Source of the DNA: Ruditapes philippinarum
Taxonomy: Eukaryota
Assembly: GCF_026571515.1 (NCBI RefSeq)
Contig: NW_026857992.1
Coordinates: 1-64,000, forward strand
Length of the DNA: 64,000 bases
Direction of reading: 5' to 3'
The translations under genes were made by a program, and so were the position numbers. A model generated the notes under the pieces. It saw only the letters and a list, made by a program, of their open reading frames with translations, ran no database searches and had not been told where the DNA came from. Below are positions 1 to 64,000 of the stretch, piece by piece. The stretch's first letter is position 1, and each line of letters opens with the position of its first letter.

Positions 1-40
1 AAAATGGCCATTTTTCACAATATGCTCATGGGGTTAAAGG
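1..40. mobile_element. End of a TTAA-type (piggyBac-like) MITE continuing upstream
   Basis: Reverse complement resembles the left end of 11947-12547 (CATGAGCAT.TTGTGAAAAATGGC); followed by TTAA at 41-44. Confidence 0.5.
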
Positions 41-283
41 TTAAACACTGTTACTTAAAATATTGGGTAAAGAAATCATAGTAAAACTAGATTTCAATTT
101 AATTGTTTCTTATCTTTTGCATATTTTTAAGTTAAAATATGCTCTAGTTGATATGGATTTTGAGTTTTAGGTGTTTAGGGTTTTTTACCTCAAAGCTCCA
201 TTAAACTAAATTGAATGAAATATAGATAAAACTGAATGATTAATGGCATATATTGACATATAAATGTGTTGTAAATGTTTCAG

Positions 284-350
284 GTATTAAAGAAGACTAA
301 ACATGTTCTATTTGAGCCTGGAAACAACATAAATGGCCTATTTCAAGCAG
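284..350 (+). CDS. IPO13: Importin-13, internal exon (gene begins upstream of window)
   Basis: tttcag|...|gtaatt boundaries; VLKKTKHVLFEPGNNINGLFQA(G); 67 nt, phase joins the next exon; aligns from memory with the IPO13 C-terminal region. Confidence 0.8.
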
Positions 351-1361
351 GTAATTATAAACCCTTTTCCCCCTGAATATCTTAAATGGACTTGTCTATC
401 TTTAAAAAAAAAGACAAAACCATTCATCTATTTAGGGAAAATTCCAAAATATGTAATGACTGAATGTTGAGTTGTACAGACAAAGCGAATATTGCAGACC
501 GTGAAGATGTGCTGGCTGATCTTGGTCTTCATTGTTTGTATGGGTAGAATTTTTTGCCACCAGCTAAGGGTTAAGGGAGAGGGTCCTCACCAAGTCTGTT
601 GCACAACTGGTGTACTGCGAATTCACTTATATTCGTGGGCATGAAATTTCGTAGTTTTATCAAAACGGGCATTTTCAGGGGTTCTTAAATTCGTGGATTT
701 TCATTTTCTTGTAAAAAAATAAATAACCTAATGAAAAGTAATCTTACAATTAATCGCCGCGCATTTTTACTTACCGCATGAACATATCTTTATGTATCAC
801 ATAGCGCTTGTCAATAATCTAATATTAATCCTTGCCTCTAGGCATAACATAAAGATAGCATTTACTGCCGATAATTGACTGCAATTAACACATTTAGATG
901 ACATGATATGCAGCTCCAGTGTACACACTGCCCCTGTGATTCGCCGATGTAAACATTGCATAATTTATACGACCCCTGACACGTTTTAACCAGCGAGTTT
1001 AAAAAGTTTACACCCTGAATGGGTCTTTCTATATTTGACAGTAATACACGCAACATCACATCGACTGTGTAAATTTACATGCATATGAATTGATATGAGT
1101 AAATAATACGAGATTGTGCGGATATATTAAGAAGTCGGCAGCATCTTTGATGTTTACGGAATGGCAGTTTAAATTTCATTTAAACTGGATCATTTGAAGA
1201 CGACAAAAGGATGTACAATTTATCCGTTTTAGTGATAGTTTATTATATTTTTGTGTACTTAACTAACAACATTAATATAAAGATTTCTTTAATTCTATTA
1301 ACAATAAATAAGAGCAAACTGACAATTTATATTAGCGCTAATTATTGCACTGGTTTCTTAT

Positions 1362-2481
1362 TTTTAGCTCGACTTTTTTTTTTTTGAAAAAAAAAGTAGA
1401 GGTATTGTTATAGTCACGGCGGCGTTGCCGTCCGCAAACTTGTACCTGGATCATAACTTTTTTATTTCTTTGTGTATTGTCTTCATACTTGGCCACAACA
1501 ACCCTTGGGACAAGACCTTTCAGTAGACCACACTAACCTTGACCTTCATCCATAAATGACCTTGACCTTCAAGGTTAAAAGTCCAAATTTTGCTTGTTCA
1601 TGCTGTTATTGGCTGTAACTTTGTTATTTTTGAATGGATTGTCTTCAAACTTGAACATAATAATCTTCAAGGATATCCCTTAAAAATAACCTGACAGACC
1701 TTGACCTTCACTCATAAATGACCTTGACTTTGAAGGTCAAATTATTGAAATTTTCATGTTTTTGGCTATAATTGGCTGTAACTTTGTTATTTTTGAATGG
1801 ATTGTCTTCAAACTTGAACATAATAATCTTCAAGGATAACCCTTAAAAATAACCTGACAGACCTTGACCTTCACTCATTAATGACCTTGACTTTGTTTTG
1901 GCTGTAACTGGCTGTTACTTTGCTATTATTGAAGGGATCAACTTCATATTATAACAGAACATACTTAAAGACAAGACCTTGTTGTTTATCGTGACTTCAC
2001 CACGTGACTCCACCACGTGACTTCACCACGTGACTCCACCACGTGACTCCACCACGTGACACCACCACGTGACTCCACCACGTGACTCCACCACGTGACT
2101 CCACCACATGACTCCACCACGTGACTCCACCACGTGACTCCACCACGTGACTCCACCACGTGACTCCACCACGTGACTCCACCACGTGACTCCACCACGT
2201 GACTCCACCACGTGACTCCACCACGTGACTCCACCACGTGACTCCACCACGTGACTTCACCACGTGACACCACCACGTGACTTCGAATTGCGTGTCTCTA
2301 TTTATTTATATATAAATAAGTAAATTTATATATATATTATATATAGACAAAACTAAAGTGACAAGACAGAATGATTAATTTTATAAAAAGGAAACGTTAA
2401 TATTTGTTCAAACATTTCTTTGTTTGCTTTTTGAGAAAGTAAAAAGTTGAACGTTGCCCCTGCCCAGCGGTGGCTCTTGTT
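1362..2481 (+). mobile_element. Helentron-like non-autonomous element nested in 615-2834
   Basis: TTTTAGCTCGAC start, GGCGTTGCCGTCC tract, degenerate TGACCTTGACC core repeats, CTCTTGTT end; same architecture as 4830-6266. Confidence 0.65.
1990..2283. repeat. 13-bp minisatellite (CACGTGACTCCAC)n, ~22 copies
   Basis: CACGTG every 13 bp from 2001 to 2274, with one CACATG variant; source of spurious ORFs 1986-2276. Confidence 0.95.
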
Positions 2482-2969
2482 ACTCGATTATGTCAAGTAT
2501 TCTGGATAGCACAATCAAGTAGCCTACAACAATTAAGCATCTTCAGTGATGTGTATATACGACCGAAATTCAGGACATATAATCGACTTTCCTTTCAAGT
2601 TTCTTAAATATTGCAAACCTAAACTATTTATAGATTTAATCTGTCACTCACCTGATTATCTGTATACCATCATAACACAATAATCAACCGAAAAAGCGAT
2701 GACGCATGTATAGAATAGAGACATGGTTAGAAGTAATTCTTGGGATAAAATTTCGCTGGATTTTAAATCCGTGGATTGACCTACCTACGAAAACCATGAA
2801 AATTCGTGCCCCACGAATAATAATGATTTTACAGTATATAAATTTGTTTCACGTTTGAGTGATTGTAAAAAAGTTTGTGAAAGTGTGCATATTTGTACAA
2901 TAATCTGCAGGTATTTTTAGAGAGGACTATTTCTAGATAAATTAAATACTATGAAATATGTCAGCTCTT

Positions 2970-4147
2970 TTTTATATGCCCGAAAGAATTTCGGGCATAT
3001 TATGTTATACCCCCTGGCGTCCGTCCGTCCGTCCGTCCGTCTGTCCGTCTGTCTATCCGTCCGTCCGTCTGTCCGTCCGTCCGTTAGCAATTTGGTTTCC
3101 GGAGCATAACTTAAGTTCCATTTGACCCACAACATTCAAACTTCATAGGATGATTACCCATATTGGGTAGAAGACCCCTATTGATTTTGGGGTCACAAGG
3201 TCAAAGGTCAAGGTCACTATCACCTTAAAACTGAAAACAGTTTCCGGAGCATAACTTAAGTTTCATTTGGCCCACAACATTAAAACTTCATAGGATGATT
3301 GTCTATATTGGGTAGAAGACCCCTATTGATTTTGGGGTCACAAGGTCAAAGGTCAAGGTCATTATCACCTTAAAACTGAAAACAGTTTCCGGAGCATAAT
3401 TTAAGTTCCATTTGGCCCACAGTGTTCAAACTTCATAGGATGATTGTCCATATTGGGTAGGAGACCCCTATTGATTTGTGGGTCACAAGGTCAAAGGTCA
3501 AGGTCACTATTACTTTAAAACTGAAAACAGTTTCCGGAGCATAACTTTATTTCTATTTGGCCCACAAGATTCAAACTTCATAGGATGATTGTCCATATTA
3601 GGTAGAAGACCCCTAATGATTTTGGGGTCACAAGGTCAAAGGTCAAGGTCACTATCACCTTAAAACTGAAAACTGGTTTCCGGAGCATAATTTAAGTTCC
3701 ATTTGGCCCACAGTGTTCAAACTTCATAGGATGATTGTCCATATTGGGTAGAAGACCCCTATTGATTTTGGGGTCACTAGGTCAAAGGTCAAGGTCACTA
3801 TTACCTCAAAACTGAAAACAGTTTCTGGAGCATAATTTAAGTTCCATGTGACCCACAGTGTTCAAACTTCACAGGATAAATGTCCATATTGGGTAGGAGA
3901 CCCCTATTGATTTTTGGGTCACAAGGTCAAAGGTCAAGGTCACTATTACTTTAAAACTGAAAACAGTTTTCGGAGCATAACTTAATTTCTATTTGGCCCA
4001 CAATATTCAAACTTTATAGGAGGATTGCTATTGGAAGGAGGTAATACTTTATTTAATTTATGTAATGTCTTACAAATGCTTCATCCTTAATATATAAAAA
4101 AAGAACACTTTCGGGCATATAATGCTCCGCCTAGCGGTGCTCTTGTT
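2970..4147 (+). mobile_element. Helentron-like non-autonomous element with 145-bp core repeats
   Basis: ATATGCCCGAAA-GAA-TTTCGGGCATAT 5' hairpin, (GTCC)n, ~6.4 x 145-bp repeats, 3' TTTCGGGCATAT, small hairpin, CTCTTGTT end. Confidence 0.85.
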
Positions 4148-4617
4148 ATAATTTCTTCTACTTTTCATAGTTTTAGCTCTCCTTTCACTTTCCTGTAATC
4201 GTTGAGTGAAGTCTCTATAAAATCGTTTTGTAACTTTTCTGCATCCTCTTACAAACATTTCTGTTTTGTAACCTCTTTGTTATTTATCTATAACTTTTTA
4301 TAACATATCTGTAAAAACCTATTCTGCATTCTCTCTGTAACTTTTGTATAACTATAACATATCGGTAACTCTCCAACTGTTCTGTATTCTCTATAACTGT
4401 TCTATATCATACTTGTCACTCTCCAAAGTTCTGAGTTCTCTGGGTAACTTTTGTATAACTGTGCTGTCACTTCTCATTGTTTAACTATCGATAAATTCTC
4501 TTAACTTTTCTTTAACTGTATAACTTTTCTGTAACTATAACATAACTTTACATTGATATTTCATGACTGGGATTCATGATTGATTACAGCTTTTATATTT
4601 ACTATTATCATCTTCAG

Positions 4618-4676
4618 GTATGGTGGGCATGTCATTACCTGAAAATCATACAGTGAAAGCTTCCTGTTTATTCCTG
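4618..4676 (+). CDS. IPO13: Importin-13, internal exon
   Basis: tcttcag|...|gtaagt; (G)MVGMSLPENHTVKASCLFL, matching the IPO13 'PEAPTVKASCGFF' motif. Confidence 0.88.
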
Positions 4677-4829
4677 GTAAGTTTTTATAATCATTTTTAT
4701 CTTTTGTTTGGCAGATGTATTAGAGTTTTCAGCCTAATTTTCTCGTTACCGTGTTGAGATATTTCAGTACATATCTGTATTACGAACATTCTTTATCTAG
4801 TAAACTTGAGATAATTTTGCTGATCTGTT

Positions 4830-6266
4830 TTTAGCTCGACTATTCGAAGAATATGAGAGCTATTGTAGTGGCGTCGGCGTCAGCGTCCTCGTCGGCGTCT
4901 GCGTTGGTTAAAGTTTTTTGTAAAGTCAAATATCTCAATTATTGCTTGAGATATTCAATTGAAACTTACAATACTTATTTATAGTAACAAGGTACATCAG
5001 ATTGACAAGTTGGATAACTCTGCCTACAATATTGACAGAATTATGCCCCTTTTTAACTTAGAATTTTTGGTTAAAGTTTTTTGTATAGTCAAATATCTCA
5101 ATTATTGTTTGAGATATTCAATTGAAACTTACAATACTTATTTATAGTAATAAGGTTCATCAGATTGACAAGTTGGATAACTCTGCCTACAATATTGACA
5201 GAATTATGCCCCTTTTTAACTTAGAAATTTTGGTTAAAGTTTTTTGTAAAGTCAAATATCTCAATTATTGCTTGAGATATTCAATTGAAACTTACAGTAC
5301 TTATTTATAGTAACAAGGTACATCAGATTGAGAAGCTGGATAACTCTGTCTACAATATTGACAGAATAATGCCCCTTTTTAACTTAGAAATTTTGGTTAA
5401 AGTTTTTTTGTAAAGTCAAATATCTCAATTATTGCTTGAGATATTCAATTGAAATTTACAATACTTTTTTATAGTAACAATGTACATCATTTTGCAAAAT
5501 TGCATAACTCTGTCTGCAATATTTGCAGAATTATTTGCCCCTTTGAAACTTAGAAATTTTGGTTAAAGGTTAAAGGTCTTCAAAGATATTTACTTGAAAC
5601 TTTACACATGTACTGAGGGTCATAATTTGTGGGTCATAACTGTATGTCACTGACCAAGTTCCATAACTCTATCTTGTATTAAGGCTGATTCATATCCCCT
5701 TTTCTACTGTCTCCTGGTTAATGTTTACATGCAAGTTTTACATATCTCAATAACTATTAAAGATATTTATTTAAAACTTCACATATGCATTTAGGGTCAG
5801 AATTGTAGGTCACTGACAAAGATCCATAATTCTATCTTGCATTTAGGCTGATTTTTCTTCCCTTTTTCAACTTAGAAATTCATGGTAAAGTTTTACTTGT
5901 AAGCTGTTATCTCCATAACTACTGAAAGGTTTGTGCCTTTTTTGGGACAATTTTATGCATTCATAATAATAAAGCAGTGATTTACTTGATAAAACATCTT
6001 AATAACAAGCCTTTGTACCTTTTCTGTCAATTTTATGTATGCATAGGTAATTAGTATTATTATACTCAATAAAACACCCTTGTGACATTACCTTCCGAAT
6101 AGTCAAGCCAATACTGTATAATTAGACTCTTTCTAAGGCCTATAACATGAAATTTATAAAAAAAAATTAGCCCTTTTGTGAACTTAGAAAATTTAACATT
6201 ATCAAGGCTCTTTACTATCAAGCACTTAGAATAGTCGAGCATGCTGTCCTACCGACAGCTCTTGTT
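4830..6266 (+). mobile_element. Helentron-like non-autonomous element with 163-bp core repeats
   Basis: AGCTCGACTATTC / GAATAGTCGAGC subterminal IRs, GGCGTC tract, 4 good + degenerate 163-bp repeats, GCTGTC-CTACC-GACAGC hairpin, CTCTTGTT end. Confidence 0.85.
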
Positions 6267-6336
6267 GTTGTAGTTATTATTTCAAGGATCATGTCTGTAG
6301 TCCATGTATGACTAGTGTAATGTTTACTGTTTACAG

Positions 6337-6423
6337 ACAGAATTGATCTCACAGAAAGACGTGGTTGTGGTACAAGAGGTGGTCATGTCACAGGGGGAAG
6401 TACTTCTTGACAGGATCATGAGG
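6337..6423 (+). CDS. IPO13: Importin-13, internal exon
   Basis: ttacag|...|gtatgt; TELISQKDVVVVQEVVMSQGEVLLDRIMR, 87 nt, phase 0-0. Confidence 0.85.
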
Positions 6424-6433
6424 GTATGTATAC

Positions 6434-6672
6434 ATCAGCTGTGTCACGACAAAACCAACAAAGTGGTTTTGCGACCAGCATGGATCCAGACCAGCCTGTG
6501 TATCCGCGCAGTCTGATCAGGATCCGTGCTGTTGGCTATTAGTTTCTCTACTTGTTAAAGGGTTTGTAAGCGAACAGCATGAATCCTGATCAGACTGCGC
6601 GGATGCGCAGGCTGGTCTGGATCCATGCTGGTTGCAAACCCATTATGTTGGTTTTGTCATGGGGCGGCTCAT
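6434..6672. mobile_element. Palindromic MITE (family also at 20295-20522)
   Basis: Fold-back element GACAAAACCAAC...GTTGGTTTTGTC with internal CAGCATGGATCCAGACCAGCCTG inverted repeats; lies 10 bp into an IPO13 intron. Confidence 0.8.
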
Positions 6673-7638
6673 ATGTATATTTATCAGGGCACTTTCTCTT
6701 ATTTGAGGGAACAGTACCTGTGTCTGTATGCAAGGAAAGTTCAAGTTGTTTTCTCTTATAGGCAATTTTTTTCTGAACATATATACAAAAGTTTTATTAA
6801 AAAAAAGTTTCGTTCTCGATAAATTAAATTTCAGTAACATTCAGTACAGACATAAACAGTTGAATGAACTATTTTTTGACAATCATGTATATATGTTCTG
6901 GATTGAGCAGGAATTTGCTTGCAAATAAGAGAAAAACAATACTTTTTGGCCAGGGGAATGGTTTCAAATATCAGAATTAAAAAGGGAGATCTAGAGCTTT
7001 TACAATGCTCCCTAAAGTTTGCCTTATAGAATATAATTTCCAGTTTGTCCTCTGTCACACTGACTGTCATTAATAATATCTTAGATGTTAGGTGTGCTTA
7101 TTCTTGACAAAGACCTGTATGATTGTGTCTGGGTTCTTAATTTCATGAATGTTAAAAGTAGATTGCCCTATTTTTCCTACTTTTAAGGCTATATCTTATA
7201 TTTATCAAACACCCCTGAGAAAATTCCATCATGTTAACAATATTCTTGATATTACATTTATCATTAATATCATTAATGTTATTAGAATTGGTGCTGTTAT
7301 TATTATCCTTATCTGTTAAACAAAAACTGACTGCGGATTTGTGAAGAGATGAAATTCAAAAGAATTTATTTATTAAAAAAAGAAAATAATAATAGTTAGA
7401 CGGGGGTGTTGCATCATTTTGTTATTTTACAATATTTCTGAAGAAGACTTAATGTCAAAGCTAAGAAAAGCATTTGTTTTTATTTAACTGATTATATTTT
7501 ATTGAATATGAAATTTTTAGAACATATTCATGTAAACAAGTTGGTTTAGATTATACTGGTGGTATAAGCTGGCCAGTGTTATCAGGGGAAATGGAGAAAT
7601 AATATATAAGTTTTTATTGCTTTTATTCAATGTTTTAG

Positions 7639-7820
7639 GCTATAGGAGGTGAATCTCCACGCATGATCATGGAAAGCATTGCTGATGTGTTGTTCTGCCT
7701 TTCTAAACACTATCTGGAACAAATTAGAATGTGGTCACAAGATTTTGTCACCAAAGAGGGCTACCCAAGTGTACGTTGTACGGGCGATGACAAAGATAGA
7801 TTTATAAAGGCTGTTCTCAG
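7639..7820 (+). CDS. IPO13: Importin-13, penultimate coding exon
   Basis: ttttag|...|gtaatt; AIGGESPRMIMESIADVLFCLSKHY...GYPS...DKDRFIKAVL(R), matching IPO13 'AIGG..SR..MD.FADILF.L.KH'. Confidence 0.92.
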
Positions 7821-8479
7821 GTAATTTATAAAGATACATATATATAGGTTGTTACTAGAGACTGGGTATATTATAGGCTTTTTTCAGGTAATTATTTATA
7901 AAGGCTGTTTTCTGGTAATGAATTAAGATTGGTTTATATGGGCTGTTAACTGAGGCTTAGATTTATATAGGCTGTTGTTATGTAACAGAATGTACTCATG
8001 TCACTTAGTGATTATAGATGCTTAAACCATGTCCCCATAGTGACGTGGAGTCCGAAGTTTTTCTTTAAGAGGAGGCTAACCAGCTAGATTACAGAAGATT
8101 GAAGCAGAACCAACTGATGAGGTCTTACTTCATCTCTTTTACCTGTTAGACTCATGTTTCTGCATTGTAAATATACAAACTGGGATATAGGTTTGGTAAA
8201 TCTTTTTTTGTAAACTTTAAACAGATGCTAAACATTCAAAATTTGTTTTTGAAATTTGTTTTATTCAATAAATTAAAATATTTTGGATAAAAAAAATATT
8301 TTCCCTACCTACCAACTCTACCTAAAATGGCATTGATTGCAGGAGGGGAAACTAAGATGACCATTGAGTCAGTGTCATCACGATTCAGGAAGTCAGTAAA
8401 TCTTTTATTTACCGGTTTTTAAATTGCTGAATAGGTAGGTAGTAGTACTTTATTCATTCTATTCTTTGAATTATTACAC

Positions 8480-8632
8480 CTGGGTTCGAGGTTATAAAAA
8501 AAATGTTCTTAGCTCATACTCATATCTCAGGCATTCGATTGGTCTGAAAACAACACAGAATATACACTGACCAATGAAAATCTTGAAATTTGAGACAGAG
8601 CTCAGGATAAAGTTTTATAACAGTGAGGCCAG
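8480..8632. mobile_element. Small degenerate MITE in the last IPO13 intron
   Basis: CTGG...GTTATAAAA / TTTTATAAC...CCAG termini and internal ATTGGTC/GACCAAT inverted repeat. Confidence 0.5.
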
Positions 8633-8682
8633 ATTTCTTGTCAGCTAAAAATAAACAAAACATAAACATGATTGTATTCCAG

Positions 8683-8791
8683 GGAAAGAACTAGTAAGAC
8701 GAAGGTACGAGCTTTAGTGAAGGAGTTCACGCTACTCTGTCGAGGCTTACTAGGAACAGAGTACGCATCTCAAATGGCAGAACTGATGTGA
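8683..8791 (+). CDS. IPO13: Importin-13, last coding exon with stop
   Basis: ttccag|; (R)ERTSKTKVRALVKEFTLLCRGLLGTEYASQMAELM*, containing the IPO13 C-terminal signature VKEFTLLCRGL.GT.Y; TGA at 8789-8791. Confidence 0.93.
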
Positions 8792-10530
8792 TATTTACCA
8801 TCTTATGAAGATAAAACATTTATTTATTGACAGATCAAATTGCCAGCAAAAAATATAGTATATTTATTTCAGTAGATCTAGATGCCTGTAAGGTTTAGAT
8901 AGAGGATTTGAATGAAATGTTTTTGTAACCTTAGGAACATGATGAATAAAGTTATGATACTGTTTAAAGTTAAATATCATGTTAAAAATGTTAAAAAATT
9001 GTAAATTTCATATAAAGCATTATGCTTTTGTTATAATGTATATTTTTAAACATTTTGAGGTGTTGTTCTGAAATGTCAATGTTAAAACTAGGGCAAAAAA
9101 AAACAGACATTTGAATTATTGCATAATTAGCTTTATTATTTCGTGTTGTGTTGTACAATTTATTATGAAAAGTGCTTGATGAAAATGAAATGCATGAGTA
9201 TTGCTAAATTTAGAGAGAAAAAATAATAAAATTACCTGAAAAGTGCTTATATTTGTAGAAGTGCTACTAATAAATGATTATGTTATATGAAAGATTTATG
9301 TGCTAAATTTGGCTGAAATGCTAAATTTGATTGTAAAGTGCTAAATGTAATTAATAATTTAGTAGATAATATTTAATGTTAAAATATTTTTGCTATAAGT
9401 AACTAGACTTGCTCAGTGTAGCAGAAATGCTAAATTTGATTTAAGGTAGCTCGCTACTTTCCGACCGAAATATGACAACATCTTAGATCTTGATGATTTT
9501 TGGTATGCAAACATATAAATATGTGAGCTTTACTTCTGCAGTATTATTTTATAAATAAACAGCGTTACTATGACGTCAAAGCGCCCTCTATCGGTGGCGG
9601 TGAAATTGCGTCTTTTTTTCAATAAACCGGTCTGTTCTTATCAATTTTCATCCAATTTCCTTCATTTTAATATCATAATGTTCAGTAAATGTATGTCTTT
9701 GTAATGATGTCTTTCTTTAACATTTACTTAATAGTCTGCGATTTTACGTCATTTTTCTTTATGTTCTGACGTCCATATTTGATGCAAATATCGCGCGATA
9801 TCGCGTTAAAGATTGTGTAATAAAAAAGATTCAACACGGTGAATTTTGCTATAATTTTCCGAGCGTGTAGTGAGATAGTGAAGGAAAATATTTATGCAAT
9901 AAAAATATAGGGTCAACGCGTAAGATATTTTGCTATTACTGTTTTAAAATAAAATAAAGGGTGAGTGAAACGTTATGATTTTGGTGACGTTAATAGTTGT
10001 TGGAGTTCAAAGAATAATACCAAATAACAATTTTCTTACGTCAAACATTACGATAGTAAGTATAAACAACACAGGGACTTGATGAAATGTATATTTTTTA
10101 AATTGTTGATTATTTTCTCATTGAAAGCATGCGCTAGATGAGCACATTTACAATTTTTAATCCGACAATCCCTTTTTAAATACTTTTCTAATTTGCAGGA
10201 CACAGTCTCATACATCATTTAATTCTAATTTTATAATGTGATGTTGTTAAAGTGTTATATTATTATATGAATTAACTAGTTTTAGCGCAAAAAATAAAGT
10301 TCACATATTGCTGTATGAATGAAGTAAGAATATTAGGTCGCTTAGCTTATACCCGTAGAATATTTATTTTACGTTACATTCAGCCTTTAAACACTTTCAT
10401 AAAATCACATAAAGGCAGACGAGCCTCGGTGTCAAAACACATCGTAAAAATACAATTCAAATAGATAGGCATACAAATGTGCCGAAATAAGTGATAAATA
10501 AAATTCAGAAATAACATTCAAATATGTTAA

Positions 10531-10859
10531 AGGGACTCCACTGAGGTATTTTGACATGATGGAACTGAAAATATTTTTTCCAGATAAGTTTACCATTTGA
10601 TGTAAGTTTAGACCACGAATCTTTGTGCAAAATTTCAGAGAATTCGCGCACTTCGTTTTTCCAGAATAATTATTCAAAATGCGTTTAAACGCTTTTCACC
10701 CAAATCGGGCTAACAAAAGCATAAAAATACGATTTTCAATTTATTTCAAAGTATATTTTTTAACTATCTTCGCATATATTTCTGTTTAAAGTGCCCAGCT
10801 CATTTATGTAAGAAATTCAAATGTTATGTGTTTGGCTTTTCAACCTCAGTGGAGTCCCT
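10531..10859. mobile_element. TTAA MITE (Kolobok-like), nested
   Basis: TTAA|AGGGACTCCACTGAGGT ... ACCTCAGTGGAGTCCCT|TTAA, perfect 17-bp TIR. Confidence 0.85.
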
Positions 10860-11547
10860 TTAAGAATATTTAAAAACAAACTGTACAAGAAAGAAAGACT
10901 TTTATTTTATTTTTATTTTTGCTTACCATGTTTAAGTCTGTGCAATACATAGATTATATAATTATAATCTAATTAAAATGCCATGATAATTAGAAAATGA
11001 GCACTTATGTGACAAACTATAAACTATTTTGGAAGCAAAATCATACTGAATAAAAAAATATATAAGCATATTCGCAACTGCAGATTCGAATGTGAAACAC
11101 CCAATATAACCATTACTCAACTTGGATTCATTACCGTTTTATCATTACTGTACAGTATAACATAGCGGCCCTCAAAGTATTATTTATTTCTAAAGAGTTC
11201 CACTACATTTTACCTCTGTAGAGCAACCACTCTAGGCAACAAAGGGCATTTTATCTGTAAAGGTTATACTGTATATTTTAATTAAATACAAAATATAATT
11301 ATTAAATAACTTGTGCAACTTTTGTTACCACTGAATACGAATAATGTATTGTGTTGACGTTATCTTGTTCATTTTTTAATACAATACAGTTTGCTTTAAA
11401 ACAAAAAAAAACAAAAAACAAGAAAATAAAACAACCTCAAAACACACACCAACAACACGTGTTTATGATGTTAGCAATAAAATGGACTTCTCCCTTATAA
11501 ACGGAGATCATTATCAGGTTTTTTTTACTTTGAATATTCTTCTGTTG

Positions 11548-11800
11548 CCACGTTGTAATCGGTAAAGTGGTCTTACGCTGAATTCGAAAGGCATGGATTC
11601 GGGACACGATTGCGTATTGTACTAATAGATTATCCTTTAGAATTGTTTACTATGTATGAAATGTTTCAAGGTCCACCTCGGACTGCTGTCATTCAGTTGA
11701 TACTGTGAGAAGCACTGGTTTCGTTAAATTCCCTCCGCTTTAATTGAAATACTGTTGAAAGCGGCGTTAAACCCAATATTAAAAAAATAAAAAGATATAA
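11548..11800 (+). mobile_element. Degenerate tRNA-derived SINE, nested
   Basis: Decayed A/B-box-like head, AAATACTGTTGAAAGCGGCGTTAAACCCAA tail and A-rich end. Confidence 0.5.
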
Positions 11801-11946
11801 AACATAAAATGCATAGTTCATTATTTTCATAGGCTCTACATAGCACTGCATTATGTGCAGACAAAAAAACCGAGCTTCTCCCACAACCATAATCACACAA
11901 ATTGAGGATCCTACATGGTCTTCAATACAAGGGAATCTGTATTTAA

Positions 11947-12547
11947 CCCATTGCTTCATGAGCATTTTGTGAAAAATGGCTGTTTTCATTGAAAAGTCTC
12001 CCGTTACAAGTTCAAATTGCTATAATACTATAAAAACTGTTTCAACACTAATCAAACTTGGCACAAATGTTGACTGGACAATTGCCCTTGCAACAACATG
12101 CTCAGGCTTAAATTTTCTGTTACCATGGCAACGAGGGGACATCTCAAAATTGCCAAAAATCACTATTTTGCGTTGATTTTTTCCATCAAAATTGATTTCA
12201 AAGTGCTGCAACTTCTCAATGGATTGAGATAGAGTCAAATGTTTTTCAGCGTTGGTTACACATTACCTTATGATCAATCTGGGGTCATTTACAGCCTCTC
12301 ACAAGTCCAAAATTTTCTTGGCGATGAGGGGGACTCCGCCCCCCTTCAAACCCCCCAAACGGCAACCCCCTGATGTATCTTTTGGTTGGGGGGCCGCGCC
12401 GAAAAAGAGGTCACTTTTTTTAACAACATTTCTCAAACAAAAACAAGTGTTTGGGGCCTAAATAAGGCATTTTTTCATCATTTGAGACAACAAAAAGGGT
12501 GGGGGGGGTGAAAAAGGCGTTAAAAGGCGTGTATATGAAGTAATGGG
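11947..12547. mobile_element. piggyBac-like MITE, nested
   Basis: TTAA|CCCATTGCTTCAT ... ATGAAGTAATGGG|TTAA. Confidence 0.8.
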
Positions 12548-15500
12548 TTAATATGCAAAATTCTCCGCTTCTGAACATACAAAATTAATCAACGGATCTT
12601 TCGCCTCTAATCGAGAAATGACCGCGGCTTCAGGTCGCCTCAAAGATGCTCTAGTAAACACATACCGCGAGTCAGCTAGTTTAAAATAAATAAAAATATC
12701 TGTAATTATGTGAAATACGTGAGAAATTAAAGCTATAGCATGAAAGCGTGATTCCTGCTTTAAATCTGAGTCTCACGCTTAGTGCAGGGTATTTAGCTGC
12801 GAGAGAAAACAGAAGAACTGATGGTTGTTAATAAATAAATTTTTATACGTGTAGAAAATTTTTGAATTAAATGTCTGCTAGATTTATAATATAATTAAGA
12901 CTACCAGTGAATCATGGCTTACGTACAAATCGTTGCTACTTCCAGTTGATCATATATTTTTGAAACGTAAATTCCATTCATTTTCTACCACAGACATAGA
13001 TGTTATCTATGTCTCTGTTCCTACTAACTGATATATACAATTCAAAATTGTTACATATGATAACATGGAAGTTTATGTTGTACCGAGATACACATAACAT
13101 GATGACATTGCGACTGCACCAGCCTTTTCATTCTTTTTTTCTGACATTCTTTGCAAAATTTATGTTTTTATAATTACCACTTAGGTGGCCTTTTAATTAT
13201 ATCTTTCAATATTCTGAATTGTCTTTCAGTCCTCGAGGTATTTATATCCATTCGTTGCAGTTTTTTAGCGATTGATACCAACTTTTGCAGACAGTTATAC
13301 CCTGATTTGTTGAACATGTATATATATAATTGGAGATATTCATCGAAATGCAGGCATCTGACAGGACTTTTAAAAGAACATTTTTTAGGGAACATGTCTA
13401 CAAACTACTGTTGTTCATGGTTTTCACACATTTTTATTCCTGTCAGTATGTTATTTATCGAAAAAGTTGTGAAAATTTCCTTGAGAAAAATATTTGACGT
13501 CACCAAAATCATTACGTTTTACTCACCCTTTATTTTATATTCAAATAGTAATAGCAAAATATCTCACGCGTTGACCCTATATTTTTATTGCATAAATATT
13601 TTTTTTTATGACTTCACTACATGTTAAAAAAATTAAAGCAAAATTCACCGTGTTGATTTTTTATTATTTCACTATCTTTAATGCGATATCGCGCGATATT
13701 TGCATCAAATATGGACGTCAGAACGTGAGGGAAAATAACGTAGAATCGCAGAGTATTAAGCAAATGTTCAAGAATTACATCGTTACAAAGACATACATTT
13801 ACTGAACATTATGAAATTAAAATGAAGGAAATCGGATGAAAATTGATAATAACAGACCGGTTTATTGATAAAAAAACGCAATTTTGCCGCCACCGATAGA
13901 GGGCGCTTTGACGTCATAGTAACGCTGTTAATTTATAAAATAATGCTGCAGAAGTAAAGCTTACATATCTACATAACTGTATTCCAGAAATCATCAAGAT
14001 CTGAGATATTGTCAAATTTCGGTCGGAAAGTAGCGAGCTACCTTAAAAGTATTAATAGAGAGACTAATATCAAATGATAATGTTGTAAAAATAATGCAAA
14101 TAGTTTAATAATAATAATAATAAAAACAGTTCTGGTTCAAGCAAGGAATGGACTTTGTATATAAATGAACAAATGCTCCATTGTCAATGGAAACTTAAGC
14201 CATTAAAACGAAAAATTTAAGTGCATGCTTAAATTCAATATAGGGCAATTTCGATCTTGCCAGACACCTCAAGAGTTAGGTGCAAATTGACTGGCCTCAA
14301 CATTTTGTTCTTGTGAAAGCTTTTCTACAGATTAACATTTAGACCTCTAGTTTTTTTAAATGGACTTTTCCTGCTTTGAATTTGGGACAGTTCATTGTTA
14401 GTGTGGGGGATATTGATATCATAATGTTAAATTAGGTAGTCAACAGTAATAGAGTCTGGTCAGACTGCAGTATATTGATGACATTTGTTAGGTATATGCG
14501 TAATTATCACTGTAATCTATGTTTAAAAGTTAAATGGTATGAGATGAAACATTTGACATGAATGGGAAATTGTTTCATTGGAATAGTTTGATAATCTCAC
14601 TGACTTCACTGTCATTCACTGTTCATATATTTCATAAAACAAACTTTGTTCATTTAGAAGATTTTTTGTGTGTGTGTGCATCAACATGATTTTTTAATCC
14701 TACACATTCAAGCTAATTCTTGTTTAAAGTTAATTCCTTGCCTTCATAATTCCTTATTGTGTTTTTTGATGACTTTTGCAGAAATTACCCATATTACATT
14801 CATTTTATAAGGGTGTATGAGTGGGTAACTCATATTACATCTTGATCTTTTATAACTATTTTGTTTATTTCCCTTAGAATATGTGAATTTCTAGTATATA
14901 TAATTTTTTTCAAAATATTGTGTTTGTTTTTTTCATCAGAATTTTTATCTGTCATCTTTAGAAATATTTCACCAGATAAAGTACAAAGATCTGCCTGTTA
15001 CATTGGCAACACATTATAACAACTAGAATTTATTTGGAATAAATTGATAAGAATCATACTAACAAATGCATGTGTACGAAAAATGGTTGAAACTTGTTTT
15101 CGCTTATTTGATCTCATTTAGTTTTTATCATGATCTGTTACTATAGTGATTAATTCAGTTTCCAATGTTGCTTTTTTGTATTTTTGCAAAATTTGCTAAA
15201 AAGTTGTAAAATTATCTCCCTTAATTTCAGGTTTCTAGAATTTCTTTGCTAAGTTTATTCATTATTATAATACATAAATTCAACTTCATTCGCATCATTA
15301 GCGATGTAAATTCTTGTACCTAAATGAAAAGCTGTAAAAGGATAAATTTTCACTGTTGAAACTTTTTAGAGGTAGATTACAACATGTTTGTGTTAAATGT
15401 TTTTTTTTCTTAAAGATTTTTAAGAACTGAAAGATTAACTGTACATAATGAAAGTTTTTGAAACACATAAAGTACTCAACCACTTTTTTCTCACTGATAT

Positions 15501-16939
15501 TACAGTTGTGTTAAATTTATTTTAAATTAGTTTTTAAATTAGTTTTCTTGAATATTAAAAATTAATCAAAAGAGGAAACACTGAAGGTTGATTATCATGG
15601 CAAAACTGCAAGTATTGCAGACTTGGTTTGATTGAGTCTGTTATGATTGGAAAGATTTTTTTCTACTTTCAAAAATTAAAAAAAGAAAGAAGAAATTGAA
15701 AAGTGATGTTGAAATTGCCATTTTGTTTCTGTATATGTATTTTTTTTGGCAGACTAGTATATTGAATTTGGCCATCAGTTTTTAAGCTTTTAAAGCAGGG
15801 AATATTCAGGGTGAAATAAATTTACATAAAAGGCTTATCATGAACTGTAGTTTTGCTCAATTTGTTTTTACTAAATGACTGAGTTATTATATATATGAAT
15901 TTGCTGATTTTCAAATAATATGGCACTCGGTGCTGTTGGTTCAAATCCTGTTCTAGACTCCTGAGGAAGCTATTTAGTAAACTTATGGAATGTGGGTGGG
16001 CATTCTTCGGCGTCTGCTAGTGCATGTAATAGTGACATAATAACATGAAGGCAATGAAGTTTCTTCTTCACAAGTAAAGTGTCCATATGACTTACACAGT
16101 GAAAAAACAACAACAAAAAAGCAGTCGAAACTTCTCTTATATTTCATAGCCCTGACAAGAATATAAAGCTGCTTTAATGCAGTAATCATTTAGATTTATG
16201 CTTACTTTTAATAATAAATTTAAAAAGTGTTTCAAAGTTTGAAAAGTATTGTTAAGTGTAAAAGAAAAGTGCTTAAATAATGATATTGAACCTACATGTG
16301 TTTGATCAACAGATATTGTTTATAATATGTTGTGATAAGCACAAAAAGAGCTATTATTCTGTTATTTACTCAGTGTCATTATGGCGATAAAGGTTCATTG
16401 ACTACACACATATTTTGCATGCTTAAAATTTTATGTATTGCATTGAATTCAAATGAAATATGTTTGCATTTTTGAAAACTCTCAATATTTTTTAATTTTT
16501 TTTTTGTAAATTTGTTTACTTATGTGAAGGTTTGCAGCTTTCTTCTGTTTTTTCCCCTCAATAATTTTATGAGGAGCAGTTTTTCTGACACAATCATTTT
16601 AATTGATGATTTGATTGGATGAGCTCACATTTGTTTATAGTAACTTTGTTATAAATTTGTATAAAAAGGTTGACAATCAAAATGTATGATTGTTTTTTTC
16701 ATTTACAGTTCTTTTGCATTATCTGGGACATAATGTTACAGGACAAGCAACTGGAGATTCTAGCTGCATAATCTTTTACCCCCAATCGTTAGTATGTGCC
16801 ATCATTTTGTCATGTTGATCATTATTGAAAGGAATTACATTCTGTTTTAACATTTCATCTGTTAGCAAAAGATATGCGAGAGACTTCTTGCTACAAAGTT
16901 GACAGTCTATCTATGACAATAGAATATGAAAACAACCGA

Positions 16940-17197
16940 GGGCTGTCAGTGGCCGAGTGGTAAAGTTTGTTGACTTCAAACCACTTGTCTCTGATGACTG
17001 TAGGTTCGAGCCACGCCAGCTTTTAAATTCTTCATGTGAGAAAGCTCCAGCTAGCTTACAGAATGCTGGTGGTTCTACTCAGATATCCATTTGTGGCTGA
17101 AAAAATGAACAGGGGGGCACCTGACGTCTTCCTCCATCAGTAAAGCTTGAAAGTCACCATACAACCTATACTGTGTTGGTGTGACGTAAAACCCAAC
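16940..17197 (+). mobile_element. tRNA-derived SINE (possibly V-SINE type)
   Basis: A box TGGCCGAGTGG (16950-16960), B box GGTTCGAGCC (17003-17012), body shared with 30793-30978, tail TGTGTTGGTGTGACGTAAAACCCAAC. Confidence 0.75.
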
Positions 17198-18399
17198 CTC
17201 TTAGAAAAATAAGAAAAAAAACTAATGGAATTTAAAAAAAAAAAAAATTATATGATTTTTTGTCAGTAATAGCTTTGCATCCATTCAGTCAAAAATAAAA
17301 CAAACTCAAAGTATGGTGTAGAGTATGATTTTCAGGAATTAAAACGGCTTTTATAAGGCTAAATGATGATATAAATGTAAATATTGTTTGATAGTGAATG
17401 ACTGCATAGGGTATGAGTGACTAGGATATTACCTGAACTTGTATTTTATCAAAAATGTAAGCAATATCACACTAGTGTACTATTCTGATAGGTTATATGG
17501 TACATGTTGATTTTGTTGTAAATTTGTATATCCATGAGCTCCCAATCTTGTTTTTTAATCTATATACCCGGTTATTCAATGAATTTCAACAAGAAGAGGT
17601 ACATTGTATTTATGTATAGAGGCAGTTTAAATTGTTTATTTTCTTCTCTCAGTCTAAATGTACTATTTTCTCAGATTGTAAATGAAGTTATATTGTTATA
17701 TTGAAGTTATATGCATGCTTTCGTAAATTGCTTTGAATGATCTGGAATATGTTTATATGTCAATGTTAAGCCTGTATGGATGTAAGGGTGACCTTTGAAT
17801 TACTTGAATCAGGCCATTGCCAGTTTGAATATTGTCATGGACATTGAATGCTCATAGCGAAAAAGCTGCCTTGCTGCAGGTTGGTAGTTGAGGGTTTACA
17901 AGGCTGGGTTGTATCCCTCTACTTGCAAAAGTTAACTGTAACAATGTTAGATGAACTTAACAAAAAATTGATTTTACTGACAAATACTGTTTATGAATAT
18001 ATTTTCAATGGATTGTCTCTTGTCATGAAATTTACAGTCAGAGAATTAAAATGTTATATTGATGACTTATAAATACATGTATGTCAGGGTTTTTATCAAC
18101 ATTTATTTCATTACATATATTATAATGGCAATTCAGACATTCCAAGGTGGTTAAGTATACGTCAGTTTTCAATTAGTAAAACCATGGTCTGTCAATAAAT
18201 TACTGTTGCAGGTTCAAATGGCCGGTGTTATTATTGATATTTTAGATATACATGTACATGTAATTCAGTATCAGTTATATCAAAGGTTATGAATAGCTAA
18301 ATGTATTTTGATAAATTTGTATTCATTGTTAATAATAAAAAAAAAAAAGAGTCAACATAATTCTAGCAAAAAAAGGTTGGTAACCATATAAACGATATA

Positions 18400-19829
18400 C
18401 GAGGTATGTTCAAAAAGTTCGTGGATTTTTGCTGTCATTTTTTACTTGGTTCATAAAAACACACTTAGTGGATATGAATCGAAAGAGTGTCTTTATTTCT
18501 GAAAGTAAGATTTACTTTTATTGTAAACTTTCATTTCATTTACGAGTTATGTGCACATTAATAACCATGGCAACGCAACATCGGCGCACGCCGAAATTTT
18601 CATATAATGTTTAAATATAAACAAATGTTGAAACAAACTGAATGATTGTTTTATGAAGTAAAATACAAGTAATCATCTAATTATATCTAATTGACATAAA
18701 TCTGAAATTTGACGTCGACTGGATGTTGAATAGCTGAACAAACATGTTTTGAGCAGCAGTAGACAGACGGGTAAGTTGGGAAGTATAAAGCCCGTTTAAA
18801 AACTAGAAATTCGCTCTTTCGGAAATTTTTACCAATAAAAATGGGATACTCCTTCATATTTTTATTAGGTGATTAAATTAACTTATAACAATGTGTTGGC
18901 GAGCAAGTCTCTTGGTTTCAGGTCGCGCCAGCGATTCAATTACGGAAAAAACATGCTCACAGACAGAAAGGGCGACGGAGATTTTTTAGCGGCAAATTGT
19001 TGGGACGTCTGTAACGTCAATTACAAACGATCTACAGAAATCCAGACAGTATGAAATGTTTGCGAGATGTCCGACATGTTTAATTTCTGCATCGGGTATA
19101 TGCATTCAATTCTGACAAAACAATTTAATTTAATTAAAAATTATATTTCATTTCATTCACCAGGATATATGCGTATTTACAATAAATAATTGTAGTTATT
19201 ATTTGTATTACGTGTATTTACCCGGGTCCGTTTGAAAATCAATGCTAACTGGTGTTCAGTAGATTTACCGCATAGAATAATTGTCAGTTGATAAAATGTT
19301 TTTCTTTATCATTGATAAATCATATTGTTTAAAGATCGGACGAGGGCGGTTTCAAATTGATACTATAAATAATTTAATAACACTGTCCGTTAAGTGTCGA
19401 GATTACTCAAAAATCCCGATAAAGAGCGGAAAGTATGCGGCACTCGGACCTTTATACGGAGAAAGAAGCGAAAAATTGACCTCTTTATATCTCGGGACAT
19501 CATCACAAACAGAAAAATGTTTTTGGTATATGATCCGCAGATATTGAACACTAAAAAGAGAACTTTCAGAAACAATGACGCTGGTAAAATGTTTCATTTA
19601 TATTGCGACGTCACGAACGTCAGTTTGTTTAGTCATCAGCGTGCGCCGGATTGTGCACCCCTTGTGATTTGTAACTGTCACAGAATTGTTATTTGTAAAC
19701 ATATTTTATTGATTTTTTCACTGTTAAATAAGGACATATTTTCGTATATGTCTCTTGTAAAATCATATACACAAATTAAAAGATGTGAACAGAAGAGCCG
19801 CAGTCCACGAACTTTTTGAACAGCCCTCG
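18400..19829 (+). mobile_element. Decayed Tc1/mariner element
   Basis: TA|CGAGGTATGTTCAAAAAGTTCGTGGA ... TCCACGAACTTTTTGAACAGCCCTCG|TA; mariner-like peptide remnants (SKSL.F...RF, MHSILTKQ, DIIT....VYDP). Confidence 0.8.
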
Positions 19830-20294
19830 TACTTTTCATTTTCCAGACATTTTCATAAAAATGCAAAAATGAGCAAATTTTTAAGTTTTTTAGCTTATTA
19901 AATCTCTAAAACTTGTGATTTTATTGATGTCCTGTCAGTTGAGTGACAACTACTTTACCCTAAACCAGTTGTTATAGACTCACCCTATATTGAATTTGGA
20001 ACTGTCCATGTATTGTTAAGAGACTTCAGTTTCAAGATATAAAAATATAGCTAGCAGCAGTATAGAGCCTGGCCAGACTGGTTGGATGTGCAGGCTGATC
20101 TGGTTCTATCTGGTTCTATTCTAGGGGCAAAGGTTAATCATTTTCTGTTCCAGCAGGTCAAGGTCAGTGATCCAATTTTTGCAATATAGAACATTTTCTT
20201 GAAATGTTTAAATGTTAAACATTATAAATAGGTTTTATTTTCATGTGTATTTTGTATAGAAAGGATGTGTTATTGAGTGAAATGAATTCTTAAT

Positions 20295-20522
20295 ATGAGC
20301 CGCGCCATGACAAAACCAACGTAGTGCTTTTGCGACCAGCATGGATCCAGACTAGCCTGCGCAGTCTGATCAGGATCCATGCTGTACGCTTACCAACCCT
20401 ATTACAAGTAGAGAAATTAATAGCTAACAGCATGGATCCTGATCAGACTGCACTGATGCGAAAGCTGGTCTGGATCCATACTGGTCGCAAATGCATGTTG
20501 GTTTTGTCATGACGCGGCTCAT
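20295..20522. mobile_element. Palindromic MITE (same family as 6434-6672)
   Basis: ATGAGCCGCGCCATGACAAAACCAAC ... GTTGGTTTTGTCATGACGCGGCTCAT. Confidence 0.85.
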
Positions 20523-21504
20523 GTGTCATTTTTGATTGAGAGTGATTTTGTACAAAGTTTTAAGGTTTTTGTCATATCATCTAACAATATTTGTGGTGTA
20601 CAAATCTCTGTGTTCACAATGTACGATTTCACATATTATTTTTTTTGATTTGTTTTTGATTTATTATGAAAATTAAGTCTCAAATCAAAATTTTGTTATT
20701 CTTGCAGTTGAGCATGAACCGTTAAAGCAGCAGGCCTCCAGATTCATGCTAAATTTTATGAAAATTTTGAAAATGTATTTGAATGTGTAATATTTTGAAG
20801 TAACCAAAAGGAAGCAATTTAAACATTATCAATAGTACTTTCAAATCACATTAAGTACAAATAAGTGGTCAAAATATGCATAAAAAGCCTTTATTGCGTT
20901 AGTAACATAGTAGAAATATAGTTGTAAATACTGAAAACTTAGTCATTAATTGCACATAATATGTAAAATATTACTTTAATCTTGAAACTTTTCCTGACAT
21001 CTTAGTACATTTTTCTCAAGTTTGATTTTATTGAAATCTTTTGACTCATCTGGAGGCATGTAGCTTTAATTTATAAAAATAAATAATGTGTTGATATAAA
21101 AATCTACACAGAGCTAATTTTAGGTTTTCAATTGGATACATAAATACATTTGGGTTACTTTTTCAAGTTTTATTTCTATGTTAGTGTCAAAGATAAATGT
21201 ACTATGAATGTAGAGAAAAGCAAAACAGACCAATGACTTAGATGTATTCACTATAAACCTGATAGTGGCATCTGGTTTCACCCATGTGACGAGTGCAGAT
21301 CAAGATCCTCTGGCATATTCTTGCTGTCTGGTCATGATCTGCACTGTTTGGTATTCAGTCTTATTTTGAAATTTACCCTAAAAATGATGAATGGTTTTGT
21401 CCAGATTGAAAGATAGACAAGTCCATTTGAGATATTTTGCATGGTTATAGTTAATGTAGCTGCACTTTTTATCACTTATCACTTGTGGGGGTTACCTTTA
21501 GGGT

Positions 21505-21730
21505 TGAGACATCAGAATTGCAGCCTCTGTTTTTCCCTGCTTGATCATAAGAGGCAAGTTAATAGGTTTGAATAACTGGAGTCTATGTATCCCTTAGCTC
21601 TAGCAGGTGAGGTGGTTTTGACACCTGTTGTTGCTTTAAGTTTGTACCACCTGAGGGTATCCAAAATCATCTTCCTTGTTTCGCCGCCATATGACCTAAA
21701 TTGTGTTGGTGCACCATAAAACCAAACAAA
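21505..21730 (+). mobile_element. SINE-like fragment
   Basis: 3' tail CGCCATATGACCTAAATTGTGTTGGTGC..TAAAACC resembles the tail of the SINE at 16940-17197; different body. Confidence 0.45.
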
Positions 21731-24700
21731 ACACTTCCAGTATCTCAATGCTTATAGAAGCAATATTAACATTTGACCCTGCTGAATCTCTTAAATGCAC
21801 TTGTCCAATTTCTATTTATGGAAATGTCCATATCATTATGAAATTTTAAAGTTGGTGCGACAAAAAATATAGAGATAGTCTCGCATTGAACACTATTGGC
21901 TACAGTAGGTTAAAGATTCTATTTTCTGTTTTGATTCCAGTTTGATATAATATAACAATAATTGCATTTGAACTTTGTCAAGTTATGGTATAGTAATGAA
22001 CAAATGATAATTGTTGACATTCAGTTGTAGTGACTTTTTTTTTAATGCATTGTTTCAGTTTCAACATTGTTGATTTATGTTTTTTTGTATGCTTGTGTTT
22101 GCTTTAAAAGGTTAATATATTTATGTACATGTTTTGAAAATCAAATCCTTATTATACATGTGTCTTACCAAGGGAAACAGATGTTTTTTGTTTGCTGCCA
22201 ATCAAGTCTAATTATACTTCTTCATTGAATAAGTAACAGAAGTAACAAGTGCATATACTGGTACATTTGCTGTGGCAGCGCACTAGGAACGGGCTACCCC
22301 ACTTTAGTTTATCACTATTGTGCATTGTTTTTAGTCGCAGGATAAGTCAATATTTTAAAGCATGATTAAAAGTGCTTTGTGTACAAAAATTTCATGCTAG
22401 GCAAAGTAGTTTTTGTCTCAGAATTACAAGTTTTCCTGATCCACAAGCCAAATGAAATAAAATCTTGATTAACAAGATGTTCTTGCTTCTGAAAAGGGTT
22501 GTATAGAAAGGATTTGTAAATCAGAAATTTTACTGGTACAGAATGTAGAAATATTGTTAGGTAAATGCATGCTGTTATATACTGAAATACGATGAAACTC
22601 ACACTTAAATCAATAAAAAAACTTGTTAGACTTAAGTGGGCTTAATTGTTTGTTACTCATTGATGTTGCTTAATATTTGTTTTAATGAGAAAATGCTTTT
22701 GTTTTCAGGATTTGTGTTTTTGTTTGTTTGGTCCCATGTGTCAGGTTTCATATAAATTGTGTGGCAGTCATAAGTGTTATTAACCAATAAAAAGTGAACC
22801 ATTGTATTGTTGCTATGTTAATAAATTGTGCATTAACCATGTCATTGTCATAAAATATATGAAATTTATGTATTTTTTGTTATATTTTATTCTCCCATTA
22901 CATAACTGGATTAACTAAGAACTAGTTCAATACCTTTTAAAGATACTTTAATACTTTTCCTTAGAAATTCAATGTATGGCTGATTACATTTTGAATAAAC
23001 CACGGATTTCAGATTAACTCATTTGTGCGAGTCATACAGTAGGACATTGCAAGGATGATACTCAAGACCTTCACAATAAGAGATCTAGCTTTGAGTGGAT
23101 AGTTCAAGGATTCGTTAGGCTTCAGTTTATAGTAACCAGGCCAGTCCGTTATTTATTGATAGTTTTATGCATTATGGTATGGTATTTTGCAGAGCAAATA
23201 CGCTAAAATGTACAAAAATGTAAAAATGTTTTTAATTGACCATCTTTGGAGTATTAACTGGGAAAGAGGAGAGACCTAACATCTCTGGTAAAACTGTAGG
23301 TGCTTTTAACCGCCCAGCCTTATGTATATGTATGAGAGAATTATAACTTCCTCCAATGTCACAAAGAAGCGACATCACACTACTTGTCAATCAAATTGAC
23401 TGAGCCAATGCAGGTAGATAAGTCAATCAGATTGATTAACAGTTCCATGCTATTGTTCCTGCAAACAATACCATTATTATTTTGCAACAGTGTATTTTCT
23501 CAATATGGTTTGGATATTGAATTATTAATAGTATTGAAAATATAGGCATTTATCCTAAACTTATTTTTACCATGACCATGCTTTTGAATCATACAATTAA
23601 CGATAAGTTTTGAATGAGTTGTTGTATATAGCAACCTTATGTAGATTGCTTTTAAACCCCCTGGGTCAAGGATAGGCAATTAATTCTAATAATTATTAAT
23701 ACACAGTGAAACATCATTTCAAATTTTGCTTCAGACCACTTATTTTTCAAAAAGTCAAGGTTGCTGGTGGGGGGTATGAATCATCTTCAGTGATAGCTCT
23801 AGCTAACCTTGCAGGTCTTCCAATAGGATTCCCCCCACTTGTGTATTGTCCAAATATTACCTGTTCTGTATGTAAAATGGTAAATAACCGGTTATTATTG
23901 ATTGATCTTTAAACATAAAACAACTAAAAACTCATTTGTGACTCTTGTATATTTCTTTGTAAATTATAAATACATATATTCTAGAAATACATTAAATACA
24001 ATTCAATATGTACAGTTTTCTTGCGTAAAAATAATTTGTAAATTGTTATTATAAAATGAATAAAATACTACCTGAGAAACAAACAAAAAGTTAACATTTT
24101 AAGACATATTGCAACATAAATAATTTATGATCAGTTAATATCAGAAAATTTCATTGTAATTATTTCAATTTTTTATCATGCATTCAACTTTAATATGATA
24201 TTGTATCAATTATAAATATATATTGACCATATATGTATAAATTCATTATAAAATGACAGTAAATTAATTATAAAATACATTTTTTTCTTTCCATTGTATT
24301 TATATTTTAGAATAGATTTAACATTGAAATTACTGTAATTTTCCTTTTACAGTAAAAGGCACACAGTGTAAACAAAAATCATTGATATAATATATAACAA
24401 TTTATCAATATAAATTTCATGAATATTTAACAAATATGTGTGTTCAATGTTACATCTGTATATAATTATTATATGTTCCAATATAAAAAGTTGACAAGGT
24501 TATTAATGCTATGTAAAGTCTTTTGGTAAAGCCAAAAAGAAATGATGCACCACAATGATACTTTTTTTCTTTGTTTTAATTCTGATTTGATATTATTATC
24601 ATTTCATACAGAATAATATTAAATTAGTCACACAAATGTTATTTAACAGGCTAGCCTTATGATGCTTCTACAGACTTGTTTAATACAAGTCTACATTAAA

Positions 24701-25080
24701 TAACTCCTAAAAGATCAAATAAAAATCTGCAAATTGTCACCTTGGTGCAGTTAAAAGATAAATCCTATAAAAATTTTAACTTCTAACAACATACTTAAGC
24801 AACATACTTTAAATAAAACATAAATGATTTTGCTTAAAATTGATGATGTCATCTATTTTATGTTTAAATTAATTCATTCAACACCTGTGTTATACATTTG
24901 TATAATCTACGTTTGAATTAATTTCATTATTTCAACATTCAGTGTAATAAGTTTCTTAAGGACAATATAGCTGCTAATGCCTACACTAAATACATTACAT
25001 ACATGCTAAAACTATGATATTGCAAAATGAAACATAACTAAGTTACTAAGAAATATTTTTTAGATGACAAAGCTTCATTT

Positions 25081-25859
25081 TCAGGAATACCCTCTTCCTC
25101 GATTGACATGTGATAGTTTTTCTAACTGCGATGACATTCTATCAATGGCCTCAGAAGAAACATTTGTAATGGCTAGATTAAGATCTCTAAGATTGACCAA
25201 CTTGTCTCCAATATAGGTCAGGGCATTGTCTGTGATACTTGTTGCAGAAATGTCTAGTTGCTCAAGATTTTTCGCATTTTTACTAAAACATAAACATTTA
25301 ATTCCGTTGTCTGTAACTTTAGTCCCAGCAAGTCCAAGGCTTTTCAAATTCGATAAATTCTGGCTTATGTCTTCTACTGCAGAATCTGATATGAATGTAT
25401 AACTTAGGTCTAAGCCCCTCAAACTGACCATGTTTCTACAGATAAAATGCACACCAAGGTCAGCCACTTTTGCAGAAGTAAGTTTAAGAACTTTTAAAGA
25501 GGTAAAGTTTTCAGCAAGTACTTTCACTCCCGTATCAGTAACTCTATATAATTCCTCAAGGTTCAACTCTTCTAATGATGTGAATTTCAATACGCTGCCA
25601 ATTTCAGAATCATCTATACGTGTTGTTTTCCCGAGGTCAAGAATCTGTAAGTTTGGTAAATCTGCATCATTCAACCATCCTAAAGGCCAGCCGCATTCTC
25701 GTAGTTTGAGGTGGGTAAGAGATTTTGGCAGTGTACTGGAGGACATTCTATCCAAGAAAAATCTATGCAACTGGAGCTCCTGTATGTTTGGACAAGCCGA
25801 GCTTATCTCTTCGAGTAAAGCGTCAGATAATAATTGCTTTTTCTGTCTCTCACTTCCAG
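25081..25859 (-). CDS. FBXL12: FBXL12-like, exon 3 (leucine-rich repeats, stop)
   Basis: Acceptor tttaaag|; LSDALL..ACPN, LPKSLTHLKLREC, YRVTDTG and repeated LxxLxLxxTxI(T/S)D LRRs; phase matches exon 2. Confidence 0.9.
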
Positions 25860-26286
25860 CTTTAAATAGAAAAATAAAATAAAATAATAAAAGCAAAATT
25901 ACAATAAAAAAATGTCACAAAATATAATTTTAAGGACCAGTGTTTGGTTGCAGCTATTTTGTGGCTAAAATTTAGCCATTCAACTTATTTTACTCCTATT
26001 TCTTAAATATTGTTTCCCCTCCATCAGTTTAAAGAACAAGAGCTGTCACATAGTTGGACAGGATGTTCCATTTTTCTAAGGACCTGATACTTAAACAAGA
26101 GTGGAAGTTAAAAAAGTGAATATATATTCAGTGCTTAAAGAGAAATGAAGCTACGAGCAATGCCAAATTATATCTTAGAATCCCATATTGATGATTCAAA
26201 ATGAAAACATTATTTGTTAACAACTCAATATTTACATAATAATTTATAATTCTGGGAAATTAGCAAAGATTGGTGTTATTTATTAC

Positions 26287-26453
26287 ATTTCGCATTGTAG
26301 TATCCAACCATCTTCAGACTTCTTAGAACATCAGATAACCGTGTTCGATAAAATTTCCATACTTTTCTCAAGTCAAGCCCTACAAGTTGTGTCATGTCAA
26401 TGTTTTTCCAAAGTGTCTTATCGCATGCTATTCGCCTCCATGAGTGACATACC
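26287..26453 (-). CDS. FBXL12: FBXL12-like, exon 2
   Basis: ttttcag|; (R)VCHSWRRIACDKTLWKNIDMT...LRSLKMVGYYNAK, resembling FBXL12 RVCHRWKRLVDDRWLWRHVDLT...LHSLRMGGY; donor |gtaata. Confidence 0.88.
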
Positions 26454-26571
26454 CTGAAAATCACAAATATGGACAATAAGCAAAGCAAGCAGCAAATTTG
26501 TCAATAATTGATGAAAAATCACCCCGCAAAACACACACAAACTCCCCCTCAACAACTGTGTATTTAAGAAT

Positions 26572-27437
26572 AGGAAGTGGCCCGTACGGCTAGCCAAAAG
26601 TTCTAGCCGTACGTGAAACACGTACATCTAGCCAGGACTCACTGTAATGTCTAGCCGTACGGCACTTTTCAAAATTATATGGAAGTCGAACATGCATATA
26701 TATGTTATTTTGTGCCTAATGATTATGATTTGTTGTTTTATTTGTATGAAAGGTGATTTTTTGTTAATTTAGCACATGGATCAAAAAATAATGATCGGAG
26801 TGGAATAATTAAATGAATATTGAAAAAAAAAAACGGTGAAAAGCAAAAATAATTGTATAATTTTACAGTAGATAAATATCGAACATTAAAGCACAATCAA
26901 TTAATAAGCCTTATTTAAAGCCTACCCAGGGACTGACAATAGAATTTTAAAATGCGTTTCACGGAACATGCAAACTTTCCTTAATGATGCCAATGGACAA
27001 ACTTCTATACCGTCAGTAATTGACGCAATTATCAGAGCCCAACAACAATAATTTTCCATTTTAAAGTTGTCGAAAATTAAACTTAATGAAACAAAAACGG
27101 ATTATCACCAAAATTTTGCAAACTATTTCAATTGATGAATTTGATGTTATTTAACTGCGACCAAACGCTATTTTTTCTCAACGTTTTGAGATGACAAAGA
27201 TCGATATTCGTACTTTTTTACTGTAGCCAGCAAGGCGATTAATCTCTTAAAATACGAAGTCAATTACTGTTTCTTAGTTAAAATCCACGCTTAAACTCAT
27301 AAAATAACATATGCATTTGCGACTTCCATCTAATTTGTAAATGCCGTCCGGCTAGCCAATTCAGTGTGTCATTGCTAGTCGTATGTGACTCACGTAAGGC
27401 TAGAACTTTTGGCTAGCCGTACGGCTAGCCACTTCCT
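26572..27437. mobile_element. MITE with ~140-bp imperfect TIRs in FBXL12 intron 1
   Basis: AGGAAGTGGC..CCGTACGGCTAGCCAAAAGTTCTAGCC at both ends in inverted orientation; no clear TSD. Confidence 0.75.
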
Positions 27438-27623
27438 TCGGCAATTCATGGATGTTCTAAAGTCCAGTTTTTTGAATAACAACACCATTTTGTAACACTT
27501 TAAGATAGTCAGTAAATAAATTTTGACTTCAAATATTCTAAACGGGGTGAATAAAAAATAGTACGAAAATATATGGAACGAATATATTTCTTCATATAAT
27601 GAGGTTTCAAAACATGAATCTAC

Positions 27624-27712
27624 CTGCTTATTTTGCATAATTGTTTTACGGACAAATAACTAAATATCTTTAAAATCAAAACGTCTGGTAAACATGATAG
27701 ATTGACTTCCAT
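27624..27712 (-). CDS. FBXL12: F-box/LRR protein (FBXL12-like), exon 1 (F-box)
   Basis: Not in the ORF track. ATG at 27712; MEVNLSCLPDVLILKIFSYLSVKQLCKIS(R) is a canonical F-box start; donor AG|gtag. Confidence 0.88.
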
Positions 27713-28038
27713 CTTCCCCTTTTGTTTCCTGAAATCCAAGTTTGTGAAACGTAAGAACAACTTTACCAGGATAATTACTAGATTTTATGAAAGTTGTCCC
27801 CCTTTAATTTTGTTGCTAAGGCGCAATAGTTTCTACCTTGGTAATTTATCATATCTGGTTAATTTGAAGGAGAAGACAAAACAACTTTAAATTTTTATTA
27901 CGATTTACTAATCTTTTAAAAAGATAAAGGATTTGTGTAGTTATAGTTTGCATTTTGTCGAAGAATTGGAACTACTTTTTAAGCGTAAAAGAGTCGAAAC
28001 TACGTTGCACGGCACTTCCGCTGTTAATGTAATCAACA
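27713..28038. promoter_or_regulatory. Probable bidirectional promoter/5'UTRs shared by FBXL12-like and CFAP95
   Basis: The two ATGs diverge 326 bp apart; ETS/GABP-type CACTTCCG at ~28013-28020; RFX-like half site GTTGCTAAGG at ~27812. Confidence 0.6.
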
Positions 28039-28142
28039 ATGGCGGCTGTGACAGGAGTTACTGATTACTATGAAAGAAAAGGGTCTCTTTTCTTGAGATC
28101 AGATCATATGAACTATGGAAGAGCTACATTAAACTCCAATTG
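28039..28142 (+). CDS. CFAP95: CFAP95 (C9orf135) ciliary protein, exon 1
   Basis: Not in the ORF track. MAAVTGVTDYYERKGSLFLRSDHMNYGRATLNSN(W) contains the family ERKGSL.LRS.H motif; donor TG|gtaaat. Confidence 0.88.
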
Positions 28143-28834
28143 GTAAATACATTTTTAAGTTTCACTTTCTTTCAATTATGGCGAGGCAGAATAGTCCGTT
28201 TAGTTTGTTTAACATGTTTTTACAAATTTTATGCATAATTTACGGAAGGTTTAGAGCTATACAGAGCCATCGTATATACCGTTTGATTTTTTAGCATGAT
28301 TGGTTGTTACTATGCTGACTAAGAATTAAATCAATCTTTCCTTGAACTGTTGAAGATCATAATCTGATTATTATAGAGGCAACATCAGACTATCATACAA
28401 CTGTACAAAATACCTGTAGGATACCTGCATGATTCTGGGCTCTGGTGGAAGGGCTAAGCCCTTTTTAAGCAAAATAAAAATCAGTTAATAGCGGGTTCAA
28501 AGACCTGGCCCGAAGGTCCTGTTCGCAAAGCGAGCTTTATGGATAAGCGAGTACCAGCTAGCTAGGTAGTTGCATGGTGATGGATTTGCCTTTTTCATTA
28601 AATTAGAAATATGCGTATGTAGTATAGTAAAATATAGGCTTACTATATATTAAGAAAAAAAACAACATACTCTTTGGTAAGACTATCTTTGAAGAGCTTT
28701 AACTTTAACTTCATGGACCTTTATTGTCTTTAACTTAAGAGGATTTTGTTATTTGATATTGTTATAAAGATCTATAATGTATGTTTAATATAATGTACTG
28801 TAGCAAACTTGAACTTTTTTTTTTATCTTTTTAG

Positions 28835-28940
28835 GCATCAAGCCCGTGAGGCAGAACCTAAAGATTATGATCTCAGTCAAAATGAAGAGAGGGACTTGGG
28901 AAAAGCCACATACAAAAGAATAGGCAATGTCACAGACGGA
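28835..28940 (+). CDS. CFAP95: CFAP95, exon 2
   Basis: ttttag|...|gtaagt; (W)HQAREAEPKDYDLSQNEERDLGKATYKRIGNVTDG. Confidence 0.88.
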
Positions 28941-29344
28941 GTAAGTATTTCTGTAATTCATTAATTCTGTAGATTATGGTTAATCCATCATTTCTTGATT
29001 TAATTGTTAAATCTTATATGAGACTTGCTTTTTAATGTATAGTATTTATTGACTTATTTAGCTTCTTATCAACATGTAAATCTAGCTTATTTAAGGTTGG
29101 TGGTGAGGCTCAGATTCCTGCTTGTGTCTGATATAACATATAGAGCAAAGAGGTCTCCTTCAATCAACTTCCAACCCCCCAGAATAATGTGATTGCTGAT
29201 AAAAAAACACAATAGTACCACTAATATAAATAGTACTCATTGTTATTAATTTTTTTCAAATGATTTTTACAAGTGATATGAAAGGCATGATGATTTTATT
29301 TGTTATAGTGTAAAACTATATATGGGAGATATAAAAGCCACCAA

Positions 29345-29430
29345 AAAGCTCAGTTGGTAGAGTCTTATAATGGTAATCCAAGGGTCCATGATTCAAGTCC
29401 CCGGTCAGGCTGCACATTTTTCTCACCCTG
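29345..29430 (+). pseudogene. tRNA-derived fragment (SINE head or tRNA pseudogene)
   Basis: AGCTCAGTTGGTAGAG D-arm and GATTCAAGTCC T-arm-like motif, but no proper acceptor or anticodon stems. Confidence 0.5.
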
Positions 29431-29622
29431 AAATATATGTATTGAATTATATGGTGCATCACATGACTTGTTATATAATGACCTAGACACATTTAAAATA
29501 AATACATAAAAAGTATTGAAAACATACTGCTTTTTTCATTTAAAGTCTTGTGATAAAAAATCAATGATCCTTTTATATGTTGTGAATTAATTCATATGCT
29601 TACTTTATTTTTCATTATTTAG

Positions 29623-29747
29623 AATCTGCCAAATACTACATATCAAGCCTTTGCTGAGCAAACCAAACTTAAACCAAATTTTACAGAAAGGGAAGTTAGG
29701 AAGCCAATGGTTAATCTGGAGACCCTAGACCATGTTGATATGGAAAG
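29623..29747 (+). CDS. CFAP95: CFAP95, exon 3
   Basis: atttag|...|gtaaaa; NLPNTTYQAFAEQTKLKPNFTEREVRKPMVNLETLDHVDME(R); phases fit both neighbours. Confidence 0.82.
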
Positions 29748-30564
29748 GTAAAACACTGACATTTATGCTCATTTTTTGTCTGGCATTATGCTCATAATTT
29801 GTCTGTCAATTGAGCTGAATTAGCGTTATATAATTATTATACATGTTTATGAAAAGATTGACTGTTATAATGGGGACTGACCAATACTTGATAATGACAA
29901 ATAAGATAAATATAGAATTGCTGGCTAAATAAGTAAAAATGAGCTAAATATAAAAAAACAGTGCCACACTCACTATCAATTGAACATAAACCAATTACAT
30001 TCCAAAGGATATTTATGGAATCAGTGAAACATGCATCAGTTGCATCTCCATGGTTATTGATAATTTATGAGTACCAAGATACTAAATTGGAAACAATTAT
30101 GGCAAATATAAATATATAATTATAGAATGATATTTTGACAATTAAAGTTGTCTCCCTTTTACTTACTTTTTTTCATTTTGAAGTCCAGAAAAAAAACATT
30201 GCCATCTGCAAGTTAATTGTTGCTCTTTCTATCAATATTAAGAACTAATAGTACAATTATATAATGGACTTTCCCTGCTTTGAATTGGCTCAGTCCATTA
30301 CTATTCTAAGGGTTTCAATAAGTTTTTTTTAGAAAAAGCTAAACATTGAGTCTTCTGGTCTTGCATGGATGTAAAGGCCACATCATCACAAGAGATATTG
30401 GGTCATAAACTGTTTTTTTATATGCCAAATAATTATTAGAATGATAATACATTAGAGCCCTTTATAGGCGTTTGTTATTTTATTTTAGAGGTAATATTTG
30501 AAAATATGAGGCTAATTGGTATAAGAAAATGAATTTTATTAATAATTTTGACATATATTTGCAG

Positions 30565-30697
30565 AGAGATTGGAGCACCAAAGCATGGCTACGGCTCAGT
30601 TTTACCTCGCCATAATCCAGATTACAATAAACATTACCTTGACAGTACACACAGAGCAGACTTCAAACCACCAAATCCAGATTATGTTCCTGTTCCG
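30565..30697 (+). CDS. CFAP95: CFAP95, exon 4
   Basis: ttgcag|...|gtaaat; EIGAPKHGYGSVLPRHNPDYNKHYLDSTHRADFKPP, matching the G(F/Y)G.V.PRH.PD motif. Confidence 0.9.
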
Positions 30698-30792
30698 GTA
30701 AATACTGTCTTATAGCATAAATGATTAGTCAAATATATCCTATCTAAACACTAACTAAATATGTTGTTGGTTAAAATCCTGCAACATACATT

Positions 30793-30978
30793 GGATTCTT
30801 TCATGTGCCAGAAAGCTATCCAGCTTGCTTACTGAACATTGCTGTGGTTCTACTCGGGTGCCCGCTTGTTTCTGAAATATGCACTGAGGTCTTCCTCAAC
30901 CAGTAAAGCTGAAAGTTGCAATATGACTTTTAGAAATGTTGGTGTGACTTAAAATCACTAACCAAAAAGAAAAAAAAA
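30793..30978 (+). mobile_element. 5'-truncated SINE in a CFAP95 intron
   Basis: Homologous to the body and tail of 16940-17197. Confidence 0.65.
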
Positions 30979-31468
30979 TTGCAAAGAGACATTTGTCTTA
31001 TTCACTAGAAGTATAAACAAACTCATTTTACTGCAAATTATTTTACATTTATAGTTTTGTGCCTTTAAAAAAAGTTAGGACATAATTAAAGATAAAAAAG
31101 GTAATATAATCACTTAAATGAAATAAAGGAGTAAAACAGATACCAATATTTTTCATATTTTTTTTTTTGTAGCTTCTGGTGATTGTTTCCAGAATTATAA
31201 GATATATTATGCGAATGATACAGCTTGATCATATAGAAATACGGGGGTTAATCCCTCAAAAATTGTAACAGATAATGCTTTGGATTGTTTGCTTAATTCA
31301 CTTTGTTTAATTTATTAGATTATGATATGAATTCAATTTTTTTTATATCTTGATTGCCTCATTGACGTTTACAGTGTATAATTGAATTGATAGAAAAGGT
31401 GCATTTATCATAAACAAAACAAATATGTGATTATAACAAAATTTCATTTCTCTCCCTGTATTATGTAG

Positions 31469-31657
31469 GAATGTCCACCAGACTTTGAAGACAAGTCATC
31501 TGCCTATAGAAAATGTCACTCACAGTTTACCGACACTGCTGACTACAGAAGACCCGGCAGAAACACATGGCAGGATGAATCAGGAATTTATACAAATACC
31601 CATTACAAACGTGAAGTATTCAAACCAACAGAAACCATACCACCACAGCTTAGTTAA
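31469..31657 (+). CDS. CFAP95: CFAP95, last exon with stop
   Basis: atgtag|; ...YRKCHSQFTDTADYRRPGRNTWQDESGIYTN..., matching family RKC.SQFTD and G.NTW.DESGIY.N; TAA at 31655-31657. Confidence 0.92.
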   Translation, partial: ECPPDFEDKSSAYRKCHSQFTDTADYRRPGRNTWQDESGIYTNTHYKREVFKPTETIPPQLS

Positions 31658-34600
31658 AATAAATCCAAATTTTTTATTTTTATTTTTTTAATTGGCATTC
31701 ATAGAACTTTTTAAACATTTTTTTTTTTACAAAATGCCAATTTGAAAAACCTACAATAAAAGATATTAATTTAACAGAGTTTGGATATTTGTATATCACC
31801 ATCATTGACTGAATGTGTTGTTTTAGTAAAAGATGAAAATGAGGTGAAAATTCAGTGTTAGCCAATTAATATATGATTAATATAACTATTAATATTTTCA
31901 CCATTTCAATTATAAATGCATTATAGTACATAAAATCTGAATTATTGACCTAAAAAAAAGCGCATAAATGACTACTTTTCTTTAGAGCTATTTCAAAATA
32001 ATGAATAATTAATATAAGGGTGAAAAACATTTAATATACCTAAATGAGTTTTATGTTAAAAACCTTATTGTATAGCTGTAAAAAAGCATTTTGCTTGTCT
32101 AAAACAATAGGTCCGTTATGGAAATGATTGAAAATAAAATCTGTGAAGTGGCTTTTAAAATATTTTCCTAATTGTTATGTATTTGTGGAGCTTTTTACAA
32201 GTTTTTAGAGGTTATCTTTTACCTTTTTGTTTCTAAAAGACACATTATATAAAAAAAAATTATATTTATAACAACTTTTTTTAGCACTCTGATTATAAAA
32301 AGCCCATGTCAAATATCATTAATTTGTATAATGTAATTCACATTCATGTACATGTGTTGTATGAAGAAACGTGGTAATGAAAACAAATCAATTCAATTTT
32401 TGAATATATATACATGTTGATTGTTATACTTTTGTTTGATTAAATTTTGATAAAAAAAAATTGTTTATATAAATACATGTCTTTTTTGAAGTCATTTTAA
32501 AGTTTTTAAGTGATGCCATATTAAGACTGGAAAAGGCTTTAGGTTTCTAAGATTTATCACTTAATGTTAAGTCTTTGAATTCCAAAGTGATATCAAGGTT
32601 TTAGAGCAAATGCTTTTATTTGCAAGTTTGTTATTTTAATTTTATAAAAGAATAAACGCTCTATGTTGGTTTTGTCGTGATGTTTGATAAAAAATGTATT
32701 ATACAATACCTGGGAGATAATATATTATGTCCCAGATAATACTTATGCAATAGTAGTCATATATTGTAGTTTTTGTCAACTTTTAAAAGATAAAGATATA
32801 TTTTCAAGATTTTTTTGTGATACATTCTGCCAAACATGTTAGTGTATATGATGCAAAGGGCATATTTTATATTGCCTCAAAATGTATTCTTCTTATGACT
32901 TTTTTAGTCCTAAAGCGTTGATAGAACATCACCTCTACAAAGCAAGTTTACCATTGGTCATATTCAAATTCAATGATTTGAACCAGCCAATTAGATGTTG
33001 TTTTGTATTGAGAATGAACTTTTAATTGAAATATTTTATTGGAACATTTGACTTTTCCACCAGAAGTATTACATAACAGAAGCATTGTCCAGTGTAGCAT
33101 TATAATAGTGTGATATTACAAACATGGTAATGTTTATATGTGTGTTAAGTAATTGTTATTGTAATTTTGGTATAAAACTATACATGTATTCATCAACCCA
33201 ATTTTATTCAATAAATATTTATAAATAAACACCCTGGCTATTGTAAATTGTTAACCCCAACTGTTTTTTAATATCAGCTGCTGAAATTATGTAATCTCCC
33301 AAATGAAAGCATAGAAATTACTTTGACTCACTCCCTCCCTGTGTACATCTATGTTTCTAGTAATGGATAAGTAATTTTCTGCATTTTCATTCATTTTTAC
33401 TGACCTTCAGGATAAAGAAAAAGTTATTTTTGCAGAATATGACATGCCATTTTTTTTACGCAGGATAGCATGCTATATAATAATCACTCACATTTGATAA
33501 CAACGGTTTTTCGAGTACCTTTGTATCCCATTAACCACGGCAGGTAATTTTTGAAATTTCACACATATACCAGCATGCCCGGAATCATAACTGTAGGTAA
33601 ATGTCTAAGACCCATAATTCTGGCAAGGAATTTTTAATTTTTCTCCTTATTGTACTAAGCAATGCTTGTGTTATATAGATCTACGATATTCGTGTATCGG
33701 GCAACGTTCGTTTAAGCCTTTATATTTCCATCATCACACCAATGGCTGCTTGTGAGTGAAACTTTTATTGCATGCAACATTGCCAAGTCAGCATTTTCTG
33801 TCTGTAATTGACCCGAAATCAAAGTTTTCGACAACCAGTTGTATTTGGCTCCAAAGCATCCGCAGCATGACCCTAATTATTTCAGATCGTCACCTTAGTG
33901 CAGTAACGGGTTAACTCCTATTGAACTATATAACGAGTTAACCCGTGCACTTAGGAGACGATTTGTCGCGAGAGTGTCAACAAAAAGGACTTCTTTGTTG
34001 ACCCGGATGCCATCCACTGTCTGGCAAAAGCTGTGCTCTGTGAAGAAGTGAACTTTCTAACCACATAACGAGTGCCAAATTGATGAAATGATTAACAACG
34101 AAAGGCAAAGTATAAATTACCTAAAAGGACATGCATAAATCTTATCATTTCATTTATTAAAGTAAATATCTAAATTTTCTTTTATGAAAACTTGCTTTGA
34201 CAGAAGAAATTATATAGGTTCAGGTTGGTATTTTTGTAACAAGTATACACACTTTTTGAGTTTTTTTTTTAGTTTTTTTATTTCAACGCATGTCATTTCA
34301 TGAAATATAGGGACATAGTGCTTTCTTGAGGCATTTAAGAAAATATATATTTCTGTTTAGCATACAAAACTAACAAATTCATACAATTATACATTCATAA
34401 CAATAATAAAATCAGAATTTACCCCTCGTGAACATTTAAATTTTCATTTACACATATAATGTATATAATTTATACATATTTGATGAAAATAAAAGTTCTG
34501 TAACAAACTCGTAAAGTCTATTAACTTTTAAACTTGAACAATGTTTATAATTATATGTTTATTAGTGTGGTCCAACTAAGTCCCTTTTGGCAAAATTTAA

Positions 34601-36480
34601 GCGAAATTCTGACCCAGAACAAAAATATTTTGAAGAATCTAGCTTTGGCACGTCAAAATATTTTGAATTGACGTTTTGGTGCGTTGATTCAACGTAACAA
34701 AGAAATTGTACATGTTAGTTTAGAAAAATCTTTTATGCTCTATTGCAAACACGGGTATTGCATGTAAAGATGACTAATAAAATTTTCATATATTTATAAA
34801 CACAATAAACATGAATACCGTAATTATATCAATCACGCGTGCACATAAAGTATGACTTGTCAAATTCTCTATGTTCACTAAAATCTCATATATATGTAAT
34901 GTGTATAATTATAATCACAAAAATATATCGTACACCGGCCTATCGTTTAGTATCTATCCATTGACAATTCTCCTATTTTTATTAATAAATATATTGGCCT
35001 TTAAATCGGCCATATTACAACTACTTGTGTTAAACGATACTTGAATTATATAAAGCGTGTCTTTTGCGTGCTTTATATAATCCAAGGACATTATAAACGC
35101 ATATATCTGTCCCTGTCACATTCTGTGAGACAAGTATATAATGTAAAAACCTTGCGGGGATGTATTCTTTTTGAAAGATCTTATCACCGTGACACCCTGT
35201 TTCAATCTGGGACAAAAAATGCTTGTCCCATTTTCATTTAAAAAAAAGACAACACTTTAAAGAATGCAAATACTTTCCCATATATTGATATAATATTACG
35301 TGAACATTACTTCATTTTGGGTCAAAACGCTCACGTGATTATCTGACTCACGTGACTTTCCAAAGATTATTTCAGGTATGCTCGGGTACTACGTACCTGG
35401 CACTTTAGTATAGAACCCAAGGTCGACCACCCGTAAGCTAGCTGGGTAGCATCTTTTGCACCTGATTGGGCACAATTTATTTCAAAAATATAGATGGAGC
35501 ATGCAAGCAGTGTATTTCTATGCGTAGCAACATGGCAAATTAGTAATAAAAAAGTAAAATAAAGATGATTAAAAAAGTGAATTATTTAACTTGCTTAAGT
35601 TAACATTAACATGTAGTTATGTTGATAAAATTATTCAATATTTATCAGCAGAACTGAGGAGGTACGTCTGTTATATATTTGATACACTATTTTAGAAAAA
35701 AAAACATCCTGCGTAGTGTATCTAATTTATACATGTAGTTGCACATACATCAATTAAGACAGGCAATTACTTGTACACGAAGCTAAACATTAACTAATTT
35801 ACACATACACATGTACATGCAGAAAGTTCTACTCAGCATTCTTTTCAAATTGTACGCGTTTTCTGAATTATATGTCTACAGTACCATTTCTTATAAGTTC
35901 TTACCAGAGATGTTGACAATTTCTAAGTTTAACGGCAGTTGACAACACTCGCATTAAACACAAGTCCGAACCACGTTGATTTTCTTAGCCTATTGTGTAA
36001 ACATTTGTTTTGCATTTATAATCATTTGTCAGTATCATCATATTGAGAACCATCATTTGTAAAAAGTGAATTATATATATATTTCTTTAAGAATTCGCAG
36101 ATTTACATTTTTCTACTGCTGTTCTAGTTTGCTAGCCCTCTGAAATCGTGTTTCATTTGATCATGATAGTTTAGATGTATGATGAAATATACAAATAGTC
36201 GGGTGTTGAATACTAAAGTAAAGTACTAAAATAATTCAATTGGAACCTCTCTATACACACGCAATTTAAAAGCTTTCAATTTATTGTACAACCGGTTATA
36301 AGTGCGTTTTTTTCATTTGACATTGTCAAAGTCGTAACATTCTTTGAACAAAGGTAATGTTTTCAACTAATACTGTAAAATGATATGGGTATAAATCAGT
36401 TTTAATTATAAAAGAAATCAACGTCATCTGACGTTGCTCATATTATTTTTACCTTGAAATAATTGAAGGTAAAGTTGTTT

Positions 36481-37316
36481 TTATATGTAAATATATGTAG
36501 CAGTCACGCCAAACTGTCCCGTGTTCCTAGCACTTGGGGATTCTCCAATGTCATCCCCGTCATCAAGAGGCAATTTTTTACCCCCTACTTGGAGAAATCG
36601 TTGAGCAAACTTGAACTTGAATTTCAAGTCTCGCGCGAAATTACTTCCTGTTGTTTCACAGAGCCGGAGACCATTTTTCACAACCGGATGTGACTGAAGT
36701 TCCGTAAAGTTCAGCGCGAGATGAAATGTCAAAGGTGAACTTAACGGAAGTTCCATCAGAGTGTAGCCAGATTTGTCAAGAACACATCCTAATATGGTAG
36801 TTTCCTCGTAAGAATCGAGTAATGTGAACAATCCAGTGAATGAAGTAAGCCTCGGTTTGAATCTTCCACGGATATAGCGTACAATTATCGGAAACTTTTG
36901 TTTCTCGATCAAATCTTCACTCCTGACAGACATTCTTCCGGTTCCATCCAGATCGTTTGGTAATATTTCAACGAATTCCCCGCCTTGAGACACTGGTATG
37001 ACAATATTGTTGTCTTTGTCATCTCGACATTTTAGATAGTTCGTCTGCTGTGATATGCTATTTTTATGATGAAGAATTTTCCCGTCCTGCTTCACCTTTG
37101 CGCTTCCAGAGAAAACATTATCGATAACGAACACGTTTCCAGGTACATAATCTACCCTGGGGTAATCGCCCATTCCATTTGGACTGTTTATGATCCTGAA
37201 AGCTGCGATTTTGGTAAGATTTAGAAAAGCTTTGATATTGTTATGAGCCAGAGAGTCGATGGTTTTGTGAGTGGTATGATCTTTAGATGTCCTTGACCTT
37301 AACCGCAGAAAAAAAC
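36481..37316 (-). CDS. CABIT-domain protein, last coding exon
   Basis: ttttcag| in phase with the previous exon; YLKCRDDKDNNIVIPVSQGGEF fits the CABIT Cys motif (hxC...hxhPhxxxGxF); also FPIIVR and TTILGC...ELPL. Confidence 0.82.
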
Positions 37317-38305
37317 CTGAAAATACAAATAGAATCAATGAATATTATTGTATTAATAAATAGAAAATATACTCAATCCTATTGCGTGAAGTGTAAACAT
37401 TTGGTGAATGAATTCATTTAAACGACTCATTTATGTCATTTTCTAAGTAAACCATATTTTAATTGACCTGGAAAGGGGTTGTCTTAAGTAACCCTTTCCT
37501 GCTGGAACCGGTCCTGCTGGAACCGGTTTATATTAAATAGCAGTATGCACGCCCCGGAGTCTGATCAGGCTCAATATCACTGAGTTATTTTCATCTTGAT
37601 ATCCCAAAAATAGAAACTGGACAGTTTCAAAAATTGAAGCTGGACAACTCCATTCAAGAAAGTCAGCAGAATAACGATTTAGGATGGTTAAGTGTCACAT
37701 TATAGTTTACTGATTATGCGATCATTAATACGTCTTTATAAACTATTTGTACATGAAAATTGACTAAACTCTAAACATAATTATATAACTTATTCTTTTT
37801 TTTTAAGTCACGTGGGTTCATTCTTTCACAAGATGGTTAAATCTGTTCAAAGAGTCTCTATAAATTTACATCTTGAGAATATCACATTATTTTACATAAA
37901 TAATGTATTCAAATAACATAACTAAACACATTTTAATTCAACTCTAGGTCAATGTAGAATAACGAACAATCCATCTCAGTTGAATTTAATGTTTGCATAA
38001 GTCATTTTGGTAAATAAAAATCTTTTCAGACAGCCAGCCAGAGCAAAGTAGCTTAGAATAGCGTGGGATATTTTCTTTTTTGAAAAAAGAATTACATTGA
38101 AATATTGAATAGTGAAATATGATAGCATTAATAATGTATTTCTTTGCATAAAAAGGACCACTCTTCAACCCAACCCTTATAATATGCGGTATGGATGAAA
38201 GTCGTAAGATAAAATCCAGTAGGTGCATGCATTCTGTGCATAGAATGATATTTTTAAAGCGTTTATTACAAATGACAGTATTATTCAAGGGGTTATATTG
38301 AAGAA

Positions 38306-38610
38306 GTTTGTTTTGTTGGGTTAAGTCTCATTTTAAACAGTATTTAAGTCATATTTCAGCGTTCGAGTGTTCCTGGAGTTTGTACCAGCTCTAACCTGTT
38401 TCCCCCTAAACAGAACTGCAAACATCTAACATGTAAATCCATGAAGACTGTGATAGAAGAAGATGAATGGTATAGGAAATACTGATCGTCAACCACGTCA
38501 TCAACAAAAAAAACCCAAAAACCCCCCAAAAACAACAACAACGAACAAACCACGTGACTCACACGCAGGACTGGAACTCAAGACTCCTAGTCCACAGACG
38601 TAATGCATTT
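38306..38610 (-). mobile_element. Degenerate SINE, reverse orientation
   Basis: Starts with the reverse complement of the 11745-11777 SINE tail. Confidence 0.45.
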
Positions 38611-40053
38611 CCTAATATGCTTACAGAATTAACGTTATCAGTGCATTAGTCGAAGAAAAAAAGTAGCTTTAGAATAATTTTCATGTTTCATTTTGTGGCT
38701 TTTACTAACTCACCAAAATATTTCTTGTGTCTGACTGTGAATTTTTTTTTTCTTTCATCTTTTAAAGTCATATAAGAATTCAAATTTGAAGAAAACGAGA
38801 AAAATAGTTTTAAAATTTCACACAATATATTTAATATGCCTTTGCTAATGCGGGGTATTCAGATGGACAGAAATATGTTTACATTGCTTCGAGGCACACA
38901 TCTGTTCGTGTATTTCAATTAATCATACATTAATATCTTTTATCACCTTACAAATCTATATAAATCGTTTAAGAAGATTTTGTGACAGTATCTCAACATT
39001 CTTCTCTAAGTGTATCCCCAACTGGGACAAAAACTAGGGTGCTGAAGGGTGGTGAAGAATTTAACTGTTTTTTAATCCATGGATGCAAGAAGCAATAATT
39101 TCTTATCCATTTCATTTTAAGGTGTATTTTATCCGAATGTAAACCTTTTAACAACACAGTTTTCCTTCAGGTATCATATATATAATTACATAATTGAACA
39201 AAACAATTAATGTACAGAAACTCCTTGAACGTAATTGTTAAAATTTGTTCCAAACAAAATTAAAAAAAGAAGAAATTCTTAAATAAATATATGATACATG
39301 TTTTGTTCTTGCCTTTAAAACATTTGATAATGTTGTATTTAAGAAAAATGATTAAATTTAATGTCAAACAGTGAAAACTTTTAAAATATTTTTTCTTTTC
39401 TGTAATTTAAAATCTTTAAACTCCAAGGTATATGGTTCTTTTCACATTCATGAATAATAAATATATCGAAAGGCATTTTTGTTCCATTAAAAAGATGATT
39501 TAAGGTTACGTATAGCTTGTACCATACGATATATGTTATTGAATATTTATAACATTATGCATCCCATTTATCGATAATAGATATTTCGTACCAAATACGG
39601 GCAATGTTCCCGTTGATAATATACCAGGATGTACGACAAATATAAAATTGTTTGCTCATTATACCCCCATAATGATTTTATGTTCATTTTGAAAAGCATT
39701 TTTAGTGTCCTACTATATATAGTCCAAAACGTTACCCACTAGCCAATTACCTGAACCATCTTTTGCTTCTTTTGCTTTTTATCATTAGTAAAATATACTG
39801 ATTTTGTATGGAAGTCAAAATACTACTTTGTTTATATTTTGTTACTTTTAAGTTTTATGACAGATAATTTTAAAATTAGGCGCTAATTTCTTCAGGTGAT
39901 ACGCATTTAACAATTATTAAATGTAATAAAACAACTGTTTGCCCGTTCCAATGAATGTAAAACTATTCGTTTCTGAGGAAAAATCTGCTTGTTTGAACCG
40001 AAAATGATTAGCCTTTGTCAAAGTATAGAGCAAGACTTTGCTACAAGTATAGG

Positions 40054-41655
40054 AGCTAGCCTTTGTCACAAGTATAGGGGCTAGCCTTTGTCACAAGTAT
40101 AGGGGCTAGCCTTTGTCACAAGTATAGGAGCTAGCCTTTGTCACAAGTATAGGGGCTAGCCTTTGTCACAAGTATAGGAGCTAGCCTTTGTCACAAGTAT
40201 AGGAGCTAGCCTTTGTCACAAGTACATATAGAGCTAGCCTTTGTCACAAGTATAGGAGCTAGCCTTTGTCACAAGTATAGAGCTAGCCTTTGTCACAAGT
40301 ATAGGAGCTAGCCTTTGTCACAGATATAGAGCTAGCCTTTGTCACAAGTATAGGAGCTAGCCTTTGTCACAGATATAGGAGCTAGCCTTTGTCACAAGTA
40401 TATGAGCTAGCCTTTGTCACAGATAAAGAGCTAGGCTTTGTCACAGATATAGAGCTAGCCTTTGTCACAATTATAGAGCTAGCCTTTGTCACAGATATAG
40501 GGGCTAGCCTTTGTCACAAGTATAGAGCTAGCCTTTGTCACAGATATAGGAGCTAGCCTTTGTCACAAGTGTAGGGGCTAGCCTTTGTCACAGGTATAGG
40601 AGCTAGCCTTTGTCACAGATATAGAGCTTGCCTTTGTCACAGATATAGAACTAGCCTTTGTCACAGATATAGGAGCTAGCCTTTGTCACAGATATAGAGC
40701 TAGCCTTTGTCACAAGTATAGAAGCTAGCCTTTGTCACAGTATAGGAGCTAGCCTTTGTCACAGAGTATAGAGCTAGCCTTTGTCACAGATATAGAGCTA
40801 GCCTTTGTCACAGATATAGAGCTAGCCTTTGTCACAAGTATAGGAGCTAGCCTTTGTCACAGATATAGAGCTAGCCTTTGCCACAAGTATAGGGGCTAGC
40901 CTTTGTCACAGATATAGAGCTAGCCTTTGTCACAGATATAGAGCTAGCCTTTGTCACAAATATAGGAGCTAGCCTTTGTCACAGATAAAGAGCTAGGCTT
41001 TGTCACAAGTATAGGAACCAGCCTTTGTCACAAGTATAGGGGCTAGCCTTTGTCACAGATATAGAGCTAGCCTTTGTCACAAGTATAGAGCTAGCCTTTG
41101 TCACAAGTATAGAGCTAGCCTTTGTCACAGATATAGAGCTAGCCTTTGTCACAGATATAGAGCTAGCCTTTGTCACAGATAAAGAGCTAGTCTTTGTCAC
41201 AAGTATAGAGCTAGCCTTTGTCACAGATAAAGAACTAGCCTTTGTCACAAGTATAGGAGCTAGCCTTTGTCACAAATATAGGAGCTAGCCTTTGTCACAG
41301 GTATAGGAGCTAGCCTTTTTCACAGATATAGAGCTTGCCTTTGTCACAGATATAGAACTGGCCTTTGTCACAGATATAGAGCTAGCCTTTGCCACAAGTA
41401 TAGGAGCTAGCCTTTTTCACATGTATAGGAGTTAACCTTTGTCACAGATATAGAGCTAGCCTTTGTCACAAGTATAGAGCTAGTCTTTGTCACAGATATA
41501 GGAGCTAGCCTTTGTCACAAGTGTAGGGGCTAGCCTTTGTCACAAGTATAGGAGCTAGCCTTTGCCCACAGATATAGGAGCTAGCCTTTGTCACAAGTGT
41601 AGGGGCTAGCCTTTGTCACAAGTATAGGAGCTAGCCTTTGCCACAAGTATATAGC
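40054..41655. repeat. 24/25-bp minisatellite, ~65 copies, in the CABIT-gene intron
   Basis: Unit AGCTAGCCTTTGTCAC(AAG/AGA)TATAG(G); source of the spurious VTKASSI ORF. Confidence 0.95.
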
Positions 41656-42056
41656 TAACGTATGCCACAAATGTACGTAAAGCCAGTAATAACTTCGTTA
41701 ATTTTGCAAAAGATAACTGTTACAGGAAAATGAAATTTTTATCAGTAATTACAAAAATATCAAAAAAAAGTAAACCATCTCTATATTATTTCCACGGGAC
41801 AGAAACTTTAAGGACATGGGACTTTTGTTATTCAGTTTATTGATAATATTTTAATGTTTTAATAGTATAGAATTTAACCAATCCTATAAATTGGAAAGCC
41901 ACCAAGCGGATTGGACATTCTTTGGGAGATTATAAATAAGAAGTAGTAAATAGTATAAAGAATAAACAACTATTGGTATTAGTCATTCTGTCGCTGCCTT
42001 GTCTTTGCTATAGTAATTGCATTACTTATGCAACAGATGAATGACGATAACGGCAG

Positions 42057-42133
42057 AATGAATGAATGAATGAATGAATGAATGAATGAATGAATGAATG
42101 AATGAATGAATGAATGAACGAACGAACGAACGA
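42057..42133. repeat. (GAAT)n(GAAC)n microsatellite
   Basis: Directly visible; ~35 bp inside the intron from the CABIT exon donor. Confidence 0.95.
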
Positions 42134-42165
42134 AATAAAAAAAAGATAAAAAGAAAGATATTCAC

Positions 42166-42481
42166 CTTCATAATCTTTAGGTATTACCACCGTGTCATCA
42201 TTCTCCGTGAACTTTCCGCTGACTGGGTCAGTGATGACGTTTCTAGCCAGTAACTTCCGCACGGTTCGGGAGTCGAACAGTAACAACGGTTGCCCGAGGT
42301 TAATAGGCAATGGCGAATCCTTCTTGACCATTATAGCTTGTGGGTTGCACTTCACTATCTGTGGCAAACTAAACTGAGCCAACAAGTCCTCGACCGTGTA
42401 AGCCTGTGTACTCCACTGTGCCCTCTTCTGTTGAGACATTCCCGACTCCGAGACCCGGCTTGCGCTTCGTTTAGCAGACAT
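42166..42481 (-). CDS. CABIT-domain protein (GAREM/Themis/serrano-like), first coding exon
   Basis: MSAKR...QWSTQAYTVEDLLAQFSLPQIVKC...VVIPKDYE(G); W-S...LPQIV and IP..Y.G motifs are typical of CABIT; donor G|gtgaat; an acceptor-like tttgtag just upstream of the ATG suggests a further 5' exon. Confidence 0.8.
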
Positions 42482-45400
42482 TATCAATTGTGTCCGCTCC
42501 CTACAAACTTTACATTTAAAAAGTCCGTATATAATGTTAAATTTTACCGACGACACTAGACGAAAGACACGTTATGCACGAATTAAGTGCCACTTTTAAC
42601 TGTTTAAACACTTAGTGTTTATTTAGGCCGTATTCTGAATATTATAAAAAGGGTGCCAATTAGTGACCCACGAAAATTATGACAGTATTCCTATAATATA
42701 ATTGATTTATGTCCAATACACTGTGGCGATAGATAGCAAAGGCTTTCTATGTATAATATACATATATCATTTTATAACACGCACCGTTAAGCGCACTTCA
42801 ATGATTTATTTGGCGACTATTCCAACTGCAAAATGTTGAAAACTGACAGACTATTTACCCAATAACGACTATATAAATAGAGAAATTTCATGCCTTGCTG
42901 CACTTTGAATTGAATTGAATACCAACGATTTAGAAGAGCAATCTATTTTATCGACCAAATACCAAACTTTCTTCTTTATTTAGATCTACTGAAATTAGGC
43001 TGAAAGAAGAAAAATAACTGCGTGGGCTGCTGTGTACAGCAGGTGTGTACCGTAAAGTTACGCGTAAACTGGAAGACTGATTATCTACTAGCCCAGTCGC
43101 TTTTAAATAATTATATTTCATATAAATATATAACACCGGGAAAATATGTGTTATTTAATCAATTACCCCGAACAAATACTTGATTTGGACACTGTTCTGT
43201 AGGTTTAGATTTTTCATATTTTAACTTTGAAAAGTATAGTACAAACTTTTTAGTCACACATAGTACACTTGAATTTACAGTAAGAATAACTCGTATTGGC
43301 ATATTGTGAAATTAACATTACAAAAATAGTAAGAGGTAATTATGCTAACTATTCGCTTCTTTTCTTTTTGTGACTTGAGAAAACTTTCGTAAAGGTTCTA
43401 TATATTTCATGTTTGTTTAAGGTAGGAATGTAAACAAAACTTCTGCCGAAATGCTCACCCGGGCTAGTCCCAGACAATGGCAGGGACATTTAAGTTGCTG
43501 TCCTGTGACAACAGTAAGATGGTAACATACCCACTTAACACATCACTGCGTCCCGTGTGATTGTCGCAGCTGTTTAGAGTTCAATAGAATCTCTATTGTC
43601 TTCAACAATGTGTAATCACTCCATTTCAATGTTTAATTCACTGTCTGTTTGACTGAAGTTTTTTTTTAAAGGTTTGCATGATAAAATCACTTAATATTTG
43701 ATAGATATTTGTTTAATGGAAAAAAAAAGAAAAGAAAAAAAGCCCACTTGCATCAAATGTGTAAGAAAGATAACTCGTAAAAGAATAATTCACAATGATA
43801 GGTAGAGTTACTTATAGAACAATTTCAAACGTGATATAGATTTTTTGGGCAAATGAAAACAGGGCTTAATGGGGTATAAGATTAATTTGATACGAATTTT
43901 TTGGACTCTAAAAAGAAAACGAGTTTAGAAAGATAAAGTTGTATCAAATAAAAATTACTTTATATCAACCGATCGCTGCTTTTAAATTGTACCTGGTCAC
44001 TATCCGGAATATTTCCATATTGGACGCCGTCGCTGTTGCGCCCAATTTAATCAGCAACATCGGACAATGTGTTTGATAACATCAATGGTAAAAGTTGACA
44101 AAAGTATGCGGTTGAATTTCAACGCGTTGAAAGCGTGTAGCGAAATTGTATCTGACTCGACAAACCATAACAATATTTGATCACAGTAAGTATTTCCTCA
44201 ATATGATTTTAATGCTGCAAAACATAGAACAGATACAAAACGGAAATATATTAAGACTCATTTACAGCTTAAGAAATCATGTCTTTTTCGCCCGGCGGCT
44301 TGTCATGGGCTTTTCAGCTGTGTACACTTCCACATGCATTTCCGTATTGTACAGTTCAATATTAGATAAACTGTATATTGCACAAAAGTTAAAAGTCCAA
44401 TACAATGTATATGTTTTACTCAACAATGTATAATAAAAGAATCAACATTATTTCACATCTTATAAAATGAAACTAATGAAATTTCAGCATTTGCTCATGA
44501 AATCTTCCAATTAGAATAATTATTATAGTGTCCACCGTTGTAAGATCCTTATAAGCTATAGTACTGATTATAATTTATAGCGAAATTATCAGTTTATTAC
44601 TTCATGGATGATCATGATATTTGCAAGCACTAGTAAAAATTTTTTGAAAAGAAAAACTCGAGCTGAAAAAGAATAGAAAGATATACTGGATAACTTTCAC
44701 TGTAAATCTTTGTAAAATGTAAAGGTATTGGAATGAAAATATGAGTCGAAGTATTGCTTCTAAACAAACTTGTGTGCGATGTTAATTCTCTTCCTACAAC
44801 ATTTGGGTTATCACAGTGGATATCTTTCAAGGCAATCACACAAACATGACAAGGGGTGATGAAAATAACAATAACATTTTTATACCAATACATTTATATT
44901 CAAGAAACACGAATCTACAACGTCAATAAAAGTCATATGAATAATAGTGCGTTTGATACATGAATTTCTTTTCGCTAGGTTTATTTATACAGACCGCCGG
45001 GACGAACCAGTGTCGGCCTGAATACATGCACCCTGCCCGGTATAAACTCGGTATTCTCCACCGGCGGTGACTTCTCGTGCTTATCTTCCGCCGCTGACCT
45101 GAATTTCGTTAGATGGTGGACATAACTTGGCAATACATCTAAGTACGGTACCACCCCCCCCCCCCCGCCCCAGTTAGTCACGACAGATCAACCAATCACT
45201 CCTTGTGCTAAGGATAATTTGACCTCACCTTGCATCTGCCTTAACTGCGACGAGCATACCTTGGCAGAAATTTCTTGTCATAACTATACATGTACATTTG
45301 CAAGTAAGATTACATATTATGCTAAATACAATAGTTTGTCCTTACCAATTTTAAAATGGATATTTTTCTCCCAGCTTTTTATAAAGTACTCAACATAAAC

Positions 45401-45900
45401 GTGATCTTTGTGAAAGTAATCAGAATCTCATTCAATTCGAAAGAACTCGGTTACTGTAGGTTAATTTTCGATTTACATTTGTAATTTTCTTGTTCTGGCA
45501 CTTTTTCTATTGTAGAACAATATATATCGTGTACATGTATTGCTTTACAGTACATTCAAATTCGAAAGCTGATAATCATTTTAAAGATAAGATTTGACCG
45601 AGTCTATCATTATTTATCATCAAGTATTCGCTTTAAATTGTGCAGGACTGATTTAAATTTAACATGATCCGTTTACTTACTATTGGAATATTTGGAATAT
45701 TCTGTGTTGCATATTCCTTGGTAAATTACATATATTGCAGTAAATTATATCTAATTCCTTATAAATACTCGCACATGGCAGGGCGTCCTGGGTCTACTTT
45801 TTCATGTTGCATACTTCAAATCAAAATTTTAACATCATGCGTGATGTGGCTTCATTTTTGATGCCGTGGATCGTAGATTTTATGATAAGATGAAGCTAGA

Positions 45901-46284
45901 TCATATATCCCTTTTGGAAGGTCGTAGTTTATATATCCCTTTTGGAAGGTCGTAGTTCATATATCTCTTTTGGAAGGTCGTAGTTCATATATCTCTTTTG
46001 GAAGGTCGTAGTTCATATATCCCTTTTGGAAGGTCGTAGTTGGTATATCTCTTTTGGAAGGTCATAGTTCATATAACTCTTTTGGAAGGTCTAAGTTCAT
46101 ATATCCCTTTTGGAAGGTCGTAGTTCAAAAATCCCCTTTGGAAGGTCGTAGTTCATATATCCCTTATGGAAGGTCGTAGTTCATATACCCCTTCTGGAAG
46201 TCGTAGTTCATATATCTCTTGGAAGGTCGTAGTTCATATATCCCATTTGCAAGGTTGTAGTTCTTATATCCTTTTTGGAAGGTC
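45901..46284. repeat. 28-bp minisatellite, ~14 copies
   Basis: Unit TCATATATCCCTTTTGGAAGGTCGTAGT. Confidence 0.92.
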
Positions 46285-49189
46285 GGTTGTTCTTCTTTTG
46301 CAGAAAGCGGGACCACTTGAGATTTAAAAATCCCCACTAATAAAGCTCAAAAGTCGTCTGATGGTTTTTCAAAGTGTTGATGTCACAAAAATATTTATTT
46401 TAACCAATGGAAAAAAATCTCAAAATTAGTAAGAGATATTTCATATTTGTTTAGCTACAATTGAACAGTTGAGATCTGCGATTCTTTTACATTTTATTAG
46501 TCCATGACAACACAAAAGCCACATCATGGCGGCCATGGGCATCATGGTACAGGACCCACAGTAGAACCATCGGAGCACGAAAATTTCAAGTTCATCTATG
46601 AACCACATTCGGTAAGTTGACGGCATAATCAATAATAATTAAATTTTGAAATACCTTGAGATAGAATGTTATTATTGAGCAGAAAACAAAGATATGTATC
46701 CCCAAATCGGCATCAATTCTTATGTGGTCCATCCCCAACATGCCATGCCACTTTGTAGTACCACAATCAATCTATCCTTTATAATATGTTAACATTTCAT
46801 TTGAATGACCTATAGAATATTTACAGCACATGATGATCGTAGTGAATGGTCACAAATGTTACATGTTCATGTTGTCTGACTCCGAGAAAGCTGCTATACA
46901 CACGGACGCCGGTATCAGAGCTGTTGAGGTTAGTAATAGAGCATATTGAATGAGTGTAAGTTCAATACTGAATTTATTGCACGACTTGAATAAGATTATA
47001 TTAAGCGAGTCTCTGGCGAGCATAATATTATTTAATTCAACGAGTGCAATAAATTCAGTATTGAACTTACACGGATTTAATATTCTATTTATCACATACC
47101 CAAAATAAAGACCATTTTAAGTGAAATAAGAGTCATTTTTCATTGACGCGCCTATAGTATAACGCTAACATTTAGCGCGTCTTTACACTATGTTTGCATA
47201 ACGCTAATGACGTCACGTCAAAATATATGCACGGTCGTGCAGTACCATATTTACGAAGTCGCAAAATCGGCACGGGTGTGCAATATTTATTGCATCGTTG
47301 ATCTGAGATTATGAAAGTTATACCATTTTATCAGATTGCGTATTTAAGCAACTTCGGTATATGATTATTCAAGTAAAATTAGAGTTGTCGAGTTATGAAC
47401 TGCCATCTCTGGTTATCAAATATATACCATTTATTCAGAGTTCTTGAGTTCTGTACATATTCAATCGTTGTCAATCTATGGGTATAAAATGTTATATGTA
47501 ATTATAATACACATGTAGGCATTATAGATCTCTTGTTTTTAAAGTGAATCATTTAATAGTGTTATTGAATATGATGAATAGAGGGCAAAACAATCTCAGA
47601 AAGGAAAATCAGAAAAGGTTAACCTTGTGATGCAACATTTTCTCCAAGTCGTTTCACTTTTATTGCTGCATTGAGTACGAACATGAAAATAAACGATGGT
47701 TAATTACAGCGTTTATGAAATTTAGATATTTCAAATTTGTGTGTGTTAATGTATTGAGTTATGTAAAATGATGGACATTTCATGCCTTATTTTAAAATAA
47801 AGTATATATTGATTATATATTTTATTTCATGCTTATGCCAAGACAATAATTGACACCCAACAATTAATTAATGAACAAATGCAAAATTGATATGTAAAAT
47901 CGAATTCTAAATATGATTTTTTCTAAACAAAAACACCATACTTTTTCAAGTCAAGATCCATTTTTTAAATATTTTTTCATATTTTTCGTTTAAATTTTCC
48001 CTTTTGTTAGTTCCACCCATTGTTGCACACACTTTCTTTTACTTAGGGACCAGATGCCGTTTTTCATGGAATGACACGGAAGTGTCACATTAAAGGTTCC
48101 ATGATAACCGCCGTATAAACACATCTGCGGATGTTTCTAAATTAGAAATTTTACCATTTCATGTTTGAATTTTAATTCTGCTTAAGCCGTTGCAAGGGGG
48201 TGTGGACGGTAATTGCCAGTAACGTCCATGAACAGGCTCAATCAAACCGAGCCTGCAACATTTTCAATTTTGCCGTGTTGGGCTTTCTTTAGGGATTCTT
48301 ATTTTCTCTGTTTTAAATACCCCAGTTGATCTCTGTTGCATGTATTTTAAAAAATCATGATCAGGCTTTTGAACCTAAGTGAAGCTCATTGCAGAAAAAA
48401 AGGTTTAGTATGTGATTTATGAGCACTAGCTGTCCCTTTTTTTACACAAATAACAGTCTGTCCTCAGGTGGACTCTTTGGAGCCAAATTGCCATTGACCC
48501 TCTTGTTTTAAATATGCTATGTATGGTTTTCATTGTTTTAGAGGCATGTTAATTGGCATTTTATAATATACCGATATCAATCCATTACACATCTATGATT
48601 GTGATCCGTCAAATACAATCCATGATTACTGAGTAATTAGTTTTTAACATTATCAAATATAACAAGTGCAAAGGTTAAATCAATTTTTAAGCAATAATGA
48701 AATGTTAATTAATAACCACGCGTAACTACTAATAAAGAGATGGGATTTATTTCAGCTGAAACTTTTGGGCACACTCAGCACGGCTTCCGTTACAGAGGTC
48801 ACCAAGGACAAAGTTGCTGCCAGGGTTGTACATGCATGCGGGGCACACATCACACACTATTACTTGCAAACATATGCATAAGTTTTCTATCAGAAAAACA
48901 ATAATTACAGTAATACCTTTACCATACAATTACAGTGTTTGTTTTATTGCTCCAATCCGTTTGTGTCACATATTTTGTATAAAAAACAACCAACAGCATA
49001 TTATAGATACATGGAAGAACACCCAATATTGCGTCCTTAAAAATGTTGCCGGGTTCGGTTGGAATGAGTGAGCCAGAAACATTTATTTTTTTCAATTTTG
49101 CCGCTTTGACTTTTAGGCGTTCTTAAGAATTATATTTTAACAATCTTTTATTTTTATTTGTTAAGCATGCACATGAAAGTTAGCTGTAA

Positions 49190-51130
49190 CATGCAGTAGT
49201 TTTAACACAAATGGTGTTTTAACGTTTGGCACTAGAAAATGGCGTTTTCTACCAAAATTTCTACACTTTTAAAAGAAAAGAAAAAATAAACAAATTTAGG
49301 TCCAAAAAACGGCCATGCCACGCGGAAATCTCTGGGCTATATTCCTTTGCCTTAACCTTTGTGCCTAATATTACTGTAAAGAAGAACCTCCAAAATGATA
49401 ATAATTTTCAATTTTCAACGGAATCACACAAATGGTGTTTAAACGGTTGGCATTAAAAATGTTTTGTTTTTTTTTTACAAAAGAATGATCGTTTTTTGTA
49501 CAGAAAAAGAACAAAACGCCGGTTAAAAAAACTACCATGCCACGCGGAAATCTATGGGCGATTATTCCTTATATTACTGTAATTTAGAACCTCCAAATTG
49601 ATACAATTTCTTATTTTCAACAGAATCACACAGATGGTGTTTAAACGGTTGGCATAAGAAAATTGTGTGTGTAACCAAAAACTGTACACTTTATATAGAA
49701 AAAGAACAAATCGCCGGTCAAAAAACGACGATGCAACGCGGACATGTCTGGGCCATATTACTTAGCTTACACCTTTTAGTCTTATATTACAGTCCAACTA
49801 ATACAATGTCCAAATTTTAACGTAACACAAAAGGTGTTTTAACGGTTGGCATTAGAAAATGGTTGTTTTTGCAAAAAAAGTATACTTTAGAAAGAAAAAA
49901 AAAAAAAATCACAGGCCCAAAAAAAGGACCATGCCACGCGGAAATCTCAGGGAATCACACCACAAATAGTGTTTTAACCGATGGCATTAGAAAATGGTGT
50001 TTGCACCAAGAATTGTACACTTTATACAGAATTTAAACGTACAAATCTCCGGTCCAAAAAACGACCATGTCGCGCGGAAATATCTGAGCCATCCTCCAGA
50101 CTAATACAATTTCTAAATTTCAAGTGAGACACACCAAAGGTGTATTAGAAAATTGTGTTTGTTACCAAAAATTGTACACTTTATATAGAAAAAGAACAAA
50201 TCGCCGGTAAAAAGAACGACCATGCCACGTGGACATCTCTCGGGGCCATATTCATTGACCTAGACCTTGGTGTCTTCCAAACTAATACAATTTCCAATTT
50301 ACAACTGCATCACACGAATGGTGTTTTAGCCGTTAGCATTACATAATAGTGTTTTAAAAGAATGAAATGTTCACATTATATAGAAAAAGAACGTACAAGT
50401 CCCCGGTAAAAAAAACAAAACAAAAAACGACACATGCCACGCGGAAATCTCTCGGTCATATTCATGGAATTAGACCTTTGTGTCTTATATTACTTTAAAG
50501 AAGAACCTGCAAACTAATACAATTTCCAGTTTTCAACGAAATTACACAAAGGGTGTGTTAACAATTGGCATAAGAAAATGGTGTTTTTCACCAAAACTTG
50601 AACACTTCATATAAAAAAACCAAATCGCCTGTCCATAAAAATGACGATGCCACGCGGATATCTCCGGGCCATTTTACTTGGCATTGAGCATTATTTATAT
50701 TACTGGAAAGAAGAACCTCCCAACAAATACAATTTTCAATTTTCAGCGGAATCACACAAAAAGCGTTTGAAACGTAGTCCTCAGAATGGGGTGTTTCTTA
50801 CGATTTTTTTTTTCACTTTATGTAAAGAAAGAACAAATCGCCGATCCAAAAAGCGGAAATGTCGAGGGTGTTTTCCTTGGGCTAGAAAATTGTAACTTAA
50901 TTATATTGCTGTAATGAAGAACCTTTAAATTTAAACTAATTGAATTTTTAATCCGCCACGGAATCAGACAACTGATGTTTTAACGGTTGACAGCAGAAAA
51001 TGTTGATTTTTACGTACGTTTATATACAGAAAGAACAAGTTACAAGTTGTGTGCCCTAGTAGTTCAAGAGAACCTCCGAACTTTTGCGGATGTTAATCTG
51101 AAACGGAATCAAAAGAATGGTGGTTTCTCA
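49190..51130. repeat. Degenerate ~140-220-bp tandem repeat array
   Basis: Recurring ACCATGCCACGCGGAAATCTC and ACAAATGGTGTTTAAACGGTTGGCATTAGAAAAT blocks, 8 or more copies. Confidence 0.75.
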
Positions 51131-51961
51131 TTTGGCTTAAAACAATGTTTTGTTTTACGAAAATGTAAACAAACATAATTGGATGTTATAAAGAACATAC
51201 AGTGTTTAATGTGATTGCATTTAATGCTACAAACTTCAATAATAAAAACTTTATTCATGGTTCAGTCATAAAAAATCTTTTATTAAAATATATGTCTTCA
51301 AAACAAAGATAATTTCAAACATTATACGCTGACGACTTTTTAATTATTTTTGTTGGTGATCCTAACTCGGTATAATTGTTAAGTAATTTGCATCTTGAAA
51401 GTTTATTAACTGAATAATATATATCCCAATAGGTTTTTATTATATCTGGCCGAGTTGACCCGTGCCGAGTTAACTCGTGCAGACTCGGTTTAGGGCCGGC
51501 TTGACACTTTACCATAAAACACGCTTATTATTTTACATAATTCTATTTTTTGTGTGTGTGTTTAATTTGCAAGTGATATAGGTCGATAAATTGTGTTTTT
51601 AAGCGCACGGTACGACCAGTTGCACAGGACGGTGTGATGAACGTTAGCCATCCGTACAGAATTGTACGGCCTTTTACAGAATTTATATATTCGTTTATTC
51701 GCAATATCTCGGACTATTTATGTCGGCCATAGTTGCTATAGGAGACAAACAGGGTAAGTTAATTTTTTTCTGTGCTGTAAGTTTATGTATGTGTGTATCT
51801 GTCCTTTTTACACGTATTTAAGAAAGTAAATATCACATATTACACTGACAAATCGAATTATTGTTAATAATTTATGTGATACTTCAGAAAAAATGTCTTC
51901 CTGATCAAATAATTTTCGTCCTCAATTATTTTCGCACATTTTGATGATTTTCGTGTATTAA

Positions 51962-53265
51962 GGGGGCAGGGGACCTAAAATGAACAATTTTGTATTTCAG
52001 TGTGGCCAGAAACACAATTCCAAATATTTCAAAATCCGTTTCACATGCTGATAACCAGTTGCACAGCATTATTCAATGATATATTACATACATTAAAGAA
52101 AATAATAGTTTGCATGCATTGCTCCTTAAAAAAATGACTGACAGCAATTTATATTTACCTACTGACAGCAATTTATATTTACCCCTACCCAGCCAAAATC
52201 ACACCTAAAACATACCAATATAGGCAATCTTCATGAAGGTGCAGCATACTCCAGAATCCGCCCTATTCCTTTAAAAATATCACTAACACGCAGTGCAAGC
52301 TATGGCATTTTCAAAAATGACCAATAAAGTGTCTGTCATACGTTTAGATTTTTCACAAAATTTATCCGAAATTTCTTACTTGCTTGGCGCCAACTGTCAA
52401 AGCTTGATTTTTAACTTTTTCACCTTCATTTGGAGAGTCACAAATACATACAAAGCTGCCAAAATGCTTAGTTTTGGGTAAAAACCCAAAAATACTGCTC
52501 ATTCCTACATACAAACAAGAAAGAATTACAATGACAGATAAATATTAGAAGTTTCCAGTACCTTCAAAACACCATGTCTGAGTTATTAAAAAATTTGACC
52601 GGCTATCATTTGAAAAATTATTGTTGTTTTGTCGAACTACCGGTTCGACGAACTTAATTTATGAAGAGCTGTGAAAGTGGTTTTGTTGATCTAATGTTAT
52701 ATAGTAATTAAAGGCAAAGTAGACATGGTTCATATATATATAAACACAGACACTTGGGGTTGACGTTTTTCAAAACGGCTTATATTAAGTTTTTTTATAT
52801 ATATGATCAGTGCATGTGCTGCTGGGTTTGACAAATATCATTTTAATTGGATTTTTAAGGCTTTTTAAGCTCTACACCTCAAGTGTCTGTATATATATAA
52901 AATATCATGAATATTTTGTTATAAATTTATTATCATTATTCGTTTTTTCAGGTTTTACTTATATACGTGTATATATTTCTATGATGTTGTTCTTTTGTAT
53001 TGTGTAATGTTTTTATGTAAATATTACTAAATTATACTAAAGAAAATAATAAATAAAAGGTTTAAATTTTCGAAATCTTGTCTTTAATTGCATGAAAATG
53101 GGTGATAAACCATGATAATTGGCGTGCCCATTATACAATAGATATTGTTTGCACAGTCACTATATAAATTAAGTTCGTCGAAATCACTACCTGTTTATTA
53201 TATAAGATCAGTTCGCCGAAACCACTCTCACCCTCATTCGAATAATTTTTATGTCCCCTGCCCCC
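51962..53265. mobile_element. TTAA non-autonomous DNA transposon (Kolobok-like)
   Basis: TTAA|GGGGGCAGGGGACCTAAAA ... TTTTATGTCCCCTGCCCCC|TTAA. Confidence 0.85.
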
Positions 53266-53834
53266 TTAAGACTAAAAGTAAAGGAGTTAACGCTCGAGGT
53301 TTTGATCTCTTTATAATTTAATACAGTTTTATTATAATAAACTTTTTTTCTATTGATAAAACATGATTTACGTTTTATTTTTGAATATGATGATCTTCTT
53401 TAAGTTCTTACAACTCTTATAATATTAGAAATCTTCAACCAATCGGGACCTTTTTTTTCATTACGAAAATTAATGCGCCTGTTATTTGACAACTTTATGC
53501 AGTGATCTCCCCTTAATTTTTCGGTATTAATATACATATGAAGGGGCTTCGAGGAGTTTGGACTACTTTCGGTATTTGCAAATAAGAACATCAGGGTCTG
53601 TAATTTCGCTACCATTATTTGTTTGGTTTGACGACCCAAACAAATGATAATTATATGATGTTCATAACTCTAGCGTTATTATTTTTAGAATTATCTTTCC
53701 ATATAAAATCTAATACAGAAATATTATGATATATCATAACTGATTTATCATTTATTTCATAGTTTTGTCTTCCTTTACTGCATCCAGAATTTAATGAGTC
53801 AAGCATGGCTGTCTCCCCTGACAGCTCTTGTTTG

Positions 53835-54091
53835 AAGCTCAACTATTCAAAGAATATGGAGAGCTGTTGTACTCACCTGGGCATCACCATCACACTGGCT
53901 AAGATTTTGCATGCAATTTGGTATAGATCTTCAAAACTACCGGAGGAAACAGATTGAAACTTCTCACACTTGTTCCCTTAGGTCACAGATCACATAACTC
54001 TGGGTTACTTTTTTTACAGAGAATTGTCCCTTTTCTTACTGTCAAGCACTGAGAATAGTCAAGTGCGCTGTCTTTCAGACAGCTCTTGTTT
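53835..54091 (+). mobile_element. Short Helentron-like element related to 4830-6266
   Basis: AGCTCAACTATTC start, GAATAGTCAAG + GCTGTC...GACAGCTCTTGTT end; directly preceded by the 3' end of another copy (~53796-53832). Confidence 0.65.
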
Positions 54092-55349
54092 TTGTAACAT
54101 ACTTACCTAATCAGTGATTTGTTCACATTTTGGGGAAAAGTGGCAGGGCCCCTCAGCTTGGGAAAAAATGAGTCATCAGCATTTTTGGGTAACCATTCAA
54201 AATCAGCAAGGTTTGAAATAATCTTTATCATTGAAAACCAGAATAACCATGCTAATATCTATGCTGTTTTCCTCGGTCAAAATCACTCCAAAACATTTCA
54301 GGAGTTTTCTTTATGTTTAACGATTTTGTGGGGGAAAAGTTTTCAATAATTGGCAAAAAATATATAATTTTTTCAGATGGGGAATGGCAAATTGATCCTA
54401 AAAATTCACTGGCAAATTTAATGGTCTTTTTCTGCTTCGAGTTCAGTAATATCCATTTGCGATTTAGAGTTATGCTGGGGGTCTTGTCACAAGCCTTCTA
54501 AGATGGTTAGGCAGAGGCAAATCAATAGGCTGTTCAGAGTAATGCACTTCTAAAATACTTAAAAGTTATAGAATTAAAGGCAATAAATGTAGTATGTTAC
54601 TGTATTTGCCTTTCCTTAACTGTATCAATTGACACTTGACATATTTGTTGTCAGAATTAAAGTAATTGTAGGTCTGATACTAAGTTTTATTATGTTGCTG
54701 TTAAAACCTCTTTTTTGACTGACCCTTTTTATGCTCCTCAGTCCTTGATCTTTTAAGTTATAGTCACTGCTTCGTTTTCAGTAGTTCTGACATGCTTACA
54801 TGTAATTCTCCAACTTAATTTTGTATTCAATATCTTCCATATTTGGTAGGTAGATATTTTAGGTGGTCTGCTAAGCTTTGGAAAGAGATTTGGGTCACTG
54901 CCCAGGGTCAGATACTGAATGCTTACTAAAAACAGATTTTTACATTTTTCACTCATACATCTTTTACATATGGACTGATGTCTTGAATTGTGATGACAGT
55001 CGAAACTTGCACAAACTCGGACACATCCAAATTACCTTTAGCCATATGTCTTGTTTTACACGGAAGTTTAAGTTCTGGTTTGTCCAATGGTTGTGTATAC
55101 TTTTCTTATGTCCTCTTGTCACACTTACTTACTTTTACTCATTGTATCTTTATATAAAAAAAACAACAACCAGGATCGTAGTTGTTTGGCATGTTGATAT
55201 TTGTTCCTTTCATGGATCTCTTTCAAATTCTTTTTTTTGTATATATAATTATATTTATGTATGAGGTTGATTGGGTCAACTCATAGTTAAAGTCACAAAA
55301 ATAGGTTTTCCATTGAACCGTAATGAATTTTCAGATGTCTTTGGTATTG

Positions 55350-56656
55350 TGTCAAGTTTTTGGTTTCACTTATGAGATTTTTATCGATATTCTGAGCGGT
55401 ATTTGTGATTATAAGTTAAGAATCGCTGTACTCCTGGACTTGCTGCCGTATTGGACTTGCTGCAGTATTGGACTTGCTGCTCTTCTTGGACTTGCTGCAC
55501 TATTGGACTTGCTGCACTATTGGACTTGCTGCACTATTGGACTAGCTACGCTTCTTAGACTTGCTGCAGTATTGGACTTGCTGTACTATTGGACTTGCTA
55601 CAGTATTGGACTTGCTGCACTATTAGTCTTTCTGCGCTTCTTGGACTTGCTGCGCTTCTTGGACTTGCTGCACTTCTTGGACTTGCTGCGCTTTTTAGAC
55701 TTGCTGCGCTTCTAAGACTTGCTGCGCTCCTTGGACTTGCTGCGTTCCTTGGACTTGCTGCGCTTCTTAGACTTGCTGCGCTCCTTGGACTTGCTTCTTT
55801 TCTGGGAAGCGGATCGTTCTTAGACTTGCTTCTTTACTGGGAAGCGGACCGTTCTTAGACTTGCTTCTTTACTGGGAAGCGGACCGTTCTTAGACTTGCT
55901 TCTTTACTGGGAAGCGGACCGTTCTTAGAGACTTGCTTCTTTACTGGGAAGCGGATCGTTCTTAGACTTGCTTCTTTACTGGGAAGCGGACCGTTCTTTA
56001 GACTTGCTTCTTTACTGGAAGCGGATCGTTCTTAGACTTGCTTCTTTACTGGGAAGCGGACCGTTCTTAGACTTGCTTCTTTACAGGGAAGCGGACCGTT
56101 TCTTAGACTTGCTTCTTTACTGGGAAGCGGATCGTTCTTAGACTTGCTTCTTTACTGGGAAGCGGATCGTTCTTAGACTTGCTTCTTTACTGGGAAGCGG
56201 ACCGTTCTTAGACTTGCTTCTTTACTGGGAAGCGGACCGTTCTTAGACTTGCTTCTTTACTGGGAAGCGGACCGTTCTTAGACTTGCTTCTTTACTGGGA
56301 AGCGGACCGTTCTTAGACTTGCTTCTTTACTGGGAAGCGGACCGTTGCTAAGGCTCAACTCTTCACTAGAAAGCCGACCGTTTTCTAGACTTGCTGCTTT
56401 ATTCGGTTCCCTCACTGGACCTGCTCACCAACAAGGAGACTTGCTGAAAATTAAGCTTTCCGACAATATGTATAAAGCTTCTTTCGAAATCAAATTTTTT
56501 TTTCTTCTTTTTTTTATTTCCAATTTCATTTCATATAAATACACAACGCGCGAACCGGATAGAACGCCACAATTGTGACGTCACGTCAAAACAATAAATA
56601 ATACAAAATGGCGGACATTTGTGTTTCTTTTCATAAATAAAATGGCTATTTTGACA
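55350..56656 (-). repeat. 3' LTR (1.3 kb, mostly 17/18-bp and 35-bp tandem repeats)
   Basis: TG...CA termini; homologous to 61102-63664; 16 copies of the 35-bp unit TTAGACTTGCTTCTTTACTGGGAAGCGGA(C/T)CGTTC at ~55787-56345. Confidence 0.93.
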
Positions 56657-56669
56657 ACAGCCCTCTTCA
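56657..56669 (-). promoter_or_regulatory. Short polypurine tract
   Basis: Minus strand TGAAGAGGGCTGT directly precedes the 3' LTR. Confidence 0.55.
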
Positions 56670-56718
56670 AAAGGAAATATTAGATATTTCTATCAAATGT
56701 CAAAATAACATTCTTTTT

Positions 56719-59700
56719 TTATTCATCTGTTTCTTGATACTGTCTGCTTAGGTAGTCTGCAAAGATATTGTCGGATCCTTTGATGGCTTCAATACGGAAC
56801 TGGTATGATTGAAGAAATAAGGCCCACCTCACTAATCGACCATTGTCTGGTGTACTTTTCTGGATGTACGACAATGAACTGTGGTCCGTTTGTATGATGA
56901 ACTCTTTCCCATACAAGTATTTTTGGAACTTCTTTATTCCATATACGATTGCTAGACACTCTCTTTCTCCTACAGAATATTCCTTTCACGATCAAGTAGC
57001 TTTTTGCTTGCAAGGCAATAGGAAACAAGTCTCCCTCATATCTCTGAAGCAATGCTGAACCTATCGCAGCATTCGAGGCATCAAACTGTAAAATGAATTA
57101 TTTTGAAAAATCAGGCAGTCGAAGATATGGACTCTTGGTTTGATGCTCCTTTAAAGTATTAAAAGCTTTTTCCTGCTCTTCTCCCCATCGTACATTGTTT
57201 GGTAGGCCTTTATTCGTTAAGTCTGTAAGTGGTGCCGCAATCTCAGCAAACGATGGTATGAATCTCCTGTAATATCCGGCAGGTCCTAAGAACGCTTCTG
57301 ACTTGTCTTTTAGTCTTTGGCACTTCTGCTTCTTTGATTCTTGTCAGTTTTTTCCCTCCATTTGAACTATATGCCATTTCCAACCATGTGTCCTGTAAAA
57401 CCAATGTTGTTATATCCTATATAACACTTCGATGGCTTTATGGTAAGCTCTGCTTCTGCCAATCTTTGGAGGAGCTCCCGCAGCATTGTCATATGTTCTG
57501 TCCAGGTTGTTGTATGCCCTATCATATCGTCAACATAGTTTCAACAAAATCACACCTGCCAATAACTTCCGCATCATTCTGTTGAATGTGGCTCCAGAGT
57601 TAACCATACCGAAAGGCATTTTCTTGAATTGATAACTCCCTCTATCCGTTGCAAATGCTGTAAATCTGCGGCAATTTTCAGCAACTGGGATTTGCCAATA
57701 ACCTTTGCATAAGTCGATCTTGGTAAAATACTTAGCATCTTTCAGCTTTGCCATGATATCATCTACGCTTGCCATTGGTTCGGTGTCAAATTTGGTGACG
57801 GCATTCAGTCTTCTAAAATCAATACAAAATCGATTACTCCCATCTTTCTTCTTGACAATGACTATCGGTGCGTTGTATTCCGACACAGATGGTTCAATCA
57901 CATCAGCCTTTATCATATCTTGTATTTCATTTTCAACAGCTTGTCTCTTGGCATATGGTATGGGGTACTGTTTCACTCTCACCGGCGTCTTGTCTGTTAA
58001 TTCAACATGGTGCTCTATCAGTGGAGTTGTTCCTGGTCGCTCTGAAAACACTTCGCTAAATTCTTTAAGTATTGAAAGGACTTGCTTCCTCTGTTCAGGA
58101 GTAAGTCCCTCACTGATATTGACATCTTGGTATGTCTCTCCACTTGTGTAGTTAGGGAAGTCCAGGAGACTTTCGTCGTCCACCGCTCCATCTGAATTAT
58201 CATCAACGTCTTCTATGATTGCTACACTTGCTGCAATCTTATCTTGGCGTTCTTCATATTTCTTCAGCAAATTAATGTGGAACGTCTTCAGCTTGTCTCC
58301 AATCTTGATTCTGTAATCAAATTTATTCATTACTTCGACAACTTGAAAAGGTCCTTTCCATTGAAGCATCATCTTATTATTGTCTGTGGGTAAAAGCAGT
58401 AAGACTTTATCTCCAACACGCAAAACTCTGTTTCGAGCTCTCTTGTCATAGTGATGCTTATAGGTATTCTTGGCTTTCATCAGGCTTTCTCTGGCTATCT
58501 TGCATGTCTCCTCCAAGCGCTGCTTCAGGTTGAGCACATATAGGTATGTATTCTGTATATCAGGATCTTCTCCTTGAGTCCACATGTCCCTTAGAATTTG
58601 CATGGGCCCTTTTACTGTTCTTCCGTAGAGCAACTCAAACGGGGAAAAGCCTGTACTCGCCTGTGGTACCTCTCTATATGCAAATAATACGGCCGGTAGG
58701 TATCTATCCCAGTCCTTGGGTCTTTCCTGGCACATCTTCCGCAGCATACTTTTAAGCACTCCATTCATACGCTCACACAAGCCGTTGCACTTTTGATTGT
58801 AAGGTGTTGTGAAGAGTTGCTTCACAGATATGAGTCGGCATATCTCTTTCATGAGGTCTGCTGTAAATTGACTTCCTCTGTCACTTAGAACTTCTGAAGG
58901 AAATCCTACCCTTGAATATATTTCAAGCAGTGCTTCAGCAATGCTCTCGGTGTCTATTTTCGCCAATGGCACGGCTTCAGGGTAACGTGTGGCAAAATCC
59001 ACCACCGTCAAGATATATCTGTTGCCCTTCTCCGACACTGGTATAATCGGTCCTATCAAGTCTATTGCTACTCGATGAAATGGTTCCTCAATCACCGGCA
59101 TGTCTCCTAGGGGGACCTTCTTCACTCGCCCTTTTGGGATGGTCTTCTGGCACACGTCACACGATCTGCAAAAACGTCCCACATCTCCCGTTATTCCTGG
59201 CCAATGGAAGCTTGTCAGGATTCTGTCCTCTGTCTTTTTAGATGACAAATGTCCACCAACAATGGATTCATGGGCAAGTTCCATCACTCTCTTCCTAAAG
59301 TCTGTCGGAACAACAATCTGCTTGGAGTCATCACCATTTTTCTGAAAGTAGGCTCTAAAAAGCACACCGTTTTCCACCACGTATTTAAACTTGGCCCCAC
59401 CTTTGGTTTGTAGCTCTTCTGCCTTCTCTGCTAAGTCCCAAACTTTCTTTAATGAAGAGTCACCTTTCTGGGATTCCTTCAATTTCTCTATGTCAACTTC
59501 AGCTTCGCAGGAAGGTTTTGGAACAGTCAACGCTCTAGTTGGACGGTCTGCTCTCTGATGCTGTGCTCTTGTCATGACTGCTGCAACAGCCGATGGTTCT
59601 TCTGTCTCCTTCCATTCAGGATCAGGCTTATCAAGTACTCCAGCAACGTTACCAATCACTAAATCGCATATTAATGACTTAAGCACCATTGCCTCTAACT

Positions 59701-61058
59701 CCCCAACATAGTATGGCGTATCTACCCATATTTTCGCCAAAGGTACTACTTTGGCATCTCCATCAATTGTTATCATAACAATTTCTTTACCCGTGAGTTG
59801 TTCTTCTTTCACAAACTTCTTCTTTACCGCCGCTAACTCACATCCAGTATCTCTCAGCACTCTAACTGCATCTGCTCCAACAAAGCCCTTTTTCAACTCC
59901 AGGTTTCTTTCTTCTTCCAATAAATCAATGGTACAAGCTCCCGCGAGGATCGGCACAGTCTCACCACTGGCTAACTTCAACTTTCCATTTTCAGTGTTCT
60001 TCTCCAGTGGATTAAGGTCTGCTTTGGCACATACGGCTGCTACCTTGCGGTCACTTCTTACATCTTCTGGTTTTGTCTGCCTACAATCTTTTGCAATATG
60101 CCCCGTCTTGTTGCAAATAAAGCACACCTTCGGTGCTTGGCTTCTGTTGTTCTGTCGGCAGTCTCTGGCTAAATGGCCCGCCTTATTACAAATAAAGCAT
60201 GTCTTCACTAGCGAATTTCTATTCTCTGTCACTCTGCTTGATGTCTCTGGAATGGATCTCTTGCCCATCTGCCCTTGTTTTGGAACTGGAGTACCTCTGG
60301 CAAAAACAGAAGACGCCCCTTTATGCGCTTCTATGTACTGCTCTGCAAGGCGTGTTAACTCTTCTATTGATGTCGGCACTCTTTCTTTCAGGAAGACAGC
60401 CAAATCTGTGGAACACCCCTCGATGAACTGTTCCTTGATTAATAGCTCGCTTATTCCATGAAAGGTCTGCTCTACTCCAGCCATATCTGTCCACCTTGTG
60501 AAATATCGTCTCAACCTCTCAATGAACTGAAAAACAGACTCACCAGGTAGTGGTCTGCTCTGCCTGAACTTCACCCTGAAACCCTCTTCAGTCAACTGGT
60601 ATCGTTTTAAGATAGCCCTCTTCAGGGTGTCATACTCGTTGGCTTCTTCAATAGGCAAACTTGTAAAAACTTCCAGACCTTGCCCTGATAGTAATGAGCT
60701 TAAGCTCATTGCCCAAGAGTCTCTCTCTCAGTCTTGGCTGATGGCAAATCTTTCAAATCTCTCCAGAAATGAATCTATATTATCATTTGCTTCATCGAAC
60801 TTAGGTATTCTTGGTCTTGCTTCCCTCACTGGTGGTTACTTTGCAGGATTTGATCCGCTCAATCTCGAGATCTTTTTCCTTCATCTGGAGCTCAAAGTTT
60901 ATTTCCATCTGTCTTCTTTCTTCTTCACGCCTTCGGGCCCTTTCCTCTCTGGCTAGGCATTCTTCTTCCTTCTCTTGAAGAAACAATAATAAATCGCTGC
61001 CGGATAACCCTAGCTTTTCTCCTATTCTTAACCATTCGTCGTAATACATATTGCTCAT
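56719..61058 (-). pseudogene. Disrupted gag-pol; intact 1059-aa stretch at 57530-60709
   Basis: SCAN-like capsid, two CCHC knuckles (~60083-60199), protease LRDTGC (~59845), integrase HHCC + D,D,E + GPF, then RT (RFCIDFRRLN, MPFG; YVDD at 57526-57537 out of frame) and RNase H (DAS...ERECLA...TDH...ADYLSR). Frameshift near 60850, TGA at 60728-60730, several frameshifts in 56970-57560. Confidence 0.9.
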
Positions 61059-61081
61059 TTTATCAAAATCTCTTTTAAGTG

Positions 61082-61099
61082 ATCCCGGACGAGCCCCCA
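61082..61099 (-). promoter_or_regulatory. Primer-binding site, tRNA-Pro
   Basis: Minus strand reads TGGGGGCTCGTCCGGGAT, 2 nt after the 5' LTR; this is the known 18-nt tRNA-Pro PBS sequence. Confidence 0.92.
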
Positions 61100-62334
61100 A
61101 TTGTCAAGTTTTTGTTTTACTTATGAGATTTTTATTGAAATGAGCGGTACTTGAGATTATAAGTTAAGAATTGCTGCACTCCTTCAACTTCCTGCGCTGC
61201 TTAGACTTGCTGCAGTGTTTGACTTGCTGCAGTATTGGACTTGGTGAACTATTGGACTTGCTACGCTTCTTAGACTTGCTGCAGTATTGGACTTGCTGTA
61301 CTATTGGACTTGCTACAGTTTTGGACTTGCTGCACTATTGGACTTGCTGCACTATTAGTCTTTCTGCGCTTCTTGGACTTGCTGCGCTTCTTGGACTTGC
61401 TGCGCTTCTTGGACTTGCTGCGCTTTTTAGACTTGCTGCGCTTCTAAGACTTGCTGCGCTCCTTGGACTTGCTGCGTTCCTTGGACTTGCTGCGCTTCTT
61501 AGACTTGCTGCGCTCCTTGGACTTGCTTCTTTTCTGGGAAGCGGACCATTCTTAGACTTGCTTCTTTACTGGGAAGCGGACCGTTCTTAGACTTGCTTCT
61601 TTACTGGGAAGCGGACCGTTCTTAGACTTGCTTCTTTACTGGGAAGCGGATCGTTCTTAGACTTGCTTCTTTACTGGGAAGCGGACCGTTCTTAGACTTG
61701 CTTCTTTACTGGGAAGCGGACCGTTCTTAGACTTGCTTCTTTACTGGGAAGCGGACCGTTCTTAGACTTGCTTCTTTACTGGGAAGCGGACCGTTCTTAG
61801 ACTTGCTTCTTTACTGGGAAGAGGACCGTTCTTAGACTTGCTTCTTTACTGGGAAGCGGATCGTTTCTTAGACTTGCTTCTTTACTGGGAAGCGGATCGT
61901 TCTTAGACTTGCTTCTTTACTGGGAAGCGGACCGTTCTTAGACTTGCTTCTTTACTGGGAAGCGGACCGTTCTTAGACTTGCTTCTTTACTGGGAAGCGG
62001 ATCGTTCTTAGACTTGCTTCTTTACTGGGAAGCGGACCGTTCTTAGACTTGCTTCTTTACTGGGAAGCGGATCGTTCTTAGACTTGCTTCTTTACTGGGA
62101 AGCGGACCGTTCTTAGACTTGCTTCTTTACTGGGAAGCGGACCGTTCTTAGACTTGCTTCTTTACTGGGAAGCGGACCGTTGCTAAGGCTCAACTCTTCA
62201 CTAGAAAGCCGACCGTTTTCTAGACTTGCTGCTTTATTCGGTTCCCTCACTGGACCTGCTCACCAACAAGGAGACTTGCTGAAAATTAAGCTTTCCGACA
62301 ATATGTATAAAGCTTCTTTCGAAATCAAATTTTT

Positions 62335-63510
62335 TTATGCCCTCACAATGTGGGAGCATATAGCGTTGCACTTGTCCGTCCGTCCGTCAGTCCGTCCGTC
62401 CGTACGTCCCGAAATCTTGTGAACGCAACTCCTCTTAAACCGGATGGCAGATTTTGCTTAAACTTACAGGGATGAACAACCTTAATGTGTAGATGGTAGT
62501 AAAGGAAGGAATTTTCGCTGCGACCAAATTTAACAGAATTATGGCCCTTTGTTGATTTTTTCACTAGATACTATGTAGAAATTTTGTGAACGCAACTCCT
62601 CTTAAACCGGATTGCAGATTTTGCTTAAACTTACAGGGATAAACAACCTTACTGTGTAGATGGCAGTAAAGGAAGGAATTTTTGCTGCGACGAAATTTAA
62701 CAGAATTATGGCCCTTTGTTGATTTTTTCACTATATACTATGTAGAAATTTTGTGAACGCAACTCCTCTTAAACCGGATGGCAGATTTTGCTTAAACTTA
62801 CAGGGATGAACAACCTTAATGTGTAGATGGCAGTAAAGGAAGGAATTTTTGCTGCGACCAAATTTTACAGAATTATGGCCCTTTGTTGATTTTTTCACTA
62901 TATACTATGTAGAAATTTTGTGAATGCAACTCCTCTTAAACCGGATGGCAGATTTTGCTTAAACTTCCAGGGATGAACAACCTTAATGTGTAGATGGCAG
63001 TAAAGGAAGGAATTTTTGCTGCAACCAAATTTAACAGAATTATGGCCCTTTGTTGATTTTTTCATTATATACTATGTAGAAATTTTGTGAATGCAACTCC
63101 TCTTAAGCCGGATGGCAGATTTTGCTTAAACTTCCAGGGATGAACAACCTTAATGTGTAGATGGAAGTAAAGGAAGGAATTTTTGCTGCAACCAAATTTA
63201 ACAGAATTATGGCCCTTTGTTGATTTTTTCATTATATACTATGTAGAAATTTTGTGAACGCAACTCCTCTTAAACCGGATGGCAGATTTTGCTTAAACTT
63301 CCAGGGATTAACAACCTTAATGTGTAGATGGCAGTAAAGGAAGGAATTTTTGCTGCGACCAAATTTAATCGAATTATGGCCCTTTGTTGATTTTTAGTTT
63401 TCAACTTGTGGCACATGTAGACCAAAAAATATTTGACCTTGTCCTAGTCATAAGATTGACAGAACAGTGGCGTGTGGGGGCATCCGTGTCCTATGGACAC
63501 ATTTCTAGTT
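62335..63510 (+). mobile_element. Non-autonomous Helentron-like (HINE/pearl-type) element with 167-bp core repeats
   Basis: Inserted in a T-run; ATGCCC.../...GGGCAT subterminal IRs, (GTCC)n microsatellite, ~6 x 167-bp repeats (starts 62421, 62588, 62755, 62922, 63089, 63256), 3' hairpin GTGTCC-TAT-GGACAC, CTAGTT end. Confidence 0.85.
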
Positions 63511-63520
63511 TTCTTCTTTT

Positions 63521-63622
63521 TTTATTTCCAATTTCATTTCATATAAATACACAACGCGCGAACCGGATAGAACGCCACAATTGTGACGTCACGTCAAAAC
63601 AATAAATAATACAAAATGGCGG
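63521..63622 (-). promoter_or_regulatory. Putative U3 promoter of the 5' LTR
   Basis: In element sense: YY1-like CCGCCATTTT (~63613-63622), CRE TGACGTCA (63584-63591), TATA-like TATTTATA (63542-63549), AATAAA (63521-63526); identical copy in the 3' LTR (CRE at 56576-56583). Confidence 0.55.
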
Positions 63623-64000
63623 ACATTTGTGTTTCTTTTCATAAATAAAATGGCTATTTTGACATATTGTTACGGCCTTTCTTTACTCTATACCTCTACT
63701 CTTGTTTGCATTTTGTCATTTATAGTTTTAAAATAATATTGACAACATTGGAACAATTATATAGCAGTGTTTTTTCTTTCAATTTTCAAAACAACCTGTG
63801 GCTTTCTGAAGAAGAAAATATAGCACAATAAATCAGAAAAGAGGGAAATGAAATTATGGAATTAACCCACACATTTTATTAAATTTTCAATTTCAATTCA
63901 ATTTAACATGCATTGTACATAGCAGAGGCTATCTATAGGCTTCTAGCTGCTTTTAAGTCATGGTTCTGGTGAAAAATGTGCACAATGCCTTTTAGGGGAA

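Follow-up and report, generated by a model that had tools for sequence, protein, structure and literature searches.

Tandem arrays in the LTRs of Ruditapes philippinarum retrotransposons share sequence with the hexapeptide-coding repeats of the sperm PL-I genes

Judged by comparison of their sequences, the tandem arrays in the LTRs of a retrotransposon of Ruditapes philippinarum share descent at the DNA level with the hexapeptide-coding repeats of the host genes for the sperm protein PL-I, above all with those of paralog B. The retrotransposon lies in the window, by which we mean the whole stretch of 64,000 bp that was analysed (positions 1 to 64,000 of contig NW_026857992.1, assembly GCF_026571515.1). 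A first-pass annotation of the window had read the LTR repeats as PL-I-like hexapeptides and proposed that the element had captured part of a PL gene. The explanation that we consider best as a whole is that an array of PL-I tail origin came to lie in R/U5, spread as a cassette and then decayed, and we give this reading a probability of about 0.65.

The features of the element are listed in Table 1. Its primer-binding site matches the complement of what we take to be the 3ʹ end of tRNA-Pro. In the long ORF, the integrase (IN) occupies residues 467–638 and the reverse transcriptase (RT) begins at residue 952, which places the integrase upstream of the RT. The domains found are all of gypsy type (integrase with H2C2 and rve, RT, RNase H, and CCHC gag), and by domain content and order the element is a member of the Ty3/gypsy lineage with a Gmr1-like order. 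According to PMC6238403, which cites Goodwin and Poulter 2002, a gypsy-type element with its integrase upstream of the RT has the Gmr1-like order. The window element resembles the Gmr1 clade of Ty3/gypsy in combining the order gag-IN-RT-RNase H with gypsy-type domains; the clade was described from deuterostomes, and the likeness noted here is one of domain order.

The 5ʹ LTR is interrupted upstream of its TATA-like box by a nested insertion. This insertion contains (GTCC)9 followed by a tandem array of 5.9 copies of a 167-bp unit (96% alike), and it ends in the hairpin GTGTCC-TAT-GGACAC followed by CTAG, with no canonical TC at its 5ʹ end. It was found neither in the 3ʹ LTR nor in 15 other LTR stretches sampled from the same family (W, see below), and it looks like a non-autonomous element of Helitron/Helentron type carrying a satellite. 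From the loss of the reading frame in the RT together with this private insertion in the 5ʹ LTR, we conclude that the window copy of the element is dead. Elsewhere in the window, positions 50097–51154 hold six diverged copies of a 78-nt unit, about 145–232 bp apart.

Table 1. Coordinates of the retrotransposon, its LTRs and the tandem arrays in the window
Feature	Position	Strand	Description
LTR retrotransposon, whole element	55350–63664	−	Complete, with a target duplication of 5 bp, a primer site for tRNA-Pro and the order gag-integrase-RT
5ʹ LTR, 2563 bp	61102–63664	−	Begins TGTC, ends GACA; from LTR-LTR alignment and termini
3ʹ LTR, 1307 bp, uninterrupted	55350–56656	−	Begins TGTC, ends GACA; from LTR-LTR alignment
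Target-site duplication CAATA	63665–63669; second copy 55345–55349	not assigned	
Primer-binding site, 18 nt, 2 nt past the 5ʹ LTR	61082–61099	−	Complement of the presumed tRNA-Pro 3ʹ end
Polypurine tract adjoining the 3ʹ LTR	56661–56668	−	
1059-aa ORF	57530–60709	−	SCAN-like gag, CCHC knuckles, integrase, start of RT
Remnants of RT and RNase H in further frames	56719–57525	−	Reading frame breaks within RT
Nested insertion private to the 5ʹ LTR, 1172 bp	62337–63508	+	Within a T-run; Helitron/Helentron-like, non-autonomous
35-bp array, 20.5 units, 94% matches	61516–62236	−	TRF; includes one 36-bp unit at 61834–61869
Regular 18-bp array	61357–61548	−	Unit identical to the KKRSKS coding unit of PL-I paralog B
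Degenerate 17/18-bp units, core GCAGCAAGTCC	61171–61356	−	Frame drift
18-bp and 35-bp arrays of the 3ʹ LTR	55431–56401	−	TRF
5ʹ edge of the array region: SKSP, SKSRKRSAF, one AATAAA	62237–62290	−	Motif in common with the R-subfamily LTR

The reading of the arrays as hexapeptides was borne out. The minus strand from 61548 to 61189 reads SASQKRSKS KERSKS KKRSKS and so on to KKRRKT with one stop, and then drifts in frame. Of the two peptides that had been reported from the flank, SKSRKRSAF was read as described and SKSP was read in a neighbouring frame. TRF called the 18-bp array as 20 copies over 61171–61527, and for the matching block that had been placed at 55436–56447 it returned the array pair of the 3ʹ LTR; the blocks form the LTR pair of a single element. 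The 35-mers, which rotate in frame, translate as RSASQ*RSKSKNGPLPSKEASLRT.

In every 5ʹ LTR examined, the arrays lie on the sense strand of the element, 88–133 bp upstream of the tRNA-Pro primer-binding site (PBS). Within the LTR, they come after a TATA-like box and end about 70–100 bp short of the LTR end. Because they fall between the TATA-like box and the primer-binding site, the arrays would, by position, belong to R/U5, that is, to the 5ʹ leader of the element RNA, which fits the U5 placement proposed earlier. No sign of their translation was found, there being no start codon and there being stops at the array edge.

A Pfam linker-histone search of the host genome (1.41 Gb, 15,874 contigs) returned ordinary H1 genes and, on contig C15439, a match within a long ORF of very basic composition. 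This contig carries two tandem PL-I genes about 5 kb apart, and each of them combines an H1/H5 winged helix with long K/R/S-rich N- and C-terminal tails in a single ORF. In gene A (422 aa, with a PF00538 match of 41.9 bits, above the cut-off), the N-terminal tail consists of repeats of 24 residues (RKRSAS KKRSKS KKRNRS KKRSKS) with a 72-bp higher-order unit, and it is followed by the winged helix and a basic C-tail. In paralog B (465 aa), the tail is a long run of (K/R)KRSKS. When 1.84 billion representative proteins were searched, the best match of gene A was the 75-aa Swiss-Prot entry P22975, “Sperm-specific protein PL-I” (61% identity, E = 6e-16), which we take to be the Spisula solidissima trypsin-resistant core of PMC11607694. 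In another search, no homologous protein was found at E ≤ 0.001 for the globular plus C-terminal region of PL-I, and the exact PL-I sequences were absent from a 15-billion collection.

For Spisula, two PL-I isoforms have been recorded (AY626224/5, PMC5550673). The host genes have the winged helix in common with PL-I of S. solidissima, the identity of 61% applying to the 75-aa core alone, and like Spisula the host has long K/R/S tails and two isoforms or paralogs. According to the first-pass annotation, the N-terminal tail of Spisula PL-I is built of tandem (K/R)KRSAS hexapeptides. Unlike the Spisula PL-I gene, the LTR arrays have neither a start codon nor a winged helix, and they carry stops and frameshifts; on their sequences, they are non-coding relatives of PL-I tails, not PL-I genes.

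Degenerate hexapeptides are present at the edges of both host tails, and the core of the B tail is very homogeneous. Outside the tails, genes A and B are separated by a dS of 0.41, and this value, together with the presence of a tail in both paralogs, implies that the tail existed before the A/B split. A further PL-I sequence lies outside the gene pair: the locus L031 (G000:C5169:38672-41929) contains, at about 1489–1880, a 254-bp fragment of the 3ʹ coding end of paralog B (90.6% identity) that adjoins an inverted 59-bp piece of 100% identity, representing a rearranged PL-I pseudogene fragment.

The first-pass annotation depended on nucleotide similarity between the arrays and a host PL-I gene, and such similarity was clear, from single units to whole tails. 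The commonest unit of paralog B is AAGAAGCGCAGCAAGTCC (12 copies), which is identical to the LTR 18-mer at 18/18 positions; its AGG variant occurs 11 times, and these two are the most frequent units in the LTR arrays of the W and R families. Gene A encodes the same hexapeptide, KKRSKS, by the codons AAA AAG CGT AGC AAA TCT, and if only the peptide were common, six matching codons would arise by chance with a probability of 1/1728 under equal codon use. With low-complexity filtering off, blastn aligned the tail of gene B to LTR arrays at 82–88% over 370–600 bp, always sense to sense, and the tail of gene A at 73–76%, also sense to sense. The 18-mer scored 66 (shuffle mean 9.6, maximum 35) and the 35-mer scored 35 (shuffle mean 8.8, maximum 23), with 2000 shuffles in each case and a z of about 15 for the unit shuffles. 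In the genome, the exact 36-mer coding for KKRSKS RKRSKS occurs 27 times, 5 times in gene B and 22 times in about 14 LTR loci, and its reversed control occurs 0 times.

The 35-bp unit had been described as a 36-bp coding unit short of one base, and alignment in codon phase agrees with this description. The 36-bp variant of the 35-mer, aligned at phase 0 to the RKRSAS-KKRSKS 36-mers, matches gene A at 25/36 and gene B at 26/36 positions, and it has GGTCCGCTTCC in common with gene A. As for the rare 36-bp variants reported in the LTRs, the unit at 61869–61834 does read KKRSASQ*RSKS and a 36-bp spacing does occur in the other LTR, but the latter lies near 55959–55995 and not at ~56100.

Beyond the periodic array, similarity was found only in a 15-mer at an array edge and in a 72-nt non-periodic block in one LTR. 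The 15-mer belongs to the edge of the R array and is shared with gene B codons 60–65 (the RSKSP region). The block stands at the array start in L040, where it encodes RRRRSKS-KKRSAS-KKRSKS and is identical to gene B codons 281–304 at 68/72 positions, 44 nt of them in an exact run; a 41-nt probe allowing ≤3 mismatches found only L040 and gene B in the genome. In blastn searches, the PL-I promoter, UTR, unique N-terminus and winged helix were not found in any LTR, nor were LTR flanks found in the PL-I genes, and the similarity stops at the array edges.

The locus L040 itself (G000:C11403:50250-50970) is an R-type LTR end, in which the region upstream of the array is unrelated to the U3 of either R or W. 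Because no primer site follows the array, it is a solo or 3ʹ LTR, possibly a truncated or recombinant one.

Several other candidates were set aside. The idea that gene B arose as an LTR insertion into a gene was rejected, as no LTR flank is present in or beside its ORF, and four low-complexity “PL-I-like” matches (L041, L042, L049 and L050) were dropped as unrelated satellites. A degenerate unit pair of 32 nt gave 0 matches in a metagenome scan. Separately, a 449-aa protein from an ENA eukaryote contig (P0005) was observed to be gag-like, with a CCHC knuckle and a C-terminus made of an (E/K)RSKS-type hexapeptide run; it comes from another organism and represents a retroelement protein whose K/R/S repeat tail is translated.

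The arrays occur in three LTR subfamilies, named W, R and S. The W family, that of the window element, has many members, and the non-array parts of its LTRs are 90–99% alike among copies. The R family has 36-bp RKRSKS-KKRSKS arrays; in one R copy (L047), the LTRs are 98.9% identical and flank an uninterrupted 1445-aa gag-IN-RT-RNase H ORF (IN at 567–739, RT at 1052–1209). The S set is made up of LTR pairs only about 2 kb apart. Two S pairs, L045 and L046 (G000:C14410 and C7709), show the same arrays and the tRNA-Pro primer site, and they are likely to be non-autonomous elements related to the R family. A pattern search of the host genome found 326 tRNA-Pro PBS sites.

Outside the arrays, the subfamilies are far apart. 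Between W and R, protein identity is 61% and synonymous divergence is saturated; the U3 regions of the two are unalignable, and the U5 ends are 36% identical between W and R and 69% between R and S. In the arrays, the mean unit distance per 18-mer is 2.0–2.5 among the subfamilies and 2.2–2.5 between any subfamily and gene B, and gene A stands at about 5.2 from both the LTR subfamilies and gene B. W and R also have the 5ʹ edge of the array in common, with AGCAAGTCTCC followed by GTGA-GCA-GTCCAG. On this sequence evidence, the array behaves like a cassette that the gene and three element lineages have in common, with at least two distinct exchanges. The retention of the dominant units across diverged subfamilies suggests either a recent spread or some benefit to the elements.

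This pattern might also come from a two-way exchange that is still continuing, in which repeated template switching or gene conversion keeps the array alike. Such an exchange would account for the dominant units being identical, also to those of gene B, while the ORFs, U3 and U5 of W and R are far diverged, and the second, different gene-B block at the edge of one R-type array is consistent with it. Nevertheless, one recent capture followed by cassette transfer between co-packaged subfamilies would give the same pattern, as would selection on the array within the elements, and no conversion tract was demonstrated. We regard a continuing exchange as possible, at clearly less than even odds. It is compatible with either origin, and under it the question of the donor would have no single answer.

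Sequence variation among the LTR units bears on the direction of transfer. Units with a single change are synonymous in the KKRSKS frame in 61/84 and 104/120 cases, compared with 1–21% in the other two sense frames. The synonymous bias noted in the first pass therefore stands when variants are counted by occurrence, the KKRSKS frame being far above the other sense frames, but it is carried by only two to three frequent variants and has marginal significance if these are counted as independent events. None of the frequent variants (TCT, CGA, AAA and TCA) changes an amino acid in the PL-I frame, and the PL-I genes use them as well. The rare variants are random and include TAG stops, Cys codons of the CpG-to-TpG kind, and frameshifts. 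Taken together, the unit variation looks like diversity that was laid down under protein constraint and was followed by neutral decay.

We favour the direction from gene to LTR, which seems the likelier one for several reasons. Both paralogs have tails with older-looking degenerate edges, matches of the LTR arrays are confined to the homogeneous core of B type, and the variants that are frequent in the LTRs are silent in the PL-I frame, the rare ones being random. In addition, the 35-mer is most simply understood as a 36-mer minus one base, and the genes are free of the decay variants private to the LTRs (TGC, TAG and 17-mers). The earlier claim of transduction from a PL gene is thus upheld with regard to homology, location and sense orientation; its direction is only favoured, and the first-pass annotation had itself listed the reverse.

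In the reverse direction, the minisatellite would have been born in the LTRs, and LTR arrays would have built or overwritten the tail of PL-I B by gene conversion or exonisation, affecting either its homogeneous core or the entire tail in this gene family. There are hundreds of potential LTR donors, with the 326 PBS sites and many arrays, against one gene; the units of gene B are indistinguishable from the LTR unit pool, and the homogeneity of the B core suggests recent turnover. As the distance of gene B to the LTR arrays does not exceed that between one subfamily and another, gene conversion by LTRs is equally compatible with the distances. The core GCAGCAAGTCC is present in all three LTR periodicities (35, 18 and 17 bp), and this motif could be LTR-born too. 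On the other hand, gene A has a hexapeptide tail of its own that uses other codons and shows the 72-bp higher-order unit, and the degenerate hexapeptides outside the core in both genes indicate a tail older than the A/B split. Neither the LTR-private decay variants nor the LTR flanks appear in the gene, and the frequent LTR variants are those that the protein frame allows. The breakpoints give no direction, because on either side the similarity goes no further than the edges of the array. Weighing these points, we consider the reverse direction doubtful.

Chance or convergence, by which an AAG/AGC-rich minisatellite would merely be readable as K/R/S hexapeptides, is very improbable: any 18-bp tandem unit keeps frame and K/R/S-rich low-complexity matches are abundant, many of them unrelated repeats, but the units are exactly identical to gene units at 18/18 and 36/36 positions, a 44-nt exact match lies inside a non-periodic block, and the empty reversed control, the shuffle z and the consistent orientation all argue against it.

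In the favoured history, from gene to LTR, a stretch of the PL-I tail was most likely copied into U5. The RT may have switched between the element RNA and PL-I mRNA during copying of the leader, PL-I mRNA being presumably a co-packaged and very abundant mRNA of spermatids; gene conversion at the DNA level would be an alternative route with the same outcome. A single switch would have been enough, since whatever lies in U5 reaches both LTRs in the following cycle. Afterwards the array would have been carried to hundreds of copies and passed among W, R and S as a cassette, with homology-guided switching permitting exchange to recur and the array to move between W, R and S RNAs packaged together. 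As a non-coding array in an LTR, it undergoes expansion, contraction and decay, accumulating stops, CpG-to-TpG Cys codons and 17-mers, and the loss of one base would have turned the 36-mer into the 35-mer. The uniform sense orientation fits the template-switch route, if weakly.

LTRs that contain host-derived sequence have been described before. The Cassandra, Helenus and Ajax TRIMs have LTRs with sequence derived from 5S rRNA or tRNA (Kojima 2024, PMC10886601). As is likely for the elements studied here, sequence from a host gene is present in both LTRs of these TRIMs and is propagated with the element, and probable non-autonomous relatives exist here too (the S pairs of about 2 kb). The sequence concerned differs, being a small-RNA gene with a Pol III promoter in the TRIMs and the coding minisatellite of a protein gene here. 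Unlike in the TRIMs, the array described here would lie in the leader (R/U5) of elements that are autonomous, and it has no evident promoter role. Retroviruses and LTR retrotransposons are also known to transduce gene fragments, as in oncogene capture and capture of the maize Bs1 type, for which template switching is the usual explanation. Such transductions, like the capture proposed here, place sense-oriented host mRNA sequence in a retroelement; the fragment in them is internal and unique with clear breakpoints, whereas here it lies in the LTR and only a repeat array is in common.

Soybean Gmr9/GmOgre elements have retrotransposon-associated minisatellites (PMC3305785). These resemble the present arrays in having units of tens of bp, in occupying a non-coding part of an LTR element and in varying in copy number between copies, and they differ in having no known host-gene counterpart. 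For the protamine genes of fish, there is an old and disputed idea of “retroviral horizontal transmission”, connected with the LTR-like flanks of trout protamine genes, and work by Saperas et al. in 1994 (cited in PMC11607694) reportedly argues for alternatives to such transmission. That idea, like the present finding, ties sperm basic protein genes to LTR elements; it concerns whole genes flanked by LTR-like sequence, whereas here a repeat that is internal to a gene is found within LTRs, and the sequence identity is direct. Our literature search turned up no earlier description of LTR leaders that share a protein-coding minisatellite with a gene for sperm chromatin.

For annotation, the arrays are a hazard, as hundreds of LTR arrays in the genome may be mis-called as PL-I-like or SR-rich ORFs. 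We also speculated that the array is not passive, that continuing exchange keeps it identical in the essential sperm gene and in the leader of active-looking elements, and that it benefits the element as a mimic of host mRNA, although we consider this unlikely. If it were true, the germline small-RNA defence would be unable to target the leader without also striking PL-I mRNA, or else the leader would make use of the way in which spermatids store and handle PL-I mRNA; conversely, the pool of elements would push the PL-I tail to evolve rapidly.

Sperm nuclear basic proteins are fast-evolving, and their repetitive tails are not known to have a source of novelty. Retrotransposons are active in the germline, where the genes for these proteins are expressed. 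A codon-identical minisatellite in PL-I and in the leaders of three element subfamilies offers a concrete case of sequence flow between an essential reproductive gene and mobile elements. It raises the questions of whether the RT brings about recombination between element RNA and mRNAs that are abundant in spermatids, whether piRNAs directed against an element can cross-hit a host gene, and whether element copies serve as a reservoir that reshapes the repeat tail of PL-I.
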